Assembly: GCA_037447605.1 (NCBI GenBank)
Contig: CM074820.1
Coordinates: 1,612,001 to 1,676,000 of the forward strand
Reading direction: 5' to 3'
Source of the DNA: Zygnema circumcarinatum SAG 698-1b
Taxonomy: Eukaryota > Plantae > Zygnematophyceae
DNA length: 64,000 nucleotides
Shown: piece by piece, positions 1 through 64,000 of the stretch
How positions within the stretch are numbered: position 1 is the stretch's first letter
Layout of the letters: each line of letters starts with the position of its first letter
Notes under the pieces: generated by a model
What the model was told of the DNA's origin: nothing
Database searches by the model: none
Seen by the model: only the letters and a program-made list of their open reading frames with translations
Translations under genes and position numbers: made by a program

Positions 1-471
1 TTGTCGCTTCTGACAAATTCTAGCCTCTGACGAATCAGAACGTACCTAATACGGTAAATCGTAGAATCTAAAGAATTTTTAAAGCGAATCAGATGTTGTC
101 ACGTGGCAGTGCCTCTTCCGGCAATGATGACTTCATTAGGGAACGACAATCTTTCGATGTTTGCAAAATATCTGGTAGAAACTAGTACATTTTTATGACT
201 AATCTAAAATAATATATTCTAATTGTAAAGTACTGATTTTAAAATAAACCGGAACACAAAAATCTCGTTTCGGGAAAATCAGTGCGAGGAATCCACGATA
301 AATAATCCAGGAGCGACGAATGACGACTCGCCACGTGAAATTCGTGCATATGGCAGCCTCTCATTGGCCCAATTTCTGTACCGGCCTCGCACTCGTTTGC
401 GATGATAAAATTCCCATCGGCTCCCCGCAAAATCCGCAGCTCCGCCTCCTGTGCAGCTGCCACGTGTCGCC

Positions 472-2461
<1,990 letters not shown>

Positions 2462-2909
2462 ACTTGGCGCTTACTTTCTTTAATTTTACAAATTAACTTT
2501 TTTGAATATGGAGAACGTCTTTTTCGCGACATGGCTGATTCGCAGAGATTTGGGCGTGATTTTGACAGGGAAAAAAGGCACATTAAGAAAATTATTTGAA
2601 GGGGTAGGGCATCTTGGTTGGAAGCTTCAGAGGGATTGTTTGGTGAAACTTGCTCTTTAGTTCAAGATAAAAAAAGGATTAGTGATTCTTTAGGGGCTTT
2701 AAAGTACAATAATTTTCACAAATTTTGTGAAGGATTCGGCCTGCAATTGTACCAAATTATTAACCCAAGTTGTCTGTTTCTCAATTTATCTACAATTTTG
2801 GTCAGATCCTTTGTACCTTCAACCTGAGAGGCAATGCTCAAGTTCACAACAGTGAACAATTTCAGTTGCAGTTAGTCTCAATTCCGTAAAACTGGAAACT
2901 GAATGGAGC

Positions 2910-4364
2910 TCAGTCTTCGCCAACAGTTCCATGTGCTGCATCTCCCCCGCCTCCCCTTTGACCTTTTGCGGCTCGTCGGCATCGTTCGCTGCAATATCTG
3001 TTCATACAAAAAGAAAAATATCATCGTAAATTTGAAAAAAAATTGAAATATCGAGGCCAATTGGTATGTCAGATCGATGAAACATTCAACTTTTTGGATG
3101 ACGCGTGCAGTCCGCCGCACACTTCACCATCGAAACCCTAAAACCTAAACCCTAAAAGAACTCTCAAATCCTTGAACTAAAACATAAAAAAAAAAGACAT
3201 TTCAGATCTATATACGTGAAGTAGTAGCACGAACGGGCTTTCAGGGGTCTAGATTAGTTATAAGTTTGGAGTTCTTTATTAAATCGTTCAAGAAAGAAGA
3301 AGCCCATGGATCACTTACTTCACTTCATCCCAAACCTTTTCCCATTTCTTCCGCCTGCAAAAATACATATGCAGAAACGCACAAGGAGCATTTCAGACAA
3401 TTATTTTACATGATCCATCCATTTTTTAAAAAATAACCTCAAGAAAACCCCGAAAGCTACTTCAACCGCATAAGCCGCTTTTGTAAGCAGGCCAAAATTC
3501 CGCCTTCATCCCTAAACCCTAAACCCTAAACCCTTCAACATAAACCCCAAAACTCTAAATATAGAACTAAATGCTAACCCCTGACCATTTACATATTCTC
3601 TTTAAAAACCCCCAACCCTTTAACTCTGTACACTAAACCCTAACTCTAAACTCCACCCTGAGCAATTATACTTCCTTACCCCAAAACCCTAACCCTTAAG
3701 TCTCCCGTTGAAGCTGTAACCTTAAGCTCAAACCGTACAGCCGCCAACCCTGACACTCTGCACCCTAAAACCCTAGACCCAGCGACTAAAACCCTTGATC
3801 CTGACCCTAGAAACTTTAAAACCTAAACACTAACCTTAAACCCGAAACCATAAATCCCCAGACTTTCAACCCTCAACCCTAAACCCTAAAACCTAAACCC
3901 TAAGCTCTAACCCCCCATAAACCCTGAGCCCTCAGCCCTAAGTCCTAAACCCGAAACCCTAAACCCTGAACCCTACACCCTACACCCTAAACCCTAAACC
4001 CTAAATCGTACACCATAAACCCCAAGCCCTAAACCCTAAGCCCCAAACCCTACACCCTAAACCCTAAACACTAAGCATAAACCCGCAAACTTTACACCCT
4101 AAACCCTAACCTCCGCCTTCCGTACCAGTTCATCGGCAGGCCGCACTCGCTGCACAGTTTGGAGGGCAACGTCGCTTTCGTGTACTTCTTCTTCTTCCCG
4201 CCGTCGGCAGCAGCGCCCACCATCAGCCACGTGGCCACTTTCCGAGCGGCCAGGTGGCAGTCGGCCACGTGGCGATCAGCCAGACGGTTCGACAATCGGT
4301 CCCTACTGGTGCCGCGGAAGCTGCCAATCAGAACCGGAACATCTAAACTCATCTGAATAGACAT
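2910..4364 (-). CDS. DUF2256 family small Cys-motif protein; complement(join(2910..2997,3319..3354,4126..4364)), start codon uncertain
   Basis: Spliced product ..KKKYTKATLPSKLCSECGLPMNW|RKKWEKVWDEVK|YCSERCRRAAKG..* matches the DUF2256 consensus (LPxKxCxxCGxPxxWRKKW..W.EV.YCS.RCR). Canonical GT-AG junctions keep the frame. Confidence 0.9.
3505..4110 (-). repeat. Telomere-like (AAACCCT)n tract in DUF2256 intron 1
   Basis: Many aaaccct/aaccct units on +. Confidence 0.9.
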
Positions 4365-5071
4365 TTTCAGATTTGCTAAGGACTGTTTCTTGGAATCCTT
4401 CAAGGAACATTCGTAGACTAGACCACGTGGCAGGAGGAGAGTCGCTCAGAAGTGGAGCAATATTTTACTAAAAAAAAACTTTTTTCTTGTTCCGTACAGA
4501 AAAAACAATGAGAGTCCGCCAGCACATCAGCTCACAACCGACAAAAATGACCGACATTCTAACTGCCAAACTTCGCCCCGTGTACGGTAACCAGCCACTG
4601 CCGGCCGGCAGTCAACCGGCCGTCAAACGTGACGGCGATTCATTCTCGATCGTTCGATCAATGACGTGAACGGTTGCGATCTTACGACCGACGCACATGG
4701 GGTCGATCTGACAACCGCGGAGGGTTTCTATGCTCAACAAAATCTGCGACATGTGACAGCGCATGGAACCAGCAACGATTATTCCCCAAAGCCATGGCAT
4801 GGCCCCCCGACAACTCGACCATGTTGTTGTTGTACTCGCTGTTCGCCACGTTCCATCGCCGCCTGCTTCATGCGTCGTACGAACGATGTTGGAACGCGAC
4901 TTTAAGTTTCGCCACCAACGTGTTCAACATGTGAATGTGGGCCGTGGAGTGTGTTGAGGGCGTTTCTAGAGCGGCACACGACAATGGGCTTCGCACAGAG
5001 TGTGACCACAAGACATACGGTAGCATTCGTATCGTATTCGCAGTTACGGTGTTGTAATGTATTGAGAATGC

Positions 5072-5121
5072 ATCGTATCGTATCGTATCGTATCGTATCG
5101 TATCGTATCGTATCGTATCGT
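5072..5121. repeat. (CGTAT)n pentamer microsatellite
   Basis: atcgtatcgtatcgt... ~10 units. Confidence 0.95.
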
Positions 5122-5404
5122 CACCGCTGCCTCCCCCCAAAGCAAAGCCCTGCTTCGGTCCAAAGTGCCTTTCTTTACACCACCCCAAAACATTTGTCTG
5201 CCAAACCCCCTACAGGACAGGCGGGAGGTTCGGCCCATCAAAAACACGAGACCAGCAAATATGTGCAACATTGAATAGCCATTTTTTTAAGGCTGTCACA
5301 TCCCTCCCCCCCCCTGGGGGATATACTAAAAAACTCTCCTAGTTTTTCCACATATTTACATTCATTGTCTAAAGAGGCTAAATGGGGTATACCCCCGCTG
5401 AGCC

Positions 5405-6308
5405 TCATGGTTCCATGGTATCCACAATCTTCACTTGCACCCCTCCGAACGCATGGCACGTGTGGTCCACCTCCTGCGGGAGAAAGTGCAGTCACCGAAC
5501 GAACCATGAGGAAAGAATTGCACACGCACCGACAATCCGCTAAACCCTCACCCCCTTCCTCTCCCTCTCCCCCTCTCCCCCTCTCCCTCTCCCCCCATCT
5601 CCCTCTCTCTTTCCCCCCTCTCTCCCCCTCTCCCTCTCTCCCCCTCTGCCTCTCTCTTTCCCCCCCTCTCCCTCCCCNNNNNNNNNNCCCCCCTCTCCCT
5701 CCCCCCCCTCTCTCTCCCTCCCTCCCCCTCCCTCCCTCCCCCTCTCCCTCTCTCCCTCTCACCCCCTATTCCCTCTCTTTCCCCTCTCTCTCCTCTTCAT
5801 TATCTCTGAAAATACACAATGCAAAGTCAACCCTGAACCCCCCCCCCCCCTCACCCCCGTGTTGCTGAGCTCGAGGTTGTAGAAGTCCATGGTCGGCGGC
5901 TCGAAGAAGGGTCCTTGGTGCCACGTCCCCACGCGGAGGTTCACCATCTGCGACCCCTCCACGCGGAACACGCGAACCTCCTCCAACGTTGGAGCCACAA
6001 AGCGGTGGCCGGCCGGCGATAGGAACACGTTCTGCTCGCCCGCAACTTCGACTACGCGCACACCAAAAGCCGAGTTTAGTGCGCAGCTGTGATCTCGAAG
6101 TCAAGTTTTTGGGATTTCAGAACATATCATCGTGAATGTGGAATTCAAGGTTGCTCAGAACACTATGGGTAACATGGCAGCAGTGGGTTTGGGCCGGAAA
6201 AGGGGGGGGGCACTGAGAGAGAGAGAGAGAGGCAGGGAAAGCGAGCGATGGAAAAAGAGAGAGGAGGGGAGAGGGAGAGAGAGGGAGAGAGAGAGCGAGA
6301 GAGAGAGC

Positions 6309-6340
<32 letters not shown>

Positions 6341-8182
6341 GGGGGGAAGAGAGTGGAGAAGAGAGAGAAAGAGAGAGAGAGAGGGAGGGAGATGAGAGGG
6401 TCCCTACCTTGATCGCATACAAGGGAGGGCCGCGCTACGGCGAGGTACCACGGAGCGCCGTTCGATCCGACGGCCCCCAACGTTTGCGTGACGGCGGCGT
6501 GGTGCGTGAGCCGCTCGAAACGGAGCGGACGGTTACGGAGCCGCATCACATAGAGCCTGCGTTGGGGCGTGGTGGGGGGAGGGGAGTGGGAGGGAGGGGG
6601 CGCCAATAGGGGGGGGAGGACAGTCAAGTAACAGTGACGGACGAGACAACTACCAGCAACAAAATTCAATATTTGAAAGTCGCTTTTTCTAAAGTAAAAA
6701 CGCGAAATAGAAGGTTAAAAAGTTTATATGGCGAAGAGAGGCAAGAGGCATTCAAGAATAAGGTTTGAAATGGTGTAAGAAGAGACCCTTCAAACTTTAA
6801 GAATATATTGTGGCTGAATCGGAAGGCATGCAGAGGAACTGGTGGGTGGCATTGGGGAGGACGGAGGAGGGTACTCCAGCATGAGATGTAGAGATAGTTT
6901 TGGAGCTAATAGGAGAGCCTGGATAAAGGACTACGGGCTAAGTACTAATTCTAAAGTACGCGTAACAGCTCTGAAGTAAATATATAAAAAAAAAGGGGTA
7001 AAAAGCTCTTTCGTTCCATACGTCTGTAAGGTTTTTCAGCAGAGGCACGTGGCAGATGGAGAGGGGGCGTGAAACGATGCAGAAGGAGAGGAGTAGAGGG
7101 AGGTGGGAGAGGATGAGAGAGAGGGAGAGGGAGAGAGAAAGCAAGGGGAAGGGAGATAGCGAGAGGGAGGGAGGACGAGGGGATGGAGGGGGAGAAGGAA
7201 TCCTACCCCCTCTCCCCCCCAACCCCCTCCCCCTCTCTCTCCCCCTCGCCCGACCACCTTGCCCCCTCCCCAAAGATCATCACAGCTTTACTTTCACAAA
7301 ATTAAAAAAAATAAAAGAATCACTTATGTTTAAATACTCCAAAGCGAGCCACAACTTAGAAAAACATAAATTTTTAAAAAATAATAATTTAAAGCACCTT
7401 GGGATTCCCTTAGAGAGGTGGACGACGGCGTCCTTGTCGCCATGCGGGGCGTCCTCCGCCACAGCTTCGATCAAGTCTCCAAAAACCGAAAAAGTTTCGC
7501 GAGTCAGCGGCTCCGCCTGGATGCTGACCCACTTCGAATTTTTGGGGCTGCCCGGGGCAGCCCGATCCACTGTATTTTNNNNNNNNNNTCTCCCTCCCTC
7601 CCCCTCCCTCCCTCCCCCTCTCCCTCTCTCCCTCTCACCCCCTATTCCCTCTCTTTCCCCTCTCTCTCCTCTTCATTATCTCTGAAAATACACAATGCAA
7701 AGTCAACCCTGAACCCCCCCCCCCCCTCACCCCCGTGTTGCTGAGCTCGAGGTTGTAGAAGTCCATGGTCGGCGGCTCGAAGAAGGGTCCTTGGTGCCAC
7801 GTCCCCACGCGGAGGTTCACCATCTGCGACCCCTCCACGCGGAACACGCGAACCTCCTCCAACGTTGGAGCCACAAAGCGGTGGCCGGCCGGCGATAGGA
7901 ACACGTTCTGCTCGCCCGCAACTTCGACTACGCGCACACCAAAAGCCGAGTTTAGTGCGCAGCTGTGATCTCGAAGTCAAGTTTTTGGGATTTCAGAACA
8001 TATCATCGTGAATGTGGAATTCAAGGTTGCTCAGAACACTATGGGTAACATGGCAGCAGTGGGTTTGGGCCGGAAAAGGGGGGGGGCACTGAGAGAGAGA
8101 GAGAGGCAGGGAAAGCGAGCGATGGAAAAAGAGAGAGGAGGGGAGAGGGAGAGAGAGGGAGAGAGAGAGCGAGAGAGAGAGC

Positions 8183-8214
<32 letters not shown>

Positions 8215-9756
8215 GGGGGGAAGAGAGTGGAGAAGAGAGAGAAAGAGAGAGAGAGAGGGAGGGAGATGAGAGGGTCCCTACCTTGATCGCATACAAGGGA
8301 GGGCCGCGCTACGGCGAGGTACCACGGAGCGCCGTTCGATCCGACGGCCCCCAACGTTTGCGTGACGGCGGCGTGGTGCGTGAGCCGCTCGAAACGGAGC
8401 GGACGGTTACGGAGCCGCATCACATAGAGCCTGCGTTGGGGCGTGGTGGGGGGAGGGGAGTGGGAGGGAGGGGGCGCCAATAGGGGGGGGAGGACAGTCA
8501 AGTAACAGTGACGGACGAGACAACTACCAGCAACAAAATTCAATATTTGAAAGTCGCTTTTTCTAAAGTAAAAACGCGAAATAGAAGGTTAAAAAGTTTA
8601 TATGGCGAAGAGAGGCAAGAGGCATTCAAGAATAAGGTTTGAAATGGTGTAAGAAGAGACCCTTCAAACTTTAAGAATATATTGTGGCTGAATCGGAAGG
8701 CATGCAGAGGAACTGGTGGGTGGCATTGGGGAGGACGGAGGAGGGTACTCCAGCATGAGATGTAGAGATAGTTTTGGAGCTAATAGGAGAGCCTGGATAA
8801 AGGACTACGGGCTAAGTACTAATTCTAAAGTACGCGTAACAGCTCTGAAGTAAATATATAAAAAAAAAGGGGTAAAAAGCTCTTTCGTTCCATACGTCTG
8901 TAAGGTTTTTCAGCAGAGGCACGTGGCAGATGGAGAGGGGGCGTGAAACGATGCAGAAGGAGAGGAGTAGAGGGAGGTGGGAGAGGATGAGAGAGAGGGA
9001 GAGGGAGAGAGAAAGCAAGGGGAAGGGAGATAGCGAGAGGGAGGGAGGACGAGGGGATGGAGGGGGAGAAGGAATCCTACCCCCTCTCCCCCCCAACCCC
9101 CTCCCCCTCTCTCTCCCCCTCGCCCGACCACCTTGCCCCCTCCCCAAAGATCATCACAGCTTTACTTTCACAAAATTAAAAAAAATAAAAGAATCACTTA
9201 TGTTTAAATACTCCAAAGCGAGCCACAACTTAGAAAAACATAAATTTTTAAAAAATAATAATTTAAAGCACCTTGGGATTCCCTTAGAGAGGTGGACGAC
9301 GGCGTCCTTGTCGCCATGCGGGGCGTCCTCCGCCACAGCTTCGATCAAGTCTCCAAAAACCGAAAAAGTTTCGCGAGTCAGCGGCTCCGCCTGGATGCTG
9401 ACCCACTTCGAATTTTTGGGGCTGCCCGGGGCAGCCCGATCCACTGTATTTTTCTTCTGGTCAGCTGGAAAAAGTTTGGGCGGGAGCAGAGAGGGAGAGG
9501 TTATGGCAGCGGCTTCGCGGACTCCGACGGCGCGGGGTAGAGTGGAGGGAGGAGAGGAGGAGGGAGAAGATGGGCGAGCAGGTGGGGGGAAGTCTAGTTG
9601 GGAAGAGCATGGTTTTGGGGCTGAAATAGAGGGACGGCTGGAAAAAAGAAAACATTTACGGTGATGTGAGGAAGAAGAGGAGGGCGATTTGTGATAGAGA
9701 TATTGGGAGGCTCCATGGAGAGAGGGGAAGAGGTGGAAGGAGGTAGTGGCAGCCAT
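5405..9756 (-). CDS. Ureidoglycolate lyase/hydrolase-like (AllA-type cupin; Arabidopsis At2g35810-30-like) with probable transit peptide; exons ~9756..9272, 8430..8282, ~7940..7735, 5473..5405 (middle exons appear twice because of the duplication)
   Basis: SIQAEPLTRETFSVFGDLIE..HLSKGIPR|LYVMRL..FERLTHHAAVTQTLGAVG..WYLAVARP..APTLEEVRVFRV..NLRVGTWHQGPFF..DFYNLELSNTG|EVDHTCH. Motifs THH..VTQ.LG, GTWH.GP and DFYNLELSNT are characteristic. Ser/Pro-rich N-terminus. Confidence 0.85.
5713..9452. other. Near-identical ~1.87-kb direct duplication (~5713..7578 vs ~7589..9452) separated by a 10-N gap; probable assembly artefact
   Basis: Identical ORFs at offset 1874-1876 (5759..6061 vs 7635..7937); copy 1 ends at N gap 7579..7588; differences are confined to repeat lengths. 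Confidence 0.85.
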
Positions 9757-10547
9757 GGCTCCGCTTCTGCTGGAGGAGGGGAGAGGAGGCGAAGGGGGGA
9801 ATGGAAGAAGGGGCTAAAGGGAGAGGGAGGGGGGGCCAAGGAGAGTATTGATGTACGGACCGTACATAAAAAGTAATTTGGTTGTACGGCATAAATGTCG
9901 GTGCCGACATGTATGTCGGTGCAATGTCGGTGGCTTCGTGCGGCCGTGACCGTATGAACATTATGACGCATGTGATGACAAAAATGTGTACGACATGGCC
10001 TGAATTCGTACATATGTATACGTGTACGGAATCTCTCTCTAAAGTCTGGGCCAATGGGAGGGCGCGGTTTTGGGGGGAGGCGAGCCAATCAGAGCGCACG
10101 GTTATGTCACGTGGCGACCGCAAAGTGGCCGATCCGAGAAGGCGGGACGTGACATCGCATTTGCGAAATGTCGGTAAACTGACGTGGCCGTTTTCCGGCT
10201 TTTCCGGAGGTCGGCACGTTTTGATTGGCTGAGCGAGAAGGTTTTTTATTTCCGACCAAGTGACAAACGGCGGTGTATCGTATTGGTTGGCGATACAATA
10301 GTTGGCGATACGATTATGTGTGTCGATACATCGAATCATCGTCGATATATCGGTTGGGATCGCCCATGTTCCTCCATATTTTAAACACACTACAAAAAAA
10401 AAGAAATGAGGAAAAAGGAAAATTTCCGCAAAGAAGAAGATAGGAGTGGCCCGGTTCTTTTATTCATTTATATTTACGAATTTCCATTTATTCCTCGGGT
10501 CGCTCTATTTAATTGTGCTTGTGCTTGCACATTTGCCTTTTTGTCGT

Positions 10548-12862
10548 TTAGCTGCCTCCCCTCCCGGCCCTCTCCTCTTGCTGCTCCATCGCCTCCATTT
10601 GACGCAGTGAGAGGACGTCCACCGCCGGCTCGTATGCCTCCCATTCGGCCCTCCTCCTGGAGGGAGAGAGAGAGAGAGAGAGAGAACTTAACCTTTCATA
10701 CAATTTATAAATTCAAGAAAGAGAGGGAGAGAGAGAGAGAGTGAGAACTTAACCTTTCATACAATTTATAAATTCAAGAAAGAGAGGGAGAGAGAGAGAG
10801 AGTGAGAACTTAACCTTTCATACAATTTATAAATTCAAGAAAGAGAGAGAGACAAGCGAGCCAAGGGAGAGAGAGAGAAGAAAGACAGTCACTATTTTGC
10901 AGGAGTCCAAACTTCAAAAAGGAGGGAGGGAATGGGGGGGAGCAAGGGATATAAAGAGGAGGGGAACGGATCAAGACAAATTCGGGCCGTGTTCGCACCT
11001 GTGGACGCTGACGTGGCCGTTGGGCTGCCGCATGAGAGCAGCCGCCGTCGTGCCGTTCCGTCTGAAATTTCCCAAAAAGGGGCAGAAAAGAAATTAAGAA
11101 TTTTAAAGAGGTGCAAATTTTCACCCATTGTTTTTCTTTTTTTTTGAAGTAATTTCCTAATTTTACTCACAAATTGGCTGCTGCAATATCTGCAATTCCG
11201 CGCCGCGATTTTTTGCTGAATCGACTTTCTCTGCCTCCGCCTGCGACGCTCTGCTTCGCGATCTGCAACGGAACGGAACGGAACGGAAAGCATGGAACGC
11301 CGTAAAGAAAGGGGTGGCCTTCGAGGGAGAAATTGAAACTGAAACTGAAAAGAGATCGCGGGGGTTCATGTGAACAGTTTTGGAAACGGCGAACGGAACT
11401 GAAGGACATAGAAACGGCTCAAACGTTCGCAAACGCTTTTGAAACTCACCTCCAGTAACTGTTCTCGAATCGCGATCGCCACGGCCGGCTGCACGTGCGA
11501 GAGAGGGAGAGGGACAGAGAGAGAGAGGGAGAGGGGAGAGCAAGAGGGAGAGGGAGGAGGCAGAGGGAGGGAGGCAGGAAGAAATGCAAAGAAAAGAAAG
11601 AGAAAGAGAGAAGAAGCAAAAGAAAGAGAGAGAGAGAAGAGAGAGAAGCAAGAAAGAAAGGAAGAAGGAAGAAAGCAAAAGAAAGAGAAAGAAACAAAGA
11701 AAGGAGAAAGAGAGGAAAACAAAAAGAAAAGAAAAGAGAGAGAAAGAGAAGCAAAGAAAGAAGAGGGAAGAAAGCGCAAAGAAAAGAAGAAGAAAGGAAG
11801 AAGCAAAAGAAAGAAAGAGAGAAGAGAGGGGGAGGAAGCAAGAGAAGAAAGGAGAGAAGAGAGAAACGAAAGAAGAAGGAGAAGAGAAGCAAAGAGAGGG
11901 AGAGAGAAGCAAAGAGAGAGAGAAGCAAAGAGAAAGAGAAGAGAGAGAAGCAAAGAGAGAAGGAGAGAGAGAGAGAAGCAAGAGAGAGAGAAGCAAGAGA
12001 GAAAGGGGAAGCACTTGAAGAAGGGGAGAAGCAAGAGAAGAGAAAGCGAGAGAAGGGAGAGAAGCGAAGAGAGGGAGAGAAGAGAGAAGCAAAGAAGGGA
12101 GAGAACTGAAGAGGGGAGAGAAACGAAGAGGAGAGAGAGAAACGAAGGAAGAGGAGAGAAACGAGAGAAAGAGAGGGGAGAGCGAGAGAGAGTGAGAAGA
12201 GAGGGGGAGAAGCGCAGAGAGGAGCAGGGATGCAGAGAAATGGAGGAAAGGACAAAGAGGAAGAGCCAGAACAAAGGAGAGGGAGGAGAGAGGAAAGAAA
12301 GAAAATGGAGCAGTTCAAAAATGGCTTCAATAACATATATATATGCGAATAGTTTNNNNNNNNNNNNNNNNNNNNNNNNNNNNNNNNNNNNNNNNNNNNN
12401 NNNNNNNNNNNNNNNNNNNNNNNNNNNNNNNNNNNNNNNNNNNNNNNNNNNNNNNCTGGGCAGTGGCCTGCCGGGAAGGGAGAGAGGGAGGGAGAGAGGG
12501 AGAGAGAGAGAAGGGAGCGAGAGAGAGAAAGAGATAGAGAGAGGGGAGGGGGTTGAGAGAGGGGGGGGGAAAGAGGGAGAGAGAGAGAGAGAGAGTGAGA
12601 GAGAGAGAGTGAAGGGAGAGGAAGAGGGGGGAGAAGGCGAGAGAGGGGAGAGACTGGCCAATGTAATTTTTTCCCTGCCGTGGAAGCTTCACCCCCAAGA
12701 CCCTAAACCCTAAACCCTCAACCCTACTCCCCTGAACCCCGCCCCTAGCGCGTGCTGAGCCGTACATGCGAAACCGGACGAAGGCCGGGGCCGAGTCGTG
12801 CCACGTGGCCATCAGCGCGCGCCACCAAGCCGGGCCGCTCTCTGGTGGCGACACGTGGCGTC
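10548..12862 (-). CDS. Unassigned spliced protein, 5' end not resolved; exons 12862..12766, 11488..11450, 11262..11171, 11061..10999, 10656..10548
   Basis: Five exons join in frame through GT-AG introns: TPRVATRERPGLVARADGHVARLGPGLRPVSH|PAVAIAIREQLLE|IAKQSVAGGGRESRFSKKSRRGIADIAAANL|RNGTTAAALMRQPNGHVSVHR|RRAEWEAYEPAVDVLSLRQMEAMEQQEERAGRGGS*. No family recognised. Confidence 0.65.
10683..10850. repeat. Three tandem copies of a ~61-bp intronic unit (gagaacttaacctttcatacaatttataaattcaagaaagagag...)
   Basis: Directly visible at ~10683, ~10742 and ~10804. Confidence 0.9.
11495..12345 (+). repeat. ~850-bp almost purely purine (GA-rich) low-complexity intronic tract, followed by a 100-N gap (12356..12455)
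   Basis: Degenerate gagaagcaaagagag units; source of spurious R/E/K-rich and L/S/F-rich ORFs. Confidence 0.9.
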
Positions 12863-13639
12863 CTGAAGAGTTGAACAGATTTGTCAAATCCACCACGGTT
12901 TTGGTCGAAGGTCCACCACGTTGATCCAGGGTCTACCGAGTTGATCCAGGTCAAGCACGACAGGGACCTGATTTTCCCTCGAGGACGATAGCAGTGTCGG
13001 TGCAAAGTTTGCGAACAGGAAATTTTTCAAAATGATTTTTAGGGTGTAGATTTTATGGTTCAACTTTCTTCCAACTTCTTTAACCTTTGCTTACGTAGAT
13101 CAACCTGCTGATGTTCAACCTTTCGCACGAGCGGACGGTTGCATTGTTTATTTGGAGAGGAAAGTTGAATGACCCTCTCGAAATTCGGGTCTCGCCTTCA
13201 TACCCGAATATGAACATGGTGTAAACTGAAAAAAAAAAACGTGTTTTAACCAATTAAAAGACGACACGTGGCCAGACGCCTTGGTTCCAACCCTACGTGC
13301 AATGTCGCAGTTCAAAAAGTTGGTTCAGATCAACTTGGATCCGGAGGGTGGAAACTTTCTGCTTCAGTTTGAAACTCTTGAGATTCAACGAGTTGAATAA
13401 AGTTGGACCATGAAAACGCGTCTTCAGAGCCCCAAAACTTTCAATTCTACAATGGACCCGCGATCACAGGACGGATTGATTTTCCTTGCATTTGGTGGAT
13501 CAGCGAGTCAACTTGAGATCCACAAGTTTCTTTCCGCCACGTCATGTCATGTGCTGTGGTATTCCGGTACGGCACTGTACGAAATTGTACGGCTATGCAA
13601 TTGCCTGTACGGTCGAACCTTTACATTTACGCATCCAAA

Positions 13640-13915
13640 ACCCTAATCCTGAACTCTGGGGACATGACGCCTGAACCCAGTAAAGCCCTAAAACCCTATT
13701 TTTCGAACCCTAAATTTCAAACCCTAACTAAGCCTACCACGACTGCCACTCGCAGCTAGAAGCACGCATTTCAGAAAAAGATCATAAACATTCGACCTGA
13801 AATCTAATTCCGAAAAAACCAGAATCTCTAAACCCTAAACCCTGAAGTGCACGTCCACCCTTTGAACAAAAACCCTAAAGCCTGAACCCGAAACGCGAAA
13901 CCTTAAACCCTAAAT
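13640..13915 (+). promoter_or_regulatory. Telobox (AAACCCTA) cluster upstream of the SWAP gene
   Basis: Repeated aaaccctaa/aaccctaa motifs just 5' of ATG 13922. Teloboxes are established in promoters of plant RNA-processing genes; function here is inferred. Confidence 0.5.
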
Positions 13916-13921
13916 CTTACC

Positions 13922-16900
13922 ATGAGCAGTAGAAGAAGGACTCCCGCGGCTGCCCTCCGCCTGCAGCAGCAGCAGGCAACGGAGGAGGAGGCCCTCTCCG
14001 TACGCGGTTACGCGTGCCGTTTTGTCGAGGACGATGGAACTGCCGCCCACATGCAGTCCAACGCTTTCCTGGTCGCATGGAACGGCGACGAAACCCTAAA
14101 AATCGACCGCTTCGATGTGCGCCATCTCCTCGACGACCTCCGCACCGTCCGAGGGCCCAAAAAGCGGCCAACGGAATTTTCGAATTTGTCGAATTTTACG
14201 GATTTTGCACATGGAGACGAGGAGATTGACCGGGAACGATACTGCGATCTCATGGAACGCGAGGGAGACGGCGCCGGCGAGGGGGAGGCTGGCGAGGGTA
14301 CACCTTGAACCTTCCTGCTTCCTCCCTTTACGGCCAGGGTTTAAGGCCTAGGGTTCAGGATTTAGGGTTCAGGGTTTAGGTGTTAGGTTTAGGGTTTTGG
14401 CGGGTTCAGCGCTGTGGAGGCTTCGGAGATGCGGGATTCGGTTTTTTTTCTTTTTAATCTTTAGGGTTTGGACGGCTTTTGGAGTTGTTAGGGTTTGAGG
14501 GGATCAGGGTTTGAGGGGATGAAGGGTTTTGGGGGGGGGGGGGGGGGNNNNNNNNNNGGGGGGGGGGGGGGGGGTTTCATGAATGCTACATTTTAGGGTT
14601 TTTCAGGGTTTGACGGTTTTTCAGGGTTTTAGGTTTTTTCAGGGTTTTTAGGGGGTTCTTTTTCGGTCGAATTTTGGAGCAGGCCCTTCATGGCTTGTCA
14701 TGCATGGCACCGGGTGGCTGACATCACGCCTCTTCCTCGTGAGGTGCCTGGCTTCGGCTGCTGACGCTATAAGCTCCGTCCTGAAGGGTGCATAAGCTTA
14801 ATGCTGACGTCATGTTGTGGGTTATGATATCCTTGGCCCATCCTGCTTATGCTGACGTCATATTCTTCCCCTGAGCTGCCATGCCGCGGGTGCTGACGTC
14901 AGAACCTGCTCGTATGAGACTCTTCGGGGCTATCGGTGAGCTGACGTCATGTATTTGTCGTGCTGGTGCTGACGTCATTGCAGTTTAGGGTTTGGTCCAG
15001 TGGGGGGGGGGGCTGCAGGCGATGCGCGCAGAGAGCTGGCGATGCGGCCCAGAATGGAAATTAAAAATGGCGAATTAGAATGTGGAGGCGAATTTGGGGG
15101 GAATTCGAATGTGCAGGCAAAGCCGGCAGTTGAATGGATTCAAAGGGACTAAAAAAGCGAAGCAACGGAGAAGTTTGAGGATGGGGGTTGCATTGCAAAC
15201 ATAAATATGTATATATTCTTTTTTTCCTTTTTCTGTTTTTGTAGGACTACGGATGGAAACCACGAGAGGTTGTTGAGTTTTTAGAGGAAAACTGAAAAAA
15301 ATTAACTTTTGGGAGCTGGAACTTTCGGAGGCACACTTCAGAGGAAAGCTTTGGAATGTCTTCAAAAATTTGCGAAACCATAGAAACCTTGAAACCTTAA
15401 AACCCTGGAAACCCTAAAATACCTAAAACCCGAAAAACCTGCGAAAGCAAGGGAGGCCCTTCGAACTTCAGAATTAGACTATTAAAAGAAAAGAAACCCT
15501 AAAACCCCAAAAACAAATTTTCCACTATTGGTCGGACACATTCTCTTTTCTTTGTCGGTTCTTCAGGAGGGTTTTCGTTTTTAGGGTTGTAGCGATTATC
15601 GAACCTTAAATCGCATGTCTTGGTCTACCAACCTTGACAAAGTAAAATTGTATAAAATATCCATGTGCCTCCACACTCTCTCCCTCACCCGCTCCCTCTC
15701 CCTCCCTCTCTCTCTCTCTCCCTCTCTCTCTCACTCTTTCTCTTCCCCTGTGTTTTTCCTTTGAATGCTATCCAGGTTTTTGGACTGATACGTTCCTTCA
15801 TGAATTGCAATTCTCTCTATGCATACTCTGAGCATGACTTCCCCATCCCCTTTTTTTTTTTTGGTCTGCCCGGGCTGCAGGGCAGCATGCAGGAGGCTCT
15901 GCGATTGGCCATCAGTACGCGAGTATCCCCTTCATGTACGGCGATTTGTCTGTTTCCGCACAAAAGGACGAAAAAAACCGGTCAGAGCGCGAAGGAGAAG
16001 AAGCCCATCAGAGAGAAGTTTCAATCGGAGAAGAGGAAAAATTTGAACCTCCCTTTGATGTTCCGTACGAGCTCCGAAATAATATAGTATGTCCTTCTTG
16101 CTCTTACTTTTGTTCCTTTTTTCCATTTTCTCTCTCGGAGTTGTGGCAGGGCTCTGCTTTAAGCAGAGCGAAGCTCAAGACTTAAAAAAAGAGAAAAAAT
16201 GAAAATTGCCCCCCCCTTCCCCCCCCCCCCCTTTCGTCTCTACTGGTTCTCTGCGCCGCAGTTCCGTTGTCCGCAACATGCGGGTGGTATCCTCTTTGTC
16301 GTGTCACGTCACGTCACGTCACGTCGCTCGTGCTCCTACTGTGCTGCTGATTGGGTGCTTTTGAACGTGACGTGACGTGACGTGACCTGGGATGGCGTGA
16401 TGCTTGATGCCACGCGTCAGACGTGACAAGATGACCGTCTACGCCTGTCACGTTTGTCGCTATCCACCCCAAAAAAAAAAATAGTTTTTTTTCTCGCTCC
16501 TTTTTCCTTCTTTGTGTCCATTCCGTGGCTCCCTCTGTCTCTCTCTGTCTCTCTCTCTCTCTTTTCACTCCCTACTTGAGCCTAAAACCCCTTTCTTTCT
16601 TTTTGTCGTTTTCCCCCAGCCTCCCACCCTGAAGCTCCACCAGATCATGGTCCGTACGGCGAAATTTGTCGCGGAGCGCGGCGGCGCGCAGGCGGAAGTA
16701 GTACTCCGCGTGAAGCAGGGCCGCAATCCGAATTTCGGATTTCTGGCGCCGGGCCATCCCCTGCACCCCTATTTCCGGTTTCTGGTGGGACGGGTTCCGG
16801 AAAAGGAGGAGGAGGGGGGGGAGGGGGGGGGGGTTACGGAATTGGTGCGCCTCGTACGGAAAACTCGAGTGAAAGGAAGAACAAAGGGGGGGAAGGGGGG

Positions 16901-19900
16901 GTCGGAAAGGGGGGGCAAGATGCGATTTCTTTACTGGGAGCTGCGTATGGGGAGGATGAGGAGGAGGGGGAGGGGGAGAGGGAGGGGAGAGGGAGAGGGA
17001 GAGAGAGAGGGGAGATAGTGAAAAGGGGAGAGAGAGGGGAGGGGAGGGGAGGGGAGGGGAGGGAGAGGGGAGGGGAGTGGGAGAGGGAGAGGGAGAGGGA
17101 GAGGGGAGATAGTGGAAAGAGGGAGAGAGAGGAGAGAGAGGGAGAGGAAAGGGAGGAGGATAAGGGGAGGGGGAGGAGTGACGACGGTGTTGGGAAAGGT
17201 GTGAGAGAAGGAGAGAGGGAGAAAATTATTACGGATGAATTGAAGGCGGAATCCAGTGAGTTTCTTCGTGACGATCGGGAAATTCCGTACGTGCAAAAGT
17301 CAACGGAGGTGTTGTTGACCGCAGCAGAAACGAAAAAAGTGATGTCAGCAAAGGCTTCGGAGGATCATGTTTTGGATAAAGAGAAATTGAGTTTGGAGAG
17401 AGGCCAAAATGGAGAAAAAAATGCGGCGGAAATTTCTAAATTTGAGGAAATTAGGGCTGAGGATGAGAAGAGAGGGAGAAGCATGGAACCCCCCATTCAG
17501 TTACAACGGATTATTTCGAAAATGGTCGAATTTATCGCAAAGAACGGGAGGGACTTTGAGGCCGTTGTGAGAGAAAGGGACAAAACCGACGGTCGGTTTC
17601 CGTTCCTGAATCCGTCGGACACGTGGCACGGTTTCTATGTGCAGTCACTGAACAGAGCGTTAACGGTAATGCATGGAACCTCCTCTCACACCATTTGGAG
17701 AAATTTCTGCTCATTGGGTCTCTCTCCCTCCCCCTCTCTCTTTCTCTCTCTCTCTCACTCTCTCTCTCTTTCTCTCTCTCTCTCCCGCTCTCTCTCGCTC
17801 TTTCTCTCTCACTCTCTCTCTCTTTCTCTCTCTCTCTCGCTCTCTCTTTCTCTCTCTCTCTCTCCTGCTCTCTCTCCGTTTCTTTATACCCCCTCACATA
17901 CCCAATTGGACGAACCTATTTCTTTATGGAATTAGGGTTTTTGGGGGATTTTGGAGTTTCATCTGTATTGGGCTTTTTGAAAATGACATTTTTTTGACAC
18001 TTTTTAGGGTTGCAATGTTGGAATTTATTTATAATTAATGTTGCGCTAAATACTTGTGCGGTGTTACAGGAAGGAAACGCGACAAATCCCACTACGGACA
18101 AAAAGCAGTTCGGATCTACAGTTGATGCAGAAATGACCCAAATTTTGATTTCCGAGAGAGGAAAGGGGGCGTTCAATGAAATTATTCCGGAAACGTTCGG
18201 GCAGGCGAGTGAAATTTCTAAAATTTCTGCAAAAAAAATGCCTTTGGAAACGCAGGAGGGACCCCTTAAACTCGAAAAGCCGTTGAAACTTTTGTCGTCG
18301 ACTTTGAAGACAAGAAAGAAGCGTGTGGGAGACGAGGGAGGTTCTATGGAGGATCTAGAGAGAGAGGGAGAGAGGGCGAGAGAGAGGGAAAGGGAGACGG
18401 AGATGGAGAGGGAGAGGGAGAGGGAGAGGGAGAGGGAGAGGGAGANNNNNNNNNNGGGAGAGGGAGAGGGAGAGGGAGAGGGAGAGGACAGAGACAGAGT
18501 GGGAGAGAGAGGGAGAAAGGAAAAGAGAGGGGGAAAGGGAGAGAGAGGGGGAAAGGGCGAGAGAGGGGGAGAGAGAGAGGGAGAGCGAGAGGGAGGAGGA
18601 GAGAGAGAGGGAGTGGGAGGGGGAGAGAGGGGCTTCCGGAATGCCCACAGGAGAGATGCAAAAAGTACTTCAGTCTGGAGACTTTGAAGCGGGAAAAAAA
18701 CTACGTGAGGAGAATGAGGGAAATTTCTTACTACCCCAACTTAATTCTGCTGAAATTAGGGTTTCCGAGGAGACTAATGTTGAACCTAAAACCACCGCAA
18801 TCAACATTGATGCAGTTCATGCTGTCACTCGCGGAAAGCCTTTTTTTCAAAAATCTGAAAAATCTGAGCTAAAGAAAGGAGCCAATATAGGAAATTCAGA
18901 GGAAAACCTTTCTCTAATTTCTGGGTTTTCAGTAAGAGAGAAACCCCCATTTGTTGCGCCGATTAATTCGGGTCCGGGATCGGGTACAAATGGGGTAAGT
19001 CGGTCTGCTGGAAAAAGCCATGAAGAGTTAGTCATAACGGCAAACGTAGCAGCAAAGAACGCCGCTCTCGCGGCTACATGTGAGGCAGATTCCGTTGAGG
19101 CTCAGTTGCCCCCAACGGAAAAACGGAAAGCGGAACGGTTACGGAAAGCAAAGCTGTTCGCGGCAATGTTGGAGAAGGGGTCGGAAAGTGGGTCAGCTGG
19201 GTTGGGGTTGTCAGGGAGAGAGGGAGGGAGGGAGGGAGAGGAGAGAGAGAGGAAGGAGGGGGGGAGGAGAGGGGGGAAGGGAGAGAGGGAGGGAGGGGAG
19301 AGGGAGGGAGACGGTGGAGGTGTGGGGGAGGTGGGGAGGGCAGAGAGAGGGGGCGAGGGAGAGGGAGAGAGAGGAGGGAAAGCGAGAGGGAGGTTCATTC
19401 CACGACCGGCTGTGAAGGGGAGAGAGGCGGAGTTCGGAGAAATTGTGAGAGGGGACGATGCAGGGAAAGGGGATGGGAAGGAAGGTGGGGATGAGGTGGG
19501 AGATTGGGAGGAGATCGGGTATAAAGTGGGTACAAAAGAACGGGGGAAAAGGAGTTTGGAGAAGGGAGGGAGAGCAAAGGATTCTTCAGAAGTTGAAGAG
19601 AGTGAGGAAGAGAGGGGGGAGGGAGAAGGGAGGAAATCGAAGCAGTCGAAAACCTTGGAAGAATCGGAGGAGTTGGAAAGGAGAGGGGTGACGAAGCAGA
19701 GTGGGAGGAGAGAGAGGAAGGAGAGAGAGGAGGTCGAAGTTGCAGTGAAGGAAGAGAATAGGGAGGTAGAGAGAGATGCATCTGACAATGAGGATGGAGA
19801 TGAAAAGAGGAGGAAAAGAAGGGAAAGGTATGACGATGATGAGGGAGGGTCAAAGAGAGAGAAGATGGAGGAAGAAGGGAGAGATAGAAAGAAGAGAAAA

Positions 19901-20518
19901 GGTGGTGAAAGAGAAGAGGAGAGGAGAGCACGGAAACGTGGAAGAGAAAGAGAAGAGGGAGAGGGAGAGGGAGAGAGAGAGAGGAGGCGTCAGCGGAGGC
20001 ATCATGATGATGGAGAGGAGGCGAGCGATGATGGTCGTAGGAGGAAGGAGAGGAGGAGGAGGGAGAGGCAGAAGGAGGAGGCAGAGGAAGCGACGAAAAG
20101 CAGGCGAAGAAGAGATGAAGATGAGAGGAAGGCGAGGAAAAGGAAGGAGGGAGGAGACAGTGGTGAGGATGAAAAGGGTACAAACAGAAAGGAGAAAGAG
20201 AGGGCGGGAGAGAGGAGAAAGAAGAGAGAGAGAGAAAAGAAGGAAGGAATGAGAGAGGATGTGGAATCTGAACAAGGGAGGACGAAGGTAAGGGGGCGAG
20301 AGGAGAGAGGAGAAGAGGGAGAGGGTGTGGAACGCAGGACAGGAGAGATCGTGAGAGAGAGAGGTGGAGAGAGAGAGAAGGAGAGGGCAAGTGCTGCTGA
20401 AGGACAGCTTCAGAGAGAAGGAGAGAGTCCGTCGCGTGTAGGACATGGAAACCCTAAAATCGACGTTCCGGATGACATCCGAGCGAAGGTCAGAGCGATG
20501 CTGCGCGGGACCAAGTGA
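13922..20518 (+). CDS. SFSWAP/SWAP1-like splicing factor: DRY_EERY domain + 2 SURP domains + long R/E-rich C-terminus; exons ~13922..14297, ~15891..16085, 16619..~17666, ~18070..20518
   Basis: LSVRGYACRFVEDD..IDRFDVRHLL..EEIDRERYCDL (DRY_EERY). FEPPFDVP..PPTLKLHQIMVRTAKFVAERGG.AEVVLRVKQGRNPNFGFLAPGHPLHPYFRFLV (SURP1). PPIQLQRIISKMVEFIAKNGRDFEAVV..GRFPFL (SURP2). Also ISLLGAAYGEDEE and EKRKAERLRKAKLFAAML. Frame breaks at G-run ~16814..16833 and at N gap 18446..18455. Confidence 0.9.
14717..14977. repeat. Cluster of GCTGACGTCA palindromic motifs in SWAP intron 1
   Basis: Perfect copies at ~14803, 14851, 14892, 14940, 14968; degenerate copies at ~14717 and ~14760. Confidence 0.85.
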
Positions 20519-20539
20519 GCAAATGGAGAGAATTTGCGG

Positions 20540-20812
20540 GTTAGGGTTTAGGGTTTAGGGTTTAGGGTTAGGGCTTTGAGGGTTTAGGGCTGAGGGTTGA
20601 GGGTTGAGGGTTTAGGGTTTAGTGTGTAGGTTTAGGGTTAGTGTTTAGGGGTTAGGGTCGAGGGTTTCGGGTTTAGGGTTAGGGTTTTAGATTTAGGGTT
20701 TATGCGTTAGGGGGTGCAGGGGGGTGTTTTGCGGTTCTAGGTTTGGGGTTGCACGATTTGGGTTTCCGAGTTATGGTTTAAGGATTTAGGGTTGTGGTGT
20801 TTTGGGGTTTAG
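20540..20812 (+). repeat. Telomere-like (TTTAGGG)n tract just 3' of the SWAP stop
   Basis: Visible tttaggg/ttgaggg units. Confidence 0.9.
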
Positions 20813-21359
20813 GGATCGAGCCCTGACTTCTGCACATTTCTTAACGTAACGGATTATGTAAGTCTTTGAATGGTTTTCCATTTTCAAGCTGCTACGAGTA
20901 ATCTCTTGACTGGTCTCTTGACTGGCATTGACGAGACCCAGAAAAAATGTACCCTCAAGAGAAACTTCATGAAACCCTGAACCGCGAACAAAGGAAAAAT
21001 TGTTGAAGAATCTTTCGTCCAAAGATAATTTCATGCGGGGAAGTCGCATTTCTGTGCGGAACTGTACACCGTTCAGCAGGCAGGAACTGAACCTGCGCAT
21101 AAAACCTCACTATCCTAAGCCTTGCGAGCCTGTGCTCTCCCTCTCTCGCTCTCTCTGCCCGCCGTTATGTTTCTCTCTCTCTCTGCTCTCTTTCCGTTCT
21201 CTCTCTCTCCCGCCCTGTCTCTCCCCCGTCCCCCCCCCCCTCAATCTGTACCCGCCAAATTCTCCAATTTACATCCGTGGATGAAGGCAAAATTCCTTCA
21301 CTCTATCCCTAATCCGCAGACCGCTGAAACCTGAACTTCCAACGACCCCTAGAAGTCTC

Positions 21360-21650
21360 GACCCTAAAACCATAAATCCTCAACCCTAAACCCGAAACCC
21401 CTAACCCTACACTTTTTAAAAATTCTAAACCCTAAACCCTAAGCCCTCCTAATCCTAACCTCTAAACCCCAAACCCTAACCCTAATCCTAAAACCCTAAA
21501 ACCCTGAACCCTAAATCTCTAAAACCCTCAAACCCTAACCCCTAAACCCTAAACCCTAAAACCCTAAAACCCTAAAATCCTAAACCCTAAACCCTAAACT
21601 CCAAACCCTCAAACCCTAAACTCTACAACCCTAAAACCCTAAACCCTAAT
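21360..21650 (-). repeat. Telomere-like (AAACCCT)n tract just 3' of the importin stop
   Basis: Dense aaaccct/aaaaccct units. Confidence 0.9.
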
Positions 21651-21654
21651 TCCC

Positions 21655-23434
21655 TCACATCTGGTAGGCCAGCAGCGCGTCCCCCGTCCCCTCCCTCCTG
21701 CAGATTGCGGCGAAGTCCGCGACCATCGCCTCGAGTCGTGGTCTGGACAGAGGGGGCCGCCTCAGTAGCAGGTCACAGAACAGGGCCTTGTCGGACTCGT
21801 GTACGGCGCCACATAGAACGCCGGGAAACGACGGATCGCTCAACGCATGGATCAGCCACGTGCGGGCGGGAACGGGGAACTGCGAAACTAGCGCATGGAG
21901 CACCGTTGCAACGGAACGGAGGAGGTCGCGGGGGAGGATGTCGGCGGCGGCGAAGAGAAGGGACGAGGTTAACTGTTGGCCGTTTTGTTGAACGCACATG
22001 GAAACGGCAGTTTGGTTTCTGTGGAGACATGGAACGGGGGGGAGGCATTGGGTGAGTGGGAGAGAGGGAGAGGGGGGGAGGGGGGGAGGGAGGGAGGGAG
22101 AAAGGGATGGGAGAGGGGGGAGCGAGAGTGGGAGCAAGGGAGGGAAAAGGCTAATGAGAGTGGGGGGAGAGAGAGGAGAGGACGGGAGGCAGAAAGAGGG
22201 AGAAGAGGGAGAACGAGAGAGGAGGGGAGGGAAAGGAAGGGAGAGAAATGGTGAAAGAGAGAGTAAGGGAAGTCGAGCGAACAAGGGTGAAAGGGAGAAG
22301 AAGACCTTGCACGTGCGCGCGAGAGCGATAGAGAGGGAGGGAGAGAGGGAGAGAGAGAGGGAGAGAGAGAGGGAGAGAGAGAGAGAGAGAAAGTTACAGG
22401 TACACACCTCCCCCCGAACCCCCATACAAAACAATGAAATAAATTCCAAACCCCAAATTAGGGTTTAGGATTTGCAGCCCTCTCACCTCTCCCACTCCTC
22501 GCGGGAGAGCGCTCCCTCTCTCTCTCTCTCCCTCTCTCTCTCTCCCGCTCCCAGCACTCCCGCAAGGAGGGAGAGCGCCGCCCTAGCAGACCCCCTCTCT
22601 TGGTTCGCTACCGCCCTCGCCGCCCCCTCAAGGAGGCCGCCCAGGGAGGGGGAGGAGAGGAGGAGGGAGGGCCGGAAAACGACAAAACGCTGCGCCATCT
22701 CAAAGAGACTCTGGGGGACCTCCGGGCGGCGAGGGAGCTCGCCTCTCTGAAGAAGGGGGAGGGGGGGGTGTACGGATTTTAGGGTTTGGATGGGGGGAGG
22801 GGTTGGGGTTTTAGGGTTTGGGGGTACGGATTTTAGGGTTTGGATGGGGGGAGGGGTTGGGGTTTTAGGGTTTGGGGGGGGTACGGATTTTAGGGTTTGG
22901 ATGGGGGGAGGGGTTGGGGTTTTAGGGTTTGGGGGGGGTACGGATTTTAGGGTTTGGATGGGGGGGGGGTTAGGGTTTTAGGGTTTGGGGGGGTACGAAT
23001 TTTAGGGTTTGGGGGGGTACGAATTTTAGGGTTTGGGGGGGTAAGACTTTTAGGGTTTGGGGGGGTAAGACTTTTAGGGTTTGGGGGGGTACGAATTTTA
23101 GGGTTTGGGGGTAAGACTTTTAGGGTTTGGGGGGGTACGAATTCTAGGGTTTGGCTAGGGGGGGGTTGGGGTTTAAGGGTTTGCGGGGGTACGGTTTTAA
23201 GGGTTTAGAGGGGGAGTACGGATTTTAGGGTTTGGGGGGGCTACGGATTTTAGGGTTTGGGGGGGGTACGGATTTTAGGGCTTGGGGGGGGGAGGATTGG
23301 GGTTTTAGGGTTTGGGATTTGGGGTTTTGGTGGGGGGTGGAGGGACAGGAAGTCACTAAAGACAGAAACAGAAACAGACGCGAGAAACAGAGAGAAAGAG
23401 ATCGACACAGACCGAGAAAGTGCGGGGGAGAGAC

Positions 23435-23470
<36 letters not shown>

Positions 23471-24398
23471 CTGACCTGCATGAGTGCAAAAGTAACCCGA
23501 CAGCTGACCTCCAAAGCAGTCCCCAAAACTGCCCCTTCAGAGTCCCCCCCCCTCCCCATCCCCTCCACCGCCGCCCCCCAAACCTCCAAACAGGTTCCAT
23601 GCTGCCGTTCCTCGAACAGTCCCAGTAACGGAACTAGGGACGGAATCAACGGAGCCGCTGCCGTTTTAGCCGACAGTAACGACCGCATGTAAACGGAACA
23701 TAGAGCCTCCACGACTTCAGTTTCCGCCCTCCATTTTGGAGAGGCCAAAATTCCGCTAAGGACGGGCCAAACCATTTCCATGACCACCATTCCGGGGTGC
23801 CGTTCCATGCTGACGTGGACGCCGTTCTGCGTGGAAGCGCCACGTGGCGGAGCGTGATTCGTCGACAGGCCCAACTGTTCGGCCGGCCAAACGGCTCCTC
23901 GTCCTCTTCCCATCGGTTCAGAAAATTCCAAAAATCGGATGGCAGCGGAGATTAATCTCAGCTGCGTGGCCAATGAGGCGCTGACACGTGGCGGCACGTC
24001 ATTGGTGGTGTCTGCGGCCTCTGCCAGGTGTCGCGCTCTCGTGATGAGGGGCGTTGCCAGCCTGGCGGCGGCGCCAAGGGCGGCTCCGGGAGGGCCGGCG
24101 GAAATCACGCGGGCCAATCCCTCGATGACAGCTGTCCTTTCTTCCAGATATTGGGGGGGCGAGGAGGAAGGTTCTGGGGAGGGAGTGGGAGAGGGAGAGA
24201 GAGAGGGAGAGGGAGAGGAGGGAGGGAGAGCCCCCTCCGCCGCATCGATGAGGGAGGAGAGGTGATCGGGAGAGGACAGGTGGCGGGAGCAGCGAGAGCA
24301 GATGCTGCGGAAGGAGGCGGCTGATTGGCTGAGGGCGGAGGGGACCTGTGAGAGAGTGACACGTGGCAGAGAGAGAGAGGGAGAGAGAGAAGAGGAGC

Positions 24399-24430
<32 letters not shown>

Positions 24431-27400
24431 AGGTGGGGAGAGGGGGTAGGGGGGAGGAGGGAGAGGGAGAGAGAGGAAGGTGAGCGACTCCGGGATAAGG
24501 GTGAAACAAGATAAGGGGAAGAGGAACAGTCGGCTCCACTCCATCTCTCCCTCTCTCACTCTCTTGCCTTTCCTCTCTCTCACTCACCCCTCGCGACTCC
24601 TCTTTTCCATTTCCTTCCTATCTCTCCACTCTCTCTCTCCGTCTCTCCCTCTCTCCTTCTCTCCCTCCAAGGCTCTCCTACAATGACCTACATTCCCCTC
24701 CCTCCCTCTTCTCCCCCTCTCCCCAACCCCCTCCCCCATACTGTATTTACAGTGAATAGAAAGTACATGCTCGGCCAATCTTTGGCACTCGTTTCTATTT
24801 GAGGGCGTTTTTGTAATAGTCCTCCTCTCCCCCCCTCCCCTCCCCCTCCGTTTCCATCTCCCCCTCCCCCACCCCCTCCCTCTCCATCTCCCTCTCCCAC
24901 CCGCTCCCCCTCCCTCCCTCTCCCTCTCCCACCCCATCCCCTGCCCTCCCTCCCCCTCTCCCTCTCCCTCTCCCNNNNNNNNNNCCTCTCCCTCTCCCTC
25001 TCCCTCTCCCTCTCCCTCCCCCCTCACCTGCATGGCCCTTAGCAGGTACTGCAGCGCACCCTGAAGGCTCTCGGGCCGCCCGGCGAGCCACGGCGCGAAG
25101 GTTCCCAGAAGCCTCGCCCCCCCCTCCACCACGGCCGGGCAGCTAAAAAAAATTCCTCCTCCGGAAGCTTCCAAACCCATTTTTGCAAAAAGGCCCCCGA
25201 GAAACAAATTTACATTCTCGGGGGCTCCGGAATTGCCAATTTTCAGGCGTGCGTCTCTGGCGAAATTTTCCGAGTGCACTGCCCGGAGGGAAAAAAAAAG
25301 GGAAAGAGGAGAAGGGGGGGGGGGGGTATATGAGAAAGTTGTGGAAATTTTGGAGTTTGATAGAACAAGAAGTCATTTTTCCTTTTGAAGTTGAATTTTC
25401 AATTTTGTATCCGTTTAAAGGGAGGGAGGGAGGGAGGGAGGGAGGGAGGGAGGTGTGGGTTTACAAGATTGGGAGATGCAGCGGATTGCGAAGAGAGCAG
25501 CCTCCGCTTGTTGCCACGTGGCAGCAGCCTGGAGAGACACGTGTCCCGAGTCAAACTCATCCTTTTGAAATGCGACGAAGTTGGACGAGTCAAGCTGCGC
25601 ACCTCTCACATTTCTACTCTAAAGGGCAATTTACGATGAGACAAACAACATTGCAGAGGAAATATAGCTAAAGCTAGCTAGCACCCACCCCTCCCTCCCT
25701 CTCCCACTCCCTCCCTCTCCCACTCCCTTCCCTCCCCCTCCCCTCCCTCCCCTTCCCCTCCCCCTTCCCCTCCCCCTCCATCCCCCCNNNNNNNNNNCCT
25801 CCCTCCCCACCTCCCCACCTCCAGGCGGGCTGCCACGTGGTCAAGGTACGCCCCTCGGAGGAGGTTGTAGCACGTCTCCAGTCCGTCCGCCACTACCTGC
25901 TCTCAAAACCGCCACGTCATCACCGCCTTCACCGAATCATCAGCTGCCACGTGGCATTCCAAGAGTCACCTCCGAAACCCTAAAAGTACCTCCGATAACG
26001 TCTCCCTCCCTCTCCCTCCCCCCTCTCTCCCCACTCCCTTTCCTCTCCCTCCCCTCTTCTTTCCCACTTCCTCTCCCTCCCCTCTCCCTTCCCTCTCCCT
26101 TCCCATTCTCTCTCAAACCCTGAAGGCTTCGCTTGCTTTTAAAATGCAAGGAATTGTCGCTTTGTATCCGTTTAGCATAAATTTTCCATAAAATATCAAA
26201 ATGTGATTCAACGAACCTGGTCACGAAATCGGTGAAACGAATCTGAATCGTCCGTCGATTTGTCCCAAGATGTAAAGTCTGCAGGATATTCAGCCTGCCC
26301 TCCCCCCCCCCCCAGAAAAAAATAAATAAATAAAGGAAGGGAGAAGGGACGATGTGTTGCGTGTGGGCGAGAAACAAGAGGGAGAGAGAGAGAGAGTCGA
26401 AACCAAAATTAAAAATTACAGCACTGGTTTTTTAACACTTCTATTTTTCTAAATAATAACAGTCGTGTAGAAATGAAAGTAAAATAACACTAAAATTTAC
26501 TTTCTATACTCTATAGTGTGTAGATACAATATGTTAAAGATAATATCAAATTCGAATTGTATATTATATTATCTTTAACATTTAGGGTTTTCAGATATAC
26601 CTTCGCCACAAGAACCTGCAACAGCCTTCCGTACACCGGTCCCTTAAATTCCACTTTCCTCTCTTCCACCGCCACAGTGTTCAACATTGTAAAAAAATCA
26701 ACTCCCGATTCCACTACAGCTCTATCTCCCCGAGCAGAGCACTCGAGCATCATCTCAGCCAATGGGAGGGCCTCTTCGCACGCTTCACGCTGCGACGCGA
26801 TTAGCCGAGGCAGATTCTCCGCTATCGCTACCGCCACCCTGCACAGCCCCCTCTCTCTCTCTTCCAAAGCGACCTCTCTCTCCCCTCCCTCCACTGAAGC
26901 GAGTCTCTCTCTCTCTCCCAAGATCGTTCTCATCACCATCCGACTTGCTACATCCTGAGCTCTCCCACTCTCTCCCCACCTCTCTCTCTCTCTCCCTCCC
27001 TCCCCCTCTCCCTCTCCCTCTCCCTCTCCCTCCCTCTCCCACGTCGCAAGCAGCTCCACTATTGTCTCTACCGCCGCTTCCGCTGCCTGACTGTCATCTG
27101 AGACGAGTCCGTTTAACAGAAATCTCCACAACCGTTCGTTCTGACGGCATAGATCGCCAGCTGTCATCACGAGATTCGTCGAATCCGTACCGTCCGCCTT
27201 CAGCCACAAACGGATGAGCTGGAGGGTCGGTACGGCCAATCGGCTTCGAAAGCTGTCGGTGGAGCCACACAGAGGCTGCCACGTGTCAGCCATGTGATTG
27301 GCCAGACAGACCTCCAGCATGCGCAGGACCTCTCCCCGTCTTGACTGCAAAATTAGGGTTAGGGTTTGGGTCAAAAGTAGGTTCAATATGGGGCAAAGAT

Positions 27401-29117
27401 TGGGGTCAGAATTAGGGATGACATGGGGTAAGGATTAGGGTTAGGGTTCGGTATAAGGTGAGCTCAAGATTAGGGTTAGGTTGTTTCTCTTATTATTAAG
27501 TTTCTTTTAGAGTTTCCCTAAGGTTCTGAAGGTCTTTGGATGGAGAAGGCTAAAGATAGTCTTAGGGTTGGGAGTAGGAATGAAGGTAGGGGTGAAGGTA
27601 AGGTTAATTATAAAGTTAGGGCAGGAGTGAGTTTGCGGATAGAGCTAAAGGTCGAAATAGAAGTGCTATTGGTGTTAGGATTACGGTGAGTATTAGGGTT
27701 AAGGTTCAGATTAGAATTAGGGTTAGGATTAGCGTTAGGATTAGGGTTAGGATTAGGGTTTGGGTTAGGATTTGGGTTAGGGTTAGAATTAGGGGTAGGA
27801 TTAGGGTTAGGGGATTAGGGTTAGGATTAGGGTTTGGGTTAAGATTAAAATTAGGATTAGGTCTAGGATTAGGGCTAAAGCAAAGGAGGAGTTAATAGTT
27901 ACAGTTCGCCTATGAAATAAAGATCTCCTCTCATTTCTTTTTTATAATGCTTGTGCTTGGAAGCAAAAAGAAACGAAAGAGTTGTCAGTTTTTTCCGTCA
28001 CTTGTACGATCTTCTCCGACAAAGTTGGCACTAAAACCAATGCCCATCTTCTTGCTTTGAAGGTGCAACGTTAAATCTTAGAGCATATTGTACACACTTT
28101 CCTTTTAAAAATCTTGTGATTCTTCCTTAATGTAACATTAGACATTTTGCTTAAAAGGTAAAAGAACAAATTCAAAACTTTTATCACTCAACCACCTGAA
28201 GTCCCCCCCTCACACAAATGCGACTGCTTCCAAAAATCAGCAAACCCTAATCAACTCTCCTATGCAAATCTGAATTCGTCCCAGACCCTCGTCTCCTTCC
28301 TCTCTACCCCCTCCCGTCCCCTCAACCCTAATTCTCTCCCTCCTGCCCCTCCCTCCCTCACCCTCTCCCTCTCTCCCCTCCCCACAACCCCCCCACTCTC
28401 CACCGCTCCCCTTTCGGCCCCCCCACCACACAAACACTCCACCCCCACCCTCCAAATGCCTCTCAACTCAAAACCAAACAATTAAAACAACCCTGAAAAA
28501 ACCCACATCTCAGAATCTCCAAACCCTAATTTCCTCACCTGCATTGCAGCCCCCACTCTCACCCTGCTCCTCCTCTCCATCCCCTCTCCCTCCTCCGCCA
28601 CCGCCTGAAGGAGAGCCATCACTACCGCCATAGTCTGCTCTCCCGCCTTCCCTCCTCCCGCTCCACCCGCCGCATGGAGCGCGTTGTCTATCAGTTCCGT
28701 TGTACTGAGCACCCCCTTTCCATGCTCCGCCTCCTCTCGCTCCTCCGGCGGCCGCACCGCGATGGCAGCCAGCACGAGGCAGACACGTGCGACGACGACA
28801 GCTGGCGCTGACGTGTCGGACATCCACGTGGCAAGCAGTTGGCAGAGACACGTGGCAAGGTTGGCGCGTTCTGGGGGCGACAGCTGGCGCCAGTCTCCCG
28901 GGGACCGCACCTTGGAGAGGAGCATGTTGGCGCAGAAGAAGCGGAGCTCGGGAGAGGAGCCATGGCTGCCGAGGAGGGCGAGGGAGGCGGGCCACGCGGC
29001 GGGAGAGGAGGAGAAGGAGAGGAGCCACGTGGCAGCGTCTCCTTTGCGGAGGGGGTCGGGGTGGCCGTACAGTACGGAGATGGCCTCAGCGAGCTGAGCG
29101 GGCGGGGAGAGGGACAT
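21655..29117 (-). CDS. Importin-13/transportin-SR (TNPO3/MOS14-like) HEAT-repeat karyopherin, ~10 exons
   Basis: N-terminus MSLSPPAQLAEAISVLYGHPDP..AATWLLSFSSSPAAW..PELRFFCANMLLSKVR..WRQL. Xpo1-like region ..LPLAEMMLEC..DRAVVESGVDFFTML; AEYPADFTSWD..FHRFRDQ|VVADGLETCY; ATWQQAEAALFAIRCI. C-terminus [29 protein letters not shown]. Confidence 0.85.
22770..23330 (+). repeat. Composite telomere-like/poly-G minisatellite in an importin intron
   Basis: Units such as gggggggtacggattttagggttt (~22 bp) and a ~54-bp higher-order unit containing ggatggggggaggggttgg, repeated 3-4 times. Confidence 0.9.
27355..27880 (+). repeat. (TTAGGG/TTAGGA)n telomere-like hexamer tract in importin intron 1
   Basis: ttagggttaggattagggtt... 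most regular at 27686..27875. Confidence 0.85.
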
Positions 29118-30066
29118 TTGGGGCGGTATGGGAGAGAGAGAGCGGGAGAGGGAGAGGGAGAGGGAGAGGGAGGGGAAAAGGGGGGGGACAAGGGGCGAAA
29201 GAGGATTAGGAATGGCAGAGAACGAGGAGAGAGAGAGAGATACTGGAGAGGGAAAGGAGAGAAGCGGGGGGTGGGAGAGAGGAGCGGTGGGAGGGGCCGG
29301 CTGCCACGTGGCGCGGACTATCGGAGCGGGGACGAGGGAGAGCCCGCCCTCGCGTGTGCGACGGGCCGCTCTCCGCAACTGGCGGCAGGGGTTGCGGAAC
29401 TGCCAACGGACAGGCCCACACGTGACGAGGGGACATGTGCGCGCATACTGTCACAGTTGCAACGGGCCTAAGTGTGACATGGAGAGAAACATGGAACAGC
29501 GTTGAGAGGTCCTGTGGTACGACTATATCGAGATATGCAATGTCGATATCAATGTTGATATTCGGTACAAAGGGCCAATCAATGTTCACCGTTCTTAAGA
29601 CATTGCGATGCTCGTGTTAAAGGTCTACTGAATGCCAACAGGCACCATTGAATTCGCCTTTGGCAACGATTGGCGGCCAATGGTTGAACCATCGCCATTC
29701 ATTGCCAGGCATTGTCTGCCAATGGCTGGTTGTGAAGAAAGGAAGTGGCATTGATCTCACGATGGCGATGATGCCAACAAATGTACATGGACAAAATCAT
29801 CATGGGGAACCACGAGGAACTGGCCGCAAAGGACCTAAGGAGAAGAGAACACAGCTAGGAACGGAAAGCTACGCCTAGGCTCAACAACGCTTCAAGCCCT
29901 CCCTAGAAGCAGCCGCAAAGGTCGCCAAGGGATGGCACGAGGGATGGCCGCACGTGCGATCCTTTTATACTTCGTTTTATAATTCGTTTCGTGAGTTCAA
30001 TCAAACATCATTCTCTCGTTTTGTAACTCGGACTTTTAGAACTATAAAAGTAGGTCCTAAAAACTT

Positions 30067-30960
30067 GGGTAGTGATATTTCCACCCCTTTTTTGGATCCA
30101 AACACCCCTTCCCGGCCGGGCAGATTTCAAAAAGGATTAAAAACGGAAAATGCTTTTTTCACACCTTTTTGGAATCGATACCCACCCTCCATCGGCAGAT
30201 TTTATTTTTGCGAAACAAGGAAATAACCCGTCACCCCATTTTGAATATCCCGCCTACCTGAATTTTTTTTCACGCGTGCGGCCAATCGCAGCCGTCGATT
30301 CCCTCGCAGATCGCAACATTGCAGATCACTATTTGCTCTGCAGGAGGGCTCGGTCACAGCGAATGGCAGGTGCCCACGTATCCCGCCAAAGTCGTCTCAA
30401 AAAGTTGTCCGTACAAATGTCGTACGGTCGCAACTTTGAGGAACCCAATATTTCGTACATTGAGAGCTTGGACCAATCAAAGTTTTTCACGTCAAAAATT
30501 TAACACGTGGCAGCGCACTCGCGCGTGCGATCCGGCTTTGGCGGGACTCGTGGGCGGTTTCCATTCGATAAGATCGAGCCCGGCAGCAGATCGAACGGTG
30601 ACCTGCAGTGGTGCGATCTGCGGGGGAAATCGACAGATGCGATTGACACGCACGTGTGAAGGACGGACACCAGCGAACGATCTCGTGGCGGACGGATCTT
30701 CCGCTCCGAGCGGATTCGGGCAGGCAGATATTTCTTTCCCTCAAAAAAAAAATTCAGGGAGGCGGGATACAGTATTCAAAATGCGGTGACGGGGTATCAT
30801 TTTCCTTGGTTAGCAAAGATAAAATCAGCCGACGGAAGAAGGTGGGTATCGATTCCAAAAAGGTGTGAAAATAGCATTTTCCGTTTTTAATCCCTTTTGA
30901 AATCTGCCCGGCCGGGAAGGGGTGTTTGGATCCAAAAAAGGGGTGGAAATATCACTACCC
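30067..30960. mobile_element. Non-autonomous foldback (Mutator-like) DNA transposon, ~894 bp, 8-bp TSD AAAAACTT
   Basis: Left end gggtagtgatatttccaccccttttttggatccaaacaccccttcccggccgggcagatttc is the reverse complement of the right end (..gaaatatcactaccc 30960). Imperfect complementarity extends inward ~350 bp. AAAAACTT lies at 30059..30066 and 30961..30968. Confidence 0.9.
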
Positions 30961-33510
30961 AAAAACTTTTGTTTTGTTTTAATATCGGTACAGTACGGAT
31001 GAGTGTACAGTATGGTATCGTACGGATAGTTCAAGTGCCGTGGTTTAATCGCCATTCGCCAAACAACTGGCCGCCGTCCAACCGCTGCACTGCCAATGCC
31101 ATTGGAGCAGGTGTACAAGTGCTATAAATTGATATAAAAGTAATATAAAAGTAATATAAAAATCGAAAAATGCTTTTACGGTTATCCCTATGTGGCTTCC
31201 TAGTTGTGAACGGTGGTTGAATCCAAACGTTTGAACTTTCAGCTGATTTCAACTGTTTCATCTCAACCACCGCAGTTCCGTTGACGGCAACAGTAACAAC
31301 CGCATGATTTTTCATGTGTCAAACAAAAAAATGTCCGGAATGAAGCCACTAGCTGTCTGCCACGTGGCACATTCATGTACGGAACGGTCCATGCAAGATG
31401 GACGTATCCGCCATCCGTGCCGTACGGCAAACATTCGTGATATCCGAGGACAGGTCGCGGTCGGCGGGCACAGGCCGTTACACTTCTGCGGCAAGCGCAT
31501 CCGTACATTGAGCACCGACCACGACCGACCATAACCGCCAATCACACACAGGAAGGACCGCCTGAGTCTCGCCACGCGTCGAGTGGAGGGCCCTCCGCCG
31601 TTGGACGGCGACGTCCGCTCCCGTCCGCAGAGTTCAACCCTTTGTGAGACCAGCCGCATCTGACTTTTGACCACATCAACAAAGACAAAAACGAACTGCT
31701 CGAGAAATTGTACGGCAGGTGAATGATTTTCGACAGGCTGGATCTCAGTGAACGCTCGTTCGGCCTGTCATTGAATAGCGTACGGACAATAATTGAATTC
31801 GAATCTTGCGGGCGGCAAGTGGGACAAGATTTGGAGCCATATTTTTGTCGTAAGCGACAGGGCCAGGGGGATTCGAAGCGCCGACTACGCAATTGGAGTT
31901 TCCTTAACCGACAAAATAGAAATGTCGGCAGCTGCACCTGCCGACAAAGCGGCCGGTGGGACTGCCGGCCGGCAGAATTTCCTGATGGCGACGCTGGGCG
32001 GTTGAAGTTCAAGTGGATCCCCGCCCGCCCGCTGCGCCACAGATCAAAATCTCCTACAAATTCTGTAGATCCGATTGGGGTGGATCTCCAACAGGTCGTG
32101 CATGAAAACTGTACGAAGAGGGCCGCGAAGCTTGTCGGCATCGAAGGGCCGTACAAACGGAGCAACGGGATATATGTGCCACAGTTACAGTTCCGCCGTC
32201 ACATGTCCCAACAGCGCCGCTGCATGTAAACTGCAAGCATGGAATAGGAATCCATCGCCATGCGCATGCATGCATGGACATGCGTTTGTGGTCGCTGCCA
32301 TGCCATGCATAGCTTGCCTTGCGCATCCAAACGCTTCACATATATGCTGTAGTTCAATTGTGTGTGTATGAGAGAGAGGGGAGAAAAAGGGGAAGGGTTT
32401 TCCCTTACAAAGTGTTCGCTGCTTGAATAGTTGAATTGGGGACCGCCATGGCTCAGAAATGACAGTACTCCCGTAGACGCGGACATCGCTGCTCAGAAGT
32501 GAGCGACAAGAGACAGAATTGGACGTGTGGGATTGCACGGAGCCATGCATGAGTGCTCATGGAACCATCCATGAGCATTCATCCATCCATTCATGAGCGG
32601 TTCAAGCACAATGGAGGCATGTTGGAAACCAAATCAAGGCGGGTTGACGTCGCAATTTTGATTGTGTGATTGCGTTTGTACGAGTCACGTCTGTTAGTTT
32701 CCAGAGAGTGATCCCCAAAGGCAGGCTCTGCTTTGCATGTTGAGGAGTTCAAGGTTTCCATGCTATAATGTACCGAAGGTGAACGGAAACAATAAACATT
32801 GACATCACGCACGATAATATAAAATTAAAATAACATTTAACTTCCTGATTGTTGGTTCAAGGAGCTTGGTGATCTGTCTGCAAGTTGATTGCCAAATGCG
32901 TTGATGGAGGGTGAGGGAGTGGCAAAAGGGGGGGAGAGCGATAGGGAGGAAGTGGAGGGCAGGAGAAGGGTGGAAAATCAAGAAATGAGGGAAGAGTGGG
33001 AGATGAGTGAAAAGGGAAGAGTGTGAGAGGGAAGCACGAGAGAGTAAGAGGAGAGAAAAAGTGGGGAATTGATAGATGGGGAAGAGATGGGGGATACATA
33101 GGCATGAAAGAGAGAGGGGACATATGAGTGGAGGGTGGGAAATGGAAGGGAATAGTGACTGGCACGAGGGAGAGAGAGGGAGAGGGACGAGAGGGAGAGG
33201 AGGGAGAAAGGAGGGAGAGGGCGGCTATAAGGGAATGGGAAATTCAAGGAAGAGGAAACAGGTGAGAGAGGAAAGTAGGAGGGGATCGAAGAGACGATCG
33301 AGAAAGGCCAGAGGAGCGGAGAAAACGAGGGAGAAGGTGACGTTATTAAATGGAGGGAGAGGGAGGAGAGGAGGGAGGCTGGAAAAGCAAAGCGGGAGTG
33401 ATGACGAATAGAGAAAAGACGTAGGAAACATTTGAAGAATAATGGGTAGAGAAGAGGCAAGGACTATGGGAAGGAGATCGGTCCAGTGATTGTGACCACG
33501 ATTGTATGGA

Positions 33511-33907
33511 GGGAGAGAAGTAGTGAGGGACGGTCGGACGGAGGGAGGGAATGGAGGGAGGGACCGAGGGAGAGAGAGAAGTAGCGAGGGACGGTCGGAC
33601 GGAGAGAGGGAGGGGAGGGACAGAGGGAGGGAGAGAAGTAGCGAGGGACGGTCGTACGGAGGGAGGGAGGAAGGGAGGGAGGGACAGAAGGAGGGAGAGA
33701 AGTAGCGAGGGACGGTCGGACGGAGGGAGGGAGTGGAGGGAGGGACCGAGGGAGAGAGAGAAGTAGCGAGGGACGGTCGGACGGAGAGAGGGAGGGGAGG
33801 GACAGAGGGAGGGAGAGAAGTAGCGAGGGACGGTCGTACGGAGGGAGGGAGGAAGGGAGGGAGGGACAGAAGGTGGGAGAGAAGTAGCGAGGGACGGTCG
33901 GACGGTG
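33511..33907. repeat. Minisatellite: 7 copies of core gagagaagtagcgagggacggtcg(g/t)acgg with GA-rich linkers in a 3-unit higher-order period (~181 bp)
   Basis: Cores at ~33513, 33575, 33632, 33694, 33756, 33813, 33877; linkers recur in order 1-2-3-1-2-3. Confidence 0.9.
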
Positions 33908-34995
33908 GGAGGGAGAAAGAGACAAGAACGGAATGAGGAGAGGCGATCCGAAAATAACGGGGGGCGGGAAATGCGGGGCGGCGGGGGTGACTTAAACCGG
34001 AGGCGAAGGTTCGCCGTCCATTCGACGAACAGCGAACAGTGCGCGATCTTGGCCGTTGTGCGAACAGTGACAGAAGATTTCCGGCGAGCCTTGTCCTCTT
34101 CCTTTCTCGTCCCGGCGGGAGGTCCCCTCTCTCCACTACTGTAGGCTATGTCCCACTGTGCGACCGACGGAAAGTTCAATGCCTTGCTCTGTCTATCTCT
34201 CTCTCTGACTCACTCTCTCCCTCTCTCTCTCTCTTTCAATCGTACACATCGTCCCTTCTCTCTCACAGCGACTCTCGCCTCTTCTCCCTCTCCCTCTCCC
34301 TCTCTCTGCCATTCAGACTACAAGTCCAAGTCTCAGCACGCATCCAAAGTTCAAGTCTGGCTAACTCGCCCTCTCTTTTTCATCTTAACACGTTCCCTCT
34401 TTTACTCGTCCCCTTGGTTCCGCTTTATTCCTACTCTCTCTCTCATTCCACTTACTCTCCCTCCCACTTTCATCACTTCCAGTCCTCAGTGATTCGGTAC
34501 ACTCTATAGCAAAGCTCTTTTTCCCCCTCTCGCACTTTTCTCTCTCCTGATCTGTGACCTGACTTCTCTCTCTCACTCACGCTGCCGGTCTTCTATTTAG
34601 CATCCCTCTGTTCCTCTGCGTCTCGTCGGTATTTATCTCTGTCTCAGATTCATCCTTTCATTTCCTTCCTTTCACATTCCTCACATTCCCTCGTTCCCAC
34701 GTTTCCCTCGAAGCACTTCCCTCTCGGTTTCAGGAGTGACACTCCCCCCAATTCTCTCGCTTACACACGCTCCCTCTCTCCCTCTCACTCCTTCTCTTTT
34801 TCTCTCGCTTCTTTCTTCTCTCTCCCACTCTCTCTCCGCCCATTTCTTTTTTTCTCTCTCTCGCTCTCTCTCACACTCTCTCTCTGGATTCTCTCTCTTT
34901 CGCTCGTGTGAGCAAGTGGCGAGTACAGGAGGACGCTACTTTTGTTGAAGGGAGGGCGTACATTCGCTTTGCGGCTTTAGTGCGCGAATAGAAAA

Positions 34996-35116
<121 letters not shown>

Positions 35117-37526
35117 CTCTCTCTCACTTCCCCTCCCCCCCCTCTCTCTCCAATCCTTTGTTTCGTTCGAGCACCCTTGCAACCACTTAGTTCAGTGTAA
35201 GTCCCCACTACAGCCGAGCCACATCATGTGTGTCCAATGCTTGCCGTCTTCACCCAAATACATCCGTCGCGTGTGCATTTCTGCTCCTTTCCTTCATTCA
35301 GTCAATGATGTTGATGTTGTTGATGTTGTTGTTGTTGCTGTTCTTGTCCCTTGCAATGCAGCGAGCACCCCGCTGCCTTTGCTCTGAAACTGAGCTCGTC
35401 AGCTCTGAGGCGGATTCAGCTCACGGGCTCAGTCACGTTTTTATGAATGTCGCCAAAAACTCTATCGTCGATTGGATTTCATTGTCATTTCATGACCGCC
35501 CCACCTTGTGCATGTTTTCCCAATCCTCCGCAGAGTCGCACAACCTCTCTAAGGTTTCATGTCCGACGTCGCCGTTCAGCGTAGCTCCCAACAGTCCCCA
35601 CAGATGCTGTCCGCTATATGGACTCTCCATGTTCATGGAACTGCGAACTGCGAACGGGAATTCTCAAATTTTTAGCGTTCGAATTTTGCCAGCGCGTCCC
35701 CGCGCCCGGGGGGTCCGCCGCGAATTTTGACCGTATGGACAATTTCCTCTCCGCTGTCCTTTGTCGTTTTGCGCGCACAATCCGCCTTGAGCCTCGAATC
35801 CCGGGCGTCGGATCCGCGATCTGCGGCGCGATTGAACTGGGTGGGTGGATCCGGAGAGGAATTCTGCCGCCCGGCGAGCGCTAACGGACAAGCGAATTTG
35901 CAGCCGGCCGGCAACTGTAACTGTCAGCCGTTTGTCGTACGTGAATCACACCGACATTTCTCGTTTGTCAGTTTGGGAAAGGCCGCGATCCGCAGTCGGC
36001 GGCAGGGCGACCTGGCCCTGCAGATACGACAACAGTTATAGCACTGTATGTGATCACACGTGTTAGCCGCCCGGACCCGGCTTTGAATGTCGGTAGAAGC
36101 GAAAATCAATGGCAGAAGGGACGAGCGTTCAGTGATATCCAGGCTGGCACGTTCATTTTTTTGGATTCTCCTGCCGTACACGTACGAATGGAAGACATTT
36201 TGTCGTTTTGCGAGGAAGTCAACCTCGGATTTTGCGGTCTTAACAGACCCGCATCTGCGGCAGGGAAAGCCGACGGCCGGAAATTTGGGTCGTGGAACAT
36301 CGGACGGTCAGATTTGGCCGATGGTCGCTTTCAGGCGGTCCTGGCACCATCCGATCGTCTGCTTTGGTCGGCACGCACGGGCTTCGGGCAAGCTAACGGC
36401 TGCCGCGACCGCAGGAATCCACCCCCGACAAGAGAAAGTCAAATCCATTTTTTAGAGGAAAAAAAGATTAGAATGTCAGCATTACTGCAAGGAACATGCG
36501 CTCTCTAAGATCTGGATTGGATCAAAACTGTTATTACTCTACCTCAACATTGCATATAGAATAACATTTTAACCTGCCCGAAATTCGTTCCAGCCTGCCC
36601 GCCAAACGGTTACGCCTCGCGCCGCGTCTCCGCCGCCGCTCGCTTTTGGCCGTCCGCGTCTTCCGCCGCCCTCCCTTCCTGTCCGTACAATATTTCCGTA
36701 CATATACTCAATCATTGGAGTGTTCGTACACGCCCCGCGCTTCCCTCAACGGCTGCCCTCTCCGCGCGCCACCTGTCCCATCCAAGGCCCATTCGTACGC
36801 CCACTCTCCGTCTCCGTGCACCATCTGTCATCATTGCCCCCAGAAACGCCAAAAACCGCATGCGCAAGATCCAAAACATCCCAACCCGCCCGCCCGCCGC
36901 GGTCTCCGCCCCACCGCTGCCTAATTTGTCACGTAGCGCCACGTGGCACCCCTGGAGCCGTCAGGGCCCAGCCCGCCGTGTCTGCGTGCCCGCTTTTTGT
37001 CGCGTAGCGGAAGCCCCACACCTACCGGCCGGCCCGGCGCGTCCGGCCCGTGAGCGGACGCCACGTGGTCCGTACGGTCGGCCGCCGCTGCGCGCCGCCC
37101 GGGCGGGCGCCTCCCTCCTCGCGGCGGCGGAGGGAGGGGGCCGGGTCCCGCTGACGCGCCCCTTTAATTGGGGGGAGGGAGCGGGGCGAAAGGGACAGAC
37201 AGCGGGGAGCGGGAGAGAGGGAAAGAGAGAGACAGAGAGAGAGGGTGATATAGATTTGGAGGAATAGGGGGAGAGCAGACGCAGGAGAGGCACTGGGAGG
37301 AGAGAGAGATAGAATACTGGACGAGAGAAGAGGAAGAGGAAATAAAGAGAGAGAGAGAGGTGAGAGAGAGAGTGGGGGGGAGAAAAATTTAGATGCTAAT
37401 TAATTAAAGGGGAATCTCAGAATAGAATTAGAAGAAGCTCAGGTTACCGATTAAGTCTGAGAAACCGCCAGCACAGAGTGAGATAGAAAGGGAGAGACAG
37501 AGACACAGAGAGAGAGAGAGCGAGCC

Positions 37527-39572
37527 ATGGCGGGGCATACGCAGCTGCATGGAAGCAGAAGGAGAATCGAATCTTTCTCTCTTTGCCACACCCTAACCCT
37601 CCTCTCCCTCCTCTCCCTCACCTCCTACCTCACGTGTGCGGCAGCCATGGCCGCCAGCTCAAGCCCGACCGCCTTCGAGCTCGTCCTCTCCGTCAGAGAG
37701 AGCCCTCCCTCCCCTCCCACCATCCGCCATTGGACTCAAGTGGAGAAGATTAAGAGAGAGAGAGAGAGGGAGAGGGAGAGGGAGAGGGAGGCTCAACAGA
37801 AGGACAGCCCCATTCAAGGGGGCACTCCTCTCCCGGACCCCCTGAAGCGCCTACGTGGCCTCCCCTCAGAGGAGCCACGTGGCAGGAGGCGATTGTCCGG
37901 CGAGGGCGGACGGAACTACGGCCTCGTGGCGCCGACTCTGACGGCGGAGCCGAGCAGGGCGAGTGTGAACGCGAGCTACCGCTGGGAGAGCCACGTGGCG
38001 GTGCCGGATTGGGTCGACTGGCGAACCACGGGGGCGAGGACACGTGTACACGACCAGCAGGGGGTGAGTGGAGGGAGGGAGGGAGGGAGGGCGGGAGAGG
38101 GGCTGGGAGGGAGAGGGGCTGGGAGGGAGGGGGGGTGGGAGGGAGAGCGAATGGGAGAGTAGGGGGACGGGAGGGAGAAAAATCCCTAAAACCCTAAAAA
38201 CCCTTGCACGCAAGGATGTAGTCCTCTCATTTTCTTACTTTCTCCATCACCAGAACTTCAGAAATTTTAAGAAAAGAAAAAAAAAAATCAAGACCCTAAC
38301 CGTTACCGCACTACGCTGTCGTCCCTTTCCCCAAATTCAGTTACTTAACTATACCCCATTTGTAACCAAGCCTTCCAAAGCCTTACAAAGAATGCCTTTC
38401 CCCCTTGTACCCCTTTATTAACCCTTCCGTTCCAACCAACTTTTTCCTTCCCTGCAGTGCAACAGCTGCTGGGTCCTCTCCACTGCTGACGCCATCACGA
38501 TGATGTCACTCATCAACTTCGGCTATGGACTGCAAAGAACCAACGGAACTGTCCCCCCCAACGGAACTGTCCTCAGCAAAACTGTCCCCGGCAACGGCAA
38601 CGGGAGCGGGAACGGAAACGGAAACGGAACTGCCAACAGCAGCAAGGAGCCTCAGTTCGGCGGCGAGGGGTGGCTGGACGCGTCCCCGCAGGAGATCTGC
38701 GACTGCGGGCTGAGGGCCTCCTGCTGCGAGGGCGGCTGGCCGGAGGCGGCGCTGGATTACGTGTACACGACGGGGGGGGTGTCCACGTGGCAGGACTACC
38801 CCTACGTGGCGGCCAACCAGCAGTGCAAGGCCGCCGACATACGACAAACCGAACTCACGGTATGTGGGGTGGGGGCAGTTTTTTTGGGTGGGTTTGATTT
38901 TTTGAGGAATGAAGTGTTTGGGGGAGGAAGGAGTGAGTGAGGAGGAACATGTGTTCAATTTTTCAGTTGGGTTAACGTTACTATTTTTTGGTGGGGGAAA
39001 AGCAGATTTCGGGGTGGGAGGCGGTGCCGGCCCGGAACGTGCACGCGATGAAGCAGGCGGTCGCCAATGGGCCTGTCATTGCCTTCATGAACGCCGACTC
39101 CCTTTTGGTGCGTCTCTTTCTCTCACTCTCTCTCTCTCTCTGTCTGTCCCTTTTGGGACCCCCCTGTATCCTCCCTCTCCCACTCCATCTCCCTCCCATG
39201 GACGCTTGCTGAAATACACCGCGCCCCTACTTTCTGCTTGCAGGATTACTCGGGCGGCTTTTTCGACGGTCCCTGTGGGACCCACCTGAACCACGTGGTG
39301 CTCATAGTGGGGTACGGAGTGTGCCCTGTGAACGGACCGTACTGGATCGTTAAGAACACATGGGGGGCGCACTGGGGCGACGACGGACACATCTACCTCA
39401 AGGCCACTGAGGGGGAGGGGGCCTGCGGCATCACTAGGTGAGTCTGGGGGAGAGGGAGTGAGAGAGAGAGAGAGAGAGGGGAAGAGGGAGAGGGACAAGG
39501 TCGACAAGGTCAAGATGGTGGGAAAGTGGACAAATGAGCGAGATATTGACACGTATCTAACTCTCCCTTCTC

Positions 39573-39614
<42 letters not shown>

Positions 39615-42091
39615 GCAGCATCCAGAGTCTGTTCCCGGTTCGCTACCCTCCGGAGAACCCCTGCAGCGCTCTCCCCAACCCTTGCGGGGCGGGCCAGTGC
39701 TTCCTTCAAACGAGAGAGGACGGGCAGGCGGTCGGCCGCTGCTCCTGCCCTCCCGGCTTCGTGGAAAGCCCCCACACAAACCCTGCCAAGTGCGTGCGCG
39801 CTGAACCCTGCTCGCAAAACCCCAACCCTTGCGGGGCGGGCTCGTGCGGAAACCTCGCCGACGGAAACTACTTCTGCGCCTGCGATGAGGTGAGTTCGGA
39901 TGTGGGCCAAGAATTTGGGCTCTAGGGCATGGCATGTCGGTTAGGTCGATGTTGTGATGTTGTTATGGTAGGTGATTTCTTGAAGGGTTTGAATGTCATG
40001 AAATGTGACTAAATTTTGTGCAATTTTTTTTGGGGTTCAGGGTCACATCATCGGCGCTAGAGCCGACGGAGCGCCAACATGTGTCGGGGGATTTGGTGAC
40101 GGAGCGCAGACGTATACAGTCACCCCTGGTGACACGTGTCAGGTGAATACAACAGAGAAAAGGGAAACAGAGTGATGGGGTAATTGAAGAAGGGTCCTTT
40201 TGGCTTCTTTCTAATTTCTCTTGACTTACTAACCCTCTTCCCTCTCGTTCTCTCTTTCTTTCTCTCTCTCTCTCTCTTTGCAGGTGATTGCAGACAAATG
40301 GGGCACCACAACGGAGCTCTTCCGTGAGCTCAATGATTGGGTCAACTGCTCTAAGCCTCTCCCAATTGGTAAGCTCAAATCAACCTCTCCCTCCTTCTCT
40401 CTCTCCCCACTTCCTGCTTCTTGTTTCCTTTTCATTTCCAGTCAATCCGTATCTTCCAAGCCATAAACCAATCTCTGACTTCTGCCTCTCGCTTTCCATG
40501 GGACAGGTGTCGCTGTCGTAGTGGCCGATCTCGGAACTGCAACGGCGTGTCGATGGAACTACATAGTTCAAACCAACGACACGTGTTCGAGCATCGCAAC
40601 GGAACGGGCCGTGAGCATGGAACAGCTCCTCGCCTCCAACCCCCCCATCAACTGCTCCTCCCCCCTCCTTGCGGGGACCGAGATCTGCCTCGAACCGGGC
40701 GCCCTCTCCGACGAGGAGCCTCCCCAATGCGCCAAACTGCACGCCGTGACAGAGGGTGACACGTGCGACATCGTCAAGGAAAAATTCGGAATATCGCACG
40801 AAAACTTTCTCAGGTGAATACAACAGAGGCTATGTGAAGGGGGAGATGGGGGGATGATGATGGCATGGCAGGAAGTTTTTTTTGACGCATGACGTCATGT
40901 TTTTGGTGATGGTTGGCATCGCTGACGGTTGTTTGTCTGGGGCGGTTTTTTGCTGACGTCAGGTTGAATCCCGGCTTGAGCTGCGGCGGGCAGCTTCCAC
41001 CCGCACTCAGCGTCTGCACCGGCACGGTGAGCCTCTCTCTCTCTCGATAAACTAGCCAATTAAGCATCTTTACTTTTTTTTTTTAAAACATGTCAATTTT
41101 CTTTTGATAGAGAAGAACGTGAAATTCAAGAAGCCTCAAATTAACGTTTTTTTCCCCCTTTTTTCCCTTGTTATCGTGTGTTTTTCCAGAGCGCCGGCGA
41201 GCCCCCCTCCTCCAGCCACTGCACGCGGTGGTACCGCGTGAAGCAGGGCGACAAGTGCCCCATGCTCTGGGCCGCCGCCAACGTCACCGTGACAGAGTTC
41301 ACCAGGATGAACCCCGGCGTCAGAGTACGCTCGAAAACCCCATATAGCCCCATTCTCAGTTTTTAGTTCCCAGTTGCAGTTCCAGTTCCCGTTTCCAGGT
41401 TGCCAGTTCACGTTCTCACCAATTGCATGTCGCCACGTGTCTGCAGTGCTTCGCTCCCTACTGGCGCGTCGGCCAGATGGTCTGCCTCGCCGACATCCTC
41501 ACCGAGCAGCCCATGGGCCCCGAGATTCTGTCGTACACCGTATCTGCCGGAGATACGCTCTACACGATCTCAGATATCATGTCGGATCTCTGCGGACCAA
41601 TCGCATCCCCGAGCGCCCTCTCTCTCCTCAACTCCGTATCCCCAGATTCTCTCCTCTCCCCAGACCGTACGATCAAGATCCCCTGCAACGACGCCCCCGG
41701 CAGATCCTGCGGCTGCAAAGCCGACAAAGCCGTCTTCGGCGACGACGGCGTATGGTACTCCTCCCAATGCGACGCCCAATGCAACTACGCGCTGCCCACG
41801 TCCACGTCCTCCAACATTTGCAAACTTGCGTGCAAGAAAAGGACGGGCCTAGCGCCCGCCGACACTGTGAACGCGTCCAAGACGCCCAAGTCGTGCAGCG
41901 CGCCGTGCCCGTTCCCTGTATGGGCGCCGTTTCCGTTCCCGGGATGGACGGCGGCGCAGAAGTGCAAGTACTATGTGGAGGCATGCACGGCATGGTGCTC
42001 GGACGCGGCCACAACAATAGGGGGGAACACGTCCACGTGGACCAAGAATGTGAACAACTGCGTGTTCGCGTGCAAGAAGGGGAAGTGCTGA
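37527..42091 (+). CDS. Secreted papain-family (C1A) cysteine protease fused to 2 EGF-like, 5 LysM, a Kazal-like and a Cys-rich C-terminal domain; join(37527..38063,38458..38859,39006..39107,39244..39437,39619..39889,40041..40142,40284..40368,40507..40813,40963..41026,41190..41324,41447..42091)
   Basis: All 11 exons join in frame via GT-AG. Signal-like [33 protein letters not shown]|CNSCW (oxyanion Gln and catalytic Cys), [18 protein letters not shown] (His), YWIVKNTWG (Asn). EGF-like [15 protein letters not shown] and [16 protein letters not shown]. LysM starts [45 protein letters not shown]. Kazal-like [25 protein letters not shown]. Confidence 0.93.
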
Positions 42092-43604
42092 GAGAGGGAG
42101 AGTGGAGAGTGGAGTGGGAGAGGGAGAGGGAGAGGAGAGGGGTGCGGCAGGAACACGATTCGGGAGATGGTCGTTTTGGAGGGGAAAATGGGGAATTTGA
42201 TGTGTTGAGGATGCGGATCGGATCGGATCGGATCAAGTGCGAGATACGGCTGGGAGATCTGCCCTGGATTTGGGGCTGAGATTCTCAAGTGGGATTCTCA
42301 TGATCGAGGTCTCAAGAGCCACCAATTATTATTTTTTTGATGGAAAATTCGGCGCATGTATGGGCCAAGAACAGCACCACCACCACCACCACCACCACCG
42401 CCATCGATCCCAGGACTTGCCACGTGGCGCTATCCAGGCCGTCCAGTCGATGACCTTCCTTCGACAACTTCCGCTATATGCAGTTTTGGCCACAATATGT
42501 CGAGAGATTATTTCCTCTCGAGTTTATGGTTCGGATCCGACCCGGTCCTCTCTGACGATGGGAGCCATGGCTTGCCACGTGCGAGGATGCAATAACGAGA
42601 TATGTGTGCAGGGCCTGCAGGGGGAAGGCTCTGCATGCGCTGATTTTGGCTGATTAAGCTTTAGACTATTAAATTTTTATATAACACTGTACATGACTTA
42701 GCTGAAATGACAAGCGCGCGCAGCATCGTAGATGAGGTCGAGCATGCATGCGTGGAGGTGTATGATAGCACAAGGATTAGGGTTAGGGGTTAAGGGTTTT
42801 AGGGCTCCCGATTAGTAACTCTTCATTGCTTTAGTTGGCTCTCGCTCGCTCGCACCTCGACCTTTAGAGTGACTATTTGTGCCTGTCTTGAATATGAGCT
42901 GCAAGCGCGCCTATTATTTATAGGCCGCTGCGCTCACTGCACTGTACATGGAGGAAGAAAAATGTATGTAGCATAGGAGCAGGGTCTGCGCAGGACCAAG
43001 CGGATGCAATGCTTATTTATTTACGATTTAATTCTTAAATTTGGTGCCCCTTGGTAGGGCTTTTGAATGAAGAGAACTCTGTCGTTCCCAGACTCTGCAT
43101 GTATGCCTAAAATGATTATGCTTATTTTAAGGTGGTTTGTGATTACTCGTTTCTTGACTCTCCGGTAACAAATTAGGGCTATGTTTGCTTTTGCAGCAGG
43201 GTCGTAGGTTGAGACTTAGCATCGTCTTGTTGTTTTATTCCTGCAGATGTGTGACTACCTGGTAATGGGGACACTTAGGGAGGTGTTGCAGTTATGAGGA
43301 TATGCTGGCCATACAAAGGGCGATGATTACATGCAGAGAAAAACAAAAAAAGGAGTGGGCCCTGCGGAGGAAGGAAAACAAGTGCGAGAAATTGAGAATG
43401 AGGGGCGAGTAAGGGAGCGGAGGGAGAGGGGGAGGAGGGAGGGGGAGGGAGGAGATGGAGAGGGAGTTGGGAAGGGCGAGGTGCGGTGTGATGGAGTAGG
43501 ATGGAGAGAATCAGAGGGCAAGTAAAGATGAATGCAGATGGTAGAATAAGTAGGTGGTGGAAAGAGGGAGGGAGAAGGTTAGGAAGTTAACAGAACAAAA
43601 CAAA

Positions 43605-43610
43605 TATAAA
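43605..43610 (+). promoter_or_regulatory. TATA-like box ~30 nt upstream of the 5S gene
   Basis: TATAAA at -31..-26; plant 5S genes have a TATA-like element near -28. Confidence 0.55.
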
Positions 43611-43635
43611 TATTAACCGAGTGATTGGCTTGACG

Positions 43636-43754
43636 TGGTGCGATCATACCTAGGCTACTACGCCGGATCCCATCACGACTCCGCAGCTAAGCGCCTGTGG
43701 GCCGGAATAGTATTGGGATGGGAAACCTCGCAGGAAGTCCCGGTGTCGAACCTT
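43636..43754 (+). rRNA. 5S rRNA gene (single copy in this window)
   Basis: tggtgcgatcatacctaggctactacgccggatcccatcacgactccgcagctaagcgcctgtgggccggaatagtattgggatgggaaacctcgcaggaagtcccggtgtcgaacc matches the plant/bryophyte 5S consensus, with box A (AGCTAAGC), intermediate element and box C (GGATGGG..ACC); 119 nt. Confidence 0.92.
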
Positions 43755-43763
43755 TAACTTTTT
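43753..43763 (+). terminator. Pol III T-run terminator of the 5S gene
   Basis: tttaacttttt directly after the 3' end. Confidence 0.7.
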
Positions 43764-44083
43764 GTCGTTTTGTGTTTTCGTTGTTCCCTCGATTTCGGAT
43801 GCACCAAAAGTTACGCAAAATCCGTGAAGCAAATTTTTTGGCGGGCGGCAGACACGGGCAGGGCGAACACTTGACTTTGTCCACGTGGCGAGCGCTGATT
43901 GGAGTTGAGGAATATGCGGAATCCGACGTGGCGTTTTTTTTTTTTTTTTTTTTTGCTGAGCAACTTTCGCATGAGAACCATGCGAAATGTTGAACAACCA
44001 ACCCACGCTAGCCTCCTTGGGGCCCGCCCGCCCAGGCAGGCCGAAGCGTGGACCCAACCTTTGTACTCTCTGGGTTTTTGATT

Positions 44084-44228
44084 GGGAAATGCTACTTACA
44101 CACCTTTTTAGTCTAAATGCACACCTTTTTTCGCCGGTCAGATTTTATTTTAGTGTTTTTATGGTATAAGGGTTTTTTTTTAAAGTGGTGTGTATCTTGT
44201 CTGAAAAGGTGTGTAAATAGTGATTCCC
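44084..44228. mobile_element. ~145-bp MITE, copy 1
   Basis: Imperfect TIRs gggaaatgctacttacacaccttttt ... aaaaggtgtgtaaatagtgattccc; a homologous copy lies at ~54344..54487. Confidence 0.75.
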
Positions 44229-45673
44229 TCCTGATTTTCGCCCAACAGCGCGCGGATCAGCAAGGTTTATAGGGTGCTACATTTCGAGTCCCCATGACTA
44301 AACATTGTACTTTTGGTTATTCATTAGTCACCGCTGACTAGTCAATGATCCTGGCCAAACTCGCACGTGTGAGAAGCCGTGCGCTCGGATGCCACGTGGC
44401 GCCCACGGATTGCCCACTGACTCGACTTAAACTCGAACCTGACCAGAACTGTAAGCGAAAACGCTCGAAATGTGGCTAAAGCTTGTCACGTGTTCCTCAC
44501 CCTAAAACCCTAAACCCCCCCCCCCCTCCTATTGAAAAATCGTTCTCGTATGTCAAAAGCGTTTCTGGGGGGGCCCAGCCCCCCCTCAGGTCTTGAAAAG
44601 CTGTTCGGATCTAAAAGTTGAATAGCATAAATACACACACTCGAATTTCAGACATTTTTTCGGACATTTCCCCCCTTCACTAAGATCATGAACCCGCCCC
44701 CGGGACGCACATGCATGCATCACATCACATGCATGTGCGTCCCTGAAATGGTCAACGCGCGGTCAACGCATGCATGCGTTCGTATACAAACCTGGTTTCT
44801 TGAAATCTTTTCATGCACCGTAAAGGACAGTGCTTCTCCCATGGCGGCGGATCTCCCCCCATGCGATGTTGATGCATGGCCATAGCTCCACATCACATGA
44901 TGCCCAACACATCAGCTCCGCCACAAGAGAGCGACCTTTTGTTAATAGACGGTTCGTGCAAACAACCCTTAGTTGATTTCTATACAATTATTCACGCACC
45001 AAGGCGGTTAACAAAAGTCAGCACTGCTCTATTATGTCCTATACATTTTCTCCCAGCTATATATCAACACCGTACGTCGCATAATGGTAGAATCGTGCCA
45101 CTATTTCTCACAATAAGAGCTCCCTCTTGAGAGGGTTTGTTCTAAAAAAAATAAGCTAAGCTGCCTCTATTTTACTTCTTTGAAACAATTTCCATGTCTC
45201 TGTGGTCAGCTGCGCCCTGACAAACAGTCACCTGACAATAGCTTCCGTTACCGTGACGTTATGTCACGCCGCTACAGCCCTTCGTTATCGGCGAGTAACG
45301 TTTCTATGGCGAGTTTGGACTTTATTGTCAGAAGGCCAATTGTCAAAGCACAGGTGAAACCACTTAGAGAGACATGGAACTGCTACAACCCACGGAATTC
45401 AGTAAACTAAATGCAGCTAGCTGGTCGATTTGAATTAAATTAACTTAAAAATGCTTGCGAATCTGAACCACCGGTCGATCTTGTTCTTCTTATTGTTGTA
45501 CCCACCCCAAAGTACGCCCCAATTTCGCAGTTGTAACCCAAGAAAGGCCGCGATTTCGAGCGATTTCTGTCGATCTTCAGCATGCGAAAGTTTTCGCCTG
45601 AACAACCACCTCGACATTCTTATGAAACTTGAAAGTGGGTAAAGTTGAGGGGGAGGCTCATGGCGAGGCTCGC

Positions 45674-46497
45674 TCAGGATTCGTCGAGCGCGAGGTCCTT
45701 GCTGAGGTGGAGGGCGTCCAGGCGCTGCTGCGCCATCAGGACCTGTCCGAATGCCGCCTGAATGCGCCGCCGGGCGGCGTCCATGCACTGCTCGCTGCAG
45801 GCCGCCTTCACGGCTGCACCACCACCATGGAAACGCAAAAATCCGTTAATTAGTTTCAGTTTCACGTCCTCTTCATCTCACTCTCTCTTCCCCTCTCTCT
45901 CTCACTCTCTCTCTCTCTCTCTCTCCCTCTCTCTCTTTCCACTCAACTTATTGACCTCTCACTATNNNNNNNNNNCCCCCCCCCCCCCCCGCCCCACTCT
46001 CTCTCTCCTTCATCCCTCTCTGCGACTCTTCTTCGTTCTCTCACACTCCTTCTGCCTGCCCATGTTACGATCAGTGATGAGTAACGGAACCAGAAACGGT
46101 AACTAAAACTATTCCATGTGAATACCTTCACAGATGTCGGAGCCCTCCAGCTGGAACTCCTCTTCATAAGGAGAGAGCTCCCGCCCCGCCGCCGCCTTTC
46201 CTTCTTCTTTGATCGCACGTGCGAAATCTCCAACCATCCGATCTTTACAAGAAACTGTCGCCCATTACAAAAAAAAATAAAAACCAATGTCAGTTTCCAA
46301 TACATTTTCCTCCCCTCCCTCCTTTCCCTGAAAGCCAGATAAATAAAAATTTGAAATGAGGCATAGAAGGGTTCCTTCCGACCTGCTCGCTCCGCCCGCC
46401 CGCCGTCCGCCGCCAGCCATGACTGGCCCTGAAGGAGTCCGTACATCCGTTTCGCTGCGGCAAGCTTCCGTAATTTGAGTGAAGACAGTATGGCCAT
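45674..46497 (-). CDS. Small unassigned 3-exon protein (~125 aa); exons ~46497..46383, ~46256..46130, ~45813..45674
   Basis: MAILSSLKLRKLAAAKRMYGLLQGQSWLAADGGRAERA|VSCKDRMVGDFARAIKEEG..SPYEEEFQLEGSDICE|AVKAACSEQCMDAARRRIQAAFGQVLMAQQRLDALHLSKDLALDES*. Frame is conserved across two GT-AG introns. Confidence 0.6.
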
Positions 46498-48350
46498 GGC
46501 TTCCTTTTCTTTCAACTCTTTCTCTCTCTCCCTCTCTCTCTGTCCCTCTCCTATCCTCTCTTCTCTCTCTGTCCCTATCCTCTCTCCTCTCCTCTCTCTC
46601 TCTCTCTCTGTCCCTCTTCTCTCTTCTTCTGTCTGTGTCTCTCTCTCCTTCCCCTCTCCCTCTATTATCGTACAATGAGATGTACACGAACCTCCGCTCT
46701 GAGGGACGTCGAGTGACGTGACATGCCATGACGTGACACGACGTGAGTCACGTGACTCGAGGCCGGGTCCGCGGCAGTCGTCGGAGGGGCGCTGACCAGC
46801 TCGGCGCTGGGATCTTTCGTACAATATTTTGTCGAGATCCAGTGGCCGCAGTGATGACATCAAATGATAGGAAGCGGTTGGAACGACGTACAGAAGCTAC
46901 TAATCGTACGAATCGTACAGAATGTACGATGCATGTACTAGATTATTGTCGGCATCTGCAGGGAATCCAAGATCGCTAGGTGCATGCGACAATTTTTTTG
47001 AAGGAACCGAATGGGCGCGTGGCACGTCAGCAATAGATGGATTCTTTGACGTCATCAAGCTGATTCAAATCTCAATATCTCGATTTTCAATTCGTATCTG
47101 ATTTTGTGGATGACGCATACGACAAAAATTTCATACCTTGTTAAAAACTTAATGCGACAATGGAATGGCGTCATCTAATCCGTCGTGTTCTTTCGAAACA
47201 ACCCGTTCGTCAAAAATTTACCGCCACGGCAAATCCGCTGAGTCGAGCCGGATGACCCGGAGGAAGTCAGCGGATTTCATTCGTACATTTTTTTTTCAAA
47301 TTTCGTCGGTTGGACTACCATTGGTCGCCACGTGGCAACGTCTGAGTCTCGGTTCCGATTCTGTACGTCAGAACGAATCTAAATCTTCTTTGTGACTGGT
47401 TGAATAAAAATCCCAAAATTCTGCTTGCTGATCTGTACTTCTGCCACGTCATTAATTTTGTCGTGATGCTCACTGGCCGAATCTCCAAAAACTGCCCAAA
47501 GATTCTGCAGAGGACGCCACGTGGCTGCTGGAGGTGGCATCCGTACGGCCTTAATATTTGGAGCTAAGTGGGGGCGGCCGTTACCGAGCGCCGTCGTCAG
47601 GAACAATTTTTGCTGCTGGCGGGGCCGCCCGGCGGTCGGAATGGCGGCCAGGTGCAGTGCACCGCGCGGCGGTCAGGAAAATTTTATTCAATGGAATCTG
47701 CTGGGAACTCGCTGTAAAAAAATTGCTGCCGTTTCCATGTTTAGTTACTCATGATGACAGTTGAACGGTAGCCATGGAACAGCTGTTCTTGCAACTAACT
47801 TATGAAATTGGATACATGGAAGCGCTGTTAATACATTGGAACGCAACTGGATGCATGGGACGGGCTTGCGGAACTGTCGCTGTATGTGACCGCGCCCCTG
47901 AACGGAACTGAGCGCGGGAGGTCGCAGAGAAACCCTAACCCTAATGTCGCTTAAGATGGCTTCACATAGAGAGCCCTAATTCTGTACTACACGAATGGAG
48001 CGCAATCGAGGTAAAATCTAAAATTTGAAGCTCCAAATTCTTTTGTCAACATTTACGCTATGAAAATGCCAGCTATAACCACGTTTGTTTTTCATTCGGA
48101 AATGCGGTTTTTGGTTTGAAACTTTGTTGGTTTTTTTTTTTTTTGTCGAAGTTTAGGGTGTAGGGTTTTCGATAAGGGGCAGGCCTTCCTAAACCCTTAT
48201 TTGAAGGGTTATTTTTTTCATTTTAAGTTTTTTGCGGTTTAGAGAATTTCAAGGACTGAGACGATTTTTTTACGCCCTTTTTCCAGTAATTTTCTGTAAT
48301 CTAAGCTTTATTTTGTGTGTTTTTTCATCGTTTTCCTGTTTATTTCAGCG

Positions 48351-51300
48351 ATGGCGATGCGGCGGAGGAGAGCGGGCCTCCTCCTCGTCACTATGGCCTC
48401 GGCAGTCATGGCGTGGCAGGTCCTCTCTCTCTCTCTCCCTCTCTCTCTCGCCCTCTCTCTCTCTGTTTCTCCCTCTCTCTCTCCCCTCTCTGTGCATGAT
48501 GATACTTGCCAGGCTTCACCCCTCCCTCTCTCTCTTTCTCTCGCTCTCTCTCTCCCCTCTCTGTGGACAATCCCACTTGCCGGCCTCCCTCCCTGCCCTC
48601 TCCCTTGCCCTTTCCCACTCTCTCTCCCCACACTCCTCCCCCCCTCCCTCTCTCACTCCCCCCCTAAAAGCACTTCCTCTCATTCTCTCTGTCTCCCTTC
48701 CTCACATTCACCCCCCCTTTTCTTCCCTCCCCTCCTCCCTCTCCCCACCCTCTCCCTTTCTGTCTCTCGCTCTTATCCTCCTCACTCCCCCTCTCCCACC
48801 CCCCGTCTCTCTCTCTTTCTCCCCCTCACTCTCTCTGTCGCTCCCCCCCCTCCTCTCTCTCTCTCTCTCTCCCTCTCCCACTCCCTCCCTCTCTCTCAGG
48901 TCATAAGCAAAGCACTGCTCGTGCAAGACAGTTCCGTACATCCACTTCCCTCCAGAAATTCCTTCAATTCGAGAAAAAAAAATTCCAGTTCTGCCCTTCT
49001 GGAAGTCAAACGGATCGAGTTTCGGCGCCTGCCCGGAAAAAAAAAGCCTCTCTTTATTCCCGAGAAAAAGACAAAAAGAAAACCGAAAATTTCTATTGGC
49101 ACGGCCCAGGTACCTCTCACAGCCGCTGAAAAATAATCGATTTTTTAAATTAAAGAAAGAAAAAACTGAAAAGAAGAAAAAAACAAGAGAAGGAAGGGGC
49201 AGAGTTTTTGAGCGGCTTTACAGAAGAGAAAGTGGCACTTTTCTATTGTAGTTTGTAATTTTTAAAAATAGAATTGTTATTTTTTTCTCATTGTGAATTA
49301 CAGGAAGTCGAGGTTCAAGTTCATTATGAAAAACCGCTGGAAGATCCTCCCTACCGATTGGACGCCACGTGTCCCTCTCCGAACCGGGTCCAATCAGAGG
49401 CTGCCACCTGGCAGCAGCGCACTTTCAAAGAGCATCCTGCAAGTGGGTTTGTTCAATTCAGGTGGGCCCTCTTATGCAATTATTATCTAAATATATTTTT
49501 CCAACAACTTTGGAGTAGTGAAAAGTTCACCGGGTGTCTTGAACTTACACAATTTCCTCTCCCACTCCCTCTCTTCCTCTCTCCCTCTCTCCCTCTCTCC
49601 CTCCCTGCTCTCCCCCTCCTATTCCTTTCTCCCCTCCCCTCTCCCTCTCATACTCTGTCCCCATTCTCTCTTTCTTCCCCCCTCCTCTCTATTCTCTCTC
49701 CCTCTCTCTTTTTCTCTCTCTCTTTCTCCCTCTCCCTCCCTCTCCCTTTCTCTCCCTTCCCCCATCTCCCTGTCTCCTCCCCATTCTCTTCCTCGTCCTT
49801 CCCTTTCTGTCCCCCCTCTCTCTCCCCCTTCTCTCTCCCCATCTGCCTCTCTCTCCCCCCACTCTTCCTTTCTCTCGCTCTCCCTCCCTCCCTCCCTCCC
49901 TCTCTCCGTATCTCTCCCTCTCTCTCTCCCTCTCCCTCGCTCCCTCTCTCTCCCCCTCCCTCTCCCTCCCCCAGCGCCTACCGCATGGGGTCCACCCGCT
50001 TCGCCGCCATTGGTCTGCAGAACAGGACGTGCGACCGCCACGTGGCGGGGCGGCCCATGGAACGGCCCGCCACATCGACCCGTCAGTTCCGTTACTCCGT
50101 TGAACTGAACGGCAGCGATTCCGTCTGCCAATGGCGGGACGCTGTGGGGCCCACAATTTTCGGACGGCTCGAATTTCTGTACTCGTGGGAACACCACGAC
50201 CAGGAGGTGGGGCTCGCTCGCCTCTCTCCCTCCCTCTCTCTCTCTCTCTCTCTCTAGCTCTTTCTCTCTCGTCTCTCTTTCTCTCACTCCCTCCCTTTCT
50301 CTTGCTCTCTCTCTACCTCCCTCTCCCTCATGTCACGTGCCTCCGTGTCCCTCCCTCCCCCCCATTTTTTCCCCTACCTCTCCCTTCTTTCCCCCCTCCT
50401 TTCTCCCTCTATCTCTCTCGTTTCTCTCTTCTCTCTCTCTCTCTCACTCTCTCCCACTCTCTTCCGCTCTCCTACCTTCCCCTTCGTCCTGTTGCGTGTC
50501 TCCCTGCCCCCTCTCTCCCTCCCTCACCCTCCTTGCCTCTCTACCTCTCCCTCCCCTCTCTCCCTNNNNNNNNNNCCCACTCCCTCCCTCTCTCTCAGGT
50601 CATAAGCAAAGCACTGCTCGTGCAAGACAGTTCCGTACATCCACTTCCCTCCAGAAATTCCTTCAATTCGAGAAAAAAAAATTCCAGTTCTGCCCTTCTG
50701 GAAGTCAAACGGATCGAGTTTCGGCGCCTGCCCGGAAAAAAAAAGCCTCTCTTTATTCCCGAGAAAAAGACAAAAAGAAAACCGAAAATTTCTATTGGCA
50801 CGGCCCAGGTACCTCTCACAGCCGCTGAAAAATAATCGATTTTTTAAATTAAAGAAAGAAAAAACTGAAAAGAAGAAAAAAACAAGAGAAGGAAGGGGCA
50901 GAGTTTTTGAGCGGCTTTACAGAAGAGAAAGTGGCACTTTTCTATTGTAGTTTGTAATTTTTAAAAATAGAATTGTTATTTTTTTCTCATTGTGAATTAC
51001 AGGAAGTCGAGGTTCAAGTTCATTATGAAAAACCGCTGGAAGATCCTCCCTACCGATTGGACGCCACGTGTCCCTCTCCGAACCGGGTCCAATCAGAGGC
51101 TGCCACCTGGCAGCAGCGCACTTTCAAAGAGCATCCTGCAAGTGGGTTTGTTCAATTCAGGTGGGCCCTCTTATGCAATTATTATCTAAATATATTTTTC
51201 CAACAACTTTGGAGTAGTGAAAAGTTCACCGGGTGTCTTGAACTTACACAATTTCCTCTCCCACTCCCTCTCTTCCTCTCTCCCTCTCTCCCTCTCTCCC

Positions 51301-54291
51301 TCCCTGCTCTCCCCCTCCTATTCCTTTCTCCCCTCCCCTCTCCCTCTCATACTCTGTCCCCATTCTCTCTTTCTTCCCCCCTCCTCTCTATTCTCTCTCC
51401 CTCTCTCTTTTTCTCTCTCTCTTTCTCCCTCTCCCTCCCTCTCCCTTTCTCTCCCTTCCCCCATCTCCCTGTCTCCTCCCCATTCTCTTCCTCGTCCTTC
51501 CCTTTCTGTCCCCCCTCTCTCTCCCCCTTCTCTCTCCCCATCTGCCTCTCTCTCCCCCCACTCTTCCTTTCTCTCGCTCTCCCTCCCTCCCTCCCTCCCT
51601 CTCTCCGTATCTCTCCCTCTCTCTCTCCCTCTCCCTCGCTCCCTCTCTCTCCCCCTCCCTCTCCCTCCCCCAGCGCCTACCGCATGGGGTCCACCCGCTT
51701 CGCCGCCATTGGTCTGCAGAACAGGACGTGCGACCGCCACGTGGCGGGGCGGCCCATGGAACGGCCCGCCACATCGACCCGTCAGTTCCGTTACTCCGTT
51801 GAACTGAACGGCAGCGATTCCGTCTGCCAATGGCGGGACGCTGTGGGGCCCACAATTTTCGGACGGCTCGAATTTCTGTACTCGTGGGAACACCACGACC
51901 AGGAGGTGGGGCTCGCTCGCCTCTCTCCCTCCCTCTCTCTCTCTCTCTCTCTCTAGCTCTTTCTCTCTCGTCTCTCTTTCTCTCACTCCCTCCCTTTCTC
52001 TTGCTCTCTCTCTACCTCCCTCTCCCTCCTTGTCTCTCTACCTCTCCCTCCCTCTCCCTCCCTCCCTCCCTCTCTCCCTCCCTCTCTCCCTCTCTCCCTC
52101 CCTCCCTCTCTCCCTCCCTCCCTCTCTCCGTATCTCTCCCTCTCTCTATCTCTCCCTCTCTTTATCTCTCCCTCTCTTTATCTCTCCCCCTCTCTCTCTC
52201 CCTCCCTCCCTCTCTCTATCTCTCCCTCCCTCACCCTCCTTGCCTCTCTACCTCTCCCTCCCCTCTCTCCCTCCCTCACCCTCCTTGTCTCTCTACCTCT
52301 CCCTCCCCTCTCTCCCTCCCTCACCCTCCTTGCCTCTCTACCTCTCCCTCCCCTCTCTCCCTTAATCCGTTAAACGGAAACTGTGCAGATGGAAACCCTA
52401 ACAGTTCAGTGCATATTGGAGGCCCCCACAAGCACGTGCGGCGGAATTTTGGAGGGAAATTTTCAAGGAGAAAATGTTGTCCTATTCCAAGAATGGCCCG
52501 GAGAGGTACATCTGCAAATTTTCAAATCTAAAAGAATTTTTTTTTTTGTTTTGTTCAATAGTAAAAGGCACATTGAAAGGAAGGAAAATGGACTCATTCT
52601 TTTTGTTGCCTTTCTCCATTACTTCCCTTTCATTTCCTTTTTTTATTTCCTTTTTCTTCCCCTTTTTTGGGGCAGGTTAAGCATCCCCAACATCACTTTT
52701 TCCCCTCCAACATCACTTTTTGCTCGCCGACTTTACATACCGATCTGAGGCGGGAGGCGGTAATAGAGTGGATTTGGTACCATGACGTCATCACACGTGT
52801 GAACAAGTACATATTGTACGACTCAGGCGTGTGGAATGCTGAGCTGGCAGTCCCCCTAGCGCGACACGTGGCGACCGGAGTCATAGAGCTGACCGACTTT
52901 TCCGGGCAGGAAAAATATCCCACTTGGTTTCATTCTCAGGTGGTTCCCGGAAACCTTCTGAAGCCCAATAAAAGCTCAATAAAAATTTACAGAACTGACC
53001 CCTTTTTTCCACCCCTTTCTAACCCCATTTTTTCATTTTTTTTTTTCTTCTTTTCTGGTTTCTTCTCTTAAACCAGATGCTCGCCCTCCAAGACTGCATT
53101 TACAGAACGAGATTTTCCTCTAAGTGGATTTTTGTGGCGGATTTTGACGAATATTTAGAACCGGTACCCCCCTTCTCCCTGCCCTCCCTTTTGGCCAAAT
53201 ACGAGCACAAGGCGTGGCTCTCCTTCGGCGGAGTTTGGTGGGACATCAATTTGTGCGAACCCGAAAAAAAATCGGAAAAAAATTTGGACCGAAAAACCAG
53301 GTTTGCGATCGAAAACCTGGTTTTCCGCGCGGACGGGTTTTTTTGCGCGCGGGCAGCCCCGCCGGGCGGGCGGACGTGCACGAGGGGGAGGGCGGACTGG
53401 CCGGGCAGCGTCTGCAAAAAACTTTTTGGGGAACTTTGCGACGCGCATTTCGGGCGGCGAAAGTTTTTTGTCAATCCTCGGAAGGTGGTGGTAGCCCCTG
53501 ACACCCTGAACCCTAAACCCTAAAGCCTCAACCCTAACGGCTAACCTTAAACCTTGAAGCTTAAACCCTAAACCCTGACGCCTACCCACTAAACCCTAAC
53601 CCCGCAACCCGAAACCCTAATTCTCTAAACCTTAACGCCTACCCCCTAACCCCGAAACCCTAAACCCTAACACCTCCCCCCTAAACCCTAACCCCTCAAC
53701 CCTTAGCTCTAAATCCTAACAACTCTAACCCCATAACCCCTGAACCCTAGCCCCGCAACCCTAAACCCTAAACTCTAAACCCTAACGCCTACCCCCTACA
53801 CCGTAACCCCTCAACAGTAACCGCTAAATCCTAACAACCCTAACCCCCTAACCCCTAAACCCTAACCCCAAAACCCTAAACCCTAACGCCTACCTCCTAT
53901 ACCCTAACCCCGAAACCCTAAACTCTAAACGCTAACCCCATCCCCCTAAACCCAAAGCCCTAAATCCTAAACCCTAAACTTTAAACCCCACCCCCTCCCC
54001 CCTAAACCCTACCCCCCGAAGCTGTCGCAGGTGGACCTTGCGGGCATCCACGAGGTGTTGGAGCCGCGCGGCAACGGCGTCTCCCTGAACGCGCGCACTC
54101 AGTTCCGTTTGAACCACTTCCGCTGGCTCGCCTCGCAGCGCGCCGTTCCGTTTTTCTGCAACGGAACGGAGGACGGAGGACATGGAGAGGAGGGGGAGGG
54201 CCCGTGGGTGCGCGACTTGGGCCTCGCGGAGAAGGGGCGGAGGGCGAGGGAGGCGAAGAGCCAATGGGAGAGGGAGGGGCAGGATTGGTGA
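48351..54291 (+). CDS. Glycosyltransferase family 92 (DUF23), galactan beta-1,4-galactosyltransferase GALS-like, type II membrane protein
   Basis: N-terminal MAMRRRRAGLLLVTMASAVMAWQV; AYRMGSTRFAAIGL; ITFCSPTLHTDLRREAVIEWIWYHD..YILYDSG; SQ|MLALQDCIYRTRFSSKWIFVADFDEYL (DxD); GRRKFFVNPRK|VDLAGIHEV..FRLNHFR. Two or more exons are duplicated by the artefact at 48880..52030. Confidence 0.85.
48880..52030. other. Near-identical ~1.45-1.7-kb direct duplication (offset 1699) across N gap 50566..50575; probable assembly artefact
   Basis: Identical ORFs 49274..50257 and 50973..51956; the copies diverge only in the CT-rich tract next to the gap. Confidence 0.85.
53510..54010 (-). repeat. Telomere-like (AAACCCT)n tract in the last GT92 intron
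   Basis: Dense aaaccct/aacccct units. Confidence 0.9.
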
Positions 54292-54343
54292 GAGTTTTGT
54301 GTATGTAAAAAATATTTTTATGTATATGAAAATTATTTTTAGT

Positions 54344-54487
54344 AATAGGGTCTACTTACACACCTTTTTTGGGTAGATACACAACTTTTTTCACCGGTCT
54401 GATTTTATTTTAGGGCTTTTAGAGTTTTTAGGTTTTTTTTTTAAAGGTGTGTATCTAGCCAAAAAAGGTGTGTGAATAGCAAATTCC
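54344..54487. mobile_element. ~144-bp MITE, copy 2 (same family as 44084..44228)
   Basis: ctacttacacacctttttt..ccggtctgattttattttag..aaaaaaggtgtgtgaatagcaaattcc aligns with copy 1. Confidence 0.75.
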
Positions 54488-55404
54488 TTACAGTATTATT
54501 ATTATTATTATTATTTTTTGAGGAGAGTGGTATTTTTTTTGGGGTTGGGCGTTTGGTTTTAACCCAAAGCAAAACCTTAAGAAGGATTTTGTTTGCCCTT
54601 GCTTTTCTATTTTCATTTTTGGGCCTTCGCTGATGAGTGAGTGGTGTTGGGGGGGGTGGGGGTGCAGAGCCCAAATCTGTAAATTTTTGAGGGAATCGGG
54701 GCTTCAAATTTTCAGAAGATTTGAAATTTAGTTTGTTCTAAACGCTTGTATTATTTTTTTTTTGGGGTAATTTGAACGAAGGTTGGTTTATCGGTTTGAA
54801 TGTTGGATTATTTTATTTTTATTTTTCCTTTGTTTGATTCGAATGAGATTAGTTTTTTTTTTTGAAATGGTTTTGTTGTGTGCCGTTCATTTGAACCTTT
54901 TTTAAACTGACCGGTTAACTTAACGCCCTCAAACAATGAAAACGGTGAAAGTTTTCAGATCGAAACTTTTCAGGGCTGTTGGTAGAATATCAAGATTTGT
55001 AAAATTTTAGGATCAAAAAGTTATTTTTCACTGCCCGCTTGCGAATCCTGCCCCGAAAAAAAATCCAAACTAGTCCATCCGTTTACTTAACTATGGAGAT
55101 TCCGGTTCGAAACATTTCAGCCATGCTGCCCGAAACGAATCTAACTAGATTTTAAAATTTTTTGATGTTTCCTGACGATACAGTACTCGAAACTAGTACC
55201 GTATATGCTTCCAAGACAATACTAAAGAGGAGACGAGCCAAAACCAAAGTACTGCTTCTGGAAAACAGTTTCAAAACGAAATGTCAAAATCTTGGCACGG
55301 CTTGTGTTGCCGTTTTTCAAAGCACGGGCTGCCCAGAACGAAAAATAAGCAGAAAAAAAAAATTGAGTTCCGGCCCAAAGGTTGGAACTTGCAAGCAGTT
55401 GCAA

Positions 55405-58400
55405 ATGTCTGCAGGCGGAGGCTCTCTGCAGATTCTGAAGCAGGCCATGGATTCAGCGCGCGCTGCAGATGTTGCTTCAGCCATGGAATGCCTGCTTGCA
55501 GATGCAATATTTTCCTGCGCGCATGGTGCGGATGTGCGGGAGGAGACGAAAAGAATTGTTGTAAACATGCAACTTGAGAAACCTGCAGAGAGAAACAGTG
55601 CGCTTTTGCGGTTCAGTGTGAGTCACACAGGTCCGGGAGTGAAGAAAGAAGCAGTGCAGGAACGTATGAAGCAGATTTTTGCTTTCAACAAGCAGCAAGA
55701 TGAAAGTGATCGGTTGACGGTGGCAGGGGCAACATGGCGTAAACTCACTACTCCTGAATCTTCAAATGTTTTCGTTTTTCATTTATCGAATGGAAAGCTT
55801 GACCTGCCTTATGTGTGGACAGGCTGTTCCGTGCTTCAAAGGAAACTGTGAATCAAATACGCTCTGCTAATAAATAGAAGACAAAAACTGATTGCGAACG
55901 TCAATGATGATGATTATAATGATTTCTTGTGAATGATTTACCTTTTTTTTATTTCGCAGAAGGAGATGTGTCTTTTATCACCACAGGTGAGTACAGCTTG
56001 CAATTTTTTTTCCTACATGCTCTGAAAATCTGCTCAATTTCGCACATTCTTTTCATTATATTTCACACAGCAAAGAAATGATGCGGTTGATAGTGATTTC
56101 TTCTTGTGCAGATCTTGATGAAGAAATGATGCGATGCTACTCGGTGACACTATCAAACGAGGGGAAGGTCGTTAGCATTGCTCAAATGCCATCTGTAGAA
56201 AAATGCGGATATTATTCAGGAATTGAATCATCCTTCAAAGCGGGAGGCTGCATTGAAGACATCGCATATCACGCCGTTTACCTTTTGGAGAAGGTAGTTA
56301 CTGCTTCCTGGATGTTCCAAACTCTCGTCCTGGATGACCTCTCTAAACCTGGACGGGCGTTGCAGCCAGATTCATGCAATGCTTCAATAATTCATGCTGT
56401 GAGAGGCAAGTAGTTCAGGGACAGAGCAAGAATATTATCTCCAATCCATCAATGACTGAGTTAACCTTTGTCAAACCAACAAAACAATAAGCACCAGCGA
56501 AATTTCAAAACACGCTTTCATGGTTGTCTGTCGATGTGTATGTCGTTTGTTGTTTTCACGGAAAGCGTTGTTGTTGCTGCAGATGGCTCTTCTGCGCACA
56601 AACGTACGCCGACGTGCACTGTGTTCCTAACGGGAGAGCTGTGCCTACAGCGCTAATTTGCATACATTGCTTTCGGCTCAACTAAGAAATTGCAAACTGA
56701 AAACTTCAAATTTCGAACAGCAAATTTCAAACTGCCAACTTTAAACTTCAAAGCAAACTGCAAACTGCTCACTGCAAGCATTAAACTGCAAACTGCACAC
56801 TGCAAGCATTAAACTGCAAACTTCACACGTCCAACTGTAAACTAAGGGCTCTTCCTAATCGCATTTGGAAATGAAGCTCAGAATACCACTTACTGACTTT
56901 TTGAGATCCGACGTTTGTGCAGGTGCTAGTGGATTTGCACATGAAGAATTTTAGTGAGTCCACAATCGAGCACATATGGGCCGGCAGAGACGGCTTGCAA
57001 CAATTGTGTGCGGTGAACAATGTTGGAGATGTGACTGTCTTGCTACACAAAGGTGTTCAGATCCCGGCGGACATTTGTAGCTTGAGTCGCTTCCAAAGCG
57101 GAGTGCAAGAAGACTGTGAACAGGATGCAGCAGCACGCATCGTGTCACTCTTACCAGATAGGTCTCTCCCTCCCTCCCTCTCTCCCTTCCTCCCTCCCTC
57201 CCTCCCACCTTCCTTCCTTCCTTTGCACTTCTACCTGCTCGAAGGAGTAATGACTGTAAGACTTAAGTTCATTGGAACTCAAGCTTGAGCTGAGGTTTAT
57301 GAGACACTGCCATTGCTTACATGCTTCTCTTTTCTCTCCTGTTCCTACTCCCAGGGATGACGCAGATGCATATTGGATCACATGCGCTGGCCAGTCCGGA
57401 TTTGATGCCGGCGCCTGCGATACTCCGTGGACCCTCCAATGCATCATTTCCGCCACTTTCTGCGAATCATGTCTCCATTTGGAGAATCAGCAACCTGCCC
57501 GGGTACATCTCATACAACCAGCGTAATTTCGTCCTTTTCCTTCTTTTAACTTCTGTTTAAATCGCCACGTTGCAACGAGATTTTTCCTCTCTCTCTCTCC
57601 CTTCCCCTCCTCTCTCTCCCTCGCTCGCTCTCTCTAATTCTGTTTGGATTTTCGCAGGTGTACTTATTTTCCGACTGGTTTATCTCTCAGCCAGACGCAG
57701 CGTTCATGAAGGTGCTGAAGAACAAAGTGAATTGGAAACGATTCGGACTTGAAGTGACTGAAGCTGTCTCGACGCCGCATGGATACGGTCTGATAAACTT
57801 TGAGGGCCAAGGCTTCCCTGGAGTCGTGGATATCTATTTCCATAGATATGCGGAAGATATCCTTCTCTGATCTTCGATGTATTGTGAATTCAAACTGTCT
57901 ACAAGATGTTCCTTTTTCATGGAAGTTCTCCTTCTCTCTTCTCCCCTCCCCCCTTCGCCCCCCTCCCATCTCTCTCTCTTCATTTTTGGATTACCTTTCT
58001 AGGTGTTTATTTCCTTCAGTTTTTTAAGCGTATTTGTGCTATTCGATATTCAATGAACAGAAAAGTTTTGGGAATGACTTGAATTGACTTGACTTGACTT
58101 GCAATCACGGAGCCGATACCAGAAACTTTCATGGCAGACTTTGGTAAAACTTGCGAAGGCGACAACTGAGACGGCGTTGAATGAGCTGAAGGCGAAGCAG
58201 CCCCTCCTGCTTTCCAGCAAGCATCAGTCAAAGGTGGCGCAACTGGAAACTAAAACCACTAGTCGGAATGAGTTAACTATGTCTTAGCTATGACTGCTTT
58301 CCTGAATTTTCAGTGAGAAGATTACTATGTGCAATCCTCTTTATGAACTTCTTCTTATTTTATATATTACTATTATTCTTTCACTTGGTGGATGCAGGTT

Positions 58401-58784
58401 CGGAAATGCGTCCCTGATCTCTCCCGCTGCATCGCCGGCATCGTCAAATCGTCAAAAAATGCATCATTTCAGCAGGAGTGTTTGCAGATCCTGGGCTTAA
58501 ACTGGGACGACCTTGAAGACCTTCACCAAGAGATAGAGGTCAAACTGGGTAACATCGTTTCCCAGTTGGACGATGAAGAAGAAAATGCCAACATTTCTAA
58601 AAGAGGGAAAAAACGCAATAAGGGAAAACGCATAGACGAGGAGGTCGAGTTTGGGCCCGCCTATGGAGAGGAAGACCTGCAGGAAATGGAGGCTGACTAT
58701 ATGTGTGAAGATGACTATGATGGTTTGGATGAGGCGGCGGAAGACGGCAATAATGGAGATAACAATGTATGGAGGTACTTGTAA
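55405..58784 (+). CDS. MTOPVIB: Meiotic topoisomerase VI B-like subunit (SPO11 partner), multi-exon
   Basis: LLRFSVSHTGPG (GHKL DTGxG-like); GDVSFITT; DEEMMRCYSVTL..YYSGIESSF; FMKVLKNKVNWKRFGL; ETALNELKAKQPLLLSSKHQSK|VRKCVPDLSRCIAGIVKSSKNASFQQECLQILG; acidic tail. These parallel Arabidopsis MTOPVIB as recalled (KKIDWKKYGL; ALDNLKAKH..LLSS..YVPDLARSIAGLI.SS..FQ.DCL.VLG). Confidence 0.85.
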
Positions 58785-59954
58785 TTTGTTCCTTTTATTT
58801 GGCTTTATTTAGCACGGGTGGGTATCCATTGAGGGCGCGCACTGGCGCATGATCCAATCGTAGCTGGCCACGTCAGATTGAATGCACACATCGCAACTTT
58901 GCATTGGTCCATGCTTTGATACCTCGAGAGGAAAATGAACCCTACCATATGAGGAGGCAGGAGATAGACAAGCATTTTCAGTGATTTTTTTTTTTTTCAA
59001 TGGTAGTTACGACATGTTTCAGTCTTGAGTTTATAATATACCGTACAGTGACAGTTACTTGTTACTGGTTACAGTTACAATTCAGTTTTGCAGTTTTTGA
59101 AGGCATGGCTCAATAGCCAGACATTAACGATCGCCGCAAGAGCTTGAAACCTTAAAAGTCTGTAACTTACGAATCGTCCAATCTCTATATATGGTGTAGT
59201 AGTAAGGAGAGGGTGGGGGGGAATGTGGCATTGATCTCACGAAGTAGAAAGAGGTACTCCATACATATTCATTTTTAAGGGTTTTAGGGTTCAGGAGTTA
59301 CAGTTCACACGGGTGGGAGATTAGGGAGCCTGTTTGACGATCCGAGGTTTAAGGTTTCAGAATTTGCAGAGTATGCGAAGTTTAAGAGTCCAAAGTTTGG
59401 TAGACACCCTGACTGTTCTCAGCTGTTTCCTTGTACAAGCACAAGTTCAGTTCTTCAGTTTGTTCAGTTCTTTACCCATGTACCGCCCAGATCAGTCGCT
59501 TCCATCTTACGTCCACTCCAAAACCCCTTAAACATAAACATCAACTCATTAAACTAAAATTTAGGGTTCAGATTCAAGAGCACACACCTCCCAATCCTCA
59601 CACTCCATTCCATCCAATTTTGCTCACATGTGCAACAGCTTGCACTCCAACCGTTACATGTGTCACAGCATCATCCAGAACCCTGAAAGGGAAAAAGCAA
59701 AAAAAAAAAACCCCAAATCCACTCCACTTCTCCTCCCAAACCGTCTCTTCAAAAAAGTAAAAAGAAAAATGCGAACAGAAAAACCGCGAGCCAATCCGTC
59801 CAATCGTCCCCGTCAAAAATATCCGTTAACTGAACCAACAAAACGTCTCCCGAATAGCATAGGAAGCCCTCCTCCGACCCAAACAAATCCTTCAAGAGCC
59901 TCAAAACCCTTCAAACCCTAAACCCTAAACCCTGAACCCGAGCTCCTCTCCCCC

Positions 59955-61482
59955 TCACAGCGTGTACTTCCCAGGCTGCGGCGGCCCCATTGGAGCCGAC
60001 ACCGCCGTTGCCTCCTCCAATATTCGCTTAATCTCCACCTTCGCCTTCTTCACCGACTCCGCCGTGGGGCCCTCTATAAAGAGATAAAGCTTCTTTTCTC
60101 CCGCCGGAAGCAGCTTCCCGGGGGGGTAATACTGCCCTCTGGTAGTAATCGCCGCCCCGGTCCACTCATTGATCTGACTCAACGCATCTTTATGGGTCAC
60201 CTTCCACCTCGCATGTTGTGGAAAATCGTTGATCTCAAGCTCCGCCTCATAGTGCTCCGGAACAACCTCTTGTTGAAGTTTCGACATGTTGTGTTGTAGG
60301 TTTAACGCGGCGGCAAAAGCAGCCGCTCTAGAGGCACCCTCGTTTCCACTAGCGGCCGCCGCGGCCTGAATGGCGGCATTGGCGTTAGAGGCACCACCCA
60401 AACCCATAGCGGCGGCTATGGCCCCGATTCCAGGCAGGCCTCCGGCGGCCAATGGGGGCACGCCAAGTATGCCTGGAACCATGCCAGATGTCATCCCCTG
60501 AATGGCTCCCCCCATCCCGGCCGCTGCCAGCCGTTGATTTATCATCGCTTGGATCTGCTGTTGGGCTGTTTGGAGCCCCCCTGAACCCCCTCCTTGACTG
60601 CCACTTGGCGACTGCATAAGCCCTGCTTTGGCGGCGGCTGCTAATGCTGCTGCTTGGACAGCTGTCACTGCCTGATTGGCTCCCCCAGTCCCTTCTACCT
60701 TCCTTATCCCCTCACTATCTGACTCATCATCCGAGTCAGCTCCCTCTTCCTCTACTCCATACTCTCTTGCTTGAGCTTTCTTAACTGCTTTCCGAGCTTC
60801 TTCCTCTTCCTCATTGAACTTAAACCCACTCCCTCCATAGCCACTCCCATGTGCCTGTACCTCTCCTGACTTGACTTTCTCCATAAAGTCATCAGCTAGT
60901 TTCTTAAGGTCTTCCGGAATGGGCTGCTCTGATAGGTCCAAAGCCTTGACTAAGTCAGGAGCATATCTCTCCTCTTCTGGAGAGATAAAGGTGACCGAAA
61001 AACCTTTTCTCCCTGCCCGTCCGGTCCTCCCCACCCTATGCACGTAATCCTCATAGTGATTTGGGACATCGAAATTTACCACGAGTTCAAGTTCTTTCAC
61101 ATCTAGCCCTCTCGCTGCAACGCTTGTAGCAATCATAATGTTGCAAACATTGGCTTTAAAATCTGCCAAAGTTTCTTCTCTGTCAGTTTGATCTTTTGCT
61201 CCGTGTAAGGAGAGACAAGGGTAGCCCTTTCCCATGAGTTCTTTGAACAGCCAATCACATTTGTCCTGCGAGTGAACAAATATCAAAATTTTTCCCTTTT
61301 CATACCATTCTCCCAGAAGCTCAAGAAGTCGCAAAAAGCGTTGCTCGCCCTCAGGGCGGACCTCCACCGTTTGAGCAATGTCTTTGTTCACAACGCTGCG
61401 CCCTCCCACCTGCATGCAAAGGACACTGGAGTAAGTCTCTCTCGTAAGGGGTCTCTCTCTCCGTTTCTCTCTCTCTCTCTCG

Positions 61483-61513
<31 letters not shown>

Positions 61514-62760
61514 CCTCTCTTTCTCTCTCACTTTCTTTGTCTCTCTCAAAACCTGTATCTGTCTAGGTGATTGCTCTCCTGCCACTCACTCACCTTCTGA
61601 CACCAGTCTCTTCCATACACTCAGTCTCTCACTCTGAAATTTCGTTCTCCTTCTCTCCTCCCCTCTTATCCCTCTGTCCTCTCACATTCTCCACGCCCTA
61701 TCCCTCTTCGTCTTGCCTCATCTCTCCCTTCACCTCTCCCTCTTCCCCCTCTCCCCGCTCCCCCCCACCCCCCTTCCTTCCCCCTCTCCTCCNNNNNNNN
61801 NNTGCCAGCCGTTGATTTATCATCGCTTGGATCTGCTGTTGGGCTGTTTGGAGCCCCCCTGAACCCCCTCCTTGACTGCCACTTGGCGACTGCATAAGCC
61901 CTGCTTTGGCGGCGGCTGCTAATGCTGCTGCTTGGACAGCTGTCACTGCCTGATTGGCTCCCCCAGTCCCTTCTACCTTCCTTATCCCCTCACTATCTGA
62001 CTCATCATCCGAGTCAGCTCCCTCTTCCTCTACTCCATACTCTCTTGCTTGAGCTTTCTTAACTGCTTTCCGAGCTTCTTCCTCTTCCTCATTGAACTTA
62101 AACCCACTCCCTCCATAGCCACTCCCATGTGCCTGTACCTCTCCTGACTTGACTTTCTCCATAAAGTCATCAGCTAGTTTCTTAAGGTCTTCCGGAATGG
62201 GCTGCTCTGATAGGTCCAAAGCCTTGACTAAGTCAGGAGCATATCTCTCCTCTTCTGGAGAGATAAAGGTGACCGAAAAACCTTTTCTCCCTGCCCGTCC
62301 GGTCCTCCCCACCCTATGCACGTAATCCTCATAGTGATTTGGGACATCGAAATTTACCACGAGTTCAAGTTCTTTCACATCTAGCCCTCTCGCTGCAACG
62401 CTTGTAGCAATCATAATGTTGCAAACATTGGCTTTAAAATCTGCCAAAGTTTCTTCTCTGTCAGTTTGATCTTTTGCTCCGTGTAAGGAGAGACAAGGGT
62501 AGCCCTTTCCCATGAGTTCTTTGAACAGCCAATCACATTTGTCCTGCGAGTGAACAAATATCAAAATTTTTCCCTTTTCATACCATTCTCCCAGAAGCTC
62601 AAGAAGTCGCAAAAAGCGTTGCTCGCCCTCAGGGCGGACCTCCACCGTTTGAGCAATGTCTTTGTTCACAACGCTGCGCCCTCCCACCTGCATGCAAAGG
62701 ACACTGGAGTAAGTCTCTCTCGTAAGGGGTCTCTCTCTCCGTTTCTCTCTCTCTCTCTCG

Positions 62761-62793
<33 letters not shown>

Positions 62794-63517
62794 TCTTTCT
62801 CTCTCACTTTCTTTGTCTCTCTCAAAACCTGTATCTGTCTAGGTGATTGCTCTCCTGCCACTCACTCACCTTCTGACACCAGTCTCTTCCATACACTCAG
62901 TCTCTCACTCTGAAATTTCGTTCTCCTTCTCTCCTCCCCTCTTATCCCTCTGTCCTCTCACATTCTCCACGCCCTATCCCTCTTCGTCTTGCCTCATCTC
63001 TCCCTTCACCTCTCCCTCTTCCCCCTCTCCCCGCTCCCCCCCACCCCCCTTCCTTCCCCCTCTCCTCCNNNNNNNNNNCCACCTGAATCTCAACCGGCCG
63101 AGTCAACACTTTCCGAGCCAAAGTCTCCACTTGTCTCGGAAACGTTGCCGAAAACAATACTGTTTGTCTATCCGGTCGTGTGTTCTGCACCATTCGAGCG
63201 ATCTGCGGTTCAAACCCCATATCGAACATTCGGTCTGCTTCGTCCATTACCAAATAAGTAACTCGCCTCAAATTTGTGATTTTTCCTGCTCCCGTACATA
63301 GAATGTCTATCATCCGTCCCGGAGTACAGACGACTATATGTGTTCCCCGTTTCAGTTCGCTGATTTGCGCAGCAACTCCTCCTCCTCCGTAAACCGCAAC
63401 AGCACTCAAATTTAAGGGTTTACTGAATTTCCGAATATCGCTATAAATTTGATGCACGAGTTCGCGGGTGGGAGCCATGATCATCGCTATTGGTCCGTCT
63501 CCTGACTCCAAATCCGG
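59955..63517 (-). CDS. PRP5: DEAD-box RNA helicase PRP5/DDX46 (RH42-like), 3' part; exons 63517..63083 and 61409..59955, upstream exons beyond the window
   Basis: Motifs [10 protein letters not shown] (Ia), TPGRMID (Ib), [11 protein letters not shown] (II), FSAT (III), [10 protein letters not shown] (V), [10 protein letters not shown] (VI). PRP5-specific [12 protein letters not shown] and C-terminal [34 protein letters not shown] (KH-like). Confidence 0.93.
60525..63068. other. Near-identical ~1.27-kb direct duplication (60525..61792 vs 61803..63068) between 10-N gaps; probable assembly artefact
   Basis: Copy 2 begins mid-exon right after N gap 61793..61802 and ends at N gap 63069..63078. 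Confidence 0.88.
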
Positions 63518-64000
63518 CTGCAAAAAAAAAAAAAAACAGGGACCCATTTTCAGATCATGAAAATGTTAGGATGAAGACGACTGAATGTGACGAGGGGGTT
63601 GAGAAAATTAGCGGTATTCAGATAGTAAGGGTTCAGAACTAGTGGGCTAAAACCTTCTCTATGGGGATGTTAATACTTGTGACCTCTTCCGGTTCAGTTT
63701 CAACACTAGTTATTTCCCTCATTCTGGACATCTACATGTGATATGTGTTCATGTTCTTCCTTACTTTGCTCTTATTCCCATATCTAAAGTCCAGTGAAAC
63801 TGGCCCTTATTACCCACCCTAAATCTAAACATAACCATTGACTCGAACCCTAAAACTCTGACTCCAATCTAAAACCCTTGAGCCGTTCCTCTACTCTATT
63901 CGTAACCTGACTGTGAAGACTAAGCCTAAATACTTACGCCTTGACAAAAACTCTGCGCAGAAAAAAAAACCCTTACCCTGATTCAAACCTTAACCCTAAC

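What the first reader, a model, noticed from the sequence alone, without database searches (positions are those of the whole stretch)
37527..42091. Secreted papain protease - EGF x2 - LysM x5 - Kazal-like fusion: a candidate glycan-targeted protease
Seen: one 11-exon ORF with an intact C1A catalytic set (Gln, Cys in CNSCW, His in NHVV, Asn in KNTWG), two EGF-like modules, five LysMs, a Kazal-like module and a Cys-rich tail. LysM1-4 carry internal Cys pairs (GDTC..NP..C..C) reminiscent of fungal secreted LysM effectors; LysM5 looks more plant-like. Established: LysMs bind GlcNAc polymers (chitin, peptidoglycan). Land-plant papain-like immune proteases carry at most a granulin extension, and LysMs occur in separate receptors. 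Inference: this alga combines recognition, proteolysis and a protease-inhibitor-like module in one extracellular protein, for defence against fungi, chytrids or bacteria, or for wall or mucilage remodelling in conjugation. I do not recall a characterised protein with this architecture, though predicted homologues may exist.
Basis: partly seen in the sequence, partly recalled or inferred. Interest (0 to 1): 0.82.

Follow-up and report, generated by a model that had tools for sequence, protein, structure and literature searches.

The report
Secreted LysM-tethered papain protease gene
This is a real, expressed 11-exon gene of a conjugating green alga for a secreted papain-type protease joined to five sugar-binding LysM modules and a degenerate Kazal-type tail; it is the plainest member of a large, unstudied protein family found in these algae, and its function has not been tested.

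Summary
The 11 GT..AG exons (37527-42091, +) splice into a 947-aa ORF. Spliced transcript contigs from four studies reproduce the introns, and one contig joins the protease exons to the LysM exons.

The protein has these parts:
- a signal-like N-terminus and a short pro-region with no I29 prodomain;
- a papain (C1A) domain with Gln177, Cys183, His364 and Asn385 intact;
- two six-Cys EGF-like modules;
- exactly five LysMs;
- a Kazal-like module;
- a Cys-stapled helical tail.

The Kazal call is below threshold in this copy. At family level it is supported: the family profile matches leech tryptase inhibitor at E 1.6e-4. This copy has lost the C3 and C6 cysteines together.

The gene is not unique. 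Collinear proteins occur in Mesotaenium, Spirogloea and Closterium, and their protease domains form one clade. This scan has already reported at least eight longer paralogues elsewhere in this same genome. The C1A+LysM combination was catalogued in Chlamydomonas in 2009 and 2019.

The four-Cys LysM pattern matches fern and horsetail chitinase LysMs, so it gives no sign of fungal transfer.

My best reading is a protease held on GlcNAc polymers of microbial walls. That function is inferred, not shown.

The parts
37527..42091 (+). Whole coding region. The 11 exons are 37527-38063, 38458-38859, 39006-39107, 39244-39437, 39619-39889, 40041-40142, 40284-40368, 40507-40813, 40963-41026, 41190-41324 and 41447-42091 (stop codon 42089-42091). 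The product is 947 aa.
   Evidence: Splicing by hand gives an open frame with GT..AG at every intron. Spliced contigs from four studies show the same joints, and one contig spans exons 1-11.
37527..37655 (+). N-terminal signal-like segment (aa 1-43): basic RRR, then a hydrophobic stretch at aa 17-43.
   Evidence: It is the most hydrophobic 19-residue window of the protein (Kyte-Doolittle 1.64). Homologues also begin with a hydrophobic N-terminus. The cleavage site is inferred, not predicted by a tool.
37656..37997 (+). N-terminal extension or pro-region (aa 44-157). It includes a (GA)n-encoded Arg-Glu repeat and a family-conserved ~45-aa stretch just before the mature start VPDWVDWR. No I29 prodomain is present.
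   Evidence: No Inhibitor_I29 hit at E<=1. The conserved motif is seen in the family alignment. The equivalent 54 residues of homologue P0002 are predicted disordered, with pLDDT <50.
37998..39643 (+). Papain-family (C1A) peptidase domain, aa 158-420, spread over exons 1-5. Catalytic codons: Gln177 38055-38057, Cys183 38467-38469, His364 39292-39294, Asn385 39355-39357.
   Evidence: Pfam PF00112 at 1.5e-12 (exon 2) and 8e-16 (exon 4). The best solved relatives are bromelain, ervatamin and dionain, at E about 1e-16 on exon 4 alone. The catalytic columns are conserved in the family.
38533..38676 (+). Asn/Gly-rich insertion (aa 205-252) in a loop of the protease domain. It has several N-x-S/T sequons and is absent from the homologues.
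   Evidence: Family alignment and composition. Transcript contigs break or diverge here, with loose ends at 38630-38634.
39662..39793 (+). EGF-like module 1 (aa 427-470), with six Cys in C-x6-C-x4-C-x13-C-x-C-x14-C spacing.
   Evidence: Read directly from the sequence. Pfam is below threshold (Pvs28 EGF E 0.0037, cEGF 0.021). All six Cys are conserved in the family.
39809..40082 (+). EGF-like module 2 (aa 476-516), split by intron 5.
   Evidence: Six-Cys spacing read directly. Pfam EGF E 0.093 on the exon-5 part. In homologue P0008 the EGF reaches 21.7 bits against a cut-off of 21.5.
40113..40520 (+). LysM1 (aa 527-569), crossing introns 6 and 7.
   Evidence: Independent LysM profile, i-E 1.3e-7. 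Repeat alignment.
40560..40688 (+). LysM2 (aa 583-625), four-Cys type.
   Evidence: Pfam LysM 1.5e-10, 41.3 bits. Independent profile 1.1e-9. Same Cys spacing as the Equisetum and Pteris chitinase-A LysMs 5bum and 4pxv.
40740..41017 (+). LysM3 (aa 643-685), four-Cys type, crossing intron 8.
   Evidence: Independent profile, i-E 2.5e-5 over aa 643-673. Repeat alignment.
41232..41485 (+). LysM4 (aa 703-746), four-Cys type, crossing intron 10.
   Evidence: Pfam LysM E 7e-4 on the exon-10 piece. Independent profile 1.1e-4.
41534..41683 (+). LysM5 (aa 763-812). It lacks the internal Cys pair and has a longer helix-1 loop.
   Evidence: Pfam LysM 3.1e-5, 24.3 bits. Independent profile 2.6e-7. The predicted beta-alpha-alpha-beta fold matches solved LysMs: Z 8.6 at rmsd 1.6 A over 54 residues, and Z 8.0 at rmsd 1.4 A over 48.
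41708..41812 (+). Degenerate non-classical Kazal-like module (aa 821-855): C-G-C-x6-F-G-D-D-G-x-W-Y-x3-C-x3-C-N-Y. The third and sixth Kazal Cys are replaced by Phe830 (41735-41737) and Ser855 (41810-41812).
   Evidence: In the window, Kazal_2 scores only E 0.32, 11.6 bits. The family profile hits leech tryptase inhibitor at E 1.6e-4, and infestin, dipetalin, rhodniin and ovomucoid at 0.016-0.06. Three members hit Kazal_2, best 3.3e-5. Paired Cys losses follow the Kazal disulfide map. The transcript contigs show no differing letters here.
41819..42088 (+). Cys-rich C-terminal tail (aa 858-947). Its last ~45 aa (41951-42076) are predicted as a helix-loop-helix carrying C-x6-C-x3-C ... C-x3-C-x4-C.
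   Evidence: No Pfam family. The Cys are invariant in the family. The model shows helices at exon-11 residues 169-191 and 195-210, and no significant structural match (Z about 3).

Best explanation
The gene encodes a soluble secreted papain-type (C1A) endopeptidase whose C-terminal half is a targeting and protection cassette.

Shown
- The gene is real and spliced as read, and it is transcribed as one message.
- The catalytic tetrad is intact.
- There are five LysM modules, two six-Cys EGF-like spacers, a Kazal-derived module and a disulfide-rich tail.
- The whole arrangement is an old, conserved family of zygnematophycean algae. This copy is the 'headless' basic form.

Inferred
- The five LysMs bind GlcNAc-containing polymers multivalently. 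These would be chitin of fungal or chytrid walls, or bacterial peptidoglycan, neither of which the alga's own wall contains.
- Binding would hold the protease at high local concentration on a foreign cell surface, where it cuts wall or surface proteins.
- The logic is the same as in bacterial LysM-NlpC/P60 wall hydrolases and in LysM-chitinases of ferns and Volvox.
- The EGF pair would act as a rigid spacer.
- The Kazal-like and helical-hairpin tail may protect the protein from microbial serine proteases or serve only as a structural cap.
- Because no I29 prodomain is present, latency must be controlled in another way, perhaps by the short conserved N-terminal extension.
For: - Gene model and single spliced contig from protease to LysM exons in four studies.
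- Peptidase_C1 above threshold and catalytic residues aligned.
- Five LysMs found by an independent profile.
- LysM5 fold at Z 8.6, rmsd 1.6 A.
- LysM2 shares its four-Cys spacing with the solved LysM domains of fern and horsetail chitinase A.
- The family is collinear over its full length in Mesotaenium, Spirogloea and Closterium.
- The protease domains form one clade, SH-aLRT 91.
- Other Closterium proteins join C1A domains to other glycan binders. P0044 (C1A + CBM14 chitin-binding) came up in the full-length search; P0071 (C1A + legume lectin) came up in the LysM-region search. Neither was placed in the protease tree.
- Paralogues in this genome carry hevein, CBM14 or LRR heads (unchecked notes).
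- Kazal homology holds at family level and Cys losses are correlated.
- Signal-like N-terminus, 54 Cys, 12 N-glycosylation sequons and no further hydrophobic segment.
Against: - No binding, activity, localisation or expression-on-challenge data exist for any family member.
- LysMs can bind other glycans or act in self-wall processes.
- The absence of an I29 prodomain leaves folding and activation unexplained.
- One family member, P0012, has Ser in place of the catalytic Cys, so not all members need be enzymes.
- The Kazal module in this copy scores below the Pfam threshold and lacks one disulfide.
- The 5' 270 nt, including the start codon and signal region, are only thinly covered by contigs.
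Confidence: 0.5

Rival explanations
1. A developmental or self-directed extracellular protease. The LysM array would anchor it in the alga's own wall or mucilage. It would process wall proteins during growth, wounding or conjugation, as suggested for the pheromone- and wound-induced cysteine protease of Volvox.
For: - PMC2474614 records that a Volvox C1A protease (VcPap-11) is induced by the sex pheromone, citing Amon et al. 1998.
- Solved LysM structures exist for the Volvox chitinase (5k2l, 5yz6).
- Spliced contigs are present in all four runs laid, which come from four studies. Culture conditions are not on record.
Against: - Zygnematophycean walls are not known to contain chitin or peptidoglycan (my own knowledge).
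- The family has diversified with chitin-type heads such as hevein and CBM14, which points to foreign glycans.
- No expression data by life stage were available here.
Confidence: 0.2
2. A sensing or decoy protein rather than a weapon. The LysMs would capture chitin or peptidoglycan fragments, and the protease domain would release or process signals. Alternatively the whole protein would serve as bait for pathogen inhibitors. Catalysis on microbial walls would not be the point.
For: - Paralogues in the same genome carry LRR receptor-type heads (unchecked notes).
- One Closterium member has lost the catalytic Cys.
- Closterium P0072 joins LRR, C1A, LysM and a lectin.
Against: - This copy has no LRR, no transmembrane segment and no kinase.
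- Its catalytic residues are intact and conserved across the family.
Confidence: 0.12
3. A nutritional enzyme. A protease held on microbial or detrital GlcNAc polymers would free amino acids for uptake.
For: Only the architecture itself. Bacterial and fungal saprotrophs use glycan-binding modules on secreted proteases in this way (my own knowledge).
Against: - No evidence for induction by nitrogen limitation.
- A large, diversifying family with receptor-like heads fits interaction with other organisms better than bulk digestion.
Confidence: 0.08
4. Remodelling of a plastid peptidoglycan layer, by analogy with the LysM-M23 (DipM-type) peptidases of streptophytes.
For: - LysM-peptidase M23 proteins are the next-best non-family matches to the LysM region (P0065, P0070).
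- Plastid peptidoglycan exists in streptophyte algae and mosses (abstracts of PMC9434261 and PMC4015805).
Against: - EGF modules, 54 Cys and 12 N-glycosylation sequons point to the secretory pathway, not the plastid.
- The N-terminal hydrophobic segment fits the same reading.
- C1A enzymes are not known to cut D-amino-acid stem peptides (my own knowledge).
Confidence: 0.03
5. A gene-model artefact: two adjacent genes, a protease and a LysM protein, wrongly read as one.
For: In three of the four runs exon 1 sits on a separate short contig, and some contigs diverge at 38634, 40405 and 40719.
Against: - One 2922-nt contig (X1) covers exons 1-11, and contigs of 2331-3288 nt in the other three runs cover exons 2-11. 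All joints keep the frame.
- The same collinear protein is predicted in at least four other taxa and on an independent genomic contig, L001.
Confidence: 0.02

Closest known systems
Unnamed predicted proteins of Zygnematophyceae, for example Mesotaenium endlicherianum ME000082S09941 (P0002), Spirogloea muscicola SM000162S02345 (P0039) and Closterium sp. NIES-68 GJP32645.1 (P0012)
   Same: - Full-length collinearity: short N-extension, C1A, two EGF, five LysM, Kazal-like module and Cys tail.
- 34-44% identity over the full length.
- The protease domains form one clade, with the window gene sister to the four Mesotaenium paralogues.
   Different: - This copy has a 48-aa Asn/Gly-rich loop insertion.
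- It has lost the Kazal C3-C6 cysteine pair. It shares that loss only with its nearest relative P0001/L001.
- None of these proteins is named or studied.
Longer paralogues in this same genome noted by the scan (LRR, PAN, hevein or CBM14 'heads' on an EGF-papain-EGF-LysM body)
   Same: The same protease-EGF-LysM chassis, according to those notes. I did not re-examine them.
   Different: This gene has no head at all, only a signal peptide and a short extension. Whether the paralogues also carry the Kazal-like tail is not known to me.
Chlorophyte peptidase_C1 + LysM proteins: Chlamydomonas reinhardtii (catalogued by Zhang et al. 2009, PMC2728734, and Van Holle and Van Damme 2019, PMC6362431), and the Volvox pheromone- and wound-induced cysteine protease of Amon et al. 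1998
   Same: A papain-family domain and several LysMs on one secreted-type protein. Both surveys record the combination as absent from vascular plants.
   Different: - The Chlamydomonas forms carry galactose-binding, SRCR or C-type lectin modules, and no Kazal-type tail is listed.
- I could not obtain their sequences, so common descent versus convergence is untested.
- That the Volvox protease carries chitin-binding repeats is my recollection only. The paper was not held.
Bacterial LysM-NlpC/P60 cell-wall endopeptidases (B. subtilis LytE, 8i2e; T. thermophilus, 4uz2 and 4xcm)
   Same: - Tandem LysMs tether a cysteine peptidase to a GlcNAc polymer.
- Their LysMs are among the best sequence and structure matches to LysM5.
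   Different: - The catalytic domain is family C40, not C1A.
- It cuts peptidoglycan stem peptides.
- The domain order is reversed, with LysMs N-terminal.
- The resemblance is of working principle, not of family.
LysM-chitinases of ferns and horsetails (Pteris ryukyuensis and Equisetum arvense chitinase A; 4pxv, 5ylg, 5bum)
   Same: LysM2 aligns with them with all four Cys in register, C-x11-C-x22-C-x9/10-C. In both cases a LysM is joined to a secreted hydrolase.
   Different: The catalytic partner is a GH18 chitinase rather than a protease, and there are one or two LysMs rather than five.
Non-classical Kazal inhibitors (leech-derived tryptase inhibitor 1an1/2kmo; infestin, dipetalin, rhodniin)
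   Same: The family consensus C-x-C-x6-C-G-x-D-G-x-x-Y-x3-C-x3-C-N-x9-C matches their short C1-C2 spacing. E is 1.6e-4 to 0.06.
   Different: - Here the module is embedded in a 947-aa protease.
- This copy keeps only two of the three disulfides.
- The residue at the P1 position is not conserved across the family.
- Inhibitory activity is untested.
Land-plant papain-like cysteine proteases of the RD21 type (I29 prodomain, C1A, granulin)
   Same: A cathepsin-L-like catalytic domain, 33-39% identical (P0077 of Mesostigma, P0078 and P0087). It is extracellular or vacuolar with a Cys-rich C-terminal extension.
   Different: - No I29 prodomain.
- The extension is EGF, LysM and Kazal, not granulin.
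- The family forms a clade apart from the I29- and granulin-bearing enzymes.

Membership tests
Peptidase family C1A (papain) | Match to the Pfam Peptidase_C1 profile above its gathering score | tested here: met
   48.5 bits on exon 2 and 59.2 bits on exon 4, against a cut-off of 20.7.
Peptidase family C1A (papain) | Catalytic Gln-Cys-His-Asn in register with papain Gln19, Cys25, His159 and Asn175 | tested here: met
   Q177, C183, H364 and N385. They align to bromelain and sit at the catalytic columns of the family alignment; the Gln, His and Asn columns are invariant there and the Cys column is nearly so.
Peptidase family C1A (papain) | Thiol-dependent proteolytic activity | not testable with these tools
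   Needs the expressed protein and labelling with E-64 or DCG-04.
Cathepsin-L-like plant PLCPs (RD21, SAG12, XCP type) | N-terminal I29 inhibitor prodomain (ERFNIN/GNFD) | tested here: not met
   No Inhibitor_I29 hit at E<=1 on exon 1, and none in nine homologues with a protease domain. The N-extension of P0002 is predicted disordered.
LysM (Pfam PF01476, CBM50) | Profile match above the gathering score | tested here: met
   LysM2 41.3 bits and LysM5 24.3 bits, against a cut-off of 20.9. LysM4 scores 19.9 on a truncated piece. An independent profile finds five domains at i-E 1e-9 to 1e-4.
LysM (Pfam PF01476, CBM50) | Beta-alpha-alpha-beta fold | tested here: met
   Tested for LysM5 only. In the model, block-mean pLDDT over the LysM5 core is mostly 76-90. 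Matches: Z 8.6 at rmsd 1.6 A over 54 residues to SleL, and Z 8.0 at rmsd 1.4 A over 48 residues to 4uz2.
LysM (Pfam PF01476, CBM50) | Binding of GlcNAc polymers | not testable with these tools
   Needs pull-down or ITC with chitin, chito-oligomers and peptidoglycan.
EGF-like domain | Six Cys in C-x(4-7)-C-x(4-5)-C-x(5-13)-C-x-C-x(8-14)-C spacing | tested here: met
   Both modules were read directly. The Cys are conserved across the family.
EGF-like domain | Pfam EGF-type profile above the gathering score | tested here: inconclusive
   In the window the scores are 13.5-17.7 bits, below the cut-offs, and EGF2 is split by an intron. Homologue P0008 reaches 21.7 bits against 21.5.
Kazal-type inhibitor domain (MEROPS I1; PF00050, PF07648) | Profile match above the gathering score | tested here: not met
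   The window copy scores Kazal_2 11.6 bits against 22.8, E 0.32. At family level, 3 of 20 members hit Kazal_2 (best E 3.3e-5), and the family profile hits LDTI at E 1.6e-4.
Kazal-type inhibitor domain (MEROPS I1; PF00050, PF07648) | Six Cys forming C1-C5, C2-C4 and C3-C6 | tested here: not met
   The window has four of the six: C3 is Phe830 and C6 is Ser855. In the family, C3 and C6 are lost together (window, P0001), and C1 and C5 are lost together (P0035/P0019, two products of one gene). This fits the Kazal pairing.
Kazal-type inhibitor domain (MEROPS I1; PF00050, PF07648) | Inhibition of a serine protease | not testable with these tools
   Needs inhibition assays with the isolated module.
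Zygnematophycean C1A-EGF-LysM-Kazal-tail family (unnamed) | Collinear alignment over the full length with the same module order | tested here: met
   19 homologues align end to end at 34-44% identity. tblastn shows the same order on genomic contig L001.
Zygnematophycean C1A-EGF-LysM-Kazal-tail family (unnamed) | Protease domain inside the family clade | tested here: met
   The 21 family rows fall on one side of a branch (SH-aLRT 91). The window gene is sister to the Mesotaenium paralogues (87). This is a quick tree without bootstrap.
Bacterial LysM-NlpC/P60 endopeptidases | NlpC/P60 (C40) catalytic domain | tested here: not met
   The catalytic domain is Peptidase_C1. The likeness is one of working principle only.
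Chlorophyte C1A-LysM proteins | Shared descent of the fused gene | not tested
   No chlorophyte C1A-LysM sequence came up in the searches. These searches are word-limited and not exhaustive.

The most novel reading that the evidence does not exclude
- A LysM-guided papain protease attacks chitin- or peptidoglycan-walled microbes.
- Its own C-terminal two-disulfide Kazal module and CX3C helical hairpin neutralise the microbes' secreted serine proteases.
- Alternatively, that tail stands in for the missing I29 prodomain as a latency or folding device.

If so, recognition, proteolysis and counter-proteolysis were once joined in one chain and were later split in land plants into LysM receptors, free PLCPs and free inhibitors.
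Probability: 0.15. Interest if true: 0.75.

Novelty: new variant of a known kind. Interest (0 to 1): 0.5.

Why it matters
Land plants keep chitin recognition (LysM receptors) and apoplastic papain-like proteases on separate proteins. Their closest algal relatives hold a large, conserved and expressed family in which the two are one chain.

This member is the simplest form of that family, with no added head, so it is the most tractable for expression and assay. If the LysMs bind chitin or peptidoglycan and the protease is active, the family would be a pre-land-plant form of extracellular defence. It would give a direct handle on how plant immune modules were assembled and later separated.

Two smaller points stand on their own. 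One is a C1A protease lineage without the I29 prodomain. The other is a Kazal-derived module whose paired cysteine losses trace its disulfide map.

Tried and rejected
1. Full-length searches with the window protein. A multi-exon protein cannot be passed by reference, so I worked with exon pieces and with homologues found from exon 11. The window's own protein is not in the libraries; the best hit is 42% identical.
2. Structural test of the Kazal module. Foldseek and VIA-align on the exon-11 model returned mainly LysM matches, plus weak matches (Z about 3) to the helical tail.
3. Chlorophyte C1A-LysM sequences. Three word-based searches and the Atlas returned none. even missed known Spirogloea and Closterium members, so these blanks say nothing about absence.
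4. Amon et al. 1998 (PMC144025) is not held. I found no open paper that describes the domain make-up of the Volvox protease.
5. Fungal gene transfer of LysM1-4 is rejected. The Cys pattern is shared with fern and horsetail LysMs. The nearest non-family relatives are LysM-M23 proteins and a LysM-kinase protein of unrecorded origin. All five LysMs are conserved in the family.
6. Tandem paralogues in the window: none.
7. Neighbouring long ORFs: eight were scanned against Pfam with no hit. They are probably spurious frames of GC-rich DNA or exons too short to score.
8. I did not establish the organism's name. Run and organism ids are coded.

Full report

Reading 37000-42600 and splicing by hand gives 11 exons: 37527-38063, 38458-38859, 39006-39107, 39244-39437, 39619-39889, 40041-40142, 40284-40368, 40507-40813, 40963-41026, 41190-41324 and 41447-42091. 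Every intron is GT..AG. The result is one open frame of 947 codons with 54 Cys.

Seven public runs of the same coded organism hold 56-64% of the sampled words of the stretch. That is about the exonic share. Laying the contigs of four of them, from four studies, shows spliced contigs with no differing letters. The joints 38859/39006, 39889/40041, 40368/40507, 40813/40963, 41026/41190 and 41324/41447 are exactly those of the model once the stated both-sides ambiguity is allowed for.

In run X1 one 2922-nt contig runs from exon 1 (37798) to beyond the stop (42104). In the other three runs contigs of 2331-3288 nt cover exons 2-11, and exon 1 lies on a short separate contig.

One caveat remains. 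Contigs break at the (GA)n repeat at 37742-37797, and only one run gives thin cover upstream. The start codon and signal region thus rest mainly on the genomic reading frame.

**2. The modules**

*Protease.* Pfam on exon pieces gives Peptidase_C1 on exon 2 (48.5 bits) and exon 4 (59.2 bits), against a cut-off of 20.7. Exon 4 alone matches bromelain, ervatamin, dionain, actinidin and cathepsin K at E 1e-16 to 1e-12. LNH and KNTWG align to the catalytic His and Asn motifs. Gln177 and Cys183 sit in VDWR...QQGCNSCW, the papain N-terminal motif.

*LysM.* Pfam LysM is above threshold for LysM2 and LysM5, and just below for the truncated LysM4 piece. Three of the five LysMs are cut by introns. I therefore built a LysM profile from 75 repeats of unrelated multi-LysM proteins and searched the spliced protein. 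It finds exactly five domains, at 527-569, 583-625, 643-673, 703-733 and 763-812, with i-E 1e-9 to 1e-4.

*EGF.* Both EGF-like modules have canonical six-Cys spacing but score below the Pfam threshold here. One homologue just reaches the threshold.

*Exon 11 model.* A model of exon 11 made with 19 homologues has mean pLDDT 74.9. Its LysM5 fold matches solved LysMs at Z 8.6 (rmsd 1.6 A, 54 residues) and Z 8.0 (rmsd 1.4 A, 48 residues). The last ~45 residues form a helix-loop-helix.

*Secretion.* The N-terminus has the most hydrophobic 19-residue window of the protein, and no later membrane-like segment exists. There are 12 N-x-S/T sequons. Secretion is inferred from these features and from the disulfide-rich modules.

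**3. The Kazal-like module**

In this copy Kazal_2 scores only 11.6 bits against a cut-off of 22.8, E 0.32. On its own sequence the call therefore fails.

The family tells more:
- A profile of the tail from 20 members hits leech-derived tryptase inhibitor at E 1.6e-4 and 3.1e-4. It hits infestin, dipetalin, an elastase inhibitor, rhodniin and ovomucoid third domain at 0.016-0.06.
- Three members hit Kazal_2, best E 3.3e-5, and one Closterium protein hits Kazal_1 at E 0.003.
- The family consensus, C-G-C-x6-V-C-G-A-D-G-x-x-Y-x-S-x-C-D-A-x-C-N-Y-A-x-P-x4-C, has the short C1-C2 spacing of the non-classical Kazal inhibitors.

Column by column, the window has Phe830 where 18 of 20 sequences have C3, and Ser855 where 18 of 20 have C6. 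The only other sequence lacking either lacks both. That sequence is P0001, the window's nearest relative. C1 and C5 are missing together in P0035 and P0019, which are two products of one Closterium gene.

These paired losses are what the Kazal disulfide map (C1-C5, C2-C4, C3-C6) predicts. I know that map from the inhibitor literature. I read the module as Kazal-derived, here in a two-disulfide form. The transcript contigs show no differing letters over this stretch, so the substitutions are not assembly errors. Whether it inhibits anything is unknown, and the residue at the P1 position is not conserved.

**4. It is a family, not a one-off**

A full-library search with exon 11 found only 30 proteins at E<=1e-3, the best at 42% identity. 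The window's own protein is therefore absent from the libraries.

Of the ten longest hits scanned, eight carry Peptidase_C1 plus several LysMs, mostly with weak EGF hits; P0019, a short product of one Closterium gene, has the EGF and LysMs only; P0006 is an unrelated multi-LysM protein. The family members come from Mesotaenium endlicherianum, Spirogloea muscicola and several Closterium strains. One comes from a transcriptome labelled Leptophrys vorax, an amoeba that eats such algae, so it is probably prey sequence. Two come from unlabelled Logan contigs. None is named.

Further searches added four Mesotaenium paralogues in all, at least six Spirogloea members and many Closterium members. Nineteen homologues align with the window protein end to end at 34-44% identity, with all modules in the same order. 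A 7.5-kb genomic contig from another organism (L001, GC 40% against 51% for the window) carries the same order.

In a quick tree of protease domains, the 21 family members lie on one side of a branch (SH-aLRT 91). They are apart from the I29- and granulin-bearing plant-type enzymes, from oomycete enzymes and from bacterial ones. The window gene is sister to the four Mesotaenium paralogues (87). Bootstrap was not run, so these supports are provisional. Spirogloea is the earliest branch of the class (my own knowledge), so the fusion probably predates the diversification of Zygnematophyceae.

The scan's own notes list at least eight other genes of this genome with the same protease-EGF-LysM body behind LRR, PAN, hevein or CBM14 heads. 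I did not re-test those notes. They mean that this gene is the headless basic form of a family already met several times in this genome.

**5. What differs in this copy and this family**

- No member has an I29 prodomain. Instead a ~45-residue conserved stretch precedes the mature start. In the model of P0002:1-310 the first 54 residues are disordered, with pLDDT <50.
- The window copy has a 48-residue Asn/Gly-rich loop insertion after the first helix of the protease. It is absent elsewhere, and contigs break there.
- One Closterium member (P0012) has Ser for the catalytic Cys.

**6. The LysM origin question**

The evidence does not support that split:
- The best solved matches to LysM2 are the LysM domains of Equisetum and Pteris chitinase A (E 0.026 and 0.034, weak as expected for 45 residues). 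All four Cys are in register.
- The profile containing LysM5 matches B. subtilis LytE and fungal Ecp6 best.
- Beyond the family, the LysM region is nearest to LysM-M23 peptidases and a LysM receptor kinase.

I see no evidence for fungal or bacterial transfer into this gene. The LysMs are inherited with the family.

**7. What is already known**

- Zhang et al. 2009 list peptidase_C1+LysM in Chlamydomonas as an architecture lost in land plants (PMC2728734).
- Van Holle and Van Damme 2019 list six Chlamydomonas proteins with C1A and LysM and none in Klebsormidium, Chara or land plants. They state that C1A-lectin combinations were not retained in vascular plants (PMC6362431). No zygnematophyte was in either survey.
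- PMC2474614 records that a Volvox C1A protease is induced by the sex pheromone, citing Amon et al. 1998. I recall that this protease and a co-induced chitinase carry chitin-binding repeats, but the paper was not available. LysM structures of the Volvox chitinase are in the PDB.
- I found no paper on the zygnematophycean family.

**8. How it most likely works**

The shown parts are an intact secreted-type C1A protease, five LysMs, rigid Cys-rich spacers and a Kazal-derived tail, all conserved and expressed.

The inferred part follows from the established role of LysM as a binder of GlcNAc polymers, and from the many hydrolases that use LysM as a tether. Examples are bacterial LysM-NlpC/P60 enzymes and fern, horsetail and Volvox LysM-chitinases. 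The LysM array would hold the protease on chitin or peptidoglycan surfaces, which for this alga are foreign.

Other Closterium proteins join C1A domains to CBM14 and to a legume lectin. By the scan's notes, paralogues here carry hevein domains. This fits a family built to bring a protease to particular glycans.

I give this reading about 0.5. The main rival is a self-directed developmental or wound role, as in Volvox, at 0.2. A sensor or decoy role (0.12), nutrition (0.08), plastid peptidoglycan (0.03) and artefact (0.02) follow.

**9. Verdict**

The gene is a new member, with some new features, of an unstudied but already catalogued kind. Interest is moderate. The family matters for the origin of plant extracellular immunity, and this copy is the simplest to test. 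It is neither unique nor functionally understood.

Noticed in passing
window 49274-52531: ORFs of identical length recur at an offset of 1699 bases (49274/50973, 49518/51217, 49619/51318, 50131/51830). This points to a tandem duplication of about 1.7 kb. Two of these frames gave no Pfam hit.
   Followed up: partly
window 53503-54011: An interstitial array of about 72 degenerate copies of the plant-type telomere unit ACCCTAA. A short CCCTAAA run also lies in intron 1 of the gene, near 38185-38205.
   Followed up: no
window 38630-38634, 40405, 40719: Besides the main spliced contig, lower-depth contigs in several runs match up to these points and then continue with unrelated letters. One point is in the Asn/Gly-rich insert, one is inside intron 7 and one is between LysM2 and LysM3. 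They could be a paralogue, an allele, retained introns or assembly breaks.
   Followed up: no
window 37742-37797 (and 37180-37526 upstream): A (GA)n microsatellite is translated as an Arg-Glu repeat ([14 protein letters not shown]) inside exon 1. Similar GA-rich tracts fill the 5' flank and several introns. All transcript contigs break at this repeat.
   Followed up: no
P0012 (Closterium sp. NIES-68 GJP32645.1): This family member has CASSW in place of C-x-S-C-W. The catalytic Cys is replaced by Ser while the rest of the protein is conserved. It may be a pseudo-protease.
   Followed up: no
P0044, P0071, P0072, P0008 (Closterium spp.): - Closterium proteins join a C1A domain to other modules: CBM14 chitin-binding (P0044), legume lectin (P0071), and LRR plus LysM plus lectin (P0072).
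- P0008 has a Cupin_3 domain after the tail, possibly a merged gene model.
   Followed up: no
P0007 ('Leptophrys vorax' transcriptome, EukProt): A family member is filed under an algivorous vampyrellid amoeba. It is most likely prey (zygnematophyte) sequence in that transcriptome.
   Followed up: no
window 41951-42076 (aa 902-943): The C-terminal helix-loop-helix carries CX3C on each helix, with invariant Cys at 913, 917, 938 and 942. This is the motif I recall for plant alpha-hairpinin defence peptides. No structural or profile test supports it (Z about 3).
   Followed up: partly
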